Shown: in pieces, positions 1 through 64,000 of the stretch
How positions within the stretch are numbered: the stretch's first letter is position 1
Layout: each line of letters begins with the position of its first letter
NCBI GenBank assembly: GCA_951406725.2
Contig: OX597822.1
Coordinates: forward strand, 54,312,001 to 54,376,000
Origin: Octopus vulgaris
Lineage: Eukaryota
DNA: 64,000 nt
Direction: 5' to 3'
The notes under the pieces: generated by a model
Told to the model about the DNA's origin: nothing
What the model saw: the letters and a program-made list of their open reading frames with translations, nothing else
The model's database searches: none
Program-made: the position numbers and the translations under genes

Positions 1-389
1 CCTGGAGGGTCTTGTCCCAAACTTTGGCATTCAAAGTTACTCCAACCGCAGAACGGGCGCCGCTGCTGGTGCCAAGGATTCCAACATCACCATCAAAATA
101 CAGGTCCAGATACTGCAACAGCTTGGGTTTCAGAGGACCACAGCTTTTCAACATCCTCCCTAAATGCCTGAGAGACTACATGGTGTGGATGTGGGTTTCT
201 TTAAAACTAAACTGGATCTCTTCTTGTTGGGAGTCCCAGATGAACCTACCTACAGGAGACACGGATGCGGGCAGCAGCATCGAACTCCCTTGTTGATCAA
301 GTGCCACGTATCAGAGGTGGATTCACAAACTATATTCAGCGGTGGTGCCCCAGCATGGCCGCGGCCTTCGGGCTAAAACATTTTTAAGG

Positions 390-394
<5 letters not shown>
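1..394 (+). mobile_element. 3' end of a CR1/L2-group LINE
   Basis: SLGFRGPQLFNILPKCLR / FKTKLDLFLLGVPDEP C-terminal ORF2 motifs, frameshifted. Confidence 0.65.
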
Positions 395-463
<69 letters not shown>

Positions 464-701
464 ATATATAAACAGCTAGCGGTAGTCATACTTATTGACG
501 ATTGAATTTTTTCCTTTTATGATATCACATTGCGCCCAGCTGTTTTTCGTTTTTCTTGTTTCAGCTCAGAGCTGCGGCCATGCTGATGCACCGCCGTTGT
601 TATATTAATTTTTTATACACTCATTAGCATTCCTCTAAATTATCCATAAATTTACATATATGCTGACAGGCGGAATTAGCCGAAAATGTGCCGTTCGAGC
701 G

Positions 702-755
702 ATCCCACCGAAGATGTCTACGGAATAGACGAGACTAGACGTCCAGTCTGAGGAT
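702..755 (+). ncRNA. Degenerate hammerhead
   Basis: ATCCCA-CCGAAGA-t-GTCTA(cggaa)TAGAC-GAGAC-tagacgtcca-GTC-TGAGGAT; core has CCGA and GAGA substitutions. Confidence 0.45.
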
Positions 756-887
756 TTTCGGGTCGGCATGAGGCAGTTGCCTCCCGTCATCATGTATGCA
801 TGTGGACTTTTCCTACAGTATTAAGAGTATTTCAACTCTTATATGTAGCAATGTAGGTGCGTCTGCCCTATTAGTCACACTTAGTGA

Positions 888-1280
888 TTGTGGTAAGTAG
901 CTTGCTTATGAACCACATGATTCCGGGTTCAGTCCCACTGCGTGGCACTTTGGGCATGTGTCTTCTGCTATAGCCTCGGGCCGACCAAAGCCTTGTGAGT
1001 GGATTTGGTACACGGAAACTGAAAGAAGCCCGTCGCATATATGTATATATATACATGTATGTGTGTGTATATGTTTGTGTCTGTGTTTGTCCCCCCCCCC
1101 CCAACATCGCTTGACAACCGATGCTGGTGTGTTTACGTGCCCGTAACTTAGCGGTTCGGCAAAAGAGACCGATAGAATAAGTACTAGGCTTACAAAAAAT
1201 AAGTCCCGGGGTCGATTTACTCGACTAAAGGCAGTGCTCCAGCATGGCCACAGTCAAATGGCTGAAACAAGTAAGAGAAA
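888..1280 (+). mobile_element. Abundant tRNA-derived SINE, family A
   Basis: TGTGGTAAGTAGCTTGCTT..GGTTCAGTCCCACTGCGTGGCAC..GACTGAAACAAGTAA consensus, many copies in the window. Confidence 0.85.
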
Positions 1281-1404
1281 AGATATATATATATATATAT
1301 ATATATAGAAAATACATGAAGAGAAAGTTGTCTCACTTTGTTGTCCATTGTGTAATGCCGAAGCTATGCGTAGAAGTACTATTAAAATCGTTCATCTCTC
1401 TCTC

Positions 1405-1815
1405 TCTCTTTTACTCTTTTACTTGTTTCAGTCATTTGACTGCGGCCATGCTGGAGCACCGCCTTTAGTCGAGCAAATCGACCCCGGGACTTATTCTTTG
1501 TAAGCCTAGTACTTATTCTATCGGTCTCTTTTGCCGAACCGCTAAGTGACGGGGACGTAAACACACCAGCATCGGTTGTCAAGCAATGCTAGGGGGACAA
1601 ACACAGACACACAAACATACACGCAAATACATATATATATATACATATATACGACAGGCTTCTTTGAGTTTCCGTCTACCAAATCCACTCACAAGGCATT
1701 GGTCGGCCCGAGGCTATAGCAGAAGACACTCGCCCAAGGTGACACGCAGTGGGACTGAACCCGGAACTATGTGGTTGGTAAGCAAGCACTTTCTACACAG
1801 CCACTCCTGCGCCTA
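1405..1815 (-). mobile_element. SINE family A
   Basis: Reverse complement of the 888-1280 consensus. Confidence 0.85.
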
Positions 1816-2517
1816 TCTACTAAAGTATTGTTAAGAGAGGTTAGCATTGGAAATTAATTCAGTGAGATTTTAGTGTACATGCAAAAAAATTATCCCAACC
1901 TTTCTCTTCTGCACTTTGTTAAATGAATAATTTTTAAAAGAACGAAAATTTCAAGGCCATACCAGCAAATTCACCACTGATAATTATTTTTTTGCAAATT
2001 ATGCTGTTATCTCTGGAAAATTTATCTTATTAAAAGTCTTCATTTAACAAATTCCAGAAGGTAAAGAGTGGAAGAGTTCTCAAAAGTAATTTTTTGTAAC
2101 AATTGTAATCTGCACCATCAGAATGTCTGAAGAAACAAAGTCGAGATACATGAAATTTTAGACCCCTATCCCTATTTTCTTTTCTAAGAGAATTGTAATG
2201 CAAACCACCCAAGAATTATTTGTAGAAAAGTTCATTAAAAAATACCCATTTTTCTGAACGTTATGAAGAAGCAAATTTATTTGTAGAAAATTTCATTAAA
2301 ATATACCCATTTTTCAGAATGTTATGAAGAAACGAAGTCAATGCATATGGATTATCCGAAACTCCTTTGATCCCCACTTTCGATAAAAAATTATCAAAAC
2401 AAATTCCATTGTAATCGTATGAGGAAAATAAAGTCGGGTGGGAGGCGGACACTTGTGTAGTCCGTGCAAACAAGAATCATTTAAATTTGAATACCTCAGC
2501 TGTGTTATAAATCTCTC

Positions 2518-2627
2518 TTAATCTCTGATCTCAAATTTGTTGATGTTATTCTCTGTGGTTCCAAGGGTCCATATACTTTCCATAGAAGTTGGGTAGCTTG
2601 TGATATGGTCGGTTACGATGTTCTGAC
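2518..2627 (-). CDS. Putative terminal coding exon 7 of the aquaglyceroporin (cytoplasmic tail)
   Basis: cttgtag acceptor, then a phase-1-compatible open frame (G)QNIVTDHITSYPTSMESIWTLGTTENNINKFEIRD* in non-repetitive sequence. Gives a 912-nt CDS. No family motif supports it. Confidence 0.45.
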
Positions 2628-2672
2628 CTACAAGTATAACAAGACATTACGAGCTGAAGGAGAAGACTCTTA

Positions 2673-3242
2673 GCCAGTGATTTTCAACTAGGGTCCGGAT
2701 GACACTTGGAGATCCATATAAGATTTTGGTGGTAAAATTGTATGTGCAATAAATTGGTTATACTTCAACAACGCACAAAATATTTTAACTATTTTTTATA
2801 CAGTTCCTAATAATATCTAACTATAAAAACATAAAAGGATTTTTAAAAAATCATCGAATGGTTATGGGGTCCATCTGAGTAAAATAGTAATCAAAGGGGT
2901 CCATTTTTTTTATTTTTTGTTTTTGGTCCTTCACGAGCCATGCCTGGCTCATAAGGGCCGGTTTCCCGGTTTCCTTGGCGTATAGGTTCCCCACCTGGAC
3001 AGGACGCCGGTCCGTCGCAGGTGAGCTGTAAGATGCAGGAGGAAAGAGTGAGAGAAAGTTGTGGCGAAAGAGTCAGCAGAAGTTCGCCATTACCTTCTGC
3101 CGGAGCCGCTCATAAACACACACATAGCCCGGTCTGAGATTTGAACCCGCGATCCTTCGACCCCGTGTCCGCTGCTCTAACCACTAGGCCATGTGCCTCC
3201 ACAAAGGGATCCATTGGTAAAAAAATGGTTGCGAATTGCTTC
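2673..3242. mobile_element. hAT-like MITE interrupted by a SINE
   Basis: CAGTGATTTTCAAC... / ...GGTTGCGAATTGCT termini with internal GGGTCC repeats; SINE insert flanked by the duplication CAAAGGG(G/A)TCCA. Confidence 0.5.
2904..3201 (-). mobile_element. tRNA-derived SINE with poly(A) tail and TSD
   Basis: Reverse-complement head GGAGGCACATGGCCTAGTGGTTAGAGCAGCGG..GGTTCAAATC (A/B boxes); T-rich tail on the plus strand at ~2904-2925. Confidence 0.75.
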
Positions 3243-3325
3243 TCTAAGCGATCACTAGACTTCTAGATATAGCTGCGAAATCCTGCCTAGATCACACATC
3301 TGAAAACACTCACACACACGCACAT

Positions 3326-3380
<55 letters not shown>

Positions 3381-4768
3381 CACACAAACACCTGCATTAC
3401 ACAATGTCCTAGACTAATAATGAGCAAGTTGCGGTCAGCGAGACTTTTTGAATGGCACACCAACGGAAAGTTATTTTGAATTGTTTCCGCCAAATGGGTC
3501 ATGTCCCATGCAGCCTACTTCTCGGAAAGATTTGCTGCCCACGCGTGTCCTAGACATACAAAATGCAGATGGTCACCTGTGAAACAGCTGCAATCATAGA
3601 TAGTATTATTGTTTAGAGTTGAACGTCGAGTAAACTAGAGATAGGCTAAGAGGGTCAATATGGACATCTGGGAATCTTTGTGGCTATCTACAAGTGGTCG
3701 ATAAACACCTGAATGATCTTTTGCATTAAGGGCGCTGAATTATTAATGAACCGTGAGGCGGTCGACGATATAAGAAATTTATCAATCCCTTGAGTAAATA
3801 GAAACGAAGACAGTGACACGAATAATAATACGTTACTTTGATCAGCCATGTTGTGAGTGGTCGTTTGACAGAAATTATCGGCTACCAAGGTTAAATATCA
3901 CAATCTCTGTAGTTCCGTTCTTTGAATGAAAATCAAACGACGATTTAATTTAGTATCAAATCTTAAATGGCCAATGAATAAAATGAGAACCAGTAATTTA
4001 TTGGGGGAGTTGATTTTATCTTATTTTAATTTGTGACTTTTGTGGCAATGAAAGAAATCATTATTTAGCAATGCTCCGTCTCTCAATTATACACTCCTCC
4101 TCCTCCTCCTCCTCCTCCTCCTCCTCCTCCTCCTCCTCCTCCTCCTCCTCCTCCTCCTCTCTGTTTGCAGTAGCTAACTGATCTCTTTTATAACTAGGTA
4201 AACTAAGAGTTAAGTGTATACGAAAGGGAAAAATTTAGTGAAAAGGCAAAAAAATTTCTCAATTTGAAAATCATCATCATCATCATATTCCTTTTCACAT
4301 TTACTTTTCCATACTTTCGTTTGTCAGACGAAACAGCAGAAAAACTAAAATATAAATCCACAACATATAAAGGGAAAACGCTCAACAAAATTATTTGTCA
4401 AAGATCCCACGTCCAGTTTGCAGCAGTTTCAATGCGGAAGATCAATCTCTGTAAAAGACACCCGTACAAAAGCTCATGTTAAGGGCCACTTAAGTTCTGT
4501 ATGGGCAACAACTGATGAATTCAGAGATGTAGACAGGCTATACTGCTCATGCAAAGATGGTGGTTGTGGTCTTAAATCTGTAGTGTTGTCTTATGAAACA
4601 CGTATTCTGGTACTGAAACAATATCTACAGCAGGGGAAAGAGATCAAATGTGTGACTATGAAATCAACAACATAATTAGGATAACGAACTTCAGGAGAGG
4701 TATGAAATATGAATTGATACAGAGCTCTCCCAACAAGCATTGGTAAAATCTATCAGAGAAACAAACTA

Positions 4769-5334
4769 TTGGGTTGTCCGGAAAGTTCGTGCCGATTTAT
4801 AGTAGCTTACATTTCAACTTATTTTAGAACATGGTTGAGTCCATAAAATAGGATTTGACTACACCTTCATTTAGAGAACAGTTTAAGCCATATTTTCGTG
4901 GAAGAAGGTTTATGTTCCGATAACCTGTGTTAATTCTGTAACCCTTTAAAATGGAAGATAAGAAAGTTCATTATCGGCACTTGATGCTTTGGGAACCAGA
5001 CAAAAATTGCTGAAGTTCGGCTGGGATGTGTTACCCCACCCTCCATATTCACCAGATATTGCTCCTTCAGATTTCCACTTATTCAGGTCTCTGTAGAATA
5101 GTCTTAATGGTAAAAATTTCAATTCCTTGGATGACGTAAAAAGATACCTTGATGAATTCTTTGCCATGAAACCACCTCGATTCTGGGAAGAGGGTATTTT
5201 CAAGTTAAAGGAAAGATGGAGACGCATTGTGCAACAAAATAGTTTATATGTGGTTGATTAAAAATGTAGTGGCAAGTATTTATTGACTTTTTTCTTTCCA
5301 TTAAAAATCGGCACGAACTTTCCGGACAACCCAA
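4769..5334 (+). mobile_element. Internally deleted mariner transposon
   Basis: Perfect TIRs TTGGGTTGTCCGGAAAGTTCGTGCCGATTT with TA target duplication; C-terminal transposase remnant GWDVLPHPPYSPDIAPSDFHLF. Confidence 0.9.
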
Positions 5335-5465
5335 TATAAAGAATGAATCAATTCACTGGTACTTGATATGAAAAACACAGGCAGAATCGTTAGTACGCCG
5401 GGCGAAATGCTTACTGGTATTTTGTCTGTCTTCATGTTCTGAGTTCAAATTATTATTATTATTGT

Positions 5466-5887
5466 AGGCACAGGAGTGGCTGTGTGGTAAGTAGCTTGCT
5501 TACCAACCACATGGTTCCGGGTTCATCCGACTGCGTGTCACCTTGGACAAGTGTCCTTTAATATAGCCTCGGGCCGACCAAAGCCTTGTGAGTGGATTTG
5601 GTAGACGGAAACTGAAAGAAGCCCGTCGTATATATGTATATATATGTGTGTGTGTGTGTGTGTGTATTTTGTGTGTCTGCGTTTGCTCCCCTAGCATTGC
5701 TTGACAACCGATGCTGGTGTGTTTATGTCCCCGTAACTTAGCGGTTCGGCAAAAGAGACCGATAGAATAAGTACTAGGCTTACAAAAAATAAGTCCCGGG
5801 GTCGATTTGCTCGACTAAAGGCGGTGCTCCAGCATGGCCGCAGTCAAGTGACTGAAACAAGTAAAAGAGTAAAAGAGAGTAAAGAGT
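5466..5887 (+). mobile_element. SINE family A
   Basis: Full length, GGCACAGGAGTGGCTGTGTGG to a (GTAAAAGA)n tail. Confidence 0.85.
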
Positions 5888-6686
5888 ATAGAAGGGATTG
5901 ATCATGTTAAAATCATGGCATACCGACAAGTTTATGGAATCCCACTTCGAAGATTACCTCCATGCAATTCAAGAACAAAAGATCTCACCAAATACCTACA
6001 GTCTAAAAAGAAGAAAACGTTGATAGACAACTGATACCCGCTGTACAAGACCAATACTTAAGACATCAACCACATTATTGCCAACTGCAAGAGAATGTCT
6101 TCCAGATATTCCCTTCCCATGGGACATGATGTAGTGGCCAGAACAATCTGGAACAAGAAAATAAAAAGATAAAACACCTACAGACGAAGTTGACTATATT
6201 GAGACCGATGGATCAAAAGAATATTGGTGGAACTTAAAAACTGAAACAGCTACCAAATTAAAACACAACCGGACAGATGTTATTGTGTGGGTTCACAATG
6301 AAAAAATATGTTCTGTTGTGGAAATCAGCTGTGCTCTGGACACAAATGTGGTTAGAAAAATACAAGAGAAAGAGGACATCTATGGACCATTAATAAAGAG
6401 TTGGCAAATCCAGTACGCAAGATACACTTTCAGCTTTGTAACTATTGTTATTGGAGAAACAGGACTCGTACCAACCTGCTTGTAGTAAAGTAAGGCCGAA
6501 CTTGGTTGGGTTCTTGAGGAGAGAATGCAAATCCTTAACATTGCAAATGATCGCGATATCTGAGACCATAATAATCTGCAACACCTGAAGATTTAAAGGT
6601 TGATGAACAAAACAAGCTTTCCTTCACAACTTCGCTACCAAGCCGGTGGTTGGTCAAAGCTTAATCTAAATAAGAAAAAGAAAGAA

Positions 6687-6753
<67 letters not shown>

Positions 6754-6950
6754 CATACACGCACACATGCGTACACACATTGGACTTGTTCAGTGTTTGT
6801 CTAGAAAATCCACTCACACGGCCTTGATTTTGGCCTGGGACTTTAGGTGAAGACTGCATACGAAAGGTCAAGTGGGTAGATATACAGAATTATTTAAAAA
6901 TATTTCAAAATAACAAAATAAATACAATATTTTCTCACCTTCATATTTAC

Positions 6951-7090
6951 CTGTAGACGACAAAAAATCCGAAAACGTATCCATTTCAGACCAGTGGTGA
7001 GCAACGAAGGCATGGTAAAATAACCACCCCAAGAAACTTCCTAACAAGGGCCCAACAATCGGCACCCAAAACCAATTGAGGTTCCTAAAA
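6951..7090 (-). CDS. Aquaglyceroporin exon 6 (TM6)
   Basis: tttcag|(T)FRNLNWFWVPIVGPLLGSFLGWLFYHAFVAHHWSEMDTFSDFLSST-G; WFWVPIVGP motif. Candidate donors are ACAG|GTAAAT (exon end 6951) and GAAG|GTGAGA (exon end 6939); read-through stops at 6868. Confidence 0.9.
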
Positions 7091-7461
7091 CTGAAAAATA
7101 ACAATTAAAAAAAGATTATTACAGCTAAGTTATATATATAACTACGCACGTACACACACACACACATACGTACACACACACACACATGCATACACACTCA
7201 CACACACACATATACACACACACACATACACACACACACTTCCACATGGGCTCCATTGACTGTACACAATACATCATGACGATACAATACAAAAATTGTG
7301 GACGTTGTAAAATTAATTTACGAACAACCTGCATATAAAAGTTATATGTGTGTGTGTGTGTGTATGTATGTGTGCGTATATGTGTGTGTGTTTGTGTGGG
7401 TGTATTTATATGTATGTACGTATGTGCATATACATATATATTATATGTATATATATATATG

Positions 7462-7532
<71 letters not shown>

Positions 7533-7677
7533 ATATTTCGGAATGGTCATATTGCCAGTTTAGCCAATAAAAACACACGCACTATATATTTGGTGTTATT
7601 TTGCTTCAGTGTTATTTATTTTTTACATTAATCTTAATCTTATTTCGGCCAGAGTTCTTTTGTCACACTCCTGTGAT

Positions 7678-7725
<48 letters not shown>

Positions 7726-7730
7726 TTGTA

Positions 7731-8945
7731 AGGGAGGAAGTCGAAACAAGACTTATCTCCTCAGTGTATCTCTCTCTATATAAACGGCAGTTTGTCTGTC
7801 TGTGTGTCTGTGTGTCTGTCAGGTTGTACCCTCACCCTGACCACGGCTTTCAACCGATTCTGATGAAACTAAACACCCACATAGCCCAATATCATAATTC
7901 AAAATTAATGCAGCGAAAATTTTGAAAAGTTCCCCAAGTTTTGAAAATAATCGATAAATTCGACATGGGGTCGAGAATCTCAGCTTTTTATATGCAACAC
8001 ATTTTCTGTTGTAGTTTTCGCAACTTGCAATCGATTTTCACCAAACTCATGGTGAAGCTTAATGTTACCCTAAGAAACTTAATTCTGACGTTAGTTTTCC
8101 ATGCAATACCTTACCATCAGAAAAAATCGATAAAATCATGCCATTTTGGGAAATCGCGTTTTCGCCCAAAGGAACAGCTAGGAACATCGTATACACAGAA
8201 GACATTGCAACCTACACATGCGCCTTCGTTCCCTAGAGGGAAAGGACTAGATTGGGATTAGTCGTTGCCTACTAGGGGCTCTTACATACCCGGGCAACGC
8301 CGGGCTATGCTGCTTGTACTGAATAAATGTCCAGACATTACGAAGCTACTGAAAAAACTCCATAAATACATGCGATTGAAGGCATGCTAGAGAGAAGATA
8401 TTTAAAAAGACTCCACACTAATTATGAATTAGCTAATTTCAAGATTAAAATCTTAAACAGATTTTCTTCTATCGCCTGACTACCTGATAATTATCATTAA
8501 CGTGATTTTCATTCTTATTTTATGAATATAAATAAATAAATGAATATTAGCATAATATTTTTATTCCTCATAAAAAAAACCCCCATATTTTCTGCGGTCC
8601 TATTTTTGATATAAATACATGTGGTTGTCGTGAGATGATTTTAACCTGACTTTTTCGAATCTATATTTGCAAGTGTTTGTGCACAGACAGGCAAACTCGC
8701 TTTTTTATGGGTATATACTAACACCTGTTCGTATATTTTTTTTTACATATATTGTGCTGACAATAGAAGAAAACCTATCTAAGATTTTAATCTTGAAATT
8801 AGCTAATTCACAATTAATGTGGAGTCTTTTTAAATATCTTCTCACTAGCCCGGCTTCAATCGCATGTGTTTATGGAATTTTTTAGGTAGCTTCGTAATGT
8901 TTGGACATTAAATCCGTATGGAGGAGATATGTCTTGTTTCGACTT

Positions 8946-8953
<8 letters not shown>
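7731..8953. mobile_element. Long-TIR fold-back element, left arm interrupted by a Helitron
   Basis: 8327-8472 is the inverse of 8763-8909, and 7731-7765 is the inverse of 8918-8953. Confidence 0.65.
7769..8316 (+). mobile_element. Non-autonomous Helitron
   Basis: 5' TCTCTCTCTATATAAACGGCAG; 3' hairpin CCCGGGCAACGCCGGG followed by CTTG (CTAG variant); homologous to 38012-38393. Confidence 0.7.
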
Positions 8954-9029
<76 letters not shown>

Positions 9030-9031
<2 letters not shown>

Positions 9032-9305
9032 AACAGACAGAAAAATTGACTCAAATGGACCAGACATTGCGATCAAGGACTGCAACAAAGGAACTTGTCT
9101 CTTAATAGATATGTTTGTCCCACAAAATCAAAATGTCGCAAGGAAGGAATACAAAAGCTTTCTCACTATAAAGATCTACAAATTGAAGGTTGCAATTGCA
9201 ACGGTTACTAGCCGATGCAGTAGAAACATGTGTCGCTCTATTTGAGACTGTATTTACATATAAAAATGAATTAAAGGTAACGCTAATGCTACTTCATAAT
9301 AATCC

Positions 9306-9397
<92 letters not shown>

Positions 9398-9457
9398 TAG
9401 TTTTATTTTTATAGCGTGCTTTCACTTCACTACCGAGCGCAGTTCTGTGTGCCTTGG

Positions 9458-9522
<65 letters not shown>

Positions 9523-9910
9523 TATGGTTTCCTTTCATAGTACCGGGCATCATCCGGAGGCTAAGAGTAGCAAGGGCACTTCTGCTTTACTATGCATGCT
9601 AACATTATTACCACCTTTATTCTATTTTAGATGGCGAGTGCTTTCTTTAGTATATGAGCTGTACCCATTAAGGTTATCTTTTGTAGTTCACGGAGAGTGG
9701 AGTTACCAAGGAGTTGCTTAATATACTTCTCAGCTCCCTTCTTTATCATCCCCAATGCACCAATTACTACTGGTATTATCGTAGTACTAAGCTTCTACAT
9801 TTTTGTGATTTCAATTTGTAGATCTTTATAGTGAGAAAGCTTTTTGTATTCCTTCTTTGGGACATTTTGATTTTGTGGGACAAACATATCTATTAAGAGA
9901 CAAGTTCCTC
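9030..9910. mobile_element. Rearranged Dong/R4-like endonuclease fragments around (TTA)n
   Basis: PDIAIKD..CLLIDM.VP on plus (9030-9190); inverted copy on minus (9690-9910); 3'-end fragment at 9392-9460. Confidence 0.65.
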
Positions 9911-9926
9911 ATTTTTATGGTATGAG

Positions 9927-9985
<59 letters not shown>

Positions 9986-10122
9986 ACGTAGCTGTGGGGC
10001 AAGAATTTGCCTCCTAACTACACGGTTCCAGGTTCAGTCACACTGCGTGGCACCTTCGGCAAGTATCTTCCACTATAGTCTCAGATTGACTAAAGTTTTG
10101 TGAGTGGATTTGAAAGCCCGTC

Positions 10123-10174
<52 letters not shown>

Positions 10175-10769
10175 ATAATTGAAAAGACACGTGTGTGAAT
10201 TAACACGTATCTGTACGTATAGGCCGATACTTAATGGTCAGCTAAGGACAACGCATGAGCAACCAACCATAAAGAACAAATCAACATTACAAAGAAATCA
10301 AATGCCAATCACTTTAAGAGTAGCAGAATCACCATCCCACTACATCTACACATTGAAAGCAGTTTCCCAACGGCCCTTCAGCAACAACACAGCCTGATAA
10401 GCTCAGTGACAACTTCTAAATTCAGGTCACGACAGAGATGTTCTTGAAGCCGAGGATTGTGAACTTACGGAGACAATAATTACATATCGCCTGACGAAAC
10501 ACGACCAGATCTCATAATGCAGGGAAATAGTTGCACAATCAAGTACCTGCGCGCCCGGAGAACTACAATTATAGCGATTAAAAAATAAATCTCCAACCCT
10601 ACTCCTTCTTGTTGACTCCAATTTTTTCAATTATCTATTCACATACGACAGATGCCCAAACGCAAACCAAGAAGTACGTATAATACTACTGCTGGATAGC
10701 ACAGGGTAAATCTGATGGTGGAGAGCTTTATACTGTATCTACTACTTTCTTAACAGAATATACCATACC

Positions 10770-11985
10770 ATATATATATATATCCACACACTCGCATGCA
10801 TCCCTACCCACATACATACACGCACACCTACTCACACACACACATACACACACACATACCCGCACACACACACACATACATACATACACACACATACCCA
10901 CTTCAGACATACACACACACAGACATACACCCATACACCCACACTCACACGCATACACACACACACATACACACGCACACGTACACACACACACACACAC
11001 ACACACCACATACATACATTACACTTGTATACACACACACATTCATACACACACACACCTACACAGCCATACCCTCACTCAGACACACATCTACCTACAC
11101 ACACACAAACACACACTGACACACACCCATACATACATACATCTACACACTCACGCCTACACACATACATACACACATACATAAACACACACACATACAC
11201 ATACACACACACGCATATACTTATACACATGCACACACACACACATACATACACCCATATACATACACACACGCATACCTACATACTCCTATACGCACAT
11301 ACATACACACAGACATACACACACACACATACACACGCCTACACACCTACATACACACACATATACACACGCCCACACAGCTACATACACACACATACAT
11401 ACACACATACACGGACACACCCATACATACTTACATACATACACCTATACACACACGCCTACACACCTACACACACACATGCACACACACACACATGTAC
11501 GCACATACACACACATATACGCACACACATATATACCCACACACATGCACACACACACACATACGCACATACATGCACGCATGCACACGCGCACACCTAC
11601 ACGCATACACACACACACACGCACGTACACATACATACATACACACACGCATACATACACCCATACACATACATGCATCCTACACACACATACATACACA
11701 CTCACACATACATACACACACACGCACTCACTCACACACCTGTATGTTCGCGCACACACATGCACATACACACACTTCCCCACACCCACACGTACATACA
11801 TACACACTCATACACACATACACACACACACACACACAGACATACATCTATGCACACACATATATACACACATACTCACATACATTCATCGGACACACTG
11901 CCACCCAGACATACACACAGACACACTCACACATCCACACGCACACATACGTACGCGCACACTCGCAGGCTCGCGCACACACGCG
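10770..11985. repeat. Degenerate (CA)n/(CATA)n microsatellite
   Basis: ~1.2 kb of CA/TA dinucleotide variants. Confidence 0.95.
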
Positions 11986-12703
11986 TTTGCGCCGGTTCGC
12001 GCACGCATGCGCCCCGCATGCACCTCGCCCTTGGACCCGACGAGACCTCCCGCCCGTTCCCGGGATGTCGCTTGTCGTTGGGTTTTCCCACGCCCGTCTC
12101 CGCGGGACCACTCTTCCATCTTCCCCTCCGCTGGAGTCCTTTTCCTAACCCCCCCCCCTTTTTTTCGTTACACACACGCGCACACATATACACACATTGC
12201 TTAAACATATACATCACTCTTACACACATTCAATCTACTCGCCACTAATACTACCACGACACTGGACACACACACACACTACTACTCAACACACGCTGGC
12301 ACGCTACATACGCCCCCACCCCTTCCCCTCCCTCCCTTCCTCCTTCCTCCCTTCTCTCACTACTGACCTTTGTCTGCTATGCTGCTGCTATGCTGACCAC
12401 CGTCTCGCCCTACCTCACACGCCTACACACAGACGCACACACTAACACATACATATATTTTTTGTTTTTTTACCTCGCCTCACACACACACATACACACA
12501 CGCACACGCACACACTCACACATACACACACATCTGTTGCGTTACCAACCTTGTCTCCACTCTTTTGCCTTTAAAAACCCACTTTGCTCTTGTTATCGTA
12601 AACATCCGCCTTTCACCATGTGCTACTCCTAACACCTGCCGTTTTTTTCTCTATCTCCGTTGCCCGCTCCGGGATCTTTCTTTCCTCTCTCTTCCTTCTT
12701 TAT

Positions 12704-12738
12704 GTTTCCGACGAAGAGCTCCGCTCGAAACGTCATAC
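12704..12738 (+). ncRNA. Degenerate minimal hammerhead
   Basis: GTTT-CCGACGA-a-GAGC(tcc)GCTC-GAAAC-GTC-ATAC; essentially no helix III and a mismatched helix I. Confidence 0.4.
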
Positions 12739-12824
12739 CTCCCTGCTTCCATTTCCTGAGCGCCTATTAATAATAATACTGTAATTGTTCCCTTGTTGTT
12801 GTTTTTTTGTTTCCCGTTTGGATT

Positions 12825-12883
<59 letters not shown>

Positions 12884-12897
12884 CATATATATAAGTC

Positions 12898-13208
12898 AAG
12901 GCGCGTGGCGTGACTTAGTGCATAGGGCATTCGGTTCAAAATCGCAAGGTCGTGAGTTCAATTCCCCGCGGCGCATTGTGTCCTTGAGTAAGACACTTTA
13001 TTTCACGTTGCTCCAGTCCACTCAGCTGGCAGAAACGAGTAGTACCTGTATTTCAAAGGGCCAGCCTTGTCCCACTCTGTGTCACGCTGAATCTCCCTGA
13101 GAACTACGTTAAGGGTACATGTGTCTGTGGAGTGCTCAGCCACTTGCACGTTAATTTCATGAGCAAGTTGTTTCGTAGTTCGTATAAGTTGCGACCCTCG
13201 TCGTCGTG
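12898..13208 (+). mobile_element. tRNA-derived SINE family C
   Basis: GGCGCGTGGC..TTAGTG..GTGAGTTCAATTCCC head and TGTCCTTGAG.AAGACACTTTATTTCACGTTGCTCCAGT core; reverse copy at ~23580-23812. Confidence 0.75.
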
Positions 13209-13458
13209 ACCAACGAAGTGCTCCACCATATATATATATATATGTGTGTGTGTGTGCGTGTGTGCGTGCGTGTGTGTGTTTGTAACTTTGTGACTGTAAA
13301 CACCAATTGGCAACCGGTGTTGATGTGTTTACGTCCCCGTCGCTTAGTATATGTACCAGGCATGAAAAATGTACTATAGTAGATTCGTTCGATTAAATTC
13401 TTTCAAGGCAGTGCCCTAGCCTGGCAGCAGTCTAATGACTGAAACAAGTAAAGGAATA

Positions 13459-13516
<58 letters not shown>

Positions 13517-13649
13517 CACACACACATATATACACATACACACACACATGTAGATGTATATACATACATGTACATATGAAAGAGAGGGAGCGGAAGAGCT
13601 ATGCATATACATGATGATACAATAAAAGAGATAAGGTTAAGAATCTTAC

Positions 13650-13867
13650 GTAAATGGTTCTACTCCCCAGCCTGCAAGCAACAAGACAATTCGTGGTCCC
13701 AAGTCTAATGCTGGGTTTACTGCAGGACCACCATTTAAGCCATAAGAACTGACAACAGCTGTAAGAAGCAAACCAATAGCCAATGGTGCCATGTTTGGAC
13801 TTGAAACCGTACTGTTGGAGTCAATAATTGCAAGAATTCCACCACAGAAGAAGAATGTTGCATATAC
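13650..13867 (-). CDS. Aquaglyceroporin exon 5 (second NPA box, NPALD)
   Basis: cgcag|VYATFFFCGGILAIIDSNSTVSSPNMAPLAIGLLLTAVVSSYGLNGGPAVNPALDLGPRIVLLLAGWGVEPF-T|gtaaga; 218 nt; LAIID, DLGPR and AGWG motifs. Confidence 0.95.
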
Positions 13868-14567
13868 CTGCGTAGAAATAAAGAAAACATATTTACAATG
13901 CATCAAGATGACAGCGCATGTGACGGCTTGCTGTATTAGGCCTGATGAAAATCCCCCGAATCTTGCTCCTTTATCTTCACATTTTTGATGCGACTCTCAA
14001 CTCTATACTGTTTTCTTCCTCCATCCTTCTCTAATTCCCTTTTACTCTCGCTCCCTTCTTCACCGTTTTCTATTTGTCTTTCTCCCTCCCTCCCTCTCTC
14101 TCTCTCTCGTTGGCCACACGTGACCATCGTCCGTCTTTCTTTTCCTCACGTGAACATCTTTCTTTTCCTGCACAGCCGTTAAAAAGAACGGAAGTGTTTT
14201 TCTCTCTCTTCTATCTTTTCTCTTTTCAAAAAAAGTTTCTCCCAGTGTTCACTATTTTCCTCTCGTTCTGCTCTAATGACCATCCATGTTTGTTTTCGTT
14301 CGGTTTATTTGTATGTCTCCACTGTCATTTTTTTTGTTCCCAACTTTGACCTTCCATAAATCCGAAATTTTATTTTAGAATTTATGGGAGCAACTGTCTT
14401 TGAAGACTCATATTGTCGATGTTGCTCAAAATGAAGAGTAGGAGGATAGCCGACAACTGATGAAGAGTCCATTCTCAGTGTTTACTTGTCCTGTTTTCCC
14501 CTCGTTTGTTTACGTATTTCATGTTATTTGCGGCGTTGGTGACGTCCTGCGCCCATATATGCATGTA

Positions 14568-14610
<43 letters not shown>

Positions 14611-14700
14611 GCATATATATATATATACATATATATATACATATACATATATATATACATATATACATACATATATACATATATATATATACATATATAC

Positions 14701-14741
<41 letters not shown>

Positions 14742-14744
<3 letters not shown>

Positions 14745-15075
14745 GGGTAAAGACCCCCTTCGGTCATGAATGACCATGGGATTGCACCTAGAAAGTTACC
14801 CTCCTAGACACAAGTCTGGGCAAGGTTGTTTATGGAAGACCAGCAGTCGCCCATGCATACCAGCCTCCCCTCTCCACACCACCAGTGTTATCCAAGGGAA
14901 AGACAAAGGTCGATACAGCTTGGCACCAGTGACGTCGCAACTCATTTCTACAGCTGAGTGAACTGGAGCAACGTGAAATAAAGTGCCTTGCTCAAGAACA
15001 CAACACGCAGCCCGGTCCGGGATTCGAGCTCACAACCTCACGATCTTAAGCTCGACGCTCTAACCACTGAGCCAT

Positions 15076-15078
<3 letters not shown>
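14742..15078 (-). mobile_element. tRNA-derived SINE with the family C core and an RTE-like tail
   Basis: Reverse-complement head GCGCATGGCTCAGTGGTTAGAGCGTCG..GAATCCCGGACCGG; tail ATCCCATGGTCATTCATGACCGAAGGGGG. Confidence 0.7.
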
Positions 15079-15162
<84 letters not shown>

Positions 15163-15645
15163 CTTATATATAGATAGATAGATAAATAGGTAGATAGATA
15201 GATATATTATATATATTATCATTTATTATACATATGTGTGTGTGTGTCTACGACTATGTTTGTCCTCCCACCTCACTTGACAACCGATGTTGCTATGTTT
15301 ACGGACCCGTAACTGAGCGGATCGGCAAAAGAACCGATACAATAAGTACAAGGTTTACAAAGAAAAAGTCCTGGGATCGATTTCTTCGCCTAAAAGTTTC
15401 TTTAGGGCGGTGCCCCAGCATGGTTGGAGTTCAATAACCGAACAAGTAAAAGAATTCATATATACATATGTTCATCACGGGCTTCTTTCAGTTTTACGTC
15501 TACCAAAATTCACTCATAAGTCATTGGTCGGCCCGAGGCTACAAGAGAAGACACTTGCCGAAGGTATCACGTGGATGGTCTGGAAAGCATGCTTCTTTAT
15601 TTCATTACATTTGCCATAAAGGCATAATACAGATGGAAGCTTAGG

Positions 15646-15948
15646 AGCTAAAGTGCTCCAATGCTTTTATCAAGCACATAACATATACTCTGATAGGGGT
15701 TGCAATCGCCCCTAAAACCGAAGCGAGAATTCTTTAGACTGATCGGCCAGTTTCGGCCTCTTCTGTAGCCATCTTAAGTAAAGCCAGCTCGTTCGGTTGA
15801 TTCCGGGCTAGATCTCCTCATCAGTGTGTATATATTCATCATGAAATAAGGAATTCTCGGTTAAGTGTTCGGCGCAGTTGCAGCCCCTATCAGAGTATAT
15901 CAGAGTATATATTATGTGCTTCGTAACACCATTGGAGCAATTTAGCTC
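15646..15948. mobile_element. Fold-back element with internal degenerate hammerhead
   Basis: GAGCTAAAGTGCTCCAATG..ATATACTCTGATAGGGGTTGCAA pairs with TTGCAGCCCCTATCAGAGTATAT..CATTGGAGCAATTTAGCTC. Confidence 0.6.
15732..15783 (-). ncRNA. Degenerate hammerhead (core CTTAAGA)
   Basis: Reverse complement: CTTTA-CTTAAGA-tGGC...GCC-GAAAC-TG(gccgat)CA-GTC-TAAAG; all helices present, conserved G5 changed to T. Confidence 0.55.
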
Positions 15949-16041
15949 TCATTTCTAGCAATGTGTTATTTACACGCTTAGTCAAGTTTAGTTGACGATA
16001 TATATATATATATATAAATATATATATATATGTATATATAT

Positions 16042-16460
16042 AGGCGCAGGAGTGGCTGTGTGGTAAGTAGCTTGTCTACCACCCACATGGTTCCGGGTTC
16101 AGTCCCACTGCGTGGCACCTTGGGCGAGTGTCTTCTGCTATAGCCTCGGGCCGACCAAAGCCTTGTGAGTGGATTTGGTAGACGGAAACTGAAAGAAGCC
16201 AGTCGTATATATGTATATATATGTATATGTATGTGTGTGTGTTTGTGTGTCTGTGTTTGTCTTTCTAGCGTTGCTTGACAACCGATGCTGGTGTGTTTAT
16301 GTCCCTGTTACTTAGCGGTTCGGCAAAAGAGACCGATAGAATAAGTACTGGGCTTACAAAAAGAATAAGTCCCGGGGTCGATTTGCTCGATTAAAGGCGG
16401 TGCTCCAGCATGGCCGCAGTCAACTGACTGAAACAAGTAAAAGAGTAAAAGAGTAAAGAG
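16042..16460 (+). mobile_element. SINE family A
   Basis: Full-length copy inside (TA)n. Confidence 0.85.
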
Positions 16461-16472
16461 TATATATATACA

Positions 16473-16506
<34 letters not shown>

Positions 16507-16507
16507 C

Positions 16508-16558
<51 letters not shown>

Positions 16559-16804
16559 TACATATATATATACATATATACATACATATATATATATACA
16601 TATATTTATATACAGGCATATATATATATACACATATATAAACATACATATATATATATATACATATATACACGTACATATATATATACATACATATATA
16701 TAACACATATATACATACATATATACATACATATATATATATACGTACATAAATATATATATATACACATACAGAGACGCACACACGTATATATATATAT
16801 ATCA

Positions 16805-17753
16805 CTTCACTCTATATATCTATCTATCTACCTACGTATGTATGGCAATCTCTGTAAATATCTATGACGTCACGAAGCTGAACAGACACCCTCAATCATG
16901 TCACTAATACCGAGTGCTTCAATGTCAGTTGGACCTGCATTATTTGTATTCTTTGTATGTGACTGTCATTGTGTGAGTGCATGTGAGTTTGTATGTATGT
17001 ATGTATGGGGGGGGGGGGTGGACGGGGAGTAAGTGCAAAAAAAAAAACAACATAAGTCGCTTTAATCATGACGTCGTTGTGGTAACATTGACAACTACAT
17101 CACACTGTCTTGTGCCTCATCATCACGAAGGGGCCTTATTGATATTTGTACTTCACAAGACATCTCATCAATAATGTTATTGTTCGTGCTGCATTTAAAC
17201 GAACGATATGCAATAAGTCTATTAAAGTAATTGAAATAATCACCATGTAAGAAATAATGCCAATTATAAAAGGCAATACCTAGCATGTATATTGTTAAAG
17301 AGTATATATTTATATATTTATATATATTGGCCTGCTCGCTTAGCCAGCGGGGTGGCGTCAAGTGAAAAAAAAAACAACATAAGTCGCTTTAATCATTACG
17401 TCGTTGTGGTAACATTGACAACTACATCACACTGTCGTGTGCCTTATCATCACGAAGGGGCCTTATTGATATTTGTACTTCACAAGACATCTCATCAATA
17501 ATTTTATTGTTCGTGCTGCATATAAACGAACGATAAGTCTATTAAAGTAATTGAAATAATCACCATGTAAGAAATAATGCCAATTATAAAAGGCAATACC
17601 TAGCATATATATTGTTAAAGAGTATATATTTATATATATATATATATATTGGCCTGCTCGCTTAGCCAGCGGGGTGGCGTCATTTGAAGGCTAACACAAT
17701 GCGAAGCGTATTGTGACCAGCGATGTGTAGCAACATTTGATAGCCTGGTCGGT

Positions 17754-17828
<75 letters not shown>

Positions 17829-18378
17829 TACATATATATACATATATATATATAATTATGGCTGACCCCTCGTTATCGAGTATGGCCATTGCACGAAGCT
17901 TAATTGTTGCTGGTGCTGTGATCGAATGTGACTTTTTAGCCCAGCTAAAGATCTACAATGTCTTGTACAGAATTGGCAACTAAAACCTTTACGGGTAATA
18001 GCCGGTTGTAGTTGTAACTGGGCTTCATGTATCTTTGCATGTCGTTGAAGTCCTCCTGCCGAATTACACTCTCTTCCACATGCCCAACATATATGATTAG
18101 GAGAAGTGAGTGGAACAGGGTCCGGATTTGTATCAGGTTTTTGTCGATCTGACAAAAGCCTTTGATACCGTCAATAGAAAAGCATTGTGGAAAGTCCTCC
18201 AGAAACTTGGGTGTCCTGAAAAATATATATATATTTACAAATATACATACATATATATATACATATATATGTATACGTATACTTATATATACATACACAC
18301 ACACATACAAACATACTTATATATATATATATAGATATACATACATATATATATACATATATACATACATACATACAT

Positions 18379-18432
<54 letters not shown>

Positions 18433-18650
18433 TTATCTTTTATTAAACTTTTAATACTTTTGATATATATTTAAAATAATATAAATTGATTAATTTTATG
18501 TATTGGCTTATGTTTTTCATTGTTTGATTTGCCTAATAGTGGTTTTATCTCTAATTTAATATAATATAATATAATATATTTTACTATAAAATTGGATTTA
18601 ATCCTAAATCTGATTTTTTCCTGTAAGTTTGGATTTATTCCCTAATATTT

Positions 18651-18686
<36 letters not shown>

Positions 18687-19198
18687 TCATCTATATCTAC
18701 CTATCTATCTACCTACGTATGTATGGCAATCTTTCTGTAAATATCTATGACGTCACGAGTGAGTGTGTGACGTTACGATTCATTTGCTCGACGAAGCTGA
18801 ACGGACACCCTCAATCATGTCACTAATACCGAGTGCTTCAATGTCAGTTGGACCTGCATGATTTGCATTCTTTGTATGTGACTGTCATTGTCTGAGTGCA
18901 TGTGAGTTTGTATGTATGTATGTGGGGAGGGGGGAGTAAGAGCAAAAAAACAAAACATAAGTCGCTTTAATCATTACGTCGTTGTGGTAACATTGACAAC
19001 TACATCACACTGTCTTGTGCCTGATTATCACGAAGGGGCCTTATTGATATTTGTACTTCACAAGACATCTCATCAATAATGTTATTGTTCGTGCTGCATA
19101 TAAACGAACGATATGCAATAAGTCTATTAAAGTAATTGAAATAATCACCATGTAAGAAATAATGCCAATTATAAAAGGCAATACCTAGCATGTATATT
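16805..19198 (+). repeat. Local duplications
   Basis: 16805-17295 is repeated at 18685-19198, and 17040-17360 is tandemly repeated at 17365-17682. Confidence 0.85.
17856..18221. mobile_element. RTE-like LINE fragment with 5' inversion
   Basis: Minus strand: C-terminal C2H2 pair (CWAC..H..H, CQFC..LKSHIRSQH). Plus strand: RT fragment [28 protein letters not shown]. Inserted in (TA)n. Confidence 0.75.
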
Positions 19199-19374
19199 GA
19201 CTTTTTTTTTTTTCCATGAAGACTTCCCACTAGGATTAAAGACAAGTTTTATTTGCCAAACGGGTGTCAACGTTTCACAGAGACCAAAGCATCCCATTTG
19301 AAAATTATTGTCTTTCTAAAGTATGCCTGTTTGTTTATGTCAAACTTGTGATATATAGCACGCATCTATTTTCT

Positions 19375-19618
19375 TTTATATTTTACTGGTTTCACTCATT
19401 GTACTGCAGCCATGCTTGAATACCACCAAAAGGGGCTTTAGTTGGACTAATAGATGCCAGAACGTAGTTTTAAATGTGATAATTACATAACAGTCTCTTT
19501 AGCCGAAGAGCCGTAAACAAACCTATACCGGTTGTCAAGCGGTTGTAGGGAGCAAACACAGGCACAAAGGCAAAAACACACACACACAGATACATACATA
19601 CATACATACATACATACA

Positions 19619-19652
<34 letters not shown>

Positions 19653-19796
19653 CTGCATACGAAGGGCTTCTTTCAGTTTTCGCCTGCCAAATCCACTAGC
19701 AAAGCTTTCGTCAGCTCGGACCCATAGTAGAAGGGCTGAAAACGCAACCATGTGACAGGGAAGCAAACCTTGTACCACACAACCACATCTGCGCCT
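19375..19796 (-). mobile_element. Diverged SINE family A
   Basis: Degenerate reverse copy with an internal (CATA)n tract. Confidence 0.7.
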
Positions 19797-19904
19797 GTAA
19801 AAGTTATTTACAATGCCTCACGATGACAGCGCGCATGACGGTTTGCTGTATTAGGCCTGATGAAAATCTCCCGAATCTTGCTCCTTTCATTGTCTCAATT
19901 ATGA

Positions 19905-20510
19905 CTTTTAAACATTCTTTCTGATTTTAGTACAAGGCGATCAATTTGAAGGGAGGAGACAAGTCGATTGCATTGACTCCATTACATGACTGGTAGGTAT
20001 TTTATTTCGTCGACTCTGAAAGGATGAAAGGCAAAGTTCACCTCAGTGGGATTTTAACTCAGAACAGTTGGAAAAAATACTGCTTGGGATTAATAATGAT
20101 TTAAAATTTTGGCATAAGACCAGAAGTTTCGGAGGGAGGGGTTAAGTCGATTGCATGGATCCCAGTGATCAACTGGTACTTATTTTACCGACCTCTAAAG
20201 AATGAAAGGTGAAGTCAACCTTGGTGGAATTTGAACTCAGAACGTACAGACGGACGAAATGCCACTAAGCGTTTTTACCTGCTGTGCAAACGATTCTGTC
20301 AGCCCACTGCCTTGATTAGCATTAATAATAACAGTTCTTTCTACTGTAGGCACTAGGCTTGATATTTTGGGGGTTACATTGACCCCAGTACATGACTGGT
20401 ACTTATTTTGGTCGACCTGGGCGAAATTTGAATTCAAAACATAGAACCGGAAGAAATGCCACTAAACATTTTATCCGGCGTATTAAGAATTCTGTCAGCT
20501 CGCCGCCTTA
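19905..20510 (-). mobile_element. Three tandem decayed copies of SINE family B
   Basis: Repeated AGTCGATT.CAT.GAC.CCAG..ACTGGTAC..GAAAGG.AAAGTC.ACCTCGG..GAATTTGAACTCAGAAC blocks. Confidence 0.75.
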
Positions 20511-20654
20511 CTGTGAATTTTATCTAAATATTTCCCTATTGCAAGATTAAACATGTTTATATAGACACAGGTGTGGTTTTGTGGTCTTGAGTTCAGTCCT
20601 GCTACTGCGCGGCACATTTCTAAGATTTGGTAGACGCAAACTGAAAGAAGCCCG

Positions 20655-20720
<66 letters not shown>

Positions 20721-21080
20721 GTGTGTGTGTGTGTGAATATTACATTATATATTAGACAACGATATATGTATCTATGTATATAAATATATATATATATATA
20801 TATGAACAATTGAGGGTAAAATTAATTAATCAATTTCACCAAGTGTTCAGTATGTAAAAGGACCATTTAAGGCGAATTCAAAATATTACATTATATAATT
20901 AGGGCTTAGTAAAATAAATTACTTTGCCACATACTGAACTTAGTAGAAATAGCAGCCCAAAAAAAATTTTTTTAGCCGTTTCTACTACTTAAAGAAAATT
21001 TCTCTCAGATAATGTTTACTCCAGACAGCTCACGAAGGTTTGGAGGTAAATACAGAAAAATATCACAAGTACATAGATCG

Positions 21081-21143
21081 TTTGAGTACGTCAACGTTTC
21101 AAGATTAGCCAAATAAAATCAGCATTTCTTTCGTCAGCTCAAA
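21081..21143 (-). ncRNA. Type I hammerhead ribozyme, left arm of palindrome (sense to the aquaporin pre-mRNA, intron 4)
   Basis: Exact reverse complement of 21168-21230. Confidence 0.75.
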
Positions 21144-21167
21144 ATTTCCAAATCCAAATTAAGAAAT

Positions 21168-21230
21168 TTTGAGCTGACGAAAGAAATGCTGATTTTATTT
21201 GGCTAATCTTGAAACGTTGACGTACTCAAA
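21168..21230 (+). ncRNA. Type I hammerhead ribozyme, right arm of palindrome
   Basis: TTTGAG-CTGACGA-AAGA...TCTT-GAAAC-GTTGAC-GTA-CTCAAA; intact core, GUA triplet. Confidence 0.75.
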
Positions 21231-21420
21231 CGATCTATGTACTTGTGATATTTTTCTGTATTTACCTCCAAACCTTCGTGAGCTGTCTGGAGTAAACATT
21301 ATCTGAGAGAAATTTTCTTTAAGTAGTAGAAATGGCTAAAAAAATTTTTTTGGGCTGCTATTTCTACTAAGTTCAGTATGTGGCAAAGTAATTTATTTTA
21401 CTAAGCCCTAATTATATAAC

Positions 21421-21496
<76 letters not shown>

Positions 21497-21539
21497 TTTT
21501 TATCATTTTATTTCATTTGATATATATATATATATATAT

Positions 21540-22185
21540 CAATAATAACAAAGGGTAAAATTAATTAATTAAGAAGTAATCAATAAATTTCACCAAGTAG
21601 AATTCGGTATGAAAACAGGACCGTTACCCGGTAAATTTTAGAAAAACTAATAAAAAGGGTTCAGCAAAGAATTGCCTCACCACACACCGAAGTTCAGAAA
21701 TAGCAGCCAAAAATCTTAGCCATTTCTTCTACTTTAAAAAGGCTGCTGATTTTTTTCTGTAGCATTTTACTTGAAGACACACGTGGAAGGGCGGGGGAGG
21801 CTAAGCGATTCTCATTCATATTTTGAATTTGGCGGTGCTAACATTGAACTTGAGCAGCCTAATGCCGTTATGTGGAAAGATTCGTTCAAATGTTCTAGTA
21901 CCTTCGAATTATCACAGAAAATCCATGCTGAGGAAGAATATGGTTAGTAAAGTATATTTTTTTATATTCTTTATGAAAAAACCTAATTCAGAAACGCGCG
22001 TCCACGGACGATCAGATGTTGATTGATTTTCGTTACTTTACTCTCTGCCTGTGTGATTAACCTTCAAGTATTTTGGTTTCTCTGGAAGCCCCTTTTTAAA
22101 GTAGAAGAAATGGCTAAGATTTTTGGCTGCTATTTCTGAACTTCGGTGTGTGGTGAGGCAATTCTTTGCTGAACCCTTTTTATTA

Positions 22186-22187
<2 letters not shown>
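21540..22187. mobile_element. Related (TA)n-flanked fold-back element
   Basis: Inverted arms ~21646-21742 / ~22091-22187 with a hammerhead in the spacer. Its start (GGGTAAAATTAATTAAT..AATTTCACCAAGT) and GAAATAGCAGCC motif are shared with the preceding element. Confidence 0.7.
21922..22008 (+). ncRNA. Type I hammerhead ribozyme with long helix II insert
   Basis: TCCATG-CTGAGGA-aGAAT...ATTCa-GAAAC-GCGC-GTC-CACGGA; palindromic helix III ACGCGCGT; one helix I mismatch. Confidence 0.65.
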
Positions 22188-22265
<78 letters not shown>

Positions 22266-22331
22266 ATATTAGACAAGATAAATACTTACACACACACAAA
22301 GTAATTTTAAGATAAAGGAATGGAATCTGAC

Positions 22332-22438
22332 CTGGTTACTGAAACCTACATATGTATTCGTAAACGTAGGAGGATAGGTCACAAAGATGGCGGCTGTGGT
22401 TTGATTTCTAATGTTACCATTGAATTCTTCAATGACGT
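22332..22438 (-). CDS. Aquaglyceroporin exon 4 (loop C)
   Basis: tttcag|(D)VIEEFNGNIRNQTTAAIFVTYPPTFTNTYVGFSNQ|gtcaga; 107 nt; TAxIFxTYP motif typical of aquaglyceroporins. Confidence 0.92.
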
Positions 22439-23075
22439 CTGAAAAAGAAAGAACCACGTGTGATATATTTGTTTCACAATAGCTCTGTTCCGTCGATATA
22501 TGCGTGAATGTGTGTGCATGCATGTGTATGTATGTGCACCAGTATATGTGTGTGTGCTTGCGCAAGTGTACGCGTGCGCGCATGTGTATGTGTACGTTGG
22601 TTAATGTCAGACGAACGAGTGCTCAATTTTTTTACTGAAGCTGAAGCTGATTTGTCACGACTCGAGGTTCACGACTCGGTAATTATAGTAGAGTTGTGTC
22701 TTTCTGGTCTCTTTATTAGTTGTTATTTTTGCGACATGGTGTTTGTATAGTGATACAATTGTATGTGGGAAGTGTTTTATTAATTTGTTTTGGTTGTTTG
22801 GGTGACTTAATAATGGGGCATTTGTCTTATCTGTGTGTGCGCGCGCATGTATAAGGTGTTAAATAATCGTTTGAGGAAAGGCTGCTTAATACTGTCTAAG
22901 TGTGCATATTTTTCAAAAGCCTAATGATTACACATATATCGGAATATATAACTTATCAAATTGGAAGGAAAAAGGATCCGGAAGAGAAAACAAGAATTTG
23001 AACGGTAAAAGGAATGTTAACGGCTAAGAAATTCTTTGTTACAAATTGGATGACTAATATTGACAAGAGGTGCTG

Positions 23076-23141
<66 letters not shown>

Positions 23142-23178
23142 AAACAAACACACGCACACACACACACACCGCACACGT

Positions 23179-23220
<42 letters not shown>

Positions 23221-24010
23221 GAGAGAGAGAGAGAGAGAGAAAGAGGAGGGGACGTCACGTCAAAAACTGGGGAATTCGATCTGCTTTTACCTTCGTCGGG
23301 TATTCAAGACGATCGATTGTGTGAGGCGAATTCAGGGAGAGAGTAGATTGCCGTCCGAGCTCGGCTGGCGTAAGCATTTATGTATGTGCCACAAGTTGTT
23401 CATATTCTGGTGGAAAGTAGTTTTTCTCTCTGCTTGAATTTTGTGAGAAGATAAGAACACTTTATTTTTGCAGTTCTACATGCATGCATAATACATACAT
23501 ACATACATACATACATACATACATACATACATACATACATACATACATGCATACATACATACATACATACATACATATACGATCAACGGAACAGCTTGTT
23601 CGTGAAATTAACGTGCAAGTGGCGGACCGCTCCACAGACACATGTACCCTTAACATAGTTCTCGAGGAGATTCAGAAAGACACAGAATGTGACAAGCCTG
23701 GCCTATTGAAATACAAGAACAACTCATTTTTGCCAGCTGAATGGACTGAAGCAACGTGAAATAAAGTGACTTGCTCAAGGACACAACGCATCGCCAGGAA
23801 TTGAACTCACGATCGCTTCTTTCAGTTTCCGTCTACAAAATCCACTCACAAGGCTTTGGTCGGCCCGAGACTACAGTAGAAGACACTTGCCCAAGGTGTC
23901 ACGCAGTGGGACTGAACCCGAAACTATGTGGTTAGTAAGCAAGCTACTTACCACACAATAGTGAAATAACGATATTTGTCGTCCTCGTTTACCCCTGGTA
24001 AACGCCCACG

Positions 24011-24054
<44 letters not shown>

Positions 24055-24723
24055 TATATATCAATACACCCACACACACTCACACACATGAAATACATGT
24101 ATATGCTTGCCGGTATTGAACAGCACCCTCATTGTTTATTTCAGCTGAAGTAGAATCTTATGGTTTAAAAATAATCCAGCACATTTTCCGGGTGAATGAG
24201 GCAATCGAAGTTGTTCGTATCATCGATTTTAGAAAATCTGATTAAATGATATTCGAGAAAACTTGTTGAGAAGATAAAACTGTTCTGCAAATTGTTTCAA
24301 TTGACAATCGTCTTACTCCCACGTAGTGCAAGAATCTCACAAGTTCTGCATTTGTATTTCCACAAAATGTCTTCAACAGATGTTCGCTTTGATTAAGTTG
24401 ATGCATTTAATCACATGATGCAGTATCTTCGTGCAGTTCGGAGAAGATAATCACTGTAACCAAGTTTTTCTCACTTGATACAAATAAAATGCATAGCTAA
24501 CCATTTTGGAATGTCATCCATTATCAGTTTTAAACATCGTGTCTTTTTTTTTACCAATCATGACAGGTGCGCCATATGTTGCATATGATATAAAATTTGC
24601 GTTTGATATATTTCTTTTTGGTCCATATAGATATAAATTTGCTGTATATTTCACCATCAGAATTAGTTCTTTTCGAATGATCCACAAAACAGTGTTTCTT
24701 GAAGTTCTTCTTGGTCAATATAA

Positions 24724-24935
24724 GCAGGTGAGCTGGCAGAATTGTTAGCACGCCGGAAAAAATGCTTAGCGGTATTTCGTCCGTCTTTACCATCCGAATT
24801 CAATTCCACCGAGGTCGACTTTGACATTCATCCTTTCGGGGTCGATAAAGTAAGTATCAGATGATCACCAGGGTCGAGATAATCGACTTACTCCCTGCCC
24901 CGAACTTGCTAGCCTTGTGTCAAAAGTTGAATCCT
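24724..24935 (+). mobile_element. SINE family B
   Basis: GAGCTGGCAGAATTGTTAGCACGCCGG..GAGGTCGACTTTG.C.TTCATCCTTTCGGGGTCGATAA. Confidence 0.8.
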
Positions 24936-26010
24936 ATATATCTGACATATGCCAATAACAGACCCTTACCTTTCTGTACAACAGGTTCATTAATTTGAAT
25001 TGAGAACTTTCTTGATTTCAACTTTTCAATAAATTATTTTTCAATAAGTCGCCTCTTGTCATCTATTCTGTTGCTGTGTGTACAATTGCTTTAATGGCAT
25101 TATTTGAACAGTTTTGTCATCCTTTATTGAACTGTTTTGAGAAAAACAGATACAGCAGGTTTAAGTAGCTCTTCCTTAATATTATGATTAATTTAATATT
25201 TTGCTACCCGTAAAGAAATTTCATAGCTTGTTTCAAAAATACGGTATCAGATCTCTAATTTTCACAGCGGATGATAAAGTGATTTTCTGAAAACCTCTAT
25301 TTAAACTTGTCTTTCAGAGACTTAAAATATTTCAATTTCGAATTTCAATGGTTAGGATTAACCTCCAGGTGAGCTTCAAGAAGACCAAATTCCATTTATT
25401 CATTTGATAAAGCTTATTATTATCATGTTAAGCTGAATGATATACATTCATCGAGTACAGCAGGTATAAATTCAAGCTTCAAGAATTAAAATGAATATTG
25501 GCGAACATCTTGCTTTCTTGTTCTGCTCATTTGCTTTTATAATGAAATGCATATATGGATAAAAACCGAACAATGCTCATCTTTGGTCGTTTAACGTATT
25601 TCTTTCCATGCACATGAAGGTATCTGAGGCAGGATTGATACGATTGGATACTCCCCCTGTTATCAAAACTCAGCTGCTTTTCAAGAAAGGGATTTTTTAT
25701 TTCAGAAGAATTTGTAAGCACAGAGTTATTAGACAGTTTGAGTGCTCACAGAAAATATCAACAAATGTCACCGATTAGTAGCGTAGCTAAAAACGTTGAC
25801 ATTTGCGGCCGTAGCTCAGCACAGATTGTAAACACACAGACCGGTGTGCATATACACATACATACATACATACATACATACATACATACATACATACATA
25901 CATACATACATACATACATACATACGTACGTACGTACGTACATACATACATACATACATACATACATACATACATACATACATACATACATACGTACGTA
26001 CGTACGTACG

Positions 26011-26539
26011 TACCAGGTCTTATCAAAAACTATCGTGACTTGGTTTGGTAACGGAACTAAAGTGCGCAGAATGAAGCCGCTTGGTACAGACTGACCAATT
26101 TATAACCTTCTCACTCGTATCCGTTGTTTATAGCAGTGTTGGAAATGTGGTCGTCTTAAAAAGAAGATCGGGTTCCAGTTGCATAGGATCTCATCAATTG
26201 TGCTGGGAAAGACGAAAAGACTTTGAAAACAGTCATAACAAGGTGAGTAATCAGGGGTCCTATGGTTATGACTCCGAAACCAAGATTTGAAATGAGTTCC
26301 ATTTGAAAGGAACAAAATTTCAAGACAGAGAAATCCAAGAGAATGCAATGCAGCAGCTGCTCGCTGTCCCTACCCACAAAGGAGTCCGAGGAATGCTTCC
26401 ATCAATGGGAACGGTGCTGGATAAAGTGTGTGGCTTCAGAAATGGACTGCTTTGAAGAAGATTAAATGCCGATTGGATATGCGTTGTTGTAATTTTCTTT
26501 TTATAGCAGTATTCTCATAAATTTTTATCAGACCTCGTA
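26011..26539 (+). mobile_element. Degenerate mariner remnant
   Basis: YGYDSETK motif, C-terminal CFHQWERCWIKCV..G/D-FEED-like end; TACCAGGTCTTATCAAAAA / TTTTTATCAGACCTCGTA termini. Confidence 0.6.
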
Positions 26540-26618
26540 TTATACATACATACATACATGCATACATACATGCAAGCATACATACATACATACATACATA
26601 CATACATACATACATACA

Positions 26619-26649
<31 letters not shown>

Positions 26650-26704
26650 GTGTGTGTGTGTGTATGTATGTATGTACGTATATGACGGTCTTCTTTCGGT
26701 TTCT

Positions 26705-26933
26705 TATTTCTTTATTACCCACAAGGGGCTAAACATAGAGGGGACAAACAAGGACAGACAAAGGGATTAAGTCGATTACATTGACCTCAGTGTGTAACTG
26801 GTACTTAATTTATCGACCCCGAAATGATGAAAGGCAAAGTCGACCTCGGCGGAATTTGAACTCAGAACGTAGCCGCAGACGAAATACCGCTAAGCATTTC
26901 GCCCAGCTTGCTAACGTTTCTGCCAGCTCGCCT
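26705..26933 (-). mobile_element. SINE family B
   Basis: Reverse copy; similar copies at 34195-34350(+), 39920-40152(-), 54590-54775(-) and 55375-55590(-). Confidence 0.8.
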
Positions 26934-27297
26934 CTGCTTACCAAATTCCTCTTGCAAGTAATTGGCTTGTCCAGGACTACATTTGCAGTTATCTACCAAA
27001 GATTTTGCGAGTACGTTTAGTGATCACCAAGAATGACTAAGATACCTTCTGTCTTTTTAAAATTGTTAGTCAACAAAAACAAACTAGTTAAGATAGACAC
27101 AGTAGTTACAATGAAATTAAACACTTACATAAATATTCTATCAATGGCTTCAGCACCATTTACCATCGATTAAAATTCACGGAAAGCGAGGTTAACAAAA
27201 ATATTTTCATCGTAAAGAACATCTTTCTGTCTGTTTGTGTTTATCTTCTGTTACGGTTACCATATAAAAGTTTGAAAATAATTCAGAAATGAGCCCC

Positions 27298-27523
27298 ATA
27301 TGGCGGAGTGGTTACTGCAGCGAGTGTCATTGGCCATTCTCCGCGGCAACGCCATCGCGGTCATTTTCGCAGGGCGTGGCCGAGCATCCCACTTGTTCTG
27401 GGGTATGTGGCCCGTTGCACCCTCCCCTCCATCTTCTGCTGCTTTACCCCTTTTTTCTTTCTTTGTTTTCCTTTCTACTTTCTCTTTCCCTCTGTTTATT
27501 TGTATTTAATTGTTATAAAGAAA
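27298..27523 (+). mobile_element. 3' fragment of a CRE-like (REL) non-LTR element
   Basis: WLLQRVSLAILRGNAIAV resembles the QRxSxAxxRGNA C-terminus; GC-rich insert followed by a pyrimidine-rich UTR. Confidence 0.55.
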
Positions 27524-27758
27524 CGTCTTGCCCGTTAAGATATAATTAAAATTACATTAAAAATCAAAACTCTGGAAAATTGCAAGAGAGTAACCTAAAA
27601 AATGTAAAAATTACGAGAATTTTTTGTTTGCTTTTGTTATTAAATTATATTTCTACCCCGTTAAAACATTATCAAACCCTACCGATAGGTTTTCGCTCCA
27701 CTGTGAGAGATTTTGATTAAGAATGTTTTCTAGGTATTTCTGAATTCCTTGTCCTTAC

Positions 27759-27896
27759 CATAACAAATTCCATATTGAAGTGCAGCTGCCAGTACAGCAG
27801 CCAATAGCTGTGATATCCAGTAGAAAGGTAGCCTCTTCCAAGAAGTCTTTTTTCCCAAACAACAGGCAAGAGTTACAGCTGGGTTGAGATGTCCAC
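27759..27896 (-). CDS. Aquaglyceroporin exon 3 (first NPA box)
   Basis: ctag|(G)GHLNPAVTLACCLGKKTSWKRLPFYWISQLLAAVLAAALQYGICY-D|gtaagg; 138 nt; MIP signature SGGHLNPAVT. Confidence 0.95.
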
Positions 27897-28069
27897 CTAG
27901 ATTAAGTAAATTATTTCATTTTATCAGTGTTTTATTGATTGGAACGCAGACATTAATATGAAAGAAAGAGGTAAAACCTTCGATGATATTTCTATTGATA
28001 TCTAGGATGTTTTATAGGAATATTAAATCAATCGAATATTTGTCAAAGATTTTATTGTCTATCTATCTG

Positions 28070-28203
28070 TTATTCTTTAACAACAATAGCATTGACTGTG
28101 ACTTCGAAATTTCGGCAAACTAAGCCACCATCAGACAGTCCAATTATGGCTTAGCGGGTCGAATCTTCGAAGTTACTATCAACACTATTCTTGTTAAAGA
28201 ATA
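28070..28203. repeat. ~135-bp hairpin/MITE-like element
   Basis: TTATTCTTTAACAA..TTCGAA..CTAAGCCA pairs with TGGCTTAG..TTCGAA..TTGTTAAAGAATAA. Confidence 0.65.
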
Positions 28204-28304
28204 ATACATTTACACCTTACAAAAAGTATTCAGTAATCTTTTATTTTACCTTAAATTGTTTTTATTATCACGTAACATAATATATATATATATATATATA
28301 CACA

Positions 28305-28355
<51 letters not shown>

Positions 28356-28571
28356 CAATAATATATCTCTGAGCGAGAAATAAACAGTAGCAGCACAGAA
28401 TCGTGAAGTATATTTGCCACCTAAATGTGGCGCACCCATAAGGGACGATAATATTGTTGTTTTTACAGTCCCATGAAGATATCTTCTCCAGCTGGCTAAC
28501 GACACATTATCTGTGTCCGATTAGTATTTGCAAAGGGAAATCATCGTTCCCATGTCTAGCCTTACGTGATG

Positions 28572-28616
28572 CACACAGACCTGAGTTTCTGAGTAGTAGC
28601 CCGTCATCAGTGTGTG
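28572..28616 (-). ncRNA. Type I hammerhead ribozyme (sense to the aquaporin pre-mRNA, intron 2)
   Basis: Reverse complement: CACACA-CTGATGA-cgggctactactca-GAAAC-TCAG-GTC-TGTGTG; perfect helix I, weak helix II. Confidence 0.7.
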
Positions 28617-28770
28617 ATAATCCCCAGCTACTGATGAAACTTCATTCAAACGCAAAATACTTTATTATTGCGTGTTTCTCCTTTTTCGAAATCAGCGACA
28701 GTTTGTCACCAGAAAAAGCATATAGTATTTTTGCGTTTGGAATGAGTTCTTATCGCTAGCTAGTGATTAT

Positions 28771-28814
28771 CACACACTGATGACAGATTATAATCAGAAA
28801 CCCGGGTCTATGTG
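28771..28814 (+). ncRNA. Type I hammerhead ribozyme
   Basis: CACACA-CTGATGA-ca-GATT(at)AATC-a-GAAAC-CCGG-GTC-TATGTG; palindromic helix III ACCCGGGT; one helix I mismatch. Confidence 0.75.
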
Positions 28815-29002
28815 TATCACGTAAGGCTAGAGATGTGAACGATGATTTCCCTTCGCAAATACTAAACGAACAGAGACAGTGTGTTGTGAGCCAGCCGGAG
28901 GAAATGTCTTCCTGGGGCTCTAAACAACAGTAGTATCGTCCCCTATGGGTTCGCCACATTTAAGTGGCAAATGTACTTCACGATACATATATATATACAA
29001 AT

Positions 29003-29035
<33 letters not shown>

Positions 29036-29037
29036 GT

Positions 29038-29172
<135 letters not shown>

Positions 29173-29176
29173 TATA

Positions 29177-29246
<70 letters not shown>

Positions 29247-30976
29247 AAGAATGATATATACATACCTACATAGACACACTCACACACACACACATGCACA
29301 CACATGGAGTACATTAGCACGAAACTGATAGTAGATTATAGCAGAATCAAAACTTTTCTGTCATATTCATTGCCTTTTATATCAATTTATTCTTTTGGGT
29401 GTGATCCGTTTCGCGAGAAGAAACTACAGCCAATCAAATCTACCAACGAATATTACTGGTGTTTTTCGTATCGATTATGGATAGTTGAAATTCAAAATCG
29501 ATTCCAGCGGAATTTTAACTCAGAACCGAAAGAGACTAGATTATTTACTGGCATACTCAAAGATCTAGCACTCTACTTCTGCTATCTACGAAGAACACTA
29601 TTATATTCAAAAGATTTTGATTCATGTTGCTTTGTCTTACTTTCAAAATTATACCTGTTGTTTGATATGTACCAGGCAGTTTATAGTTAATTGCAGTTTG
29701 ATACAGAATGGAAAGTTTGCTAACAACAATAGTTTCATTCATTTCTGCAGGAAAAAGATGTATTTAAAAGGGAACAAAGACATAAAACTATGGGTAGAAT
29801 TTCTCTTTGTTTGGGATTAGTTTGTGTAACTAGTCTTTCTTACTGTCATCAAGAACTTTTCCTGAATGATAAAGCATTGTTTTCAGAGAACAATATCTAA
29901 GAATTATACATGTCAAAATAAGATTGTATGATGTTCGTGCTGTCTTCAACGGAATTATAACGACATTGGTGAAAGGATATAAATACGAGAAAGGAACTAA
30001 ATTACATACCTGACACAATGGTAGCTTATGACTACACTGACACTATTTGAAATTCTTTACTTTTGCATAATGACACAAAAATATAGAGAAAGTGAAATAA
30101 ATCGCATGGATTTCAGGTTTTTTGCCAAGACATAAGTAACATGAATAAACATATGTTAAATGAGAATCGAAGTTGGTTCATGGACTTACCTACTTTAAAT
30201 AAAATTTCACTCTAAAATGCTTCTCGGAAAAGTTTGTCAACTTAATTTGCCGTGAATAGTGAAGAACCTAACAGTTTGGTTATTCACACTACGACAGATT
30301 ACCCAGAAGTTAGAAAGCGTGTTGTTGACTGTTAATGCTACAATCCACTTCACCGTTTCCTCAGATTTTAGATTTTAAACTTATTCTAAGCAGTGGAATA
30401 CGTTACTCAATATTGTGAGTTCAATTCTCTCAAAAATCGATATATTCTTTCTTCCTCCTGGGTCAGTAGATTTAATACCAGTTACGTACCATAGTTGATT
30501 AAAAACCGCTATTATTCTACTCTTTTATAACTAACAGGTCACGACAAGTCAAGGCAAAAATGAGGTTTCAATTCTTAATCGAGGCCACGAAGCTAATGAT
30601 TAGTTTCTAAGGTAAAAGCTCAGCATTACGGCACTACGTGGACAAGTGCTGACTCAATAGAAACATTATTGCTGTATCTACGGTTGCTATGAAAATTACG
30701 TATTTAGTTTTGCTAAAATATTTATTTTGTATTACTATGAAATTTGCATAGTTTGCCTACCTATGATATTTATATATTTAGTTTTGTTATGATATTTGTG
30801 CATTTAGTATTGGTATGAATGTTCTAAATTTTTCTGGTTTTTTTTTCCTTATAGTATTTGTGTAATGCCATGTTGCCTTCCAGCTGAAAAACGCGATTAC
30901 TGCATTACCTCGACTCAACTAGATTTCTTTTCCCCTCAAGACAGCCTAAATTACTTGAGTACAGGTACAATATAGG

Positions 30977-31049
<73 letters not shown>

Positions 31050-31150
31050 CCAGAGTAAGCACATAAATGTGAAACAAGGTGGAAAAAATAGTACTCGAAT
31101 ACCGGAGGTAGAGTAATATGCTTCATTAATAAAACTTCAAAGACATCACA

Positions 31151-31196
31151 AAAACTGTTACTCAGAGTTTCATGTTCCCCTTCGTCGGACAGTTTT
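31151..31196 (-). ncRNA. Hammerhead-like motif with CCGACGA core
   Basis: Reverse complement: AAAACTGT-CCGACGA-aggggaacat-GAAAC-TCTGA-GTA-ACAGTTTT; 8-bp helix I, U4C core, decayed helix II. Confidence 0.55.
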
Positions 31197-31246
31197 GGTT
31201 GAAAATGGAACAAAAATAAAGTTATATTTATATTTATAAGTATAGA

Positions 31247-31613
31247 ATTACGTTGATAGATACGCATTTGAAATTGGTTTTGTTTCATTGGTCCTTTTCA
31301 ATTAATGATCTTTTCAATAACCGGTTATATGAAATTGAATTTACGTTTTAAAATCATATTAATTAAAATCAAAGAAAATCTTAAATCAAAAATTAGTTTT
31401 AGTAGAAGGAAAAAATCTTGTATAATTTGTCCTGGGTATACAAGATTTTTTCCTTCTACTAAAGCTAATTTTTGATTTAAGGTTTTCTTCGATTTAAAAA
31501 AATATAATTTTAAATCGTAATTTTAATTTCATATAATAGGTTACTGAAAAGACAGTCAGTTGAAAAAGAACAATGAAACAAAACAATTTCAAATGTGTAT
31601 CAATCAAAGTAAT
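31247..31613. repeat. Imperfect ~365-bp palindrome
   Basis: Centre TAGTAGAAGGAAAAAATCTTGTATA(atttgtcctggg)TATACAAGATTTTTTCCTTCTACTA; pairing extends to ATTAC..GATACGCATTTGAAATTG / CAATTTCAAATGTGTATC..GTAAT. Confidence 0.75.
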
Positions 31614-31972
31614 ATCCCCGATGTAATGAAATTTAAGACAAAATTAGTGGGCTTCAAGTCAGATTGTAGATGTAGGGTGTCTAAATACTTAAGATATTTG
31701 TTTCGACGCTTGACCGTTTCTGATAATTTGCTCCTTATTACTACAATTAAATAATAGCTCATTAGGACATCTCATTACATAGAATATTAGGTCAGCTTGT
31801 TAAGAAAATTCATCAGGGCAACTCATTAAAGTCATTCAATAGACCTGATTGATAAATACAGTTTAGTAGGTCAGTATCATTAGGCTATCTCATTAGAAAA
31901 TTCCTTTAAGACAGCTCATTAAGACAACCTATTGATTTGTTAAAATTTGACTTTAAAAAAATAATAAATTAC

Positions 31973-32093
31973 CTGAAACTCCTCCTGATATATAAATGCC
32001 GACCATTAAACCAATTCCAGACGCTAAATTTGCCTGGAGAGTATTCGGATTGTTACTGAAGGTGTTTTGTGCAGAAGATCCCATAACAAATGA
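31973..32093 (-). CDS. Aquaglyceroporin exon 2
   Basis: ttacag|SFVMGSSAQNTFSNNPNTLQANLASGIGLMVGIYISGGVS-G|gtaatt; 121 nt; TM2 and the SG preceding the first NPA; phase consistent with neighbouring exons. Confidence 0.92.
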
Positions 32094-32709
32094 CTGTAAG
32101 TAGTAACAGAAAAACATTATAATTTTTTCTTTAATAAGGGTCACACACAAAACAAAAAAACAACGATACAATGTAATGGGATTTACTAGTAGTGTGTGTA
32201 AACATTAAAAAAAAGCAATAACAATTAGCAATAAACAATTCAAACAACAGGGGAAGCTCTACCCAAGGGCAACCAAGGAACCTACTCATCCTGGACAACC
32301 CAAACGCTAAGGGCAATTCGGGCGGGTAACTCGGACGGGTTACAAGGACGGATACCTCTTTACTCTCCATTTCCACTGGCCTACAGGCGAATACTCAGAG
32401 TAGGCCCATTTACACGAGTCATCCTCGGCAAATTCACCTACCGTTCAACAAAAATACAGGGGGATCAGCACTTCCCTCTCCACCTTCACTTTCCTTTTCA
32501 AGTTGAATTTGAAAAAGTTGATGAGACCTTGACTGAAGAGGAAAGTGTCTGCCACTAAGGGACATGCTTAACTGGTTAAGGTCAAACAACTCACAAGCAA
32601 ATCTATAGTATTGAGCAGAATATTTGTTGTATGATAACACTTCCAATCAGATAAGATCAGAAGCCATGAGAGCCAGTGCCTAGTACTGCATCAGGGCATT
32701 TACTATTAC

Positions 32710-32767
<58 letters not shown>

Positions 32768-32783
32768 GTTGTTGTTGTTGTTG

Positions 32784-32857
<74 letters not shown>

Positions 32858-32859
32858 GA

Positions 32860-33406
32860 GAGCAGTGCATGCCATCAAAGTGACACTGGGGTAAAATATA
32901 CGAAGCCCAGTATACCCATCATGACTACCCGCCTGATAAGGGTACGCCAGGCACATGCATCACAACCACATGTGCGCGACATGGTGATCTCATATCAAGA
33001 TAAGCAGCGCATGACCTTGCAGGTGGGGCCCTGTAGAATTTTCTTCTGGTCGAGTAACCCGTCACGCTCTAAAGGTCCCTGAATAAGGGTTGTTTAAGGA
33101 TGTTGAACGAAACACCCATGTTTCCAGAGGTGAATTATTCAAACCCCAAAGAATCCCTCTCAACACATGGCTATGATGCTCCCCCACTACTTCTGCTCGT
33201 GATCAGAGATGCACATATCGTCAGCCACTAAGGGACATTGTCAATTGGTTAAGGTCAAACAACTGACAAGCAAATCTTTGGTATTGAGCAGAATATTTGC
33301 TGTAGCCCATCTTTTGTACCAATACAAAACAACGTACATGATAACACTTCCAATCAGTTAAGATCAGAAGCCATGAGAGCCAAGGCCTGGTACTGCATCA
33401 GGGCAT
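32860..33406 (+). repeat. ~550-bp interspersed repeat flanked by (TTA)n
   Basis: Reverse copies at 54820-55360 and 55830-56245, and a partial copy at 32548-32698; all abut (TAA)n or (CAA)n. Confidence 0.75.
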
Positions 33407-33463
33407 TTATTATTATTATTATTATTATTATCATCATCATTATTATTATTATTATTATTATTA

Positions 33464-33552
<89 letters not shown>

Positions 33553-33639
33553 TTTCCTCTTCTTTCAAATTTGCTTCCATTTCTTGCCGAGTGTCTTCCC
33601 GACTCCTAGGGCAAAGAAACTCATAGTATACATTGGTAG

Positions 33640-34095
33640 GCCATTAAACTAAACTCACTAGTTCGTTCATTTAAAAAATTTTTTTTAAAGTTAAATTAAA
33701 ATATATGGGTAGTAATAGTTCTCACATCGACAATGCTCTTCTCAATACGTGTGATGTACCTGTTAAGACAATATTTTGCACTTCTTGCAGGGATGGTAAG
33801 CCAGGGATCATTCTCATATAATTTTCGGTTCCCTTCTTGATTATTCCTAGTGCTCCTACGATCACTGGTATTGTAACTGCCTTGAGATGCCACATTTTCT
33901 CAATTTCAATGAGCAGGTCTTTATATTTTCTGAGCTTGTCAAACTCTTTCGCCGAGATATTATGATCACAGGGGATGCTCATGTCGATCAATAAGCAAAC
34001 TTTATTGTTTTGGTCTTTCATGTCGATCAATAAGCAAACTTTATTGTTTTGGTCTTTCATGTCGATCAATAAGCAAACTTTATTGTTTTGGTCTT

Positions 34096-34099
<4 letters not shown>
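33640..34099 (-). mobile_element. 5'-truncated Dong/R4-like LINE (endonuclease end)
   Basis: CLLIDMSIPCDHNISAKEFDKLRKYKDL..EIEKMW..IPVIVGALG; between (TTA)n tracts. Confidence 0.85.
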
Positions 34100-34175
<76 letters not shown>

Positions 34176-34798
34176 ATTATTATTATTATTAAAAAGACGG
34201 TGAGCTGTTAGAATAGTTAGCACACCGAGGTCAACTTTGCCTTCATCCTTTCGGGGTCGATAAATCAAGTACCAGTGAAACACTGGGGTTGATGTAATCA
34301 ACTAGTTTCCTTCCCCCAACTTTCAGGCCTTGTGCCTTTAGTAGAAAGGACTATTGTTTCTATTACCATTAAAGAGTTGGTGGTGGAGTGAAATAAATTA
34401 AAGCGGGTACTAGTTACCAAGTAAGAAGAAGCGATTAGAAAATGTATCGCGACCAACATGCTAGCAGGAAGAATAGTCCTTAACTATTTCTTTAACGTGA
34501 AACCCAAATGCTGTTGTCTCTGTTCGGGCTCGTGAGCCAAGAAAGATTCTTTAGATTTAAAGAGACGTGTTGTTATCACACCCCAGACAACGTTACTACT
34601 ACCTAAATTAGAACGTAATAGCTTTTTAACATCATATTTAACGACAGTAAGACAATGACAATAGCAAAAGCGAAAAAGAATGGTGGACCATCTTGAAACA
34701 TCGCTCTTTCACGATGGTTCAAATACCATTCAGAATTATCTCTAATCAATAATTCCCTGTTTGATTGCACCTGAGACAAAGCAACGTGGAATAACTTT

Positions 34799-34862
<64 letters not shown>

Positions 34863-34964
34863 GCATATATTTATATATGTATGTATGTATATATGTATAT
34901 ATGTATATATATATAATGTATTTCTGAATGTATGTATATATATATATATACACATACATCATAC

Positions 34965-35100
<136 letters not shown>

Positions 35101-35116
35101 GCATTCAGAAATACAT

Positions 35117-35251
<135 letters not shown>

Positions 35252-36131
35252 GTGTGGGTGTTTGGGTATGTATGTATATATGCACACATAGATATATACA
35301 AGAGTTGAGAAAGGAATATTTTTTACAATAAAGTAAACAAACAGAGTATGCGTTGCGCTACATGGATGTATCAAAGATTGAACAGACAGAACACAACAAG
35401 GGGGAAAAAAGTCAGATGAAAGTAGAGCAAACGGGAAACTTAGAAGAAAACTTAACGGACGGGGAATATAGACAAAGCCATGATACACGGAATATTCGCA
35501 GCTGAGTTTTCTTCGTCAGTCAGTGAACCAAAATATCATCGTAGTTGCACACCATTATCATTGAGACCACTTATTAAACGTTCTATGAAGTGAAACATTT
35601 CATCAAAAATGGAAGTAATTACAGTCTGTAGGCACTCTCATGGAACATAACTTATCTATTTTTCCCGTTTTAGAACGTTAGTTATTTAAGAATAGAAAGA
35701 ACAAAATATTCATAGAGTTTGCATACATTTTCCAGGGAATTCTACCTTGTAAAAATGTCTCATAGTAACCAATAATTTTTGTTTTAGGTACAAATACCTT
35801 CACCAATTGTTTTCCGATGTTCTTTGAGTAGTAGGCATTCATTTCAAACAGTTAATTTTTAGTAATGTTTCCTGGAATACTTTGAAAAGACTTGCTTCCA
35901 TCAAACATAATGAACTTTAAAAATTATAAATATTGAGGTTAATTAAAAAAAAGTGGGAAGCGAAACAACGATTAAACGACGGATGCTAATACCAAAACCT
36001 ATGGAACGACCATCAACATATCTCAAAAAATGCTTTTGAAAATTTATCCTTGTCCGTCAGAGATATATGGAAACCGCGCTCATTCTCTCTCTATCTTACA
36101 TACACCCACAGATAGACACATACACACGAAT

Positions 36132-36190
<59 letters not shown>

Positions 36191-36435
36191 ACACATTTAC
36201 CAAATTTAATATCTCTATCTTGTTTTAATAATTGGACTACAGCTAAGCTGGGACACCATCTTGAAGAGAATGGTTGAACAAACGACTCCAGTAAATATCT
36301 TTTAAGTGCAGTACTTATTCTATCGCTAGCTATAGGGACATATTCTATCGCTATGTTGCAGGGACAGAAAACCAACACCGAGTTGTCAAGCACCTGAAGG
36401 ACAATCACAAACAAAAATACACACACTCAAATATA

Positions 36436-36519
<84 letters not shown>

Positions 36520-36623
36520 ATAAAATTAAATATATATATACACGTATACATATACATTACATATATATATATATATATATATATATAACATAAAGTTATA
36601 TATATACACGCATACATTTACAT

Positions 36624-36669
<46 letters not shown>

Positions 36670-37069
36670 CGTTTGTGTATATGCGTGTATAATCTACGTG
36701 TACTTATATGTATAAATATGTGTATGTGTATATGAATATATACACACACACACAAGCATATGTATACAGAAACCCATATATATATATATATATGCTTGTG
36801 TGTGTGTGTATATATATATTCATATACACATACACATATTTATACATATAAGTCTATATATATACATATATATATATATGTATGTATGTATGTATATATA
36901 TATATATATATATATACACAAACATGCACATACACACATACACACTCATTCACATATGTGTGTGTGTATTAAAAGAATAAGTATTTTGTCAGTATCAAAA
37001 TACTTATTGTTTTGCACAAATTCAAAAATTCTAGAACAGGCAAGGAATATTTGTGGAATGATTACTTAC

Positions 37070-37147
37070 CCCAAATACGAATGTCCCAAGGAACTCTGCT
37101 AGAACACCTCGCAACGTTTCGCTGTGAATGTGGTGGCACCTTACCAT
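37070..37147 (-). CDS. Aquaglyceroporin (AQP3/7/9/10-like), coding exon 1
   Basis: Reverse complement reads ATG..MVRCHHIHSETLRGVLAEFLGTFVFG (MIP TM1 AEFLGT motif), 78 nt, followed by a GTAAGT donor. AAAATG start context, with an in-frame TAA 8 codons upstream. This frame is not in the ORF track. Confidence 0.9.
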
Positions 37148-37180
37148 TTTGACGGCAGAAGGAGAAAGTTACGATGAATC

Positions 37181-37190
37181 TTTTATAGCC
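37181..37190 (-). promoter_or_regulatory. Possible TATA box (GGCTATAAAAG)
   Basis: TATAAAA 34-40 nt upstream of the ATG; would imply a very short 5' UTR. Confidence 0.2.
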
Positions 37191-38011
37191 TTCTAAGATA
37201 CTACAACAATTGGAATATGAGTCAGGTAGATTATGGCGGTAAATAGTCAAGTCACCCGACCGGGTTGTTGACCAGACCGACAAACAAAACGAATGAAAAG
37301 CATTTGAAAAGATAATGCCGTTATTGTTTCCATGTCATACATAATACTTTGTGCTGGAAAATCCAAGTCGATTGTCTTGAGATGGTAACAGTTTGTACGT
37401 TTATCAAATATTTAAAGGACAATTAAATTCAGGGTGCAACAGAAGAAAAAAAAGAAGAAAAAATAAAAACACAAAAACTCCCATACTTCACACGGTCATT
37501 AGTGCGTCACTAGTGAAGTTAAGAGGGTATTAAAGGTGTCTTCATATCACTAATGTTTTTATTTTTTATTAACATTTTTTTTGTTCAGTTCCCATCATGG
37601 TTTGGACCGGTACACACTGTGTGTTTGCTAATGAAATATTTATCAAGAAGAATGAAACAGGGAGATTTTGGATCTAGTTTTTTCATTCGCAAAATATGCA
37701 TTTATTAAAAGAAAGTAAAAAAATCTGAAAATCGGGCTATAATAAAATACCCTGCCAGTCTCATTGCTTTGAAGGTTTGATGTTGTGGAAAAAAAAAATT
37801 GGAGAAAAAAGTTACAGAGATTTAAAAATCTAAGAAACTGGGTATTTTTAGCCAATAGCGAGACAGAAATTTTCTGCGTTAAGTAGAGCGGTGTCAACTG
37901 TAAGGCTGAACCCTGTGAAATTCATAGTTTAGCGTCTGGCCTGTTCATTGTAGGTTTCTAAATAAACAGAAATACCTAATTTCATTGTGGGTTTCTAAAT
38001 AAGCAGAAATA

Positions 38012-38393
38012 TCTCTCTATATAAACGGCAGTTTGTCTGTCTGCGTGTCTGTGTGTCTGTTAGGTTGTACCTCACCCCGACCACGGCTTTCAACCGATTC
38101 TGATGAAACTTGACACACACATAGCCCAATGTCATAATTCAAAACTAACGCAGCGAAAATTTTGAAAAGTTCCCCCAGTTCTGAAAAAAATCGATAAATT
38201 CGACATGGGGTCGAGAATCAGAAACACAAACCACAGACTGTCTAGGACACGCAACTCGACCTTTTTAACTATCAAAAAAAATTTACCATCATTTTTTTCC
38301 CATTTTTTTGCTATTTTTTGGCTATAACTCTCTAAAAATGCTTTATAGTTATTTTCCCTTACAAACCCGAGCAACGCCGGGCGATACTGCTAG
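38012..38393 (+). mobile_element. Non-autonomous Helitron
   Basis: A|TCTCTCTATATAAA... CCCGAGCAACGCCGGG hairpin ...CTAG|T; canonical Helitron termini at an A|T site. Confidence 0.75.
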
Positions 38394-40384
38394 TACCTAA
38401 TAAAATTAACACGTATCATCTTACTGTTTCTTTTGTCTCTCCATTGATTGTATGTTTATGTTACTTTTTAAAATTTGTTATATCAATGTATTTCTCTGCA
38501 TGTGTTAACTTTATGCATACTTCAGTATTATGTATACCTGCCATGTATTTATGTACATCATTAATATATAAATGCATGTGTATGTGTGTGAAAAGAGGAC
38601 GTCTGTCTCTAAAACTCCAAAGTTGAGCAACGTTTTCATGCTTGGATCTGTAAACTACGATAAAAATAACACTGGTCAACAAAGAATTTGTCCTAAGGAA
38701 AAGAATACCTGTATCTTATATGTTTTTGCACACAGAACTCAAAAATAATGTCAAATTATATGTATCACCAACAGTTTCTCTGTTCCACGATATCCCTCTC
38801 AGTTCCTGTTACGTGGGCTAAATTTCAGTTAAGCTGTTGAACTGTGAAGCTAACGGTTTAAGAAATACTCCTAATTGAATTTTTTATGAATAGAATTAAC
38901 CTAGTGAAATCATAAATCCAGCTATCTGAATCACTGAGTCCCAAAAACATATGAAATTTTAAAAAAATGTGTAAAAATACTAAGACACAGAAAAAGCACA
39001 GAAATATACTAACGCACAGAAGTACTGAAAAATATGTAATATACTAACACACAGAAAAATTAAAACAAAACACGCAGGTGAAATAACATAGACAACAACG
39101 GCACAGACAACAATGAACCACAACACAGCGGTTGCCATGGTAAGAAGCTGCTAATGTCACGCTGTCTGTTGATTGGCTAAAATTACCCAAATTTCCCAAA
39201 TTTAAATCCAAATAACATCAGATTCTTTAGTTTACGAGATAAAGTAATTGGGTGATCGTAATCAAAATTCAGAGTTGCATCGATACACCAAAATTGAAAA
39301 CAATCTGAGCAAAATTAAGGGGGACTCATTTTACGAATGAGAAAGATTAAATCTGAGATTTTTTTTACCACCCACCCTCGGTGTATGTATGTGCATACAA
39401 GCACACATACATACATACATACATACACATACATACATACATACATACATACATACATACATACATACATACATACATACATACATGTATAAGTCAGAAT
39501 ACATGCATACAGATTTATTAACTAGAATAACAAAATAGTACTTCCGGAAAATATGGAACTCAGAGCTGTCTGCATTTAACAAGACCGTATCTCACAAATC
39601 TTTTGCACTACCAGTGCTAGCACCAACATTTGGGATATTGGACGGGACACTTGACAAGATCCGCTACCTGGACATCAAAACTAGATAGGTTCTGACCACC
39701 ACTGGCAACTTCCACATCAACATCGATAGGATCTATGTAAGAGGAGAGAATACTGGTGGAATACCCCAAAAAAACAAAACAAAAAACACAAAAAATCAGC
39801 AATTCGGTGCAAACAACAGACTTGATTTGCTCTGTGGGAAAAGGAACAAAAGTCAAGTACTGTTGTAAAGGTCATTTGTATGAGTGCATCGACAGCTCAA
39901 AAAACACACCAGCTTAACCTATTTCTTTACTACCCACAAGGGGCTAAACATAGAGGGGACAAACAAGGACAGACATAGGTATTAAGTCGATTACATCGAC
40001 CCTCAGTGCGTAACTAGTACTTAATTTATCGACCCCGAAAGGATGAAAGGCAAAGTCGACCTCGGCGGAATTTGAACTCACAACGTAACGGCAGACGAAA
40101 TACGGCAACGCATTTCGCCCGGCGTGCTAACGTTTCTGCCAGCTCGCCACCTTAGCTTAACCACTCATTTAACCATCAGCTTAACCACTTATTTACAAAC
40201 ACCGGGACTTCTCTGAACTCAAAAAGTTTGGTCGCGTTTTGTTAGCGACCAACTTTAACTCTCATTAGAAGAACTTAAGGAAAACTGGAAAGAAAAGAAC
40301 GTACATACATAATACATACATACATACATACATACATACATACATACATACATACATACATACATACACTTTTAGAGGATATCT

Positions 40385-40450
40385 ATAAATGTATTTTTTC
40401 AAAATTCTTACATTTTTAAATAATAATAAAATTGTTTCATTTATGTCTTA

Positions 40451-40533
<83 letters not shown>

Positions 40534-42325
40534 CCAATACAAATACATAATGTACCAATAATAAACAATATGATAATTACAATAAGCACGTAGATTTCTG
40601 CTTGGCATCCAACATCTTAAGGGTTTTAAAAATTGAAAAGTAAACATGTTTTATCTATCAAAATTAATTTCCTTTTAAATGACACGCTAAAGAAGGACCT
40701 GCTTTTCAATATCGTTTCTCTGTAAACATATTTAGGATAGAACCGAGCTGATTGCTCAATTTGATAAGGAGTGAGAATTTTGCTTAAATCCAAAATTCTT
40801 CTGAGTTTTAAGTTTCCAAAACAAGAGAATTTGTAATTTTAGATTCACCCCTCTCCCACTAAGCGAGTGTGTCTAACAGCAAAGTATGCGATTGCAATAA
40901 ATAATCTTTCACATGCCTTTTTTAATCTAAAGAAAAATTACATGAATGTGGCCCAAAATATGATCGTGCGAGGTCCAGTGTGTAAAACACAAATTCGCAA
41001 AAAAAAATTATGCTGTGGAACAGAGACGGCAAAAAGTAACTGGGATCTTAGGCCTAAGGTTCTACCCTGTACCGGTTATTGAGTGTGCTTCGATCCAAAA
41101 TCCTTTTAACCGGCCGTGCTTATCGCGAATATTTCTAACTTCTTGAATCTGGATTTCAAAAGAAAACATTTCAAATCGAGTGTCCTAGTCTACCATCAGC
41201 TATACATTCAGTGCCACTTTCAGCTCAAACGACCAGTATTGGATTGTCCTTCAAACTCCTTGTTGAAGAAGATCATGATGAAGAACTCAGTGATAGTAAT
41301 GATGCAGATTTTGAAATCAATTGTAAGAGATTCGATCGGCAGGTGTTGAATGGTTTGGTATGAGATTCAGGATGCTCAAATTATGGTTCCAGAACTCCAA
41401 GCTTCTCTCTCTCCACCTCTCTCTCCCTCACTCAGTGTCAATACCTCTTTCTATATTCTGTCGGTTCTTTGAAACTGGTGTAGCTAGACACTGACCAGAT
41501 GATTGGTTGAATGGATTTGACCGTTTGACCTCAGTCAAAAAGTACTAAGTCTAAAAAGAGAAGCAATTTCAGCCCTTTCAGAACTCTTGTTAGTTAGATC
41601 AGTTCTGTCAATCAGATTACTGGACCCAATTTTCGCCAACGGAACGAAATCATTTTCTTTTTGATATTTGATGTTCATCATTATATTGCTAGACTTTTGG
41701 AGGCTGAATTCTGATTTAAACACCCCATATAACCCCTCATACTTTTTTGGTCCTTGGGAATTTTGAGAAAATTTTTGCGAATGTGTGCTCTACATTCAAG
41801 AATACATACGATTACACAAAAGTTCTGATTTTTAATTTTTTAATCCTCCCCTTCTAAATTCTAAAAATTCCCCACTTGATTCCTTTTTTAAGTCATGGTT
41901 TCAAAATACGGACAGTCTGAATTAACCATTTGTTTCTCTTTATGGTTTCAAAATGATTTTCAGTGGAAAAGGTGATTTAAGGGAGATTAAGCTGTTGTTC
42001 TAGCACATACCACAACTACCCGATCCCTTCCTCGTTTCATTGTCACTCTAGCACGTATTAATGTCTTTCGATGCTACTTTGGCGTGTGATCTACAACTTA
42101 AAGGGCGATTACTTTTAAGTTTACTTTTCAATTTCTCTTGGCTTTCTGGTAGATGCTTGCTCAATTCATCAATAAAATTATTCGAATTTCTATTTCATCT
42201 TTATTATCATATAGCTATTCAAATTTTCTAATAAATTCTTTTGTACTTAGCCTTATAAATGTATTTTTTCAAAATTCTTACATTTTTAAATAATAATAAA
42301 ACCATGTTTCATTTATGTCTTAGTA

Positions 42326-42378
<53 letters not shown>

Positions 42379-42416
42379 TAATAATGATAATAATGATAAT
42401 AATAATAATAGTAATA

Positions 42417-42484
<68 letters not shown>

Positions 42485-43230
42485 CCAAGAATAAACAATA
42501 TGATAATTACAATAAGCACGTAGATCGCACACGCTTGGCATCCAACATCTTAAGGGTTTTAAAAATTGAAAAGTAAACAAAAAAGTTACCAAAAATAATT
42601 TCCTTTTAAATGACACGCTAAAGAAGCACCTGCTTTTCAATATTTTCTCCCCATAAACATATTTAATAGAACGAGGATGCGCTCAATTTTAAGAATTTTG
42701 CTTAAAACAAAATTCTTCTGTTTTAAGCAAAACAAAAGAATTTGTAATTTTAGATTCTCCCCTCTCCCACTAAGCGAGTGTCTGTGCGTAAAGAAAAAAA
42801 CATTTACTAACAGCGATGTATGCGATTGCAATAAATAATCTTTCACATGCCTTTTTTAAAAATCACTGTAGATAAGCCCCAGCAATAATCTCAGGTTCTC
42901 CAAAATCTGTGTGATTGATACGGATTAAGTCTAATTTGAGCATCCACAAGGATTTATAGAATGAAAAAAATTTAATCTAAAGAAAAATTTTGTCATAATC
43001 GTGCGAGGTCCAGTGTGTAAAACACAAATTCGCAAAAAAAAATTTCTGAACATATCAAAAAGTAAAAAAGTTATGACCGGTTATGGTGTGCTTCGATCCA
43101 AAATCCATAACCGGCCGTGCTTATGCGCGAATATTTCTAACTTCTTGAATCTGGATTTCAAAAGATTTCAAATATTATTGTTGAAATTATAAGAAACAAA
43201 CGACAGTATTGGATTGTCCGTATCTTAAAC
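40385..43230 (+). repeat. Diverged direct duplication (~0.8-1 kb)
   Basis: 40385-41250 matches 42252-43230, including the internal (TAA)n tract. Confidence 0.8.
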
Positions 43231-44311
43231 TCTTGTTAAAAGGAAAAATTCGAAAAAGAATTTTTAGGAATTTAGAGGGTTAAAAAATTAAAAATTAAAT
43301 ATTTTTTGCACATCCTACGACTACCCCATACCTTCCTCGTTTCTTTGTCACTCTGACATGTTTTGCTTCCCGTGTGTAGAACACAAGTTAGCAAAAATTT
43401 TCTGAAAATTTCCCATCCCAACTAAAAAAAATTATGAGATGATATATAGTGTACTCAAAGCAGAATTCTGCCTTTTTTTTTAATGTCCTTCGTAAGCTGG
43501 AATTTCTCCCTTTTGGCCAAGATCTTTCGCTGGTTCGTTGATTTATGAAATTATCTTCTGTTTTATTCAAATTGATTCTCAATTCACTCACGCACACACA
43601 TGCGCATATTTCTTTTATAATTTTTTTTTAACTTCCGAAATATTAGTCCAAATAACTGAAATATGTGTTATAGAACTTTTGAAAATTAATTTTTCAAAAG
43701 AAGTCTTTGAAAGGAAACAATTTATTATAAATGATGCTAGACTAACGTGGAAATGATCTAATTTGCAAAGATACAACAAGGAATGTATTCGACGAATTCA
43801 GATGAATCTGTATGAAAAACAAGAAAGGTTAACTGGAAGTGCTTTGCTATATAAGTTACGAGGAAAACGCCCCCCGTCCAACGGACGGTGCTGAGTTGTC
43901 AAACATTTAAACCAAATTTTCTCAAAACAACTTGTCCGACCGTCCCATAGACCTCCCCTTTGAGAAACACTGATTTAACCTAAATTTGAGACACCAGCAA
44001 AAGAAGAAATAAATATAGACATTTTTCTATTCCAAAGAAAAAGGATTTTATTCACACAAATATGCAACCGAAGAATTTAAAGTACCAGTAATGATAAGGC
44101 TGTTGACTGGGAGAACACAAACATGGTTTAAACAGTAAGGTTGGCAGGAAAGAAACGTGCCTTTAAGCAGTACAAAAATAACAAAAAAAATGGAAGGTGC
44201 AGTTATGTATAGGTTGACGGAAGAAAAGCAGGACAAAAACGGCTTTATCGATCGCATTCTCACCTGGAATCGATTTTTGTAATTTTTTCAAGACTTATAC
44301 ACGCCCTGATA

Positions 44312-44726
44312 CCTATTTCTTTATTACCCAAAAGGGGCTAAACATAGAGGGAACAAACAAGGACAGACATAGGTATTAAGTCGATTGCATCGACCCCAGT
44401 GCGTAACTGGTACTTAATTTATCGACCCCGAAAGGATGAAAGGCAAAGTCGACCTCGGCGGAATTTGAACTCACAACGTAACGGCAGACGAAATACCTAT
44501 TTCTTTATTACCCACAAGGGCTAAACATAGAGGGGACATACAAGGACAGACATAGGTATTAAGTCGATTACATCGACCCCAGTGTTTCACTGGTACTTAA
44601 TTTATCGACCCCGAAAGGATGAAAGGCAAAGTCGACCTCGGCGGAATTTGAACTCAACGTAACGGCAGACGAAATACCGCTAAGCTTTTCTCCCGGCGTG
44701 CTAACGTTTCTGCCAGCTCGCCGCCC
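44312..44726 (-). mobile_element. SINE family B with tandemly duplicated 3' part
   Basis: A ~183-bp block CCTATTTCTTTATTACCCA..GGCAGACGAAATA occurs twice. Confidence 0.8.
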
Positions 44727-44899
44727 TGATACCGTCGGTATCTACATATCAAATTTGAGCGCAATCCGATGGCGGATGCCCGAGATCCATGAAGACACAC
44801 ACACACAAACAGACAGACAGAACGGATTTTATATGAGATTCTGTTGGCCATATTTCTTATTTAGTTTGGAAAAAGTGTGATAAAGGTTACGCTGATATA

Positions 44900-46400
44900 A
44901 ATAATCTACATATGGCTATGCTAAAACATGAACGTTCACAAAGACATTTGGAAAGGTTCTCATAGACTTACAATTAGATAAGTATAAGAAAAAAACAGGG
45001 CAGACAATAGCATAATGAAGTTGGACGAAAAAGATCCATTCTGTGGCAATTGATCGATGCAGATATTTTCCTCGGTCGCGAGGAATTATCATTTCTGGGT
45101 CATTTTGAATGCAAAGAATCCAATAATCGTTGTAATTATAAAGAGCTCTCATATTTAACCAGTAAATATGACGAGAAATTGGCATGCCATCTAGATACAG
45201 CTTTTATTTTCTCAAGTCTTTCAAAAGGAATTCATAACGACTTGATCGATGCAATTCAAAAGGATATATTGAATGAAATAGAAAATGAACTGAAGCAGGC
45301 AAAATATGTAGCTATTCTTATCGGTGAAGCGTCCGATGTATCGAGCTATTCATAACTATCAAGTGTTTTGCGCTATATTACAAAAGATTGCGTTACTAAA
45401 GAACGATTTATCGATTTTAATCGATGTTAGTGCAGACCGTCCTGCAAATACTTTATCTGAATAAAGAAGTGTGAAAACAATTGTGCACAAACCTATGAGG
45501 GTGCCGATACAACGGCAAAACAATTAAATGTGTTGCAGTCAAACTTAAAAGAAAAGTATGAATGTGCGATCTTTGCTCATTGTTGTGCTCATGTCCTAAA
45601 TTTAGTTGTTTCACAAGCATGCTCTCTTATAAAAGAATGCAAGATATTTTTTCCACAATAAATAGACTGGGTATATTCCTTTTAAGAAATTATCTAAAAA
45701 GTGTTAATGCTTTAGATAACAGAGTTTAAAAATGGAATCCCCAAATCTACAGTATTTAGATGGAATTACTCCTAATGTCTTATAATTACTACAAAGTGAA
45801 TTGTAATTTCATAATCAGCATTTTTTAAGACATTATTCAAAAACCTGAAGAATAGGCTAAGAGCACAATAAATTCTGCAATTGGGTCCTTGTATAATTTA
45901 AAAGCTCCCCGATATCTTATTTTTATTAGAAGTTTTTAGTGTCACATTTTCTTTCACTGATGTCTTATTTATCATCCTTTAGACTAAAAGTCATAGCATA
46001 GTGTATTGTAAATAGTAAATAGATAAAACTAGAAACGTACTCGAGAATAAGATCGGTGATTTTTTTTCAATATTTTATAATTTTTTTGAGGGTGTGGGGG
46101 TGGAATGTGGAATCATTGCAACAATCGAAATTAAAAGATTCAGGAATAAAGTAATTGATCTCCAACAGCATTATATATTACTCAATAATCAAATTATTGG
46201 CACAATATTTGACCAATTAGAAGAGCTTAAATTCATAAAACTTTCCAATTTCAGCAAAGGTGAGGAATACTGCAAAGAATTTCCAATGGATGCTTTAAAT
46301 TCTTAAAAAAACACTTATGATAGTTTAAAAAAAAAATAATTCGATAACGGAGTGAACTAAATATTATGTGTTCCATGCAAGATTTTAAAATGCAAAGTAA
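44900..46400 (+). pseudogene. Decayed hAT-superfamily transposase (ZMYM1/DUF4371-like)
   Basis: FLGREELSFLGH.E, NDLIDAI..EIENELKQAKYVAILIGEASDVSS, QTYEGA and HCCAHVLNLV motifs, with many stops and frameshifts. Confidence 0.8.
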
Positions 46401-46899
46401 TGGTGTGAAGATCAACAATTGCTGAAAGACCACAAAACAGGTCAACACACTCCTTGTCAACGCTGTTACCCTCGGGAAGGGAGTCTAGCTTCAAATTTGC
46501 AGTTCATTAAATTGACCCCTGTACTTGATTGGTTCTGGTGTATTCTTTATCAACAGTGAGGATGATAAGCAAAACTGACCGCAGTGGGACTTGAACCACA
46601 TACAGAACGTAAACATTTCTAGACATTAACACGGGGTATTTTGTTTGATGATCTAACCATTGAGCCATTAATCACTCTATACTCATATAGAGTTAGACTT
46701 AATACATACTAACATCCACTCACAATTGAGCCATGTTACACAGTACACATAAAATGACACAGAAAGACATGCATACATATAGTATGCACATACAGGAAGA
46801 CACCATGGGTAATATCTGGAAATATGGCACATGTACAATAATTACGATTCAACTTTTACGAATGTTGATATAATGTCTATTATATAACTAACAAGATTA

Positions 46900-48690
46900 T
46901 AAAACAGCTGTAAATGAATTGGTGGTGGGGTTCCTCGATTATCCCTAGAGGTCCTCCTGCATCAGGAGGACCACATCACGTGTATTCCATTTGGCCATGC
47001 TACCTTGTAAGAATTTGGAAACGAGAGGAGAGATCTTATATACATCAAGGGCCTTAAATAGCCATTTATGTGTGACCCTATCAAACGCTTATCCAAGCTA
47101 AACTCAGGTTCTTTTTGCTCTGGCAATTCTCTACAATCATTTTATTTGTAAATAATTGATCTTTGGACCCTTTAGAATTACTTTTACAGCCTTTTTGAGC
47201 TTGTAGAATTATAGAGTTCCGTTCAAGGAAAGCATATTCTTTCATTTAATATAGATGTGAGGGTCTTGTAGGTGGTGTTGAGACATGTTGCTGGTCGGTA
47301 GTTTTGTGATTTTTAGTGCCTTCAGTTTTGGGTAGAAGGTATGTTGTTCCTTCAATCAGTCAGGCAGGTATTCGCTCTAGGTTCTGGATGATATCAGTTA
47401 GAGATGCAGCGAAATTTTCGTGTATTTCTATCAAGCAATTCAGCCAGAAGTTAGGAATCTAGTCTAATCCTAGGACTTTTTTTATTTGTGAGACTTTCTA
47501 AGAACACATCTTAGCTCTTCTATTCCTATTGTTTCCCATTTCTGATCTTCAGCTTTATCCAAACTCACTTTCTTACGCTGTATCCAGTGAGCGTCAGCAC
47601 TATATTCCTTTTCGTTGTTCCATGCCTTCTTCCGGAGCTCTTCCATTCCCTCAGTCTTAGCGGGCTCCTTTTGCCAATTTCTCTATAAAATTTCTTTGCA
47701 TCTGCCATGAATACCTTGTTTTGTCGATAAAATTTGAATTTTTTAGAATACTTTCTAAGCCGTTGGACTTTCAGCTGTATTCGCCGTTTCAATAGTTCCT
47801 TGGTTGCAGGGAGGATTATAAAATTTCTGATTTTATATTTTTACTTGATTTTTCAAGCCTGTTTCTTCTTAAGATTTACTCCTCTAGCAAGTTCTTCGAG
47901 AACTGATGCATGTGCCCGCAGAGATTTGATCTCTTTTTGTAATGCTACTTTCCACTTAGGAGGCCTAGTGACATGGTTGGCTCTTTTCCGTGTGGTCCTG
48001 ATACCTTGTTGAGCAGTTACAACTTTAGCAGTGGAATAAATGAAGTTATATAAGGTTGTTAGGTCATTTCCCTTATTTCTTAAGATATTTCTAAGAGAAA
48101 CATTATATACCATGATTGTGTTGTTTTTTATGCTGTTTAAGTACTTACTAAGTTCTCTCATAATATCTTCTTTTGCTTCTATGATCTCTTTATTATTCAC
48201 CTCAAATTCTGTGTCATATCTTTTCTGGTGTTCTTGAACCAGGTCTACTTTCTCCTCTTTTTCCGCATATCTATTCTTCGCTATTCTTTTTTAAGCTTCC
48301 TCGTTGGGGTGTACTGCTTGTACACTGGGTTCTGTGCATCTATCACTTATTTCATCTGCATTGTTGCTGATTTCATTTGGTTTACCACGAGATATTTGCG
48401 TCCAAATTTGGCTAATTTTAGCGCCAGCTAACCTTTTATGCTTAATGATGTTTCTACGTACTTTACTTAATTTATTAGCATCTACATATCTGCATACTTC
48501 ATTGCCTATTAAGCTTCTCCATGAAATGTATGTTTGTACAATGAGGCTATTGTTTGGGTTTAGCTGGGCTGTATAGCAATCTCTCAACAAATCTCTATAA
48601 TTATCTCTAGTCCATTTTATGCATTTTACCTTAAGTGGTGTTTTTGGTGGCGTCACTGCAGGTGTAGGGTTAGGGTTATCCTGATTCTGG
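46900..48690 (-). mobile_element. Decayed Dong/R4-like LINE, 5' part and RT start
   Basis: KWTRDNYRDLLRDCY, PPKWKVALQKEIKSLR, RLRKYSK..YRQNKVF..AKKFY and NYRPATCL remnants. Confidence 0.75.
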
Positions 48691-48704
48691 TTACCTAGTA
48701 GATC

Positions 48705-49116
48705 TCTTTACTCTTTTTTACTCTTTTACTTGTTTCAGTTACTTGCCTGCGGCCATGCTGGAGCACCGCCTTTAGTCGAGCAAATCAACCCCAGGACTTA
48801 TTCTTTGTAAGCCTAGTGCTTATTCTATCGGTCTCTTTTGCCGAACCGCTAGGTTACGGGGACGTAAACACACCAGCATCGGTTGTCAAGCAATGCTAGG
48901 GGGACAAACACAGACACACGAACATACACACATATATATATATACATATATACGACGGGCTTCTTTCAGTTTCCGTCTACCAAGGCCACTCACAAGACTT
49001 CGGCCGGCCCGAGGCTATAGTAGAAGACACTTGCCCAAGATGTCACGCAGTGGGACTGAACCCGGAACCGTGTGGTTGGTAAGCAAGCTACTTACCGCAC
49101 AGCCACTTCTGCGCCT
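48705..49116 (-). mobile_element. SINE family A
   Basis: Full-length reverse copy. Confidence 0.85.
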
Positions 49117-49869
49117 ATCGTTTTTTTTAGTTTGTTCCAGCAGCAGACTTTTCAACACCAGTTTGGTTCTCCACGGGGTAATGCGGTCCTTGTTGACCCG
49201 GGTGATTACTGATCCGGCATGAATTTTGGCTTGTCATTAAAGCATTGACGGTGACAATAGGAGACGGGTCCGATTGTTCAAGGTTGACTTTTTTGACATG
49301 ACACCGCTTCCTTGTCCTTCGAATGTATATATTTGTCATATCGTAGGCTGATAGATAGAAAATCGCCTCTATTTTTTATTTTTTAGATGTTTAGTGATGT
49401 TTTAAACCGAGTGACTAATTTGCTCCATTTTGTTGGAAGTCGCTTTGTTTTGTTTGTGTTTTTCTTTTATTTTCTGTGTGAACGTGTGTGTAGTGTAGGC
49501 ATTATTTATGCTGCTTATAAATATTACCATGTGAACATGGATGCATAGATAGTTGCATGTTTAGGTAATTATTCAATTTACGTACTTACTGTGTAATTGG
49601 TGTGTTTCTCCAGGGTTCCTCGTGCTGGTTTCGATTTCTTGCGTATGTTGCATTGAGATACCACGCATTTAAAAAAGATACTATACTTTATATAACAAAA
49701 ATCTTGCCGAATTTTTAGTTCCTTTGCTTTAACAGAACTTTTGCCACAATTGAATTGCGAAGTTTTCCTTCCATTGCACCGATGTTATTGGTTTAAGATT
49801 GTTTTGTGAAGAGAGCTTCTTAGTGTACATCCAAGTTGTTATTTAGCCCGGAGCTATTCTTCTTATTAT

Positions 49870-51310
49870 TATTGGGCAAATCACCTGGTATGGATGGTCT
49901 GCCCTACGAGCTTTACGCTTACATCCCTTTACGCTTACATTCGGCGACCTCTAAGCAAACCTTTACTGCAACAGAATGGGAGAATTTCCAGTTTCGTGAG
50001 CCGAGGATCGGTGGCGTTGCCGAGAAAAGACCCGAACAAGGGAGATTGTATTGACAACTTTAGACTCATAACTCTGCTGAATGCAGGGTTCAAAATGTTG
50101 GCCAAAGTGTTAGCTACGGGGTTTGTGCTTGTCGTCGAGGATCTGGGAGAGGAGGCACATGACATGCGTCATCCCGAAAAGATCCATCCATGACAATCTC
50201 CACCTCATGTGATATATCATTGAGAAAGTGGGTAAAGAAACTGGCACAGGTGGGGCTCTGATCTATTCAGATCAATCTAAAGCTTTCGAGAAGTTCAACC
50301 ATTTATACCTGACGGTGGTACTCGAGCCACCTGGTTTCGGGCCTGTATTCAGAGGCTGGATCGCTGCAATCCACATTGACATCTGAAAGATCGGGCAGAT
50401 ATCGCGTCCGTCATCTACTATCAGTTGACCGTCGTGCCTTACCCCGGTCACCGTCTGATTATGTTGGAGCGCATACTCTTCCGTTTCTTGCGGAAGGGAC
50501 ACATCCCGATGGTCAGGCGGTCTATCTGATGTCAACACCCGATGCGTGGTGGCCTGGGTATGCCGTGGTTGATGATGTGCAGACATGCGCTGAGGCTACG
50601 ACATCTCCAGTGTTTTCTTGGCGGTGAACAGGCGTGGTCGCCGTTCGCCAGACACGTATTTCTGCAGCTAGTTTCTTTAACAGAGCTGCGGTCCTGGGTA
50701 AAACAGAGACTGATAGGGAGCATTTGGAAAGTGGAATGTCTTCAAGGGCTCCCAGTCCTCAGCCAATCGGACACTGCGATAGGTGGAACGTCCATTTTAG
50801 CTTTTTATAAAGGATTAGTGGAGGGGAAAGTGCGACGACGTTCTTGGGGAGACCTTGGGCGTCAAAGATCAACTAGCCGCCCTTTTCCGGAGAACTTTCG
50901 CCTGGGACCGATGGATAATTTTCAAAATCTCTGGCCTGGCAGTGCTACCAGGGAGCTTTGACTGTTCGAGATATGCTTTTCAAGCACGGAAGTGTTGTCA
51001 GCCAGCTGCAAGTCCGAGAAGCACGCAGGACGGTTCTGCATGCACTCCTCCGTTTCCCAAGCATTGCTGACCTGTGTGTTTCTGTTTCAAGTTTCACTTG
51101 ACAAAGAAAATAAGGGTAGAGAGGGAAGTATTGTATTCCAGCCAGTTTGCTGAAAGGTGGATGAAAGTAGCGAGATGGTGTGAGTGAACAGGCCTGCCCT
51201 AATCATACGCCTGTAGTTGGAAGAAAAGGAAAGGAGAAAAGCACTTGCCCCCAAAATTTGGGTATCCATGGCTTTTATTTGGTTTTTCTGTGAGCATCCC
51301 TTAAACATGT
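49870..51310 (+). mobile_element. Decayed L1/Tx1-like reverse transcriptase
   Basis: KSPGMDGLPYELY, NFRLITLLNAGFKMLAKVLA, IHDNL, DQSKAF and GGLGMP motifs, frameshifted. Confidence 0.8.
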
Positions 51311-51478
51311 CCTCCCTAATAAGGATTACACATTGTTGATCTTTTAATTAAAAATATAAAAAAATTGTTAGTCTTGTTTACACGCAAACCCCTCAAAACA
51401 CACACAACACACATTCTTTGTTTCGTCCCATGCTGTCCATGCCTTTCTTAATGTAAACCCTTGTGGTTAATAAAGAAA

Positions 51479-51543
<65 letters not shown>

Positions 51544-51551
51544 GTTATTAT

Positions 51552-54225
51552 TCAGTAGTTCTATTTTTATTGCGTACTTTCACTTCACTACCGAGCACAG
51601 CTCTGTGTGCCTTGGGTATGTGTTGTGATTTGTTGTGATGCTCTGATGGTTACTGTATTGAAAGTGTTTTGCGTTGGATGTGTGCAGTGCCCAGTAGTGC
51701 AACTTTCTGTATGTTATATATATTTGTAAGTCCTGGTGTTTTTGTTAGGTATTTGTCTGAATATTTTTTATCATACCTAATGCGCCTACTATGATAGGAA
51801 TTGTTTCTGATTTTAGATTCCACATTCGAGTTACCTCTATTTCCAAGTCCTTGTATTTTGAAAATTTTTCCATTTCTTTTAGAGACACGTTGTCACTGCT
51901 GGTATTGATACATCAATTAGAAAGCATTTTTTTTCTTCATGATCTCTGACAACTATATCTGGCCTATTGGCCTTAATTTCTCTATCTGTGTGTATTGGCA
52001 TATCCCAGAGTATGGTTGCTTTCTCGTTTTCCGCGACCTTTTCTGGTGTGTGCCTATCCCACCTTTTTTCTGTTGTTATTCCTTAGTGTTGACATAGCTT
52101 CCAGTGTATGTAGGTCCCAACTCTGTCGTGTCTGTGAATATATTCCTTCTTAGCCAGGACTGGGCAGCCAGAGATAATATGATTTATTGTTTCTTGTCCA
52201 TCTCCACATATTCTGCAGTTACTTATGTTTCTTTTCATTATATGTTTTTGGTAATTTCTGGTGGGGAGGCTTTCGTCTTGTGCTGCAATTAAAAATCCCT
52301 CCGTCTCTGCTTTGAGTCCTGAGCTTCTCAACCATTGCTAGGATTCTTCTCTGTCTATTTCTTTTGCATTTAGTTTAGTCCAGTATTTGCCATGAAGGGG
52401 CTTTTCTTGCCATCGTTTTATCAGAGGCTGTTGCTGTTCTAGCTTTAGTTTGGATTTCATTTGTTTTATAGCTTTTGGTGTTGTTTCTTCTTCTTCTTCT
52501 TCTTCTTCTTCTTCTTCTTCTTCTTCTTCTTCTTCTTCTTCTTCTTCTTCTTCTTCTTCTTCTACATATTTGTTAGGTAGTATGATTTCTTGTTTGTATT
52601 TTCAGCTTCCTTAAATACTGAGAACAGTTTTTTGTTTTGCTTGTGTTTTGCCGCTATTTGTATCAGTTTTCCTTGCTTCTGGAGTAGATATTTTTGCAAT
52701 CCTATGGTGGTTATTTTATAATAGTTTTCCAGCTGTATAAGGCCTCCACCAACTTCTATATGTTGTATATATAGCCTTTCTATGTCAGATTTTGGGTGGT
52801 GCATCCGAGATCCTGTCATTATTTTTCTTGTTTTCCTGTCTATTTTGGTTAGTTCATTTAGTGTCCAGTTAAGGATAATGTAGCAATAACTTATAACTGG
52901 GACGGCTAAAGTGTTAATACCTATTATCTTGTTTTTAGTAGTATTGAGCTCTGCTTTTATTATTGATCTAACTCGTCTATAGTATTCTTTCTTCATTTTC
53001 TCTTTCATTTGTGTGCGTTGTGTCTTATCTAGTTCATGGGTTCCTAAATATTTGTAAGTTTGGCTTTGGTCTAATTCTCTTATTTCATTGGCTTTATCTA
53101 GCGTGATGTTGCTACTATTAACTAGTTTTCCTCATTTCAGGGTTACTTTGGCGCATTTTTCTAATCCAAATTTCATATATATTTCTTTGGTAAATCCATG
53201 AACTGTCTGTAGTAGTGTTTCCAGCTGTTTGTCATTTGTAGCGTATAATTTTAGGTCATCCATATATAAAAGGTGGCTGATTGTTTTGCAGTAACATTTG
53301 TATCCGCATCCAGTTCTATTTAGCTTATCAGATAGAGGTGTCAGTGCCAAGCAGAAAAGGAGTGGAGAGAGCGTGTCTCCCTGGAATATTCCCCTTCTAA
53401 TGGGGATGGCTTTGGTTTTCACGAGTCCCTCTTTTGTTTGGAGCTGTAGCACTGTCTTATGTATTTTATAATTATTGGTGCTACCTTGTTAATGGCTAGT
53501 GCTTCGAGGATCCACGTGTGGGGAATACTATCAAAAGCCTTTCGGTAGTCGATCCAGGCCATACTGAGGCCTTTCTTCTTTCTGCGGCTGTCTTCAGTTG
53601 TGGCTTTATTGATCATTAGTTGATCTTTACAGTCATATGAGCTCTTGCAGCATCCTTTCAGCTCTTCTGGAAACAGGTGTTTTTTTTCAGATGTTTGTTC
53701 AATCTTTACGATATTACTGCAGTAAAGGCTTTGTACATTGTAGAGAGACGGGTTATAGGTCTGTAGTTTTGTGGTTTTGCCGTTTCATTGGATTTGGGAA
53801 TTAGGATGGTTTTCCACTTCGTGATCCATTCAGGCATTGTCTCTAGCTCTGCCAGTATATTGTTAAAGTCTTCAGCCAGCTTTTTGTGTATTCCTGTCAT
53901 GTTTTAACCAGAAGTTGGACATCTTGACGTGCCCAGGTGCCTTCCAGTTGCTTAGTCTTTGCTGTGCCTGGTTGACCTCTTCAGTTGTTATGGTAGTCCA
54001 GAGTTGCTCAGGTGCTAAGTTTGTTGTTTTAATAGTCCTTTTCTGTGGTTGTTCATTCGCCGACCATATGTCTTTCCAAAATTCTTTCACTTCTGCCGTT
54101 GGCGCTGCAGTGATGTCTATTTTATTTTTGCTAAGTTCTTGGTAGAACTTTTTGAGGTTGGAGTTGAACTGTTTGTTTTGTTCAAAGAAATGTTGGCGTT
54201 TCTCATACCGGCGGATCCTTTGTAC
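51552..54225 (-). mobile_element. Dong/R4-like non-LTR retrotransposon (RT + restriction-like endonuclease), disrupted
   Basis: NWKAPG, NYRPIT, AWIDYRKAFDSIPH, RGIFQGDTLSPLLF, HLLYMDDLKLY, CRICG..ETINHIISGC..YIHRHD and NRPDIVV..LIDVSIP; bounded by (TAA)n. Confidence 0.9.
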
Positions 54226-54235
54226 TTATTATTAC

Positions 54236-54307
<72 letters not shown>

Positions 54308-54775
54308 CATTATTATTATCTTGTAAAAGGATTAACATAACTCTTCACGAAGATAAATAGACAATACTAAGAAGGCGATGCGATTACAATAAATATTTTA
54401 TTAGTTTGAACAATATCTCGTCAACTTGCCTGTCTTCGTCGAGTTCAAAATGAAAAGTGATACAGTCATCTCAATCTTCTTCTTCCTCCTTCTCTTTTTC
54501 CTTTAATTATTTTTTTGCCAGTTGTAAAATTTAAAACTGATGCTCGATGTTAAGGCAGTATGACTCTCACCAGATACAACAAAATAATAATCCTTTCTAC
54601 TAAAGATACACAGCCTGATATTTGGTTGGAGGGACTAGACGATTACATAGACCCTAGTATTTCACTGATACTTAATTTATTGACCCCGAAATGATGAAAG
54701 CAAAGTCGACTTCGGCGGGATTTGAAGCCAGAATTTTACCCGGCGTACTAACAATTCAGCCAGCTCGCTGCTTTA

Positions 54776-54817
<42 letters not shown>

Positions 54818-56248
54818 TAATGCCCTGATGGCCCTCATGGATTCTGACCATAACTGATTGGAAGTGTTATCATGTACATTGTTTTGTCTTGGTATAAAAG
54901 ATGGGCTATAGCAAATATTCTGCTCAGTACCGCAGATTTGTGTGTCAGTTGTTTGACCGTAACCAGCTGAGCATGTCCCTTAGTGGCTGACGATATGTGC
55001 ATCTCTGATCACGAGCAGAAGTAGTGAGGGAGCATCATAACCATATGTTGAGAGGAATTCTTTGGGGTTTGGATAATTCACCTTTAGAAACAAGGGGGTT
55101 TGTTCATCATCCTTGAACGACCCTTATTGAGGGACCTTTAGAGCGGGATGAGCAACTCGACCTGAAGAAAATTCTAACTGAGCCCCACCTGCAAGGTCAT
55201 GCACTGTTTATCTTGATATACGATCACTATGTCGCGCACATATGGTTGTGTGATATACTTGTGATGCATGTGCCTAGTGTACCCTTATCAGACGGATAGT
55301 CATGATGGGTATATCGGGCTTCGTATAGTGTCACTTTGATGGCAAGCACTTCTCTCTCACTCAATAATAATAATAATCCTTTCTAATATAGGCACAAGGC
55401 CTGAAATTTCGAGAGAGCGGGTAGTCGATTACATCGACCTCAGTGTTTCACTGGTTTTTATTTCATCGACCCCGAAAGGATGAAAGGCAAAGTTAACCTC
55501 GGCGGAATTTGAACTCAGAACGTAAGGACAGGCGAAATAGCGCGAAGCATTTTGCCGGCGTGCTAACGATTCTGCCAGCTCGCCACCTTAACAACAACAA
55601 CGACAACAACAATGATTCTGTTGTTGTTGTTGTTGTTTTTGTTGTTGTTGTTGTTCTTGCTAAGGACATACAAACGAAAATCTAAAAAAAATTAGAAACT
55701 TTAATATCTCCAATTTTGTGTGAACATTTTATCTTTCCTTTTTCCTTGACTATTCGAATATGTAAACAAGCTTTAGAACACACAACGATTCTGCCAGCTC
55801 ACCACCTTAACAACAACAACAACAACAACATTCTGCTCAATACCACAGATTTGCTTGTCAGTTGTTTGACCTTAACCAGTTGAGCAATGTCCCTTAGAGG
55901 CTGACGATATGTGCATCTCTGATCACGAGCAGAAGTAGTGGGGGAGCATCATAGCTATGTGTTGAGAGGAATTCTTTTGGTGTTCTGTTCAACATCCTTA
56001 AACAACCCTTATTCAGGGAGCTTTTGAGCGGGATGGGCTACTCGACCAGAATAAAATTCTATCTGGGCCCCACCTGCAAGGTCATGTGCTGTTTATCTTG
56101 ATATGAGATCACCAAGTCATGCACATATGGTTGTGATGCATCTGCCTAGTGTAACCTTATCAGATGAGTAGTCATGCTGGGTATACTGGGTTTCGTATAT
56201 TTTTACCCCAGTGTCACTTTGATGGCATGCACTGCTCTCTTACTCAAT

Positions 56249-56316
<68 letters not shown>

Positions 56317-56939
56317 GCGACTGGACGTGTTCTTCACTGCTCTGACGTGTCACCAGCTGAAGACACAGAAACACTAATACAACCCAGCAGGACAACTGAA
56401 AAATAACTCTCAAAGACTGGAATATCTACAATTTCTTGTGAGTATTTTGAATTTCCTTCAAAATAAGTCAAGAAACTTACATATCTACTTTAAAACCTTT
56501 AATATCTACAACTTCTGTGATTACCTATCCTTTCCTTTCTCCCCATGTATACGAAATTGTAAACATCCTCTTTATTCCAAGAACACTACAAATTTCTCTG
56601 TTCGGACAGACAAAAGATCATCTCCAGTAAATTTAAAAATAATTTTCTGTGGAAATTTTACCTTCCTTTTCTTTCCTTTCCTTTCTCCCTGAGTATTCGA
56701 AAATGTAAACATCCTTTTCATTGCAAAAATACTACTGTATTCTCCAACTGGACAGACAAACGAACATCTCAAGAAAACATTAAAACTTTAATATGTTAAA
56801 TTTTGTATGAAACTTATCTCTGACTACCCAAATATGTAAACATACCTCTTATTGCAACAACACAATTCAATTCAGAAATTCAAAAATTCAACGACGTGAA
56901 TATCAGTGTACATACATACATACATATATATATATATAC

Positions 56940-57013
<74 letters not shown>

Positions 57014-57814
57014 TACCAGTAATTACAAATAGAACAGGTTGAATTGCTTCTTTTCAAGGCCAAGGGCAGAGCTCTCAGTGGTCGCTGGTAGTAGTAAACA
57101 CATTCGACCCCTGCTGACCTAAAGGGTGCGAAGATTCTTTTGTCTCTATGACTGATCTCCCCAGCATCTGCCGAATCTATTTATAGACCTGTAGAATTTG
57201 ATGTATTTACCAACTGTTTCCCCAACCACATATTTACGATTATCTCAAGTACAAGACAAAAGTTGAAAATAAAGAACATTTAATAAAATCTTTCAATAAT
57301 AAATGGAAATAGTAATAATGATAATAACAATAGTAGTAATGGTGATGGTGATAACGATAAAAATAATGATAATATGCTGCAGCTGCTAATACTACGACTA
57401 CTACTATTCTGATAGTACAGAAATCTGAGGCCCAACAACCACTACTACCACTACTACCACTACCCCCAACCTACTACTGTTGCTTCTGCTGGTACCACTG
57501 CTGCTACTACACATAGATACAACAATTACAACAGCGGTGATAGAAGACTGAAGAAGAGCCTGTTCACCGAAGAAGATTAATAGTGAGCAATGGACTTTCT
57601 GGAAAGTCGTTCAGCATGACAGAACATCGCCGAGGAAGGCCAGATCAAGTTGTGTAATTTCCCATGCGGCTGTCCGTGTGAACAGTGCTGGAAATTCGTG
57701 CCACCCCTGTTGTCCTACATAGGCCTGTGTAACCTTTGAGTCTGTTAATATAACAATGACAAATAGTAAAAGATAAAAACAATAATATCTGATATCAGTG
57801 ATAATAATAATAAC

Positions 57815-57885
<71 letters not shown>

Positions 57886-57990
57886 CCATACAATAACCAT
57901 CAGAGCATCACAACAAATCACAGCACATACCCAAGGCACACAGAGCTGCGCTCGGTAGTGAAGTGAAAGCACGCTATAAAAATAAAACTA

Positions 57991-58072
<82 letters not shown>

Positions 58073-58329
58073 AAGGAAGCGGGTGAAGCCTCTCCATGTC
58101 CTGATTAATGATACATCCAGTGATGGTCCACAATAAAAGCACTGGTAATTGTGCAACCTGATAATCGCTACCTCATATATGTGACAATAAATAAACAAAA
58201 TATTGTGAACAACGGTGGTAATGAAACTGAAGCCATTGCTGGTGTCATATCGTTGCACCCGGCAGGCTCAGAGATTCTGGTCCAGCTCCAGCCTGTTGAT
58301 ATCCAGAAAGGGACCACAACACACGGCGT

Positions 58330-59720
58330 AGATGGAGCAAGCAAATTAATGCTGTGGTCGTGGAGTGTTACCACCTGAGCAACCCGGTAGATGAAAATGT
58401 CGCTCGAATTAAGGGTTACCGACAATGTATGTATGATCATTGGAGGGAAATGGGGTTGTTTCAACTCACAGAACAGAGACTATATGATCAAGCTAGAGCA
58501 ATAAGAAAAAACCGTTGGTTCGAAGCCATCAAAAAACGGGTCTTGCAAAATATCAGTAGAGATAACGATGAAAATATAGTTTTTACTAATAGAAGTAATC
58601 TCAAATCACAGGAAAGGAGCAGTGATAGTTTACTTGATGAGCGACATATAGATGATCTAAAAGAAGACAATAAAACTAATGGCGACATGACAGATGAACA
58701 AAAGGCAATCTACGACTTAATAAAGGTTGATCGATGGAAATTGAACCAAGAAACGAAAAATGGCAATGAAATTCTGAAATACATCAGAACAAACAACATC
58801 CCAGAAACAAATAATTTGATTAAGGTAGCAAGTATTGTTGCAGCAGAAAAGGTGGGTGTTGATGTCAAGAAAAAGAAATATAATGGAAGGGCCAAAAGAA
58901 AAGATCCATGGTGGAAAAGATGAATACAATCAAGGTTAGATATGCTCTCGAAGGAAATTTCCATGTTAGACCGAAAAGAGAAAGGGCAGCTTCAAAGTGA
59001 ACAAAAATACAGGGCGCTGAAAAGGAAGTATAATATTGAAAAGAAAGGTCTGAAAGTGGTAATGGAAGAACTGAAACAGCGCCTCGTTGCAAAGAAAGCA
59101 AAGATGGTAAGATACGACCAAAGAATGAAGTGTTACCACCAGAATAGGTTATTTAGAGTAAATCAGAAGAGATTCTATAAAGAAATAAATGGAGAGTGTA
59201 CTGATGAAAAGTTGATACCAGATAACAATGAAAGTCAAAGTTTTGGAGTGACATTTGGAGCAAAGACAAAGAGCAGAAGAAGGATGCTGAATAGTTGCAA
59301 GAATTGAAACAAACAGTAGTCTGCCTCAAACAAGCAGAAATAGTCATTTCAGTTGGGGAAGTGAAGGAAATCAGCAAGAAAATGAGCGCCTGGAAGGCCC
59401 ACAGTCTTGGATTATGGAGTTTATGAACCTATTTGGTATTTTATTGAATGTTGAGCGATTGCTCGGAAAAAGTATGGCGAATTGGAGGACGGACCTGATA
59501 GCATACGGAAGAAAATTAGGGACAGTAGAAATCAGGAGGGGCATCCTCCAATGGGGCCGCCTCTCCCCACTGATCTTTGTACAGTGATTGATACCACTAA
59601 CACTGATTCTGAGGAAAGCAAAAGCTGGGTATGTATTCAAAAGCCGCCAACAAAAAGTCAACCATTTGTTATTCATGGATGACCTGAAACTTTATGGTAA
59701 AGATGAAGCCCAAGTCAGTT
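58330..59720 (+). mobile_element. Decayed Dong/R4-like LINE
   Basis: ECY..GYRQ.MY..W, LTEQRL.DQAR.I, KDPWWKR, YHQNRLFRVNQKRFY and NHLLFMDDLKLY. Confidence 0.8.
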
Positions 59721-60025
59721 CCTATAAATATCTCAAAGTTTTAGCAAACACAGAAAGTAATAGAAAAGGCTTACAGATTTTTTTTGCGGCGGGGGGGGGG
59801 GAGCTGTAAAATGGCCATCCCTATCATAATGATAATAATAATAATATTATTATTAGTATTTTATGTTTGACTTTTGCTTTACATTTGTACGTGTTGGCTC
59901 CAAGTCTCACCCAGAGACCTCAAGAGACAACAAGTTGGAAGTTCATGTTGGTGTTATGCATAGGGTGCCATATATTTGGTTTTGTACATAATGTTCTAGA
60001 GAATGTTTAAGAAACCATAAGAAAA

Positions 60026-60086
<61 letters not shown>

Positions 60087-60102
60087 CATTATTATTATTA
60101 TT

Positions 60103-60400
60103 GCCTTTGTACAGCTTCTAACGCTGGAGATGCACTACGGTGTCAGCTGTTGACTGCCAGTGAACTAATGTAACACCTCTTATTTTTCGAGCACATTCCA
60201 GAGTATTCGAGCGGTTCTAAGCAGTACTGTTTTTTGTAAGTGCTCCCCCCTTATTGCAGCCCCTATTTGTTCTATGTACTTCTCAAAATTTTTACTCACT
60301 GTTCCCAGGACTCCGATAATTATTGGTACCACTACCACCTTTTTCATCGACCACAACTGCTTAACTTCCCAGATGTTCGTACATTGACTCTGCAAGTATT
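60103..60400 (-). mobile_element. 3' fragment of a Dong/R4-like LINE
   Basis: EVKQLWSMKKVVVVPIIIGVLGTV..HLQKTVLLRTARIL followed by (TAA)n. Confidence 0.75.
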
Positions 60401-60856
60401 CCAGTCAATAAATGTGCCATGTCGAAATATAGTTCACTAGATAACAATGGCACTCTTCTTTCAATTTTGACTCTATATCTTCTGGAGGAGTTACCCCAAT
60501 CCTTTATATATTAACTAAAATGAAGTAGATTGACAAAATTACTTTTTGAACCAATTGAAGACACACACAATGTCGAAATATCGTTTACTAGATGACATTG
60601 GCACTCTTCTTTTAATTTTGATATTATTATTATTATTATTATATAACTGTTCAACATTTGGTAGTTTGAGGCAAAGGGAGTGTTGCATCACTTCAGATTT
60701 TCTTTTAGTTTGTCTCTGTAGCGCAAGAGTAGCCTTCCAACTGACCTTTCTATTGCGAATTGGCGAAAGAGAAGTCGCTTCGAAATTCTGATATCAATCG
60801 TACGTGAGTTCATCTAAGCTGTATTTTGGTGAGGATGGCTTCAATACCTAATATGT

Positions 60857-60899
<43 letters not shown>

Positions 60900-60905
<6 letters not shown>

Positions 60906-61146
60906 GAAGGGAGCTGACTTCTCGTCGACAACCATGATTGTCACACGCTGATGAAAGGTAAACGCCTTGAAACTCGGGTCCGTGTGTATCATGAGTTGAA
61001 GACGGGGAGGATGACTTCCCTTCAAAAATACTGAGAGGACACAGATAGTGTGTCTATAGCCAGCTGGAGGAGATATCTTCCTGGGGCTACAAACTACAGT
61101 AGCATCCACCCTTAGGGGTTAGCCATATTCAAATGGCAAATATGCG

Positions 61147-61152
<6 letters not shown>
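60900..61152 (+). mobile_element. Solo hammerhead-bearing repeat embedded in (TA)n
   Basis: Similar to 28765-28984 (TTCCCTTC..AATACT, GGAGGA.AT.TCTTCCTGGGGCT, TGGCAAAT); (TA)n on both sides. Confidence 0.7.
60942..60986 (+). ncRNA. Type I minimal hammerhead ribozyme (Penelope/retrozyme type)
   Basis: CACACG-CTGATGA-AAGG(taaacg)CCTT-GAAAC-TCGG-GTC-CGTGTG: perfect helix I and II, intact core, GUC cleavage triplet. Confidence 0.85.
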
Positions 61153-61188
<36 letters not shown>

Positions 61189-61190
<2 letters not shown>

Positions 61191-62016
61191 CAGGGTGGGT
61201 GGAAAGTAACTAGGCATTAGAAATTGCTTATAGAATTTTTAGTATCATTGAAGTCATGACGCAAACATTTTTTTAAAAACAGACAACACTAATGGGGATT
61301 TCTTATTTTCCAGATGGCCGGTCGCTTGAATATTTAGGAGTGACCTAAGATAGCGGCACGCTATGAAATGTGGAATTTCATTGTTTTGGTTCAGAGATGA
61401 TGGCGTGCATTGAAAGGTAAGTATGTAACACTACGTCCGGACACAATAAAAATTTGTCGTACAAAACTGATGACCACGAGCTCTGTGAACAATACAAAAA
61501 AAGGTGGCATCAGTGTAGGAAATGTTTAATCGCAGCTTGCAAAAATCAACGTCAAGCAGCTAGTGAAAGTGGACTAACATGACACTTAATACGTATGGTG
61601 TGGCATAAAGAATTGAATTTTCGTCCGTAGAAACCCCATTATGTGCAGGAGTTAAAGCCCGAAGACTGTTAGTGAAGAAGTCCAGAACTCCAAGAAGTCC
61701 AGATTTCACTCCATGTGATTTTTACACAAAAGAGGTGCACAAGACAAGACTTCGCACACTGGAGGACTTGGGGACACTGATGGAGGAAGTTTTCAATGAT
61801 ATTCCAGACGACGTCATTCAGAAGGTTGTTCATTCCATCCCCGGCCGTTTGAGGGAGCTGCTTGACACCACCGGTGCTTACGTTGAAATATGAAGATTTA
61901 CTTTCATTTCCCCATGTAATAAAGAACATGTATCATTTGTTTCAATAAATCTGTAAAAAGAATATGGATTTTATTACCAATTTTTAAAGGCTACTTACAT
62001 TTCACTCACTCTTGTA
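61189..62016 (+). mobile_element. Degenerate Tc1/mariner-superfamily transposon
   Basis: PRSPDFTPCDF motif and RTLEDL..IP.DVIQKVVHS..RL C-terminus; TACAGGGTG 5' end. Confidence 0.7.
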
Positions 62017-62079
62017 TATATATATCTGCTGGTTGTTCCTACACCTGCCTTCGTCTTTTATTTTCTGTAAATTTGAATT

Positions 62080-62474
62080 ATGTATGTATGCATGCATATA
62101 TGTATGTATGTATGTATGTAAGTATGTATGCATATATGTATACATATATGTATGCATATATGCATGTATGCATGCATGTATGTATGTATACATATATGTA
62201 TGCATATATACATGTATGCATGCATGTATGTATACATATATGTATGCATATATGCATGTATGCATGCATGTATGTATACATATATGTATGCATATATGCA
62301 TGTATGCATGCATGTATGTATACATATATGTATGCATATATGCATGTATGCATGCATGTATGTATACATATATGTATGCATATATGCATGTATGTATACA
62401 TATATGTATGCATATATGCATGTATGTATGTATGTATGTATGTATGTATGTATGTATGTACGTATGTATGTATG
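62080..62474. repeat. Higher-order YATR tetranucleotide satellite
   Basis: ~44-bp unit TATGTATACATATATGTATGCATATATGCATGTATGCATGCATG repeated about 6-7 times. Confidence 0.85.
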
Positions 62475-62817
62475 GTAGGGCAGTTATCGTGCTGACGACA
62501 TTCATTGAGGCAGAAAAACGTATCCACAGCTATCCTTTTATTTACAGACAATAAGCCAGTCTTTTTCCTTAATGACAATCTTGGAGAAGTCTTGATTTGG
62601 ATTATCTCCCTTCCTCATATGGCACTGGTTTCAATTATCATTATGCTATTATGACACATCGTCTAGAGGCTGAGATAACTTTAACAAATTAAAAATGGAT
62701 ATTGTTTGGTATTTTATATACCTGTATTTGTCTATGTTATTCATGTACAAGCCTCTGGCTACTCTGAGTTATTTCTCTTAGCTCATTTTTGTCTAATATG
62801 ACACACATAAACACACA

Positions 62818-62893
<76 letters not shown>

Positions 62894-63060
62894 TTTCTAT
62901 ATGTATATGACTGTTTTTGTGTATGTACATAGGAATAATTTCATTACCAACTCTGTGTATGTATTTGTGAGTGCGTATACATACATACATATATACATAT
63001 ACTCGTACGTACACACATATATACGCACGTACATACATATATGTATATATATCATTATTA

Positions 63061-63175
63061 TTATTGATATTTAGCAGAAGTAACAGAGTGACTTAAGGTC
63101 CGAGAGTTTCGTGCGTTGGTACCACGAATCTCACGGACCTTGAGCGACTCTGTTACTTCTGCTAAATATTAATAA
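63061..63175. repeat. ~115-bp hairpin
   Basis: TTATTGATATTTAGCAGAAGTAACAGAGT..AAGGTCCG pairs with CGGACCTT..ACTCTGTTACTTCTGCTAAATATTAATAA. Confidence 0.75.
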
Positions 63176-63264
63176 AAGTATACATATACTTATATCTTGA
63201 GTTCTGTTTCTTCCGGTTTGCATCAACACAGCTATATATATATATATATTTATTATATAGAAGG

Positions 63265-63315
63265 AGCTTCTACAGGACTAGAACTGTTTCATTCAAGAGA
63301 AATCTTCAGGAAGCT
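63265..63315 (-). ncRNA. Type I hammerhead ribozyme
   Basis: Reverse complement: AGCTTC-CTGAAGA-tTTC(tctt)GAAt-GAAAC-AG(ttctagtc)CT-GTA-GAAGCT; perfect 6-bp helix I. Confidence 0.7.
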
Positions 63316-64000
63316 AGTTAACAAGAATTGTATTGGCATTTATACATTTAGGCAGGTTTAAACGGGTGGTGGTGGGGGACTTTTTTGGGGTAGGCATAGC
63401 GCAAAATATCATACTTGGGGGAGTGGTCAAGGAGTCAGTGTTAAATTAGATAAAAGAATAAATAAAAAAATAAAGAAATAAAAAAATAAAAAAATAAAGA
63501 AATATAAAAAAATATATATAAAAAAGGAATAGAGTTTTAGGTAAATAAGGAGATTCTCTCACTTATACCTATGCACATATGTATACATATATACACACAC
63601 ATACAAACATATATACATATACATACACACACATATACATATATATACACTTACACAAACATATACATATCTACACATACACATATATGTATACATACAC
63701 ACACTCACATGCATACACGTATACACACATGTATATATACACACACGACCACACATACATATACACACAGAAAAATATATATACACATACACACACATAC
63801 ACACATACACGCATACACACACATATCCACACACACACATGCACACACAGCACACTAGTCCCTATATACACATATATACACATACACACATATATATATA
63901 CACACACATACATATACATACATATATATACATATATATATATATACATATGTGTACCGATACATACCTACACATACACACATATATATACATACAAATA

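Follow-up and report, generated by a model that had tools for sequence, protein, structure and literature searches.

The window analysed here, a stretch of 64,000 nucleotides from Octopus vulgaris, contains a minus-strand gene (37147-2518) with seven exons that encodes a predicted AQP3-like channel of 307 amino acids. Besides exon 5, the exons were located by motif search and tblastn within the window. Every intron presented GT-AG ends, the joined frame of the seven exons was free of stops up to 307 residues, and the product differed by one residue from O. sinensis XP_029642181.1 (P0125). All features that follow lie on the minus strand. Exon 1 (37070..37147, aa 1-26) carried the start codon and the first half of helix 1, including Phe25 (37073..37075) at the position of Leu84 in Trypanosoma brucei AQP2 (TbAQP2). 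Exon 2 (31973..32093, aa 27-67) contained Ser51 (32019..32021), which occupies filter position H2 and aligns to Phe63 of human AQP3, while exon 3 (27759..27896, aa 67-113) held the first NPA box (Asn71 at 27885-27883) and Cys111. Exon 4 (22332..22438, aa 113-148) encoded loop C and ended with Asn147-Gln148, Asn147 (22337-22335) taking the place of Asp163, the pH sensor of AQP3. Exon 5 (13650..13867, aa 149-221), whose minus strand (13867-13650) contains GLNGGPAVNPALDLGPR, encoded helices 4 and 5, loop E and the second NPA box. Within it, Phe155 (13847..13849) was found at the position of TbAQP2 Leu218, Val187 (13751..13753, filter position H5) at that of AQP3 Gly203, TbAQP2 Val249 and AQP11 Val204, and Pro196 (13724..13726, filter position LE1) at that of the AQP3 pore plug Tyr212. 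Codons 13717-13703 read AAC CCA GCA TTA GAC, giving an NPALD motif (13703..13717) in which the second NPA box is followed by Leu202 (TTA, 13708-13706) at the position of the filter Arg, and then by Asp203. Exon 6 (6939..7090, aa 221-272) contributed WVPI and helix 6, and exon 7 (2518..2627) the C-terminal tail and the stop codon of the long isoform.

Public annotations obscure this gene, both through the names aquaporin-8 and aquaporin-9 and through a broken O. vulgaris model. The latter (P0003, 200 aa) matched exon 5 at 100%, skipped exons 3, 4 and 6, used 29748-29569 instead, lacked the first NPA box and also covered 2549-2692 on the minus strand; a mis-annotation is the probable explanation. 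Pattern search and tblastn did not find in the window the 8-residue tail with which the short O. sinensis isoform (P0002; exon 6 end at 6939-6951, minus strand) terminates, and the last exon of this isoform may lie outside the window.

Exon 5, or part of it, was present in 20 of the 24 runs listed, from nine studies, none of which is recorded as RNA; their RNA status is a guess only. Four of these 20 runs were examined at the contig level. Run X19 left exon 5 uncovered, and run depths of 600 and about 10 are not to be read as a ranking of expression. In runs X8, X7 and X14, which came from three studies under three organism labels, one contig each extended over 13650-13870 with 0, 0 and 1 other letters, respectively, and beyond exon 5 the contigs continued with the beginning of exon 6 on one side and the last part of exon 4 on the other. 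These exon-exon joins indicate that the contigs represent spliced transcripts. The position of the single differing letter in X14 was not given, and the TTA codon was confirmed by X7 and X8 only. The NPALD loop E was common to O. sinensis, an O. vulgaris model and Argonauta; the Argonauta hians orthologue (P0004) was 81% identical over 289 columns and 23/23 identical over residues 185-207. Since the same loop recurred in these sequences and the contigs were spliced, a sequencing or assembly error was rejected as the origin of Leu202. RNA editing back to Arg was rejected as well, because A-to-I editing of TTA yields only TTG, again Leu. An earlier note on this DNA had placed Leu at the filter Arg and had argued that neither a base error nor editing explained it; the exon 5 letters, the X7 and X8 contigs and the orthologues bear out both statements. 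An Arg codon becomes TTA through one amino-acid change and one silent change (for example via CTA), and this two-step distance is itself unremarkable.

The AlphaFold2 model, built on a 136-row alignment, reached a pLDDT of 92.9 and a pTM of 0.89 and presented the six membrane helices and two re-entrant half helices of the MIP/aquaporin family. Membership was also indicated by the two NPA boxes (N71, N199), by TIGR00861 (179.9 bits; cut-off 171.25) and by PF00230. The best structural matches were AQP3 (TM 0.86; Z 37.8, rmsd 1.2 Å over 254 residues), AQP7, AQP10 and GlpF, and human AQP3, AQP7 and AQP10 and E. coli GlpF were likewise the best matches in sequence. AQP11 was not among the 50 matches listed in these structure comparisons. 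Like these proteins, the octopus channel has NPA/NPA boxes, the Asp203-Arg207 pair and WVPI; the signature of glycerol channels (Asp after NPA-x, GPR and WVPI) was thus intact at D203, R207 and P231-I232, as were both NPA boxes and the spliced frame, all of which had been read correctly from the letters. D203, R207 and P231-I232 represent signature positions P2-P5, and position 111 corresponds to P1, where the canonical aromatic residue was replaced by C111. In trees that held no classical aquaporins, the channel nested among animal aquaglyceroporins, and its top solved matches were all aquaglyceroporins. It is AQP3-like by descent, with a filter that departs from the canonical W/F-G-Y/F-R with Arg at LE2. 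The database label of P0002, an AQP8-like aquaammoniaporin, did not agree with S51, L202 or the AQP3-like nearest relatives. AQP8-like aquaammoniaporins keep the Arg in the filter and have His at H2.

The phmmer alignment to human AQP3 placed S51/V187/P196/L202 at F63/G203/Y212/R218, matching an S/V/P/L filter previously proposed by hand alignment against the F/G/Y/R of AQP3. A crude sum of side-chain volumes was 508 Å3 for the octopus filter, 617 for AQP3, 487 for the Arg-bearing mollusc sister channels and 460 for AQP10, while the summed hydropathy went from -6.6 to +5.6. The filter was thus no less bulky than that of the Arg-bearing mollusc sisters; therefore the main change in the predicted filter is the loss of charge, not a gain of width. 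In addition, the two acid-gate residues of AQP3, D163 and Y212, were replaced by N147 and P196.

In order to estimate how rare the loss of the Arg is, we gathered 319 proteins from three word-based searches, from cluster look-ups and from a phmmer scan against 1.84 billion representatives. Fifteen were left out for length, and the 304 aligned relatives are non-independent rows, many of them bacterial. The Arg column held Arg in 276 rows, Leu or Ile in 21, other residues in six and a gap in one, so that the near-invariance of this Arg, stated earlier as general knowledge, held among these relatives. All 21 Leu/Ile rows belonged to the two Arg-less groups described here, isoforms and near-duplicates included. 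The six other residues came from Lymnaea (Lys), a Gouania aquaporin-9-like cluster (Thr), Saprolegnia (Val) and three environmental proteins. Two of these are from animals: P0245, which represents a clingfish cluster of five members (Gouania willdenowi, labelled aquaporin-9-like), reads NPATD, and the pond snail Lymnaea protein P0178 reads NPAKD. In animal aquaglyceroporins, the loss of the Arg is thus rare, not unique. Val or Ile at helix 5 was found in 6/6 Arg-less rows compared, against 12/276 Arg rows. Position 25 was Leu in 84% and position 155 in 95% of Arg-bearing relatives, and both were Phe in the octopus channel and Argonauta; at position 111, 92% of Arg-bearing rows had Tyr and the octopus channel Cys (Y111C).

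A search of the octopus genome with exon 5 returned three places: the gene in the window, a second Arg-less copy at C3:107557787 with NPAID (codon ATA), and a canonical copy at C22:653391 with NPARD (codon AGG). The introns flanking exon 5 lay at the same two positions in all three genes. The C3 paralogue (G000:C3:107542000-107558000, 107.54-107.56 Mb; P0122, P0148, P0123, P0124) was matched by full-length orthologues from O. sinensis, O. bimaculoides and Argonauta. It fell in the same clade as the window gene and shared with it N147, I/V187, L/I202, L210 and the introns around exon 5. In contrast, the two were only 41-43% identical, and the C3 paralogue had a filter of A-I-C-I, as at the C3 locus itself, or V-I-F-L, a loop E shorter by one residue and Leu kept at positions 25 and 155. 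Its position 33 was Asn, or Asp in P0124 (on GlpF Val29, see PMC9490802). P0124, which stands for a cluster of 12 Logan proteins with NPALD, grouped with the C3 paralogue and was 55-58% identical to the octopod C3 proteins, while those of Octopus and Argonauta were 79% identical to each other. These values suggest that P0124 likely belongs to a cephalopod further removed from the octopods, perhaps a squid or cuttlefish.

A maximum-likelihood tree of 52 rows, seven of them Arg-less and none a classical aquaporin, gathered the seven Arg-less rows in one clade (100/97; bootstrap not fully settled, 0.968). This clade was sister (97/84) to Arg-bearing channels of bivalves and gastropods and was separate from the canonical copy of cephalopods. 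When the filter and loop E columns were left out (28 rows), the clade held at 95 SH-aLRT, and each Arg-less type taken alone joined the same Arg-bearing mollusc group at 98. The sister channels are of the mollusc Aqpg2 type (Mytilus P0007, Argopecten P0126, Pomacea P0087, Batillaria P0177), which took this place in all trees (97/84 with 52 rows; 98-99 in the reduced trees). They were 48-50% identical to the octopus channel and shared its non-aromatic H2, and mussel Aqpg2 is reported to have Gly at H2 and a G-G-Y-R filter (PMC12771848). Unlike the octopus channel, they retained G-G-Y-R together with Asp at 147, and their position 111 was aromatic. The derived sites common to 6/6 Arg-less rows and set against five sister rows were N147, V/I187, L/I202 and L210. 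An origin from the canonical cephalopod copy was rejected (p-AU 0.002 for a clade of all cephalopod copies), and two separate losses of the Arg were weakly rejected (p-AU 0.037). Because both Arg-less types form one clade, sister to Arg-bearing Aqpg2-type channels, they likely descend from one old loss, and together they likely make up a cephalopod subfamily not described before. The ancestor would have been an Aqpg2-type channel with a G-G-Y-R filter that lost the Arg once in cephalopods; Val or Ile would then have been gained at helix 5, partly refilling the space, and the duplication would have come later. The stems of the two types were long (1.08 and 1.26) and the tips short (0.11 and 0.15), which would fit fast change followed by constraint, and attraction between the two long stems may inflate the Arg-less clade. 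NPAL being common to cephalopod orthologues and held by purifying selection had also been raised in the earlier note: the Argonauta orthologue shares it, and column conservation between Octopus and Argonauta gave no significant signal of purifying selection for the window gene (107/121 vs 97/122, p 0.08), nor for the C3 paralogue (p 0.18). Among 39 residues off the family consensus at conserved columns, 30 were kept in Argonauta. No decapodiform or O. bimaculoides orthologue of the window gene was present among the relatives gathered by sequence searches.

On these grounds, we give about an even chance to the reading that the octopus channel has an uncharged, acid-insensitive pore for small neutral solutes, NH3 included, with weakened proton exclusion. 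The pore would admit water and small neutral solutes, from ammonia to urea- and glycerol-sized molecules, and would let few large cations through. Without the positive charge the outer barrier to protons and cations would be weakened, Na+, K+ and organic cations would still be held back mainly by the retained NPA boxes, and Phe25 and Phe155 would narrow the cytoplasmic half against large solutes. Asn147 and Pro196, in turn, would remove the pH sensor and the plug that close AQP3 in acid. Mutants of other aquaporins bear on this scheme: AQP1 with Arg changed to Val is reported to pass H+, AQP3 Y212A to gain urea permeability, and AQP4 R216A to gain glycerol and urea, while AQP1 R195A/V does not, and AQP4 H201A/R216A has a wide filter and yet passed neither glycerol nor urea (PMC6937295). 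The solute effects of such mutants vary protein by protein, and it is from them that we infer the octopus substrates. As for gating, protonation of Asp163 is described to close AQP3, and AQP7 with Asn there to stay open in acid (PMC12722722), while AQP3 Y212T has an unplugged pore and conducts glycerol faster (PMC11926279). Octopus blood contains 240-300 uM NH4+, and NH4+ secretion by the gill is coupled to pH regulation (PMC5357659). Any involvement of the channel in ammonia handling or acid-base balance is a guess, because the same gill paper explains ammonia transport by a Rhesus protein and, in its available text, mentions no aquaporin (PMC5357659).

Filters without the Arg are already known from TbAQP2, AQP11/12, SIPs and some TIPs, and these suggest other readings. 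An intracellular channel of the ER, a vesicle or a granule, convergent on AQP11/12 and plant SIPs, would not need strict proton exclusion, and leakage of protons across the plasma membrane would probably be costly. AQP11 is ER-localised with a V82/V204/A213/L219 filter (PMC12857728), AQP11/12 have Leu in place of Arg (PMC6937295), and plant SIP filters include A/S-V-P-N and I/V-V/F-P-I/F (PMC4236510). Accordingly, the octopus channel resembles AQP11 in Leu for Arg and Val at H5 with the spacing of V204 and L219, and some SIPs in S/A-V-P at three filter sites. However, AQP11/12 and SIPs lie on a different branch of the family, and the octopus channel keeps NPA/NPA, with NPAV where AQP11/12 have an NPC first box, and starts helix 1 at residue 10, its nine-residue N-terminus being neither extended nor preceded by an extra helix. 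TbAQP2 and some TIPs, moreover, lost the Arg without a necessary location in the ER, which leaves an intracellular channel rather unlikely. TbAQP2 is found at the cell surface. It is also unlikely that this is an ordinary water and glycerol channel whose changes compensate each other, with Val filling the space of the Arg and the NPA boxes alone excluding ions. A filter bulk similar to those of AQP10 and the Arg-bearing sisters, the retained Asp203-Arg207 pair and WVPI, and the description of the NPA region as the main proton barrier (PMC6937295) would agree with it, but the same genome keeps a canonical NPARD copy, and the long stems, the short tips and the 30/39 derived residues kept in Argonauta suggest a new function under constraint.

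A TbAQP2-like wide channel for NH4+, larger solutes or organic cations is improbable for the window gene. V187 and L202 align gap-free to TbAQP2 V249 and L264, both proteins are aquaglyceroporins in which Val stands at H5 and Leu at the Arg position with equal spacing (PMC8311954 for TbAQP2), H2 and LE1 of the octopus channel are non-aromatic, and in TbAQP2 the change L264R or L258Y stops pentamidine transport or reduces it strongly (PMC7473772). We consider this likeness convergent, because the two proteins are about 30% identical. Although the aliphatic residues at H5 and LE2 are present, the octopus channel has NPA/NPA and Phe/Phe where TbAQP2 has NSA/NPS and Leu84/Leu218. Restoring NPA/NPA in TbAQP2 cut pentamidine transport by 93.5%; Leu-to-Trp at 84 or 218 cut it by >90%, glycerol uptake remaining, while Met at these sites did not block it and Phe was not among the variants tested (PMC7473772). 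Of the wide pore with unusual substrates envisaged in the earlier note, altered selectivity thus stays plausible, but passage of large or organic cations in the manner of TbAQP2 is opposed by NPA/NPA, F25, F155 and the smaller filter volume relative to AQP3. With Leu at both cytoplasmic sites and Asn or Asp at position 33, the C3 paralogue is predicted to be the better candidate for cations and large solutes. Finally, a non-conducting or decaying copy is very improbable: 39 conserved columns have changed, Y111C among them, and neither decapodiforms nor O. bimaculoides yielded an orthologue among the relatives gathered, but a seven-exon open frame, spliced transcripts and the close agreement with Argonauta over the whole protein and over loop E all speak against decay.

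A broader proposal is that one loss of the Arg followed by duplication gave coleoids a subfamily convergent on TbAQP2 and AQP11, made of ungated NH3/H+ (net ammonium) or cation channels serving ammonia and acid-base physiology. We hold it to be unlikely; if true, they would provide a natural case of animal aquaglyceroporins in which charge passes through the monomer pore. A full-text literature search, with most subscription journals outside its reach, found no description of cephalopod aquaglyceroporin filters. The available text of aquaporin surveys in molluscs, annelids and across animals (PMC12771848, PMC8700629, bioRxiv 2022.07.25.501387), whose supplements may hold sequences, did not mention an Arg-less octopus channel, and neither did that of an Octopus maya transcriptome paper (PMC8976471). 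What is known of the role of the filter Arg comes mostly from engineered mutants and a single parasite channel. What is new here is a pair of natural animal Arg-less paralogues beside a canonical copy and close Arg-bearing mollusc sisters. With this set, one could test directly how the Arg and the NPA boxes share the task of excluding protons and cations, and why the pairing of Val at helix 5 with Leu at the Arg site recurs in TbAQP2, AQP11 and octopus. The Arg-less octopus channels are also candidates for cephalopod ammonia handling.

Elsewhere on the same contig, about 320-380 kb from the window, MIP-family matches with long open frames were observed at G000:C9:53930597-53996926, and similar groups occurred on C1 and C3. 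Within the window, the introns of the octopus channel gene contained many SINE-like and microsatellite repeats, and broken frames resembling LINE reverse transcriptases were recognised by eye at 47856-48707, 52565-54225, 58300-59304, 6165-6485 and 33722-34207.
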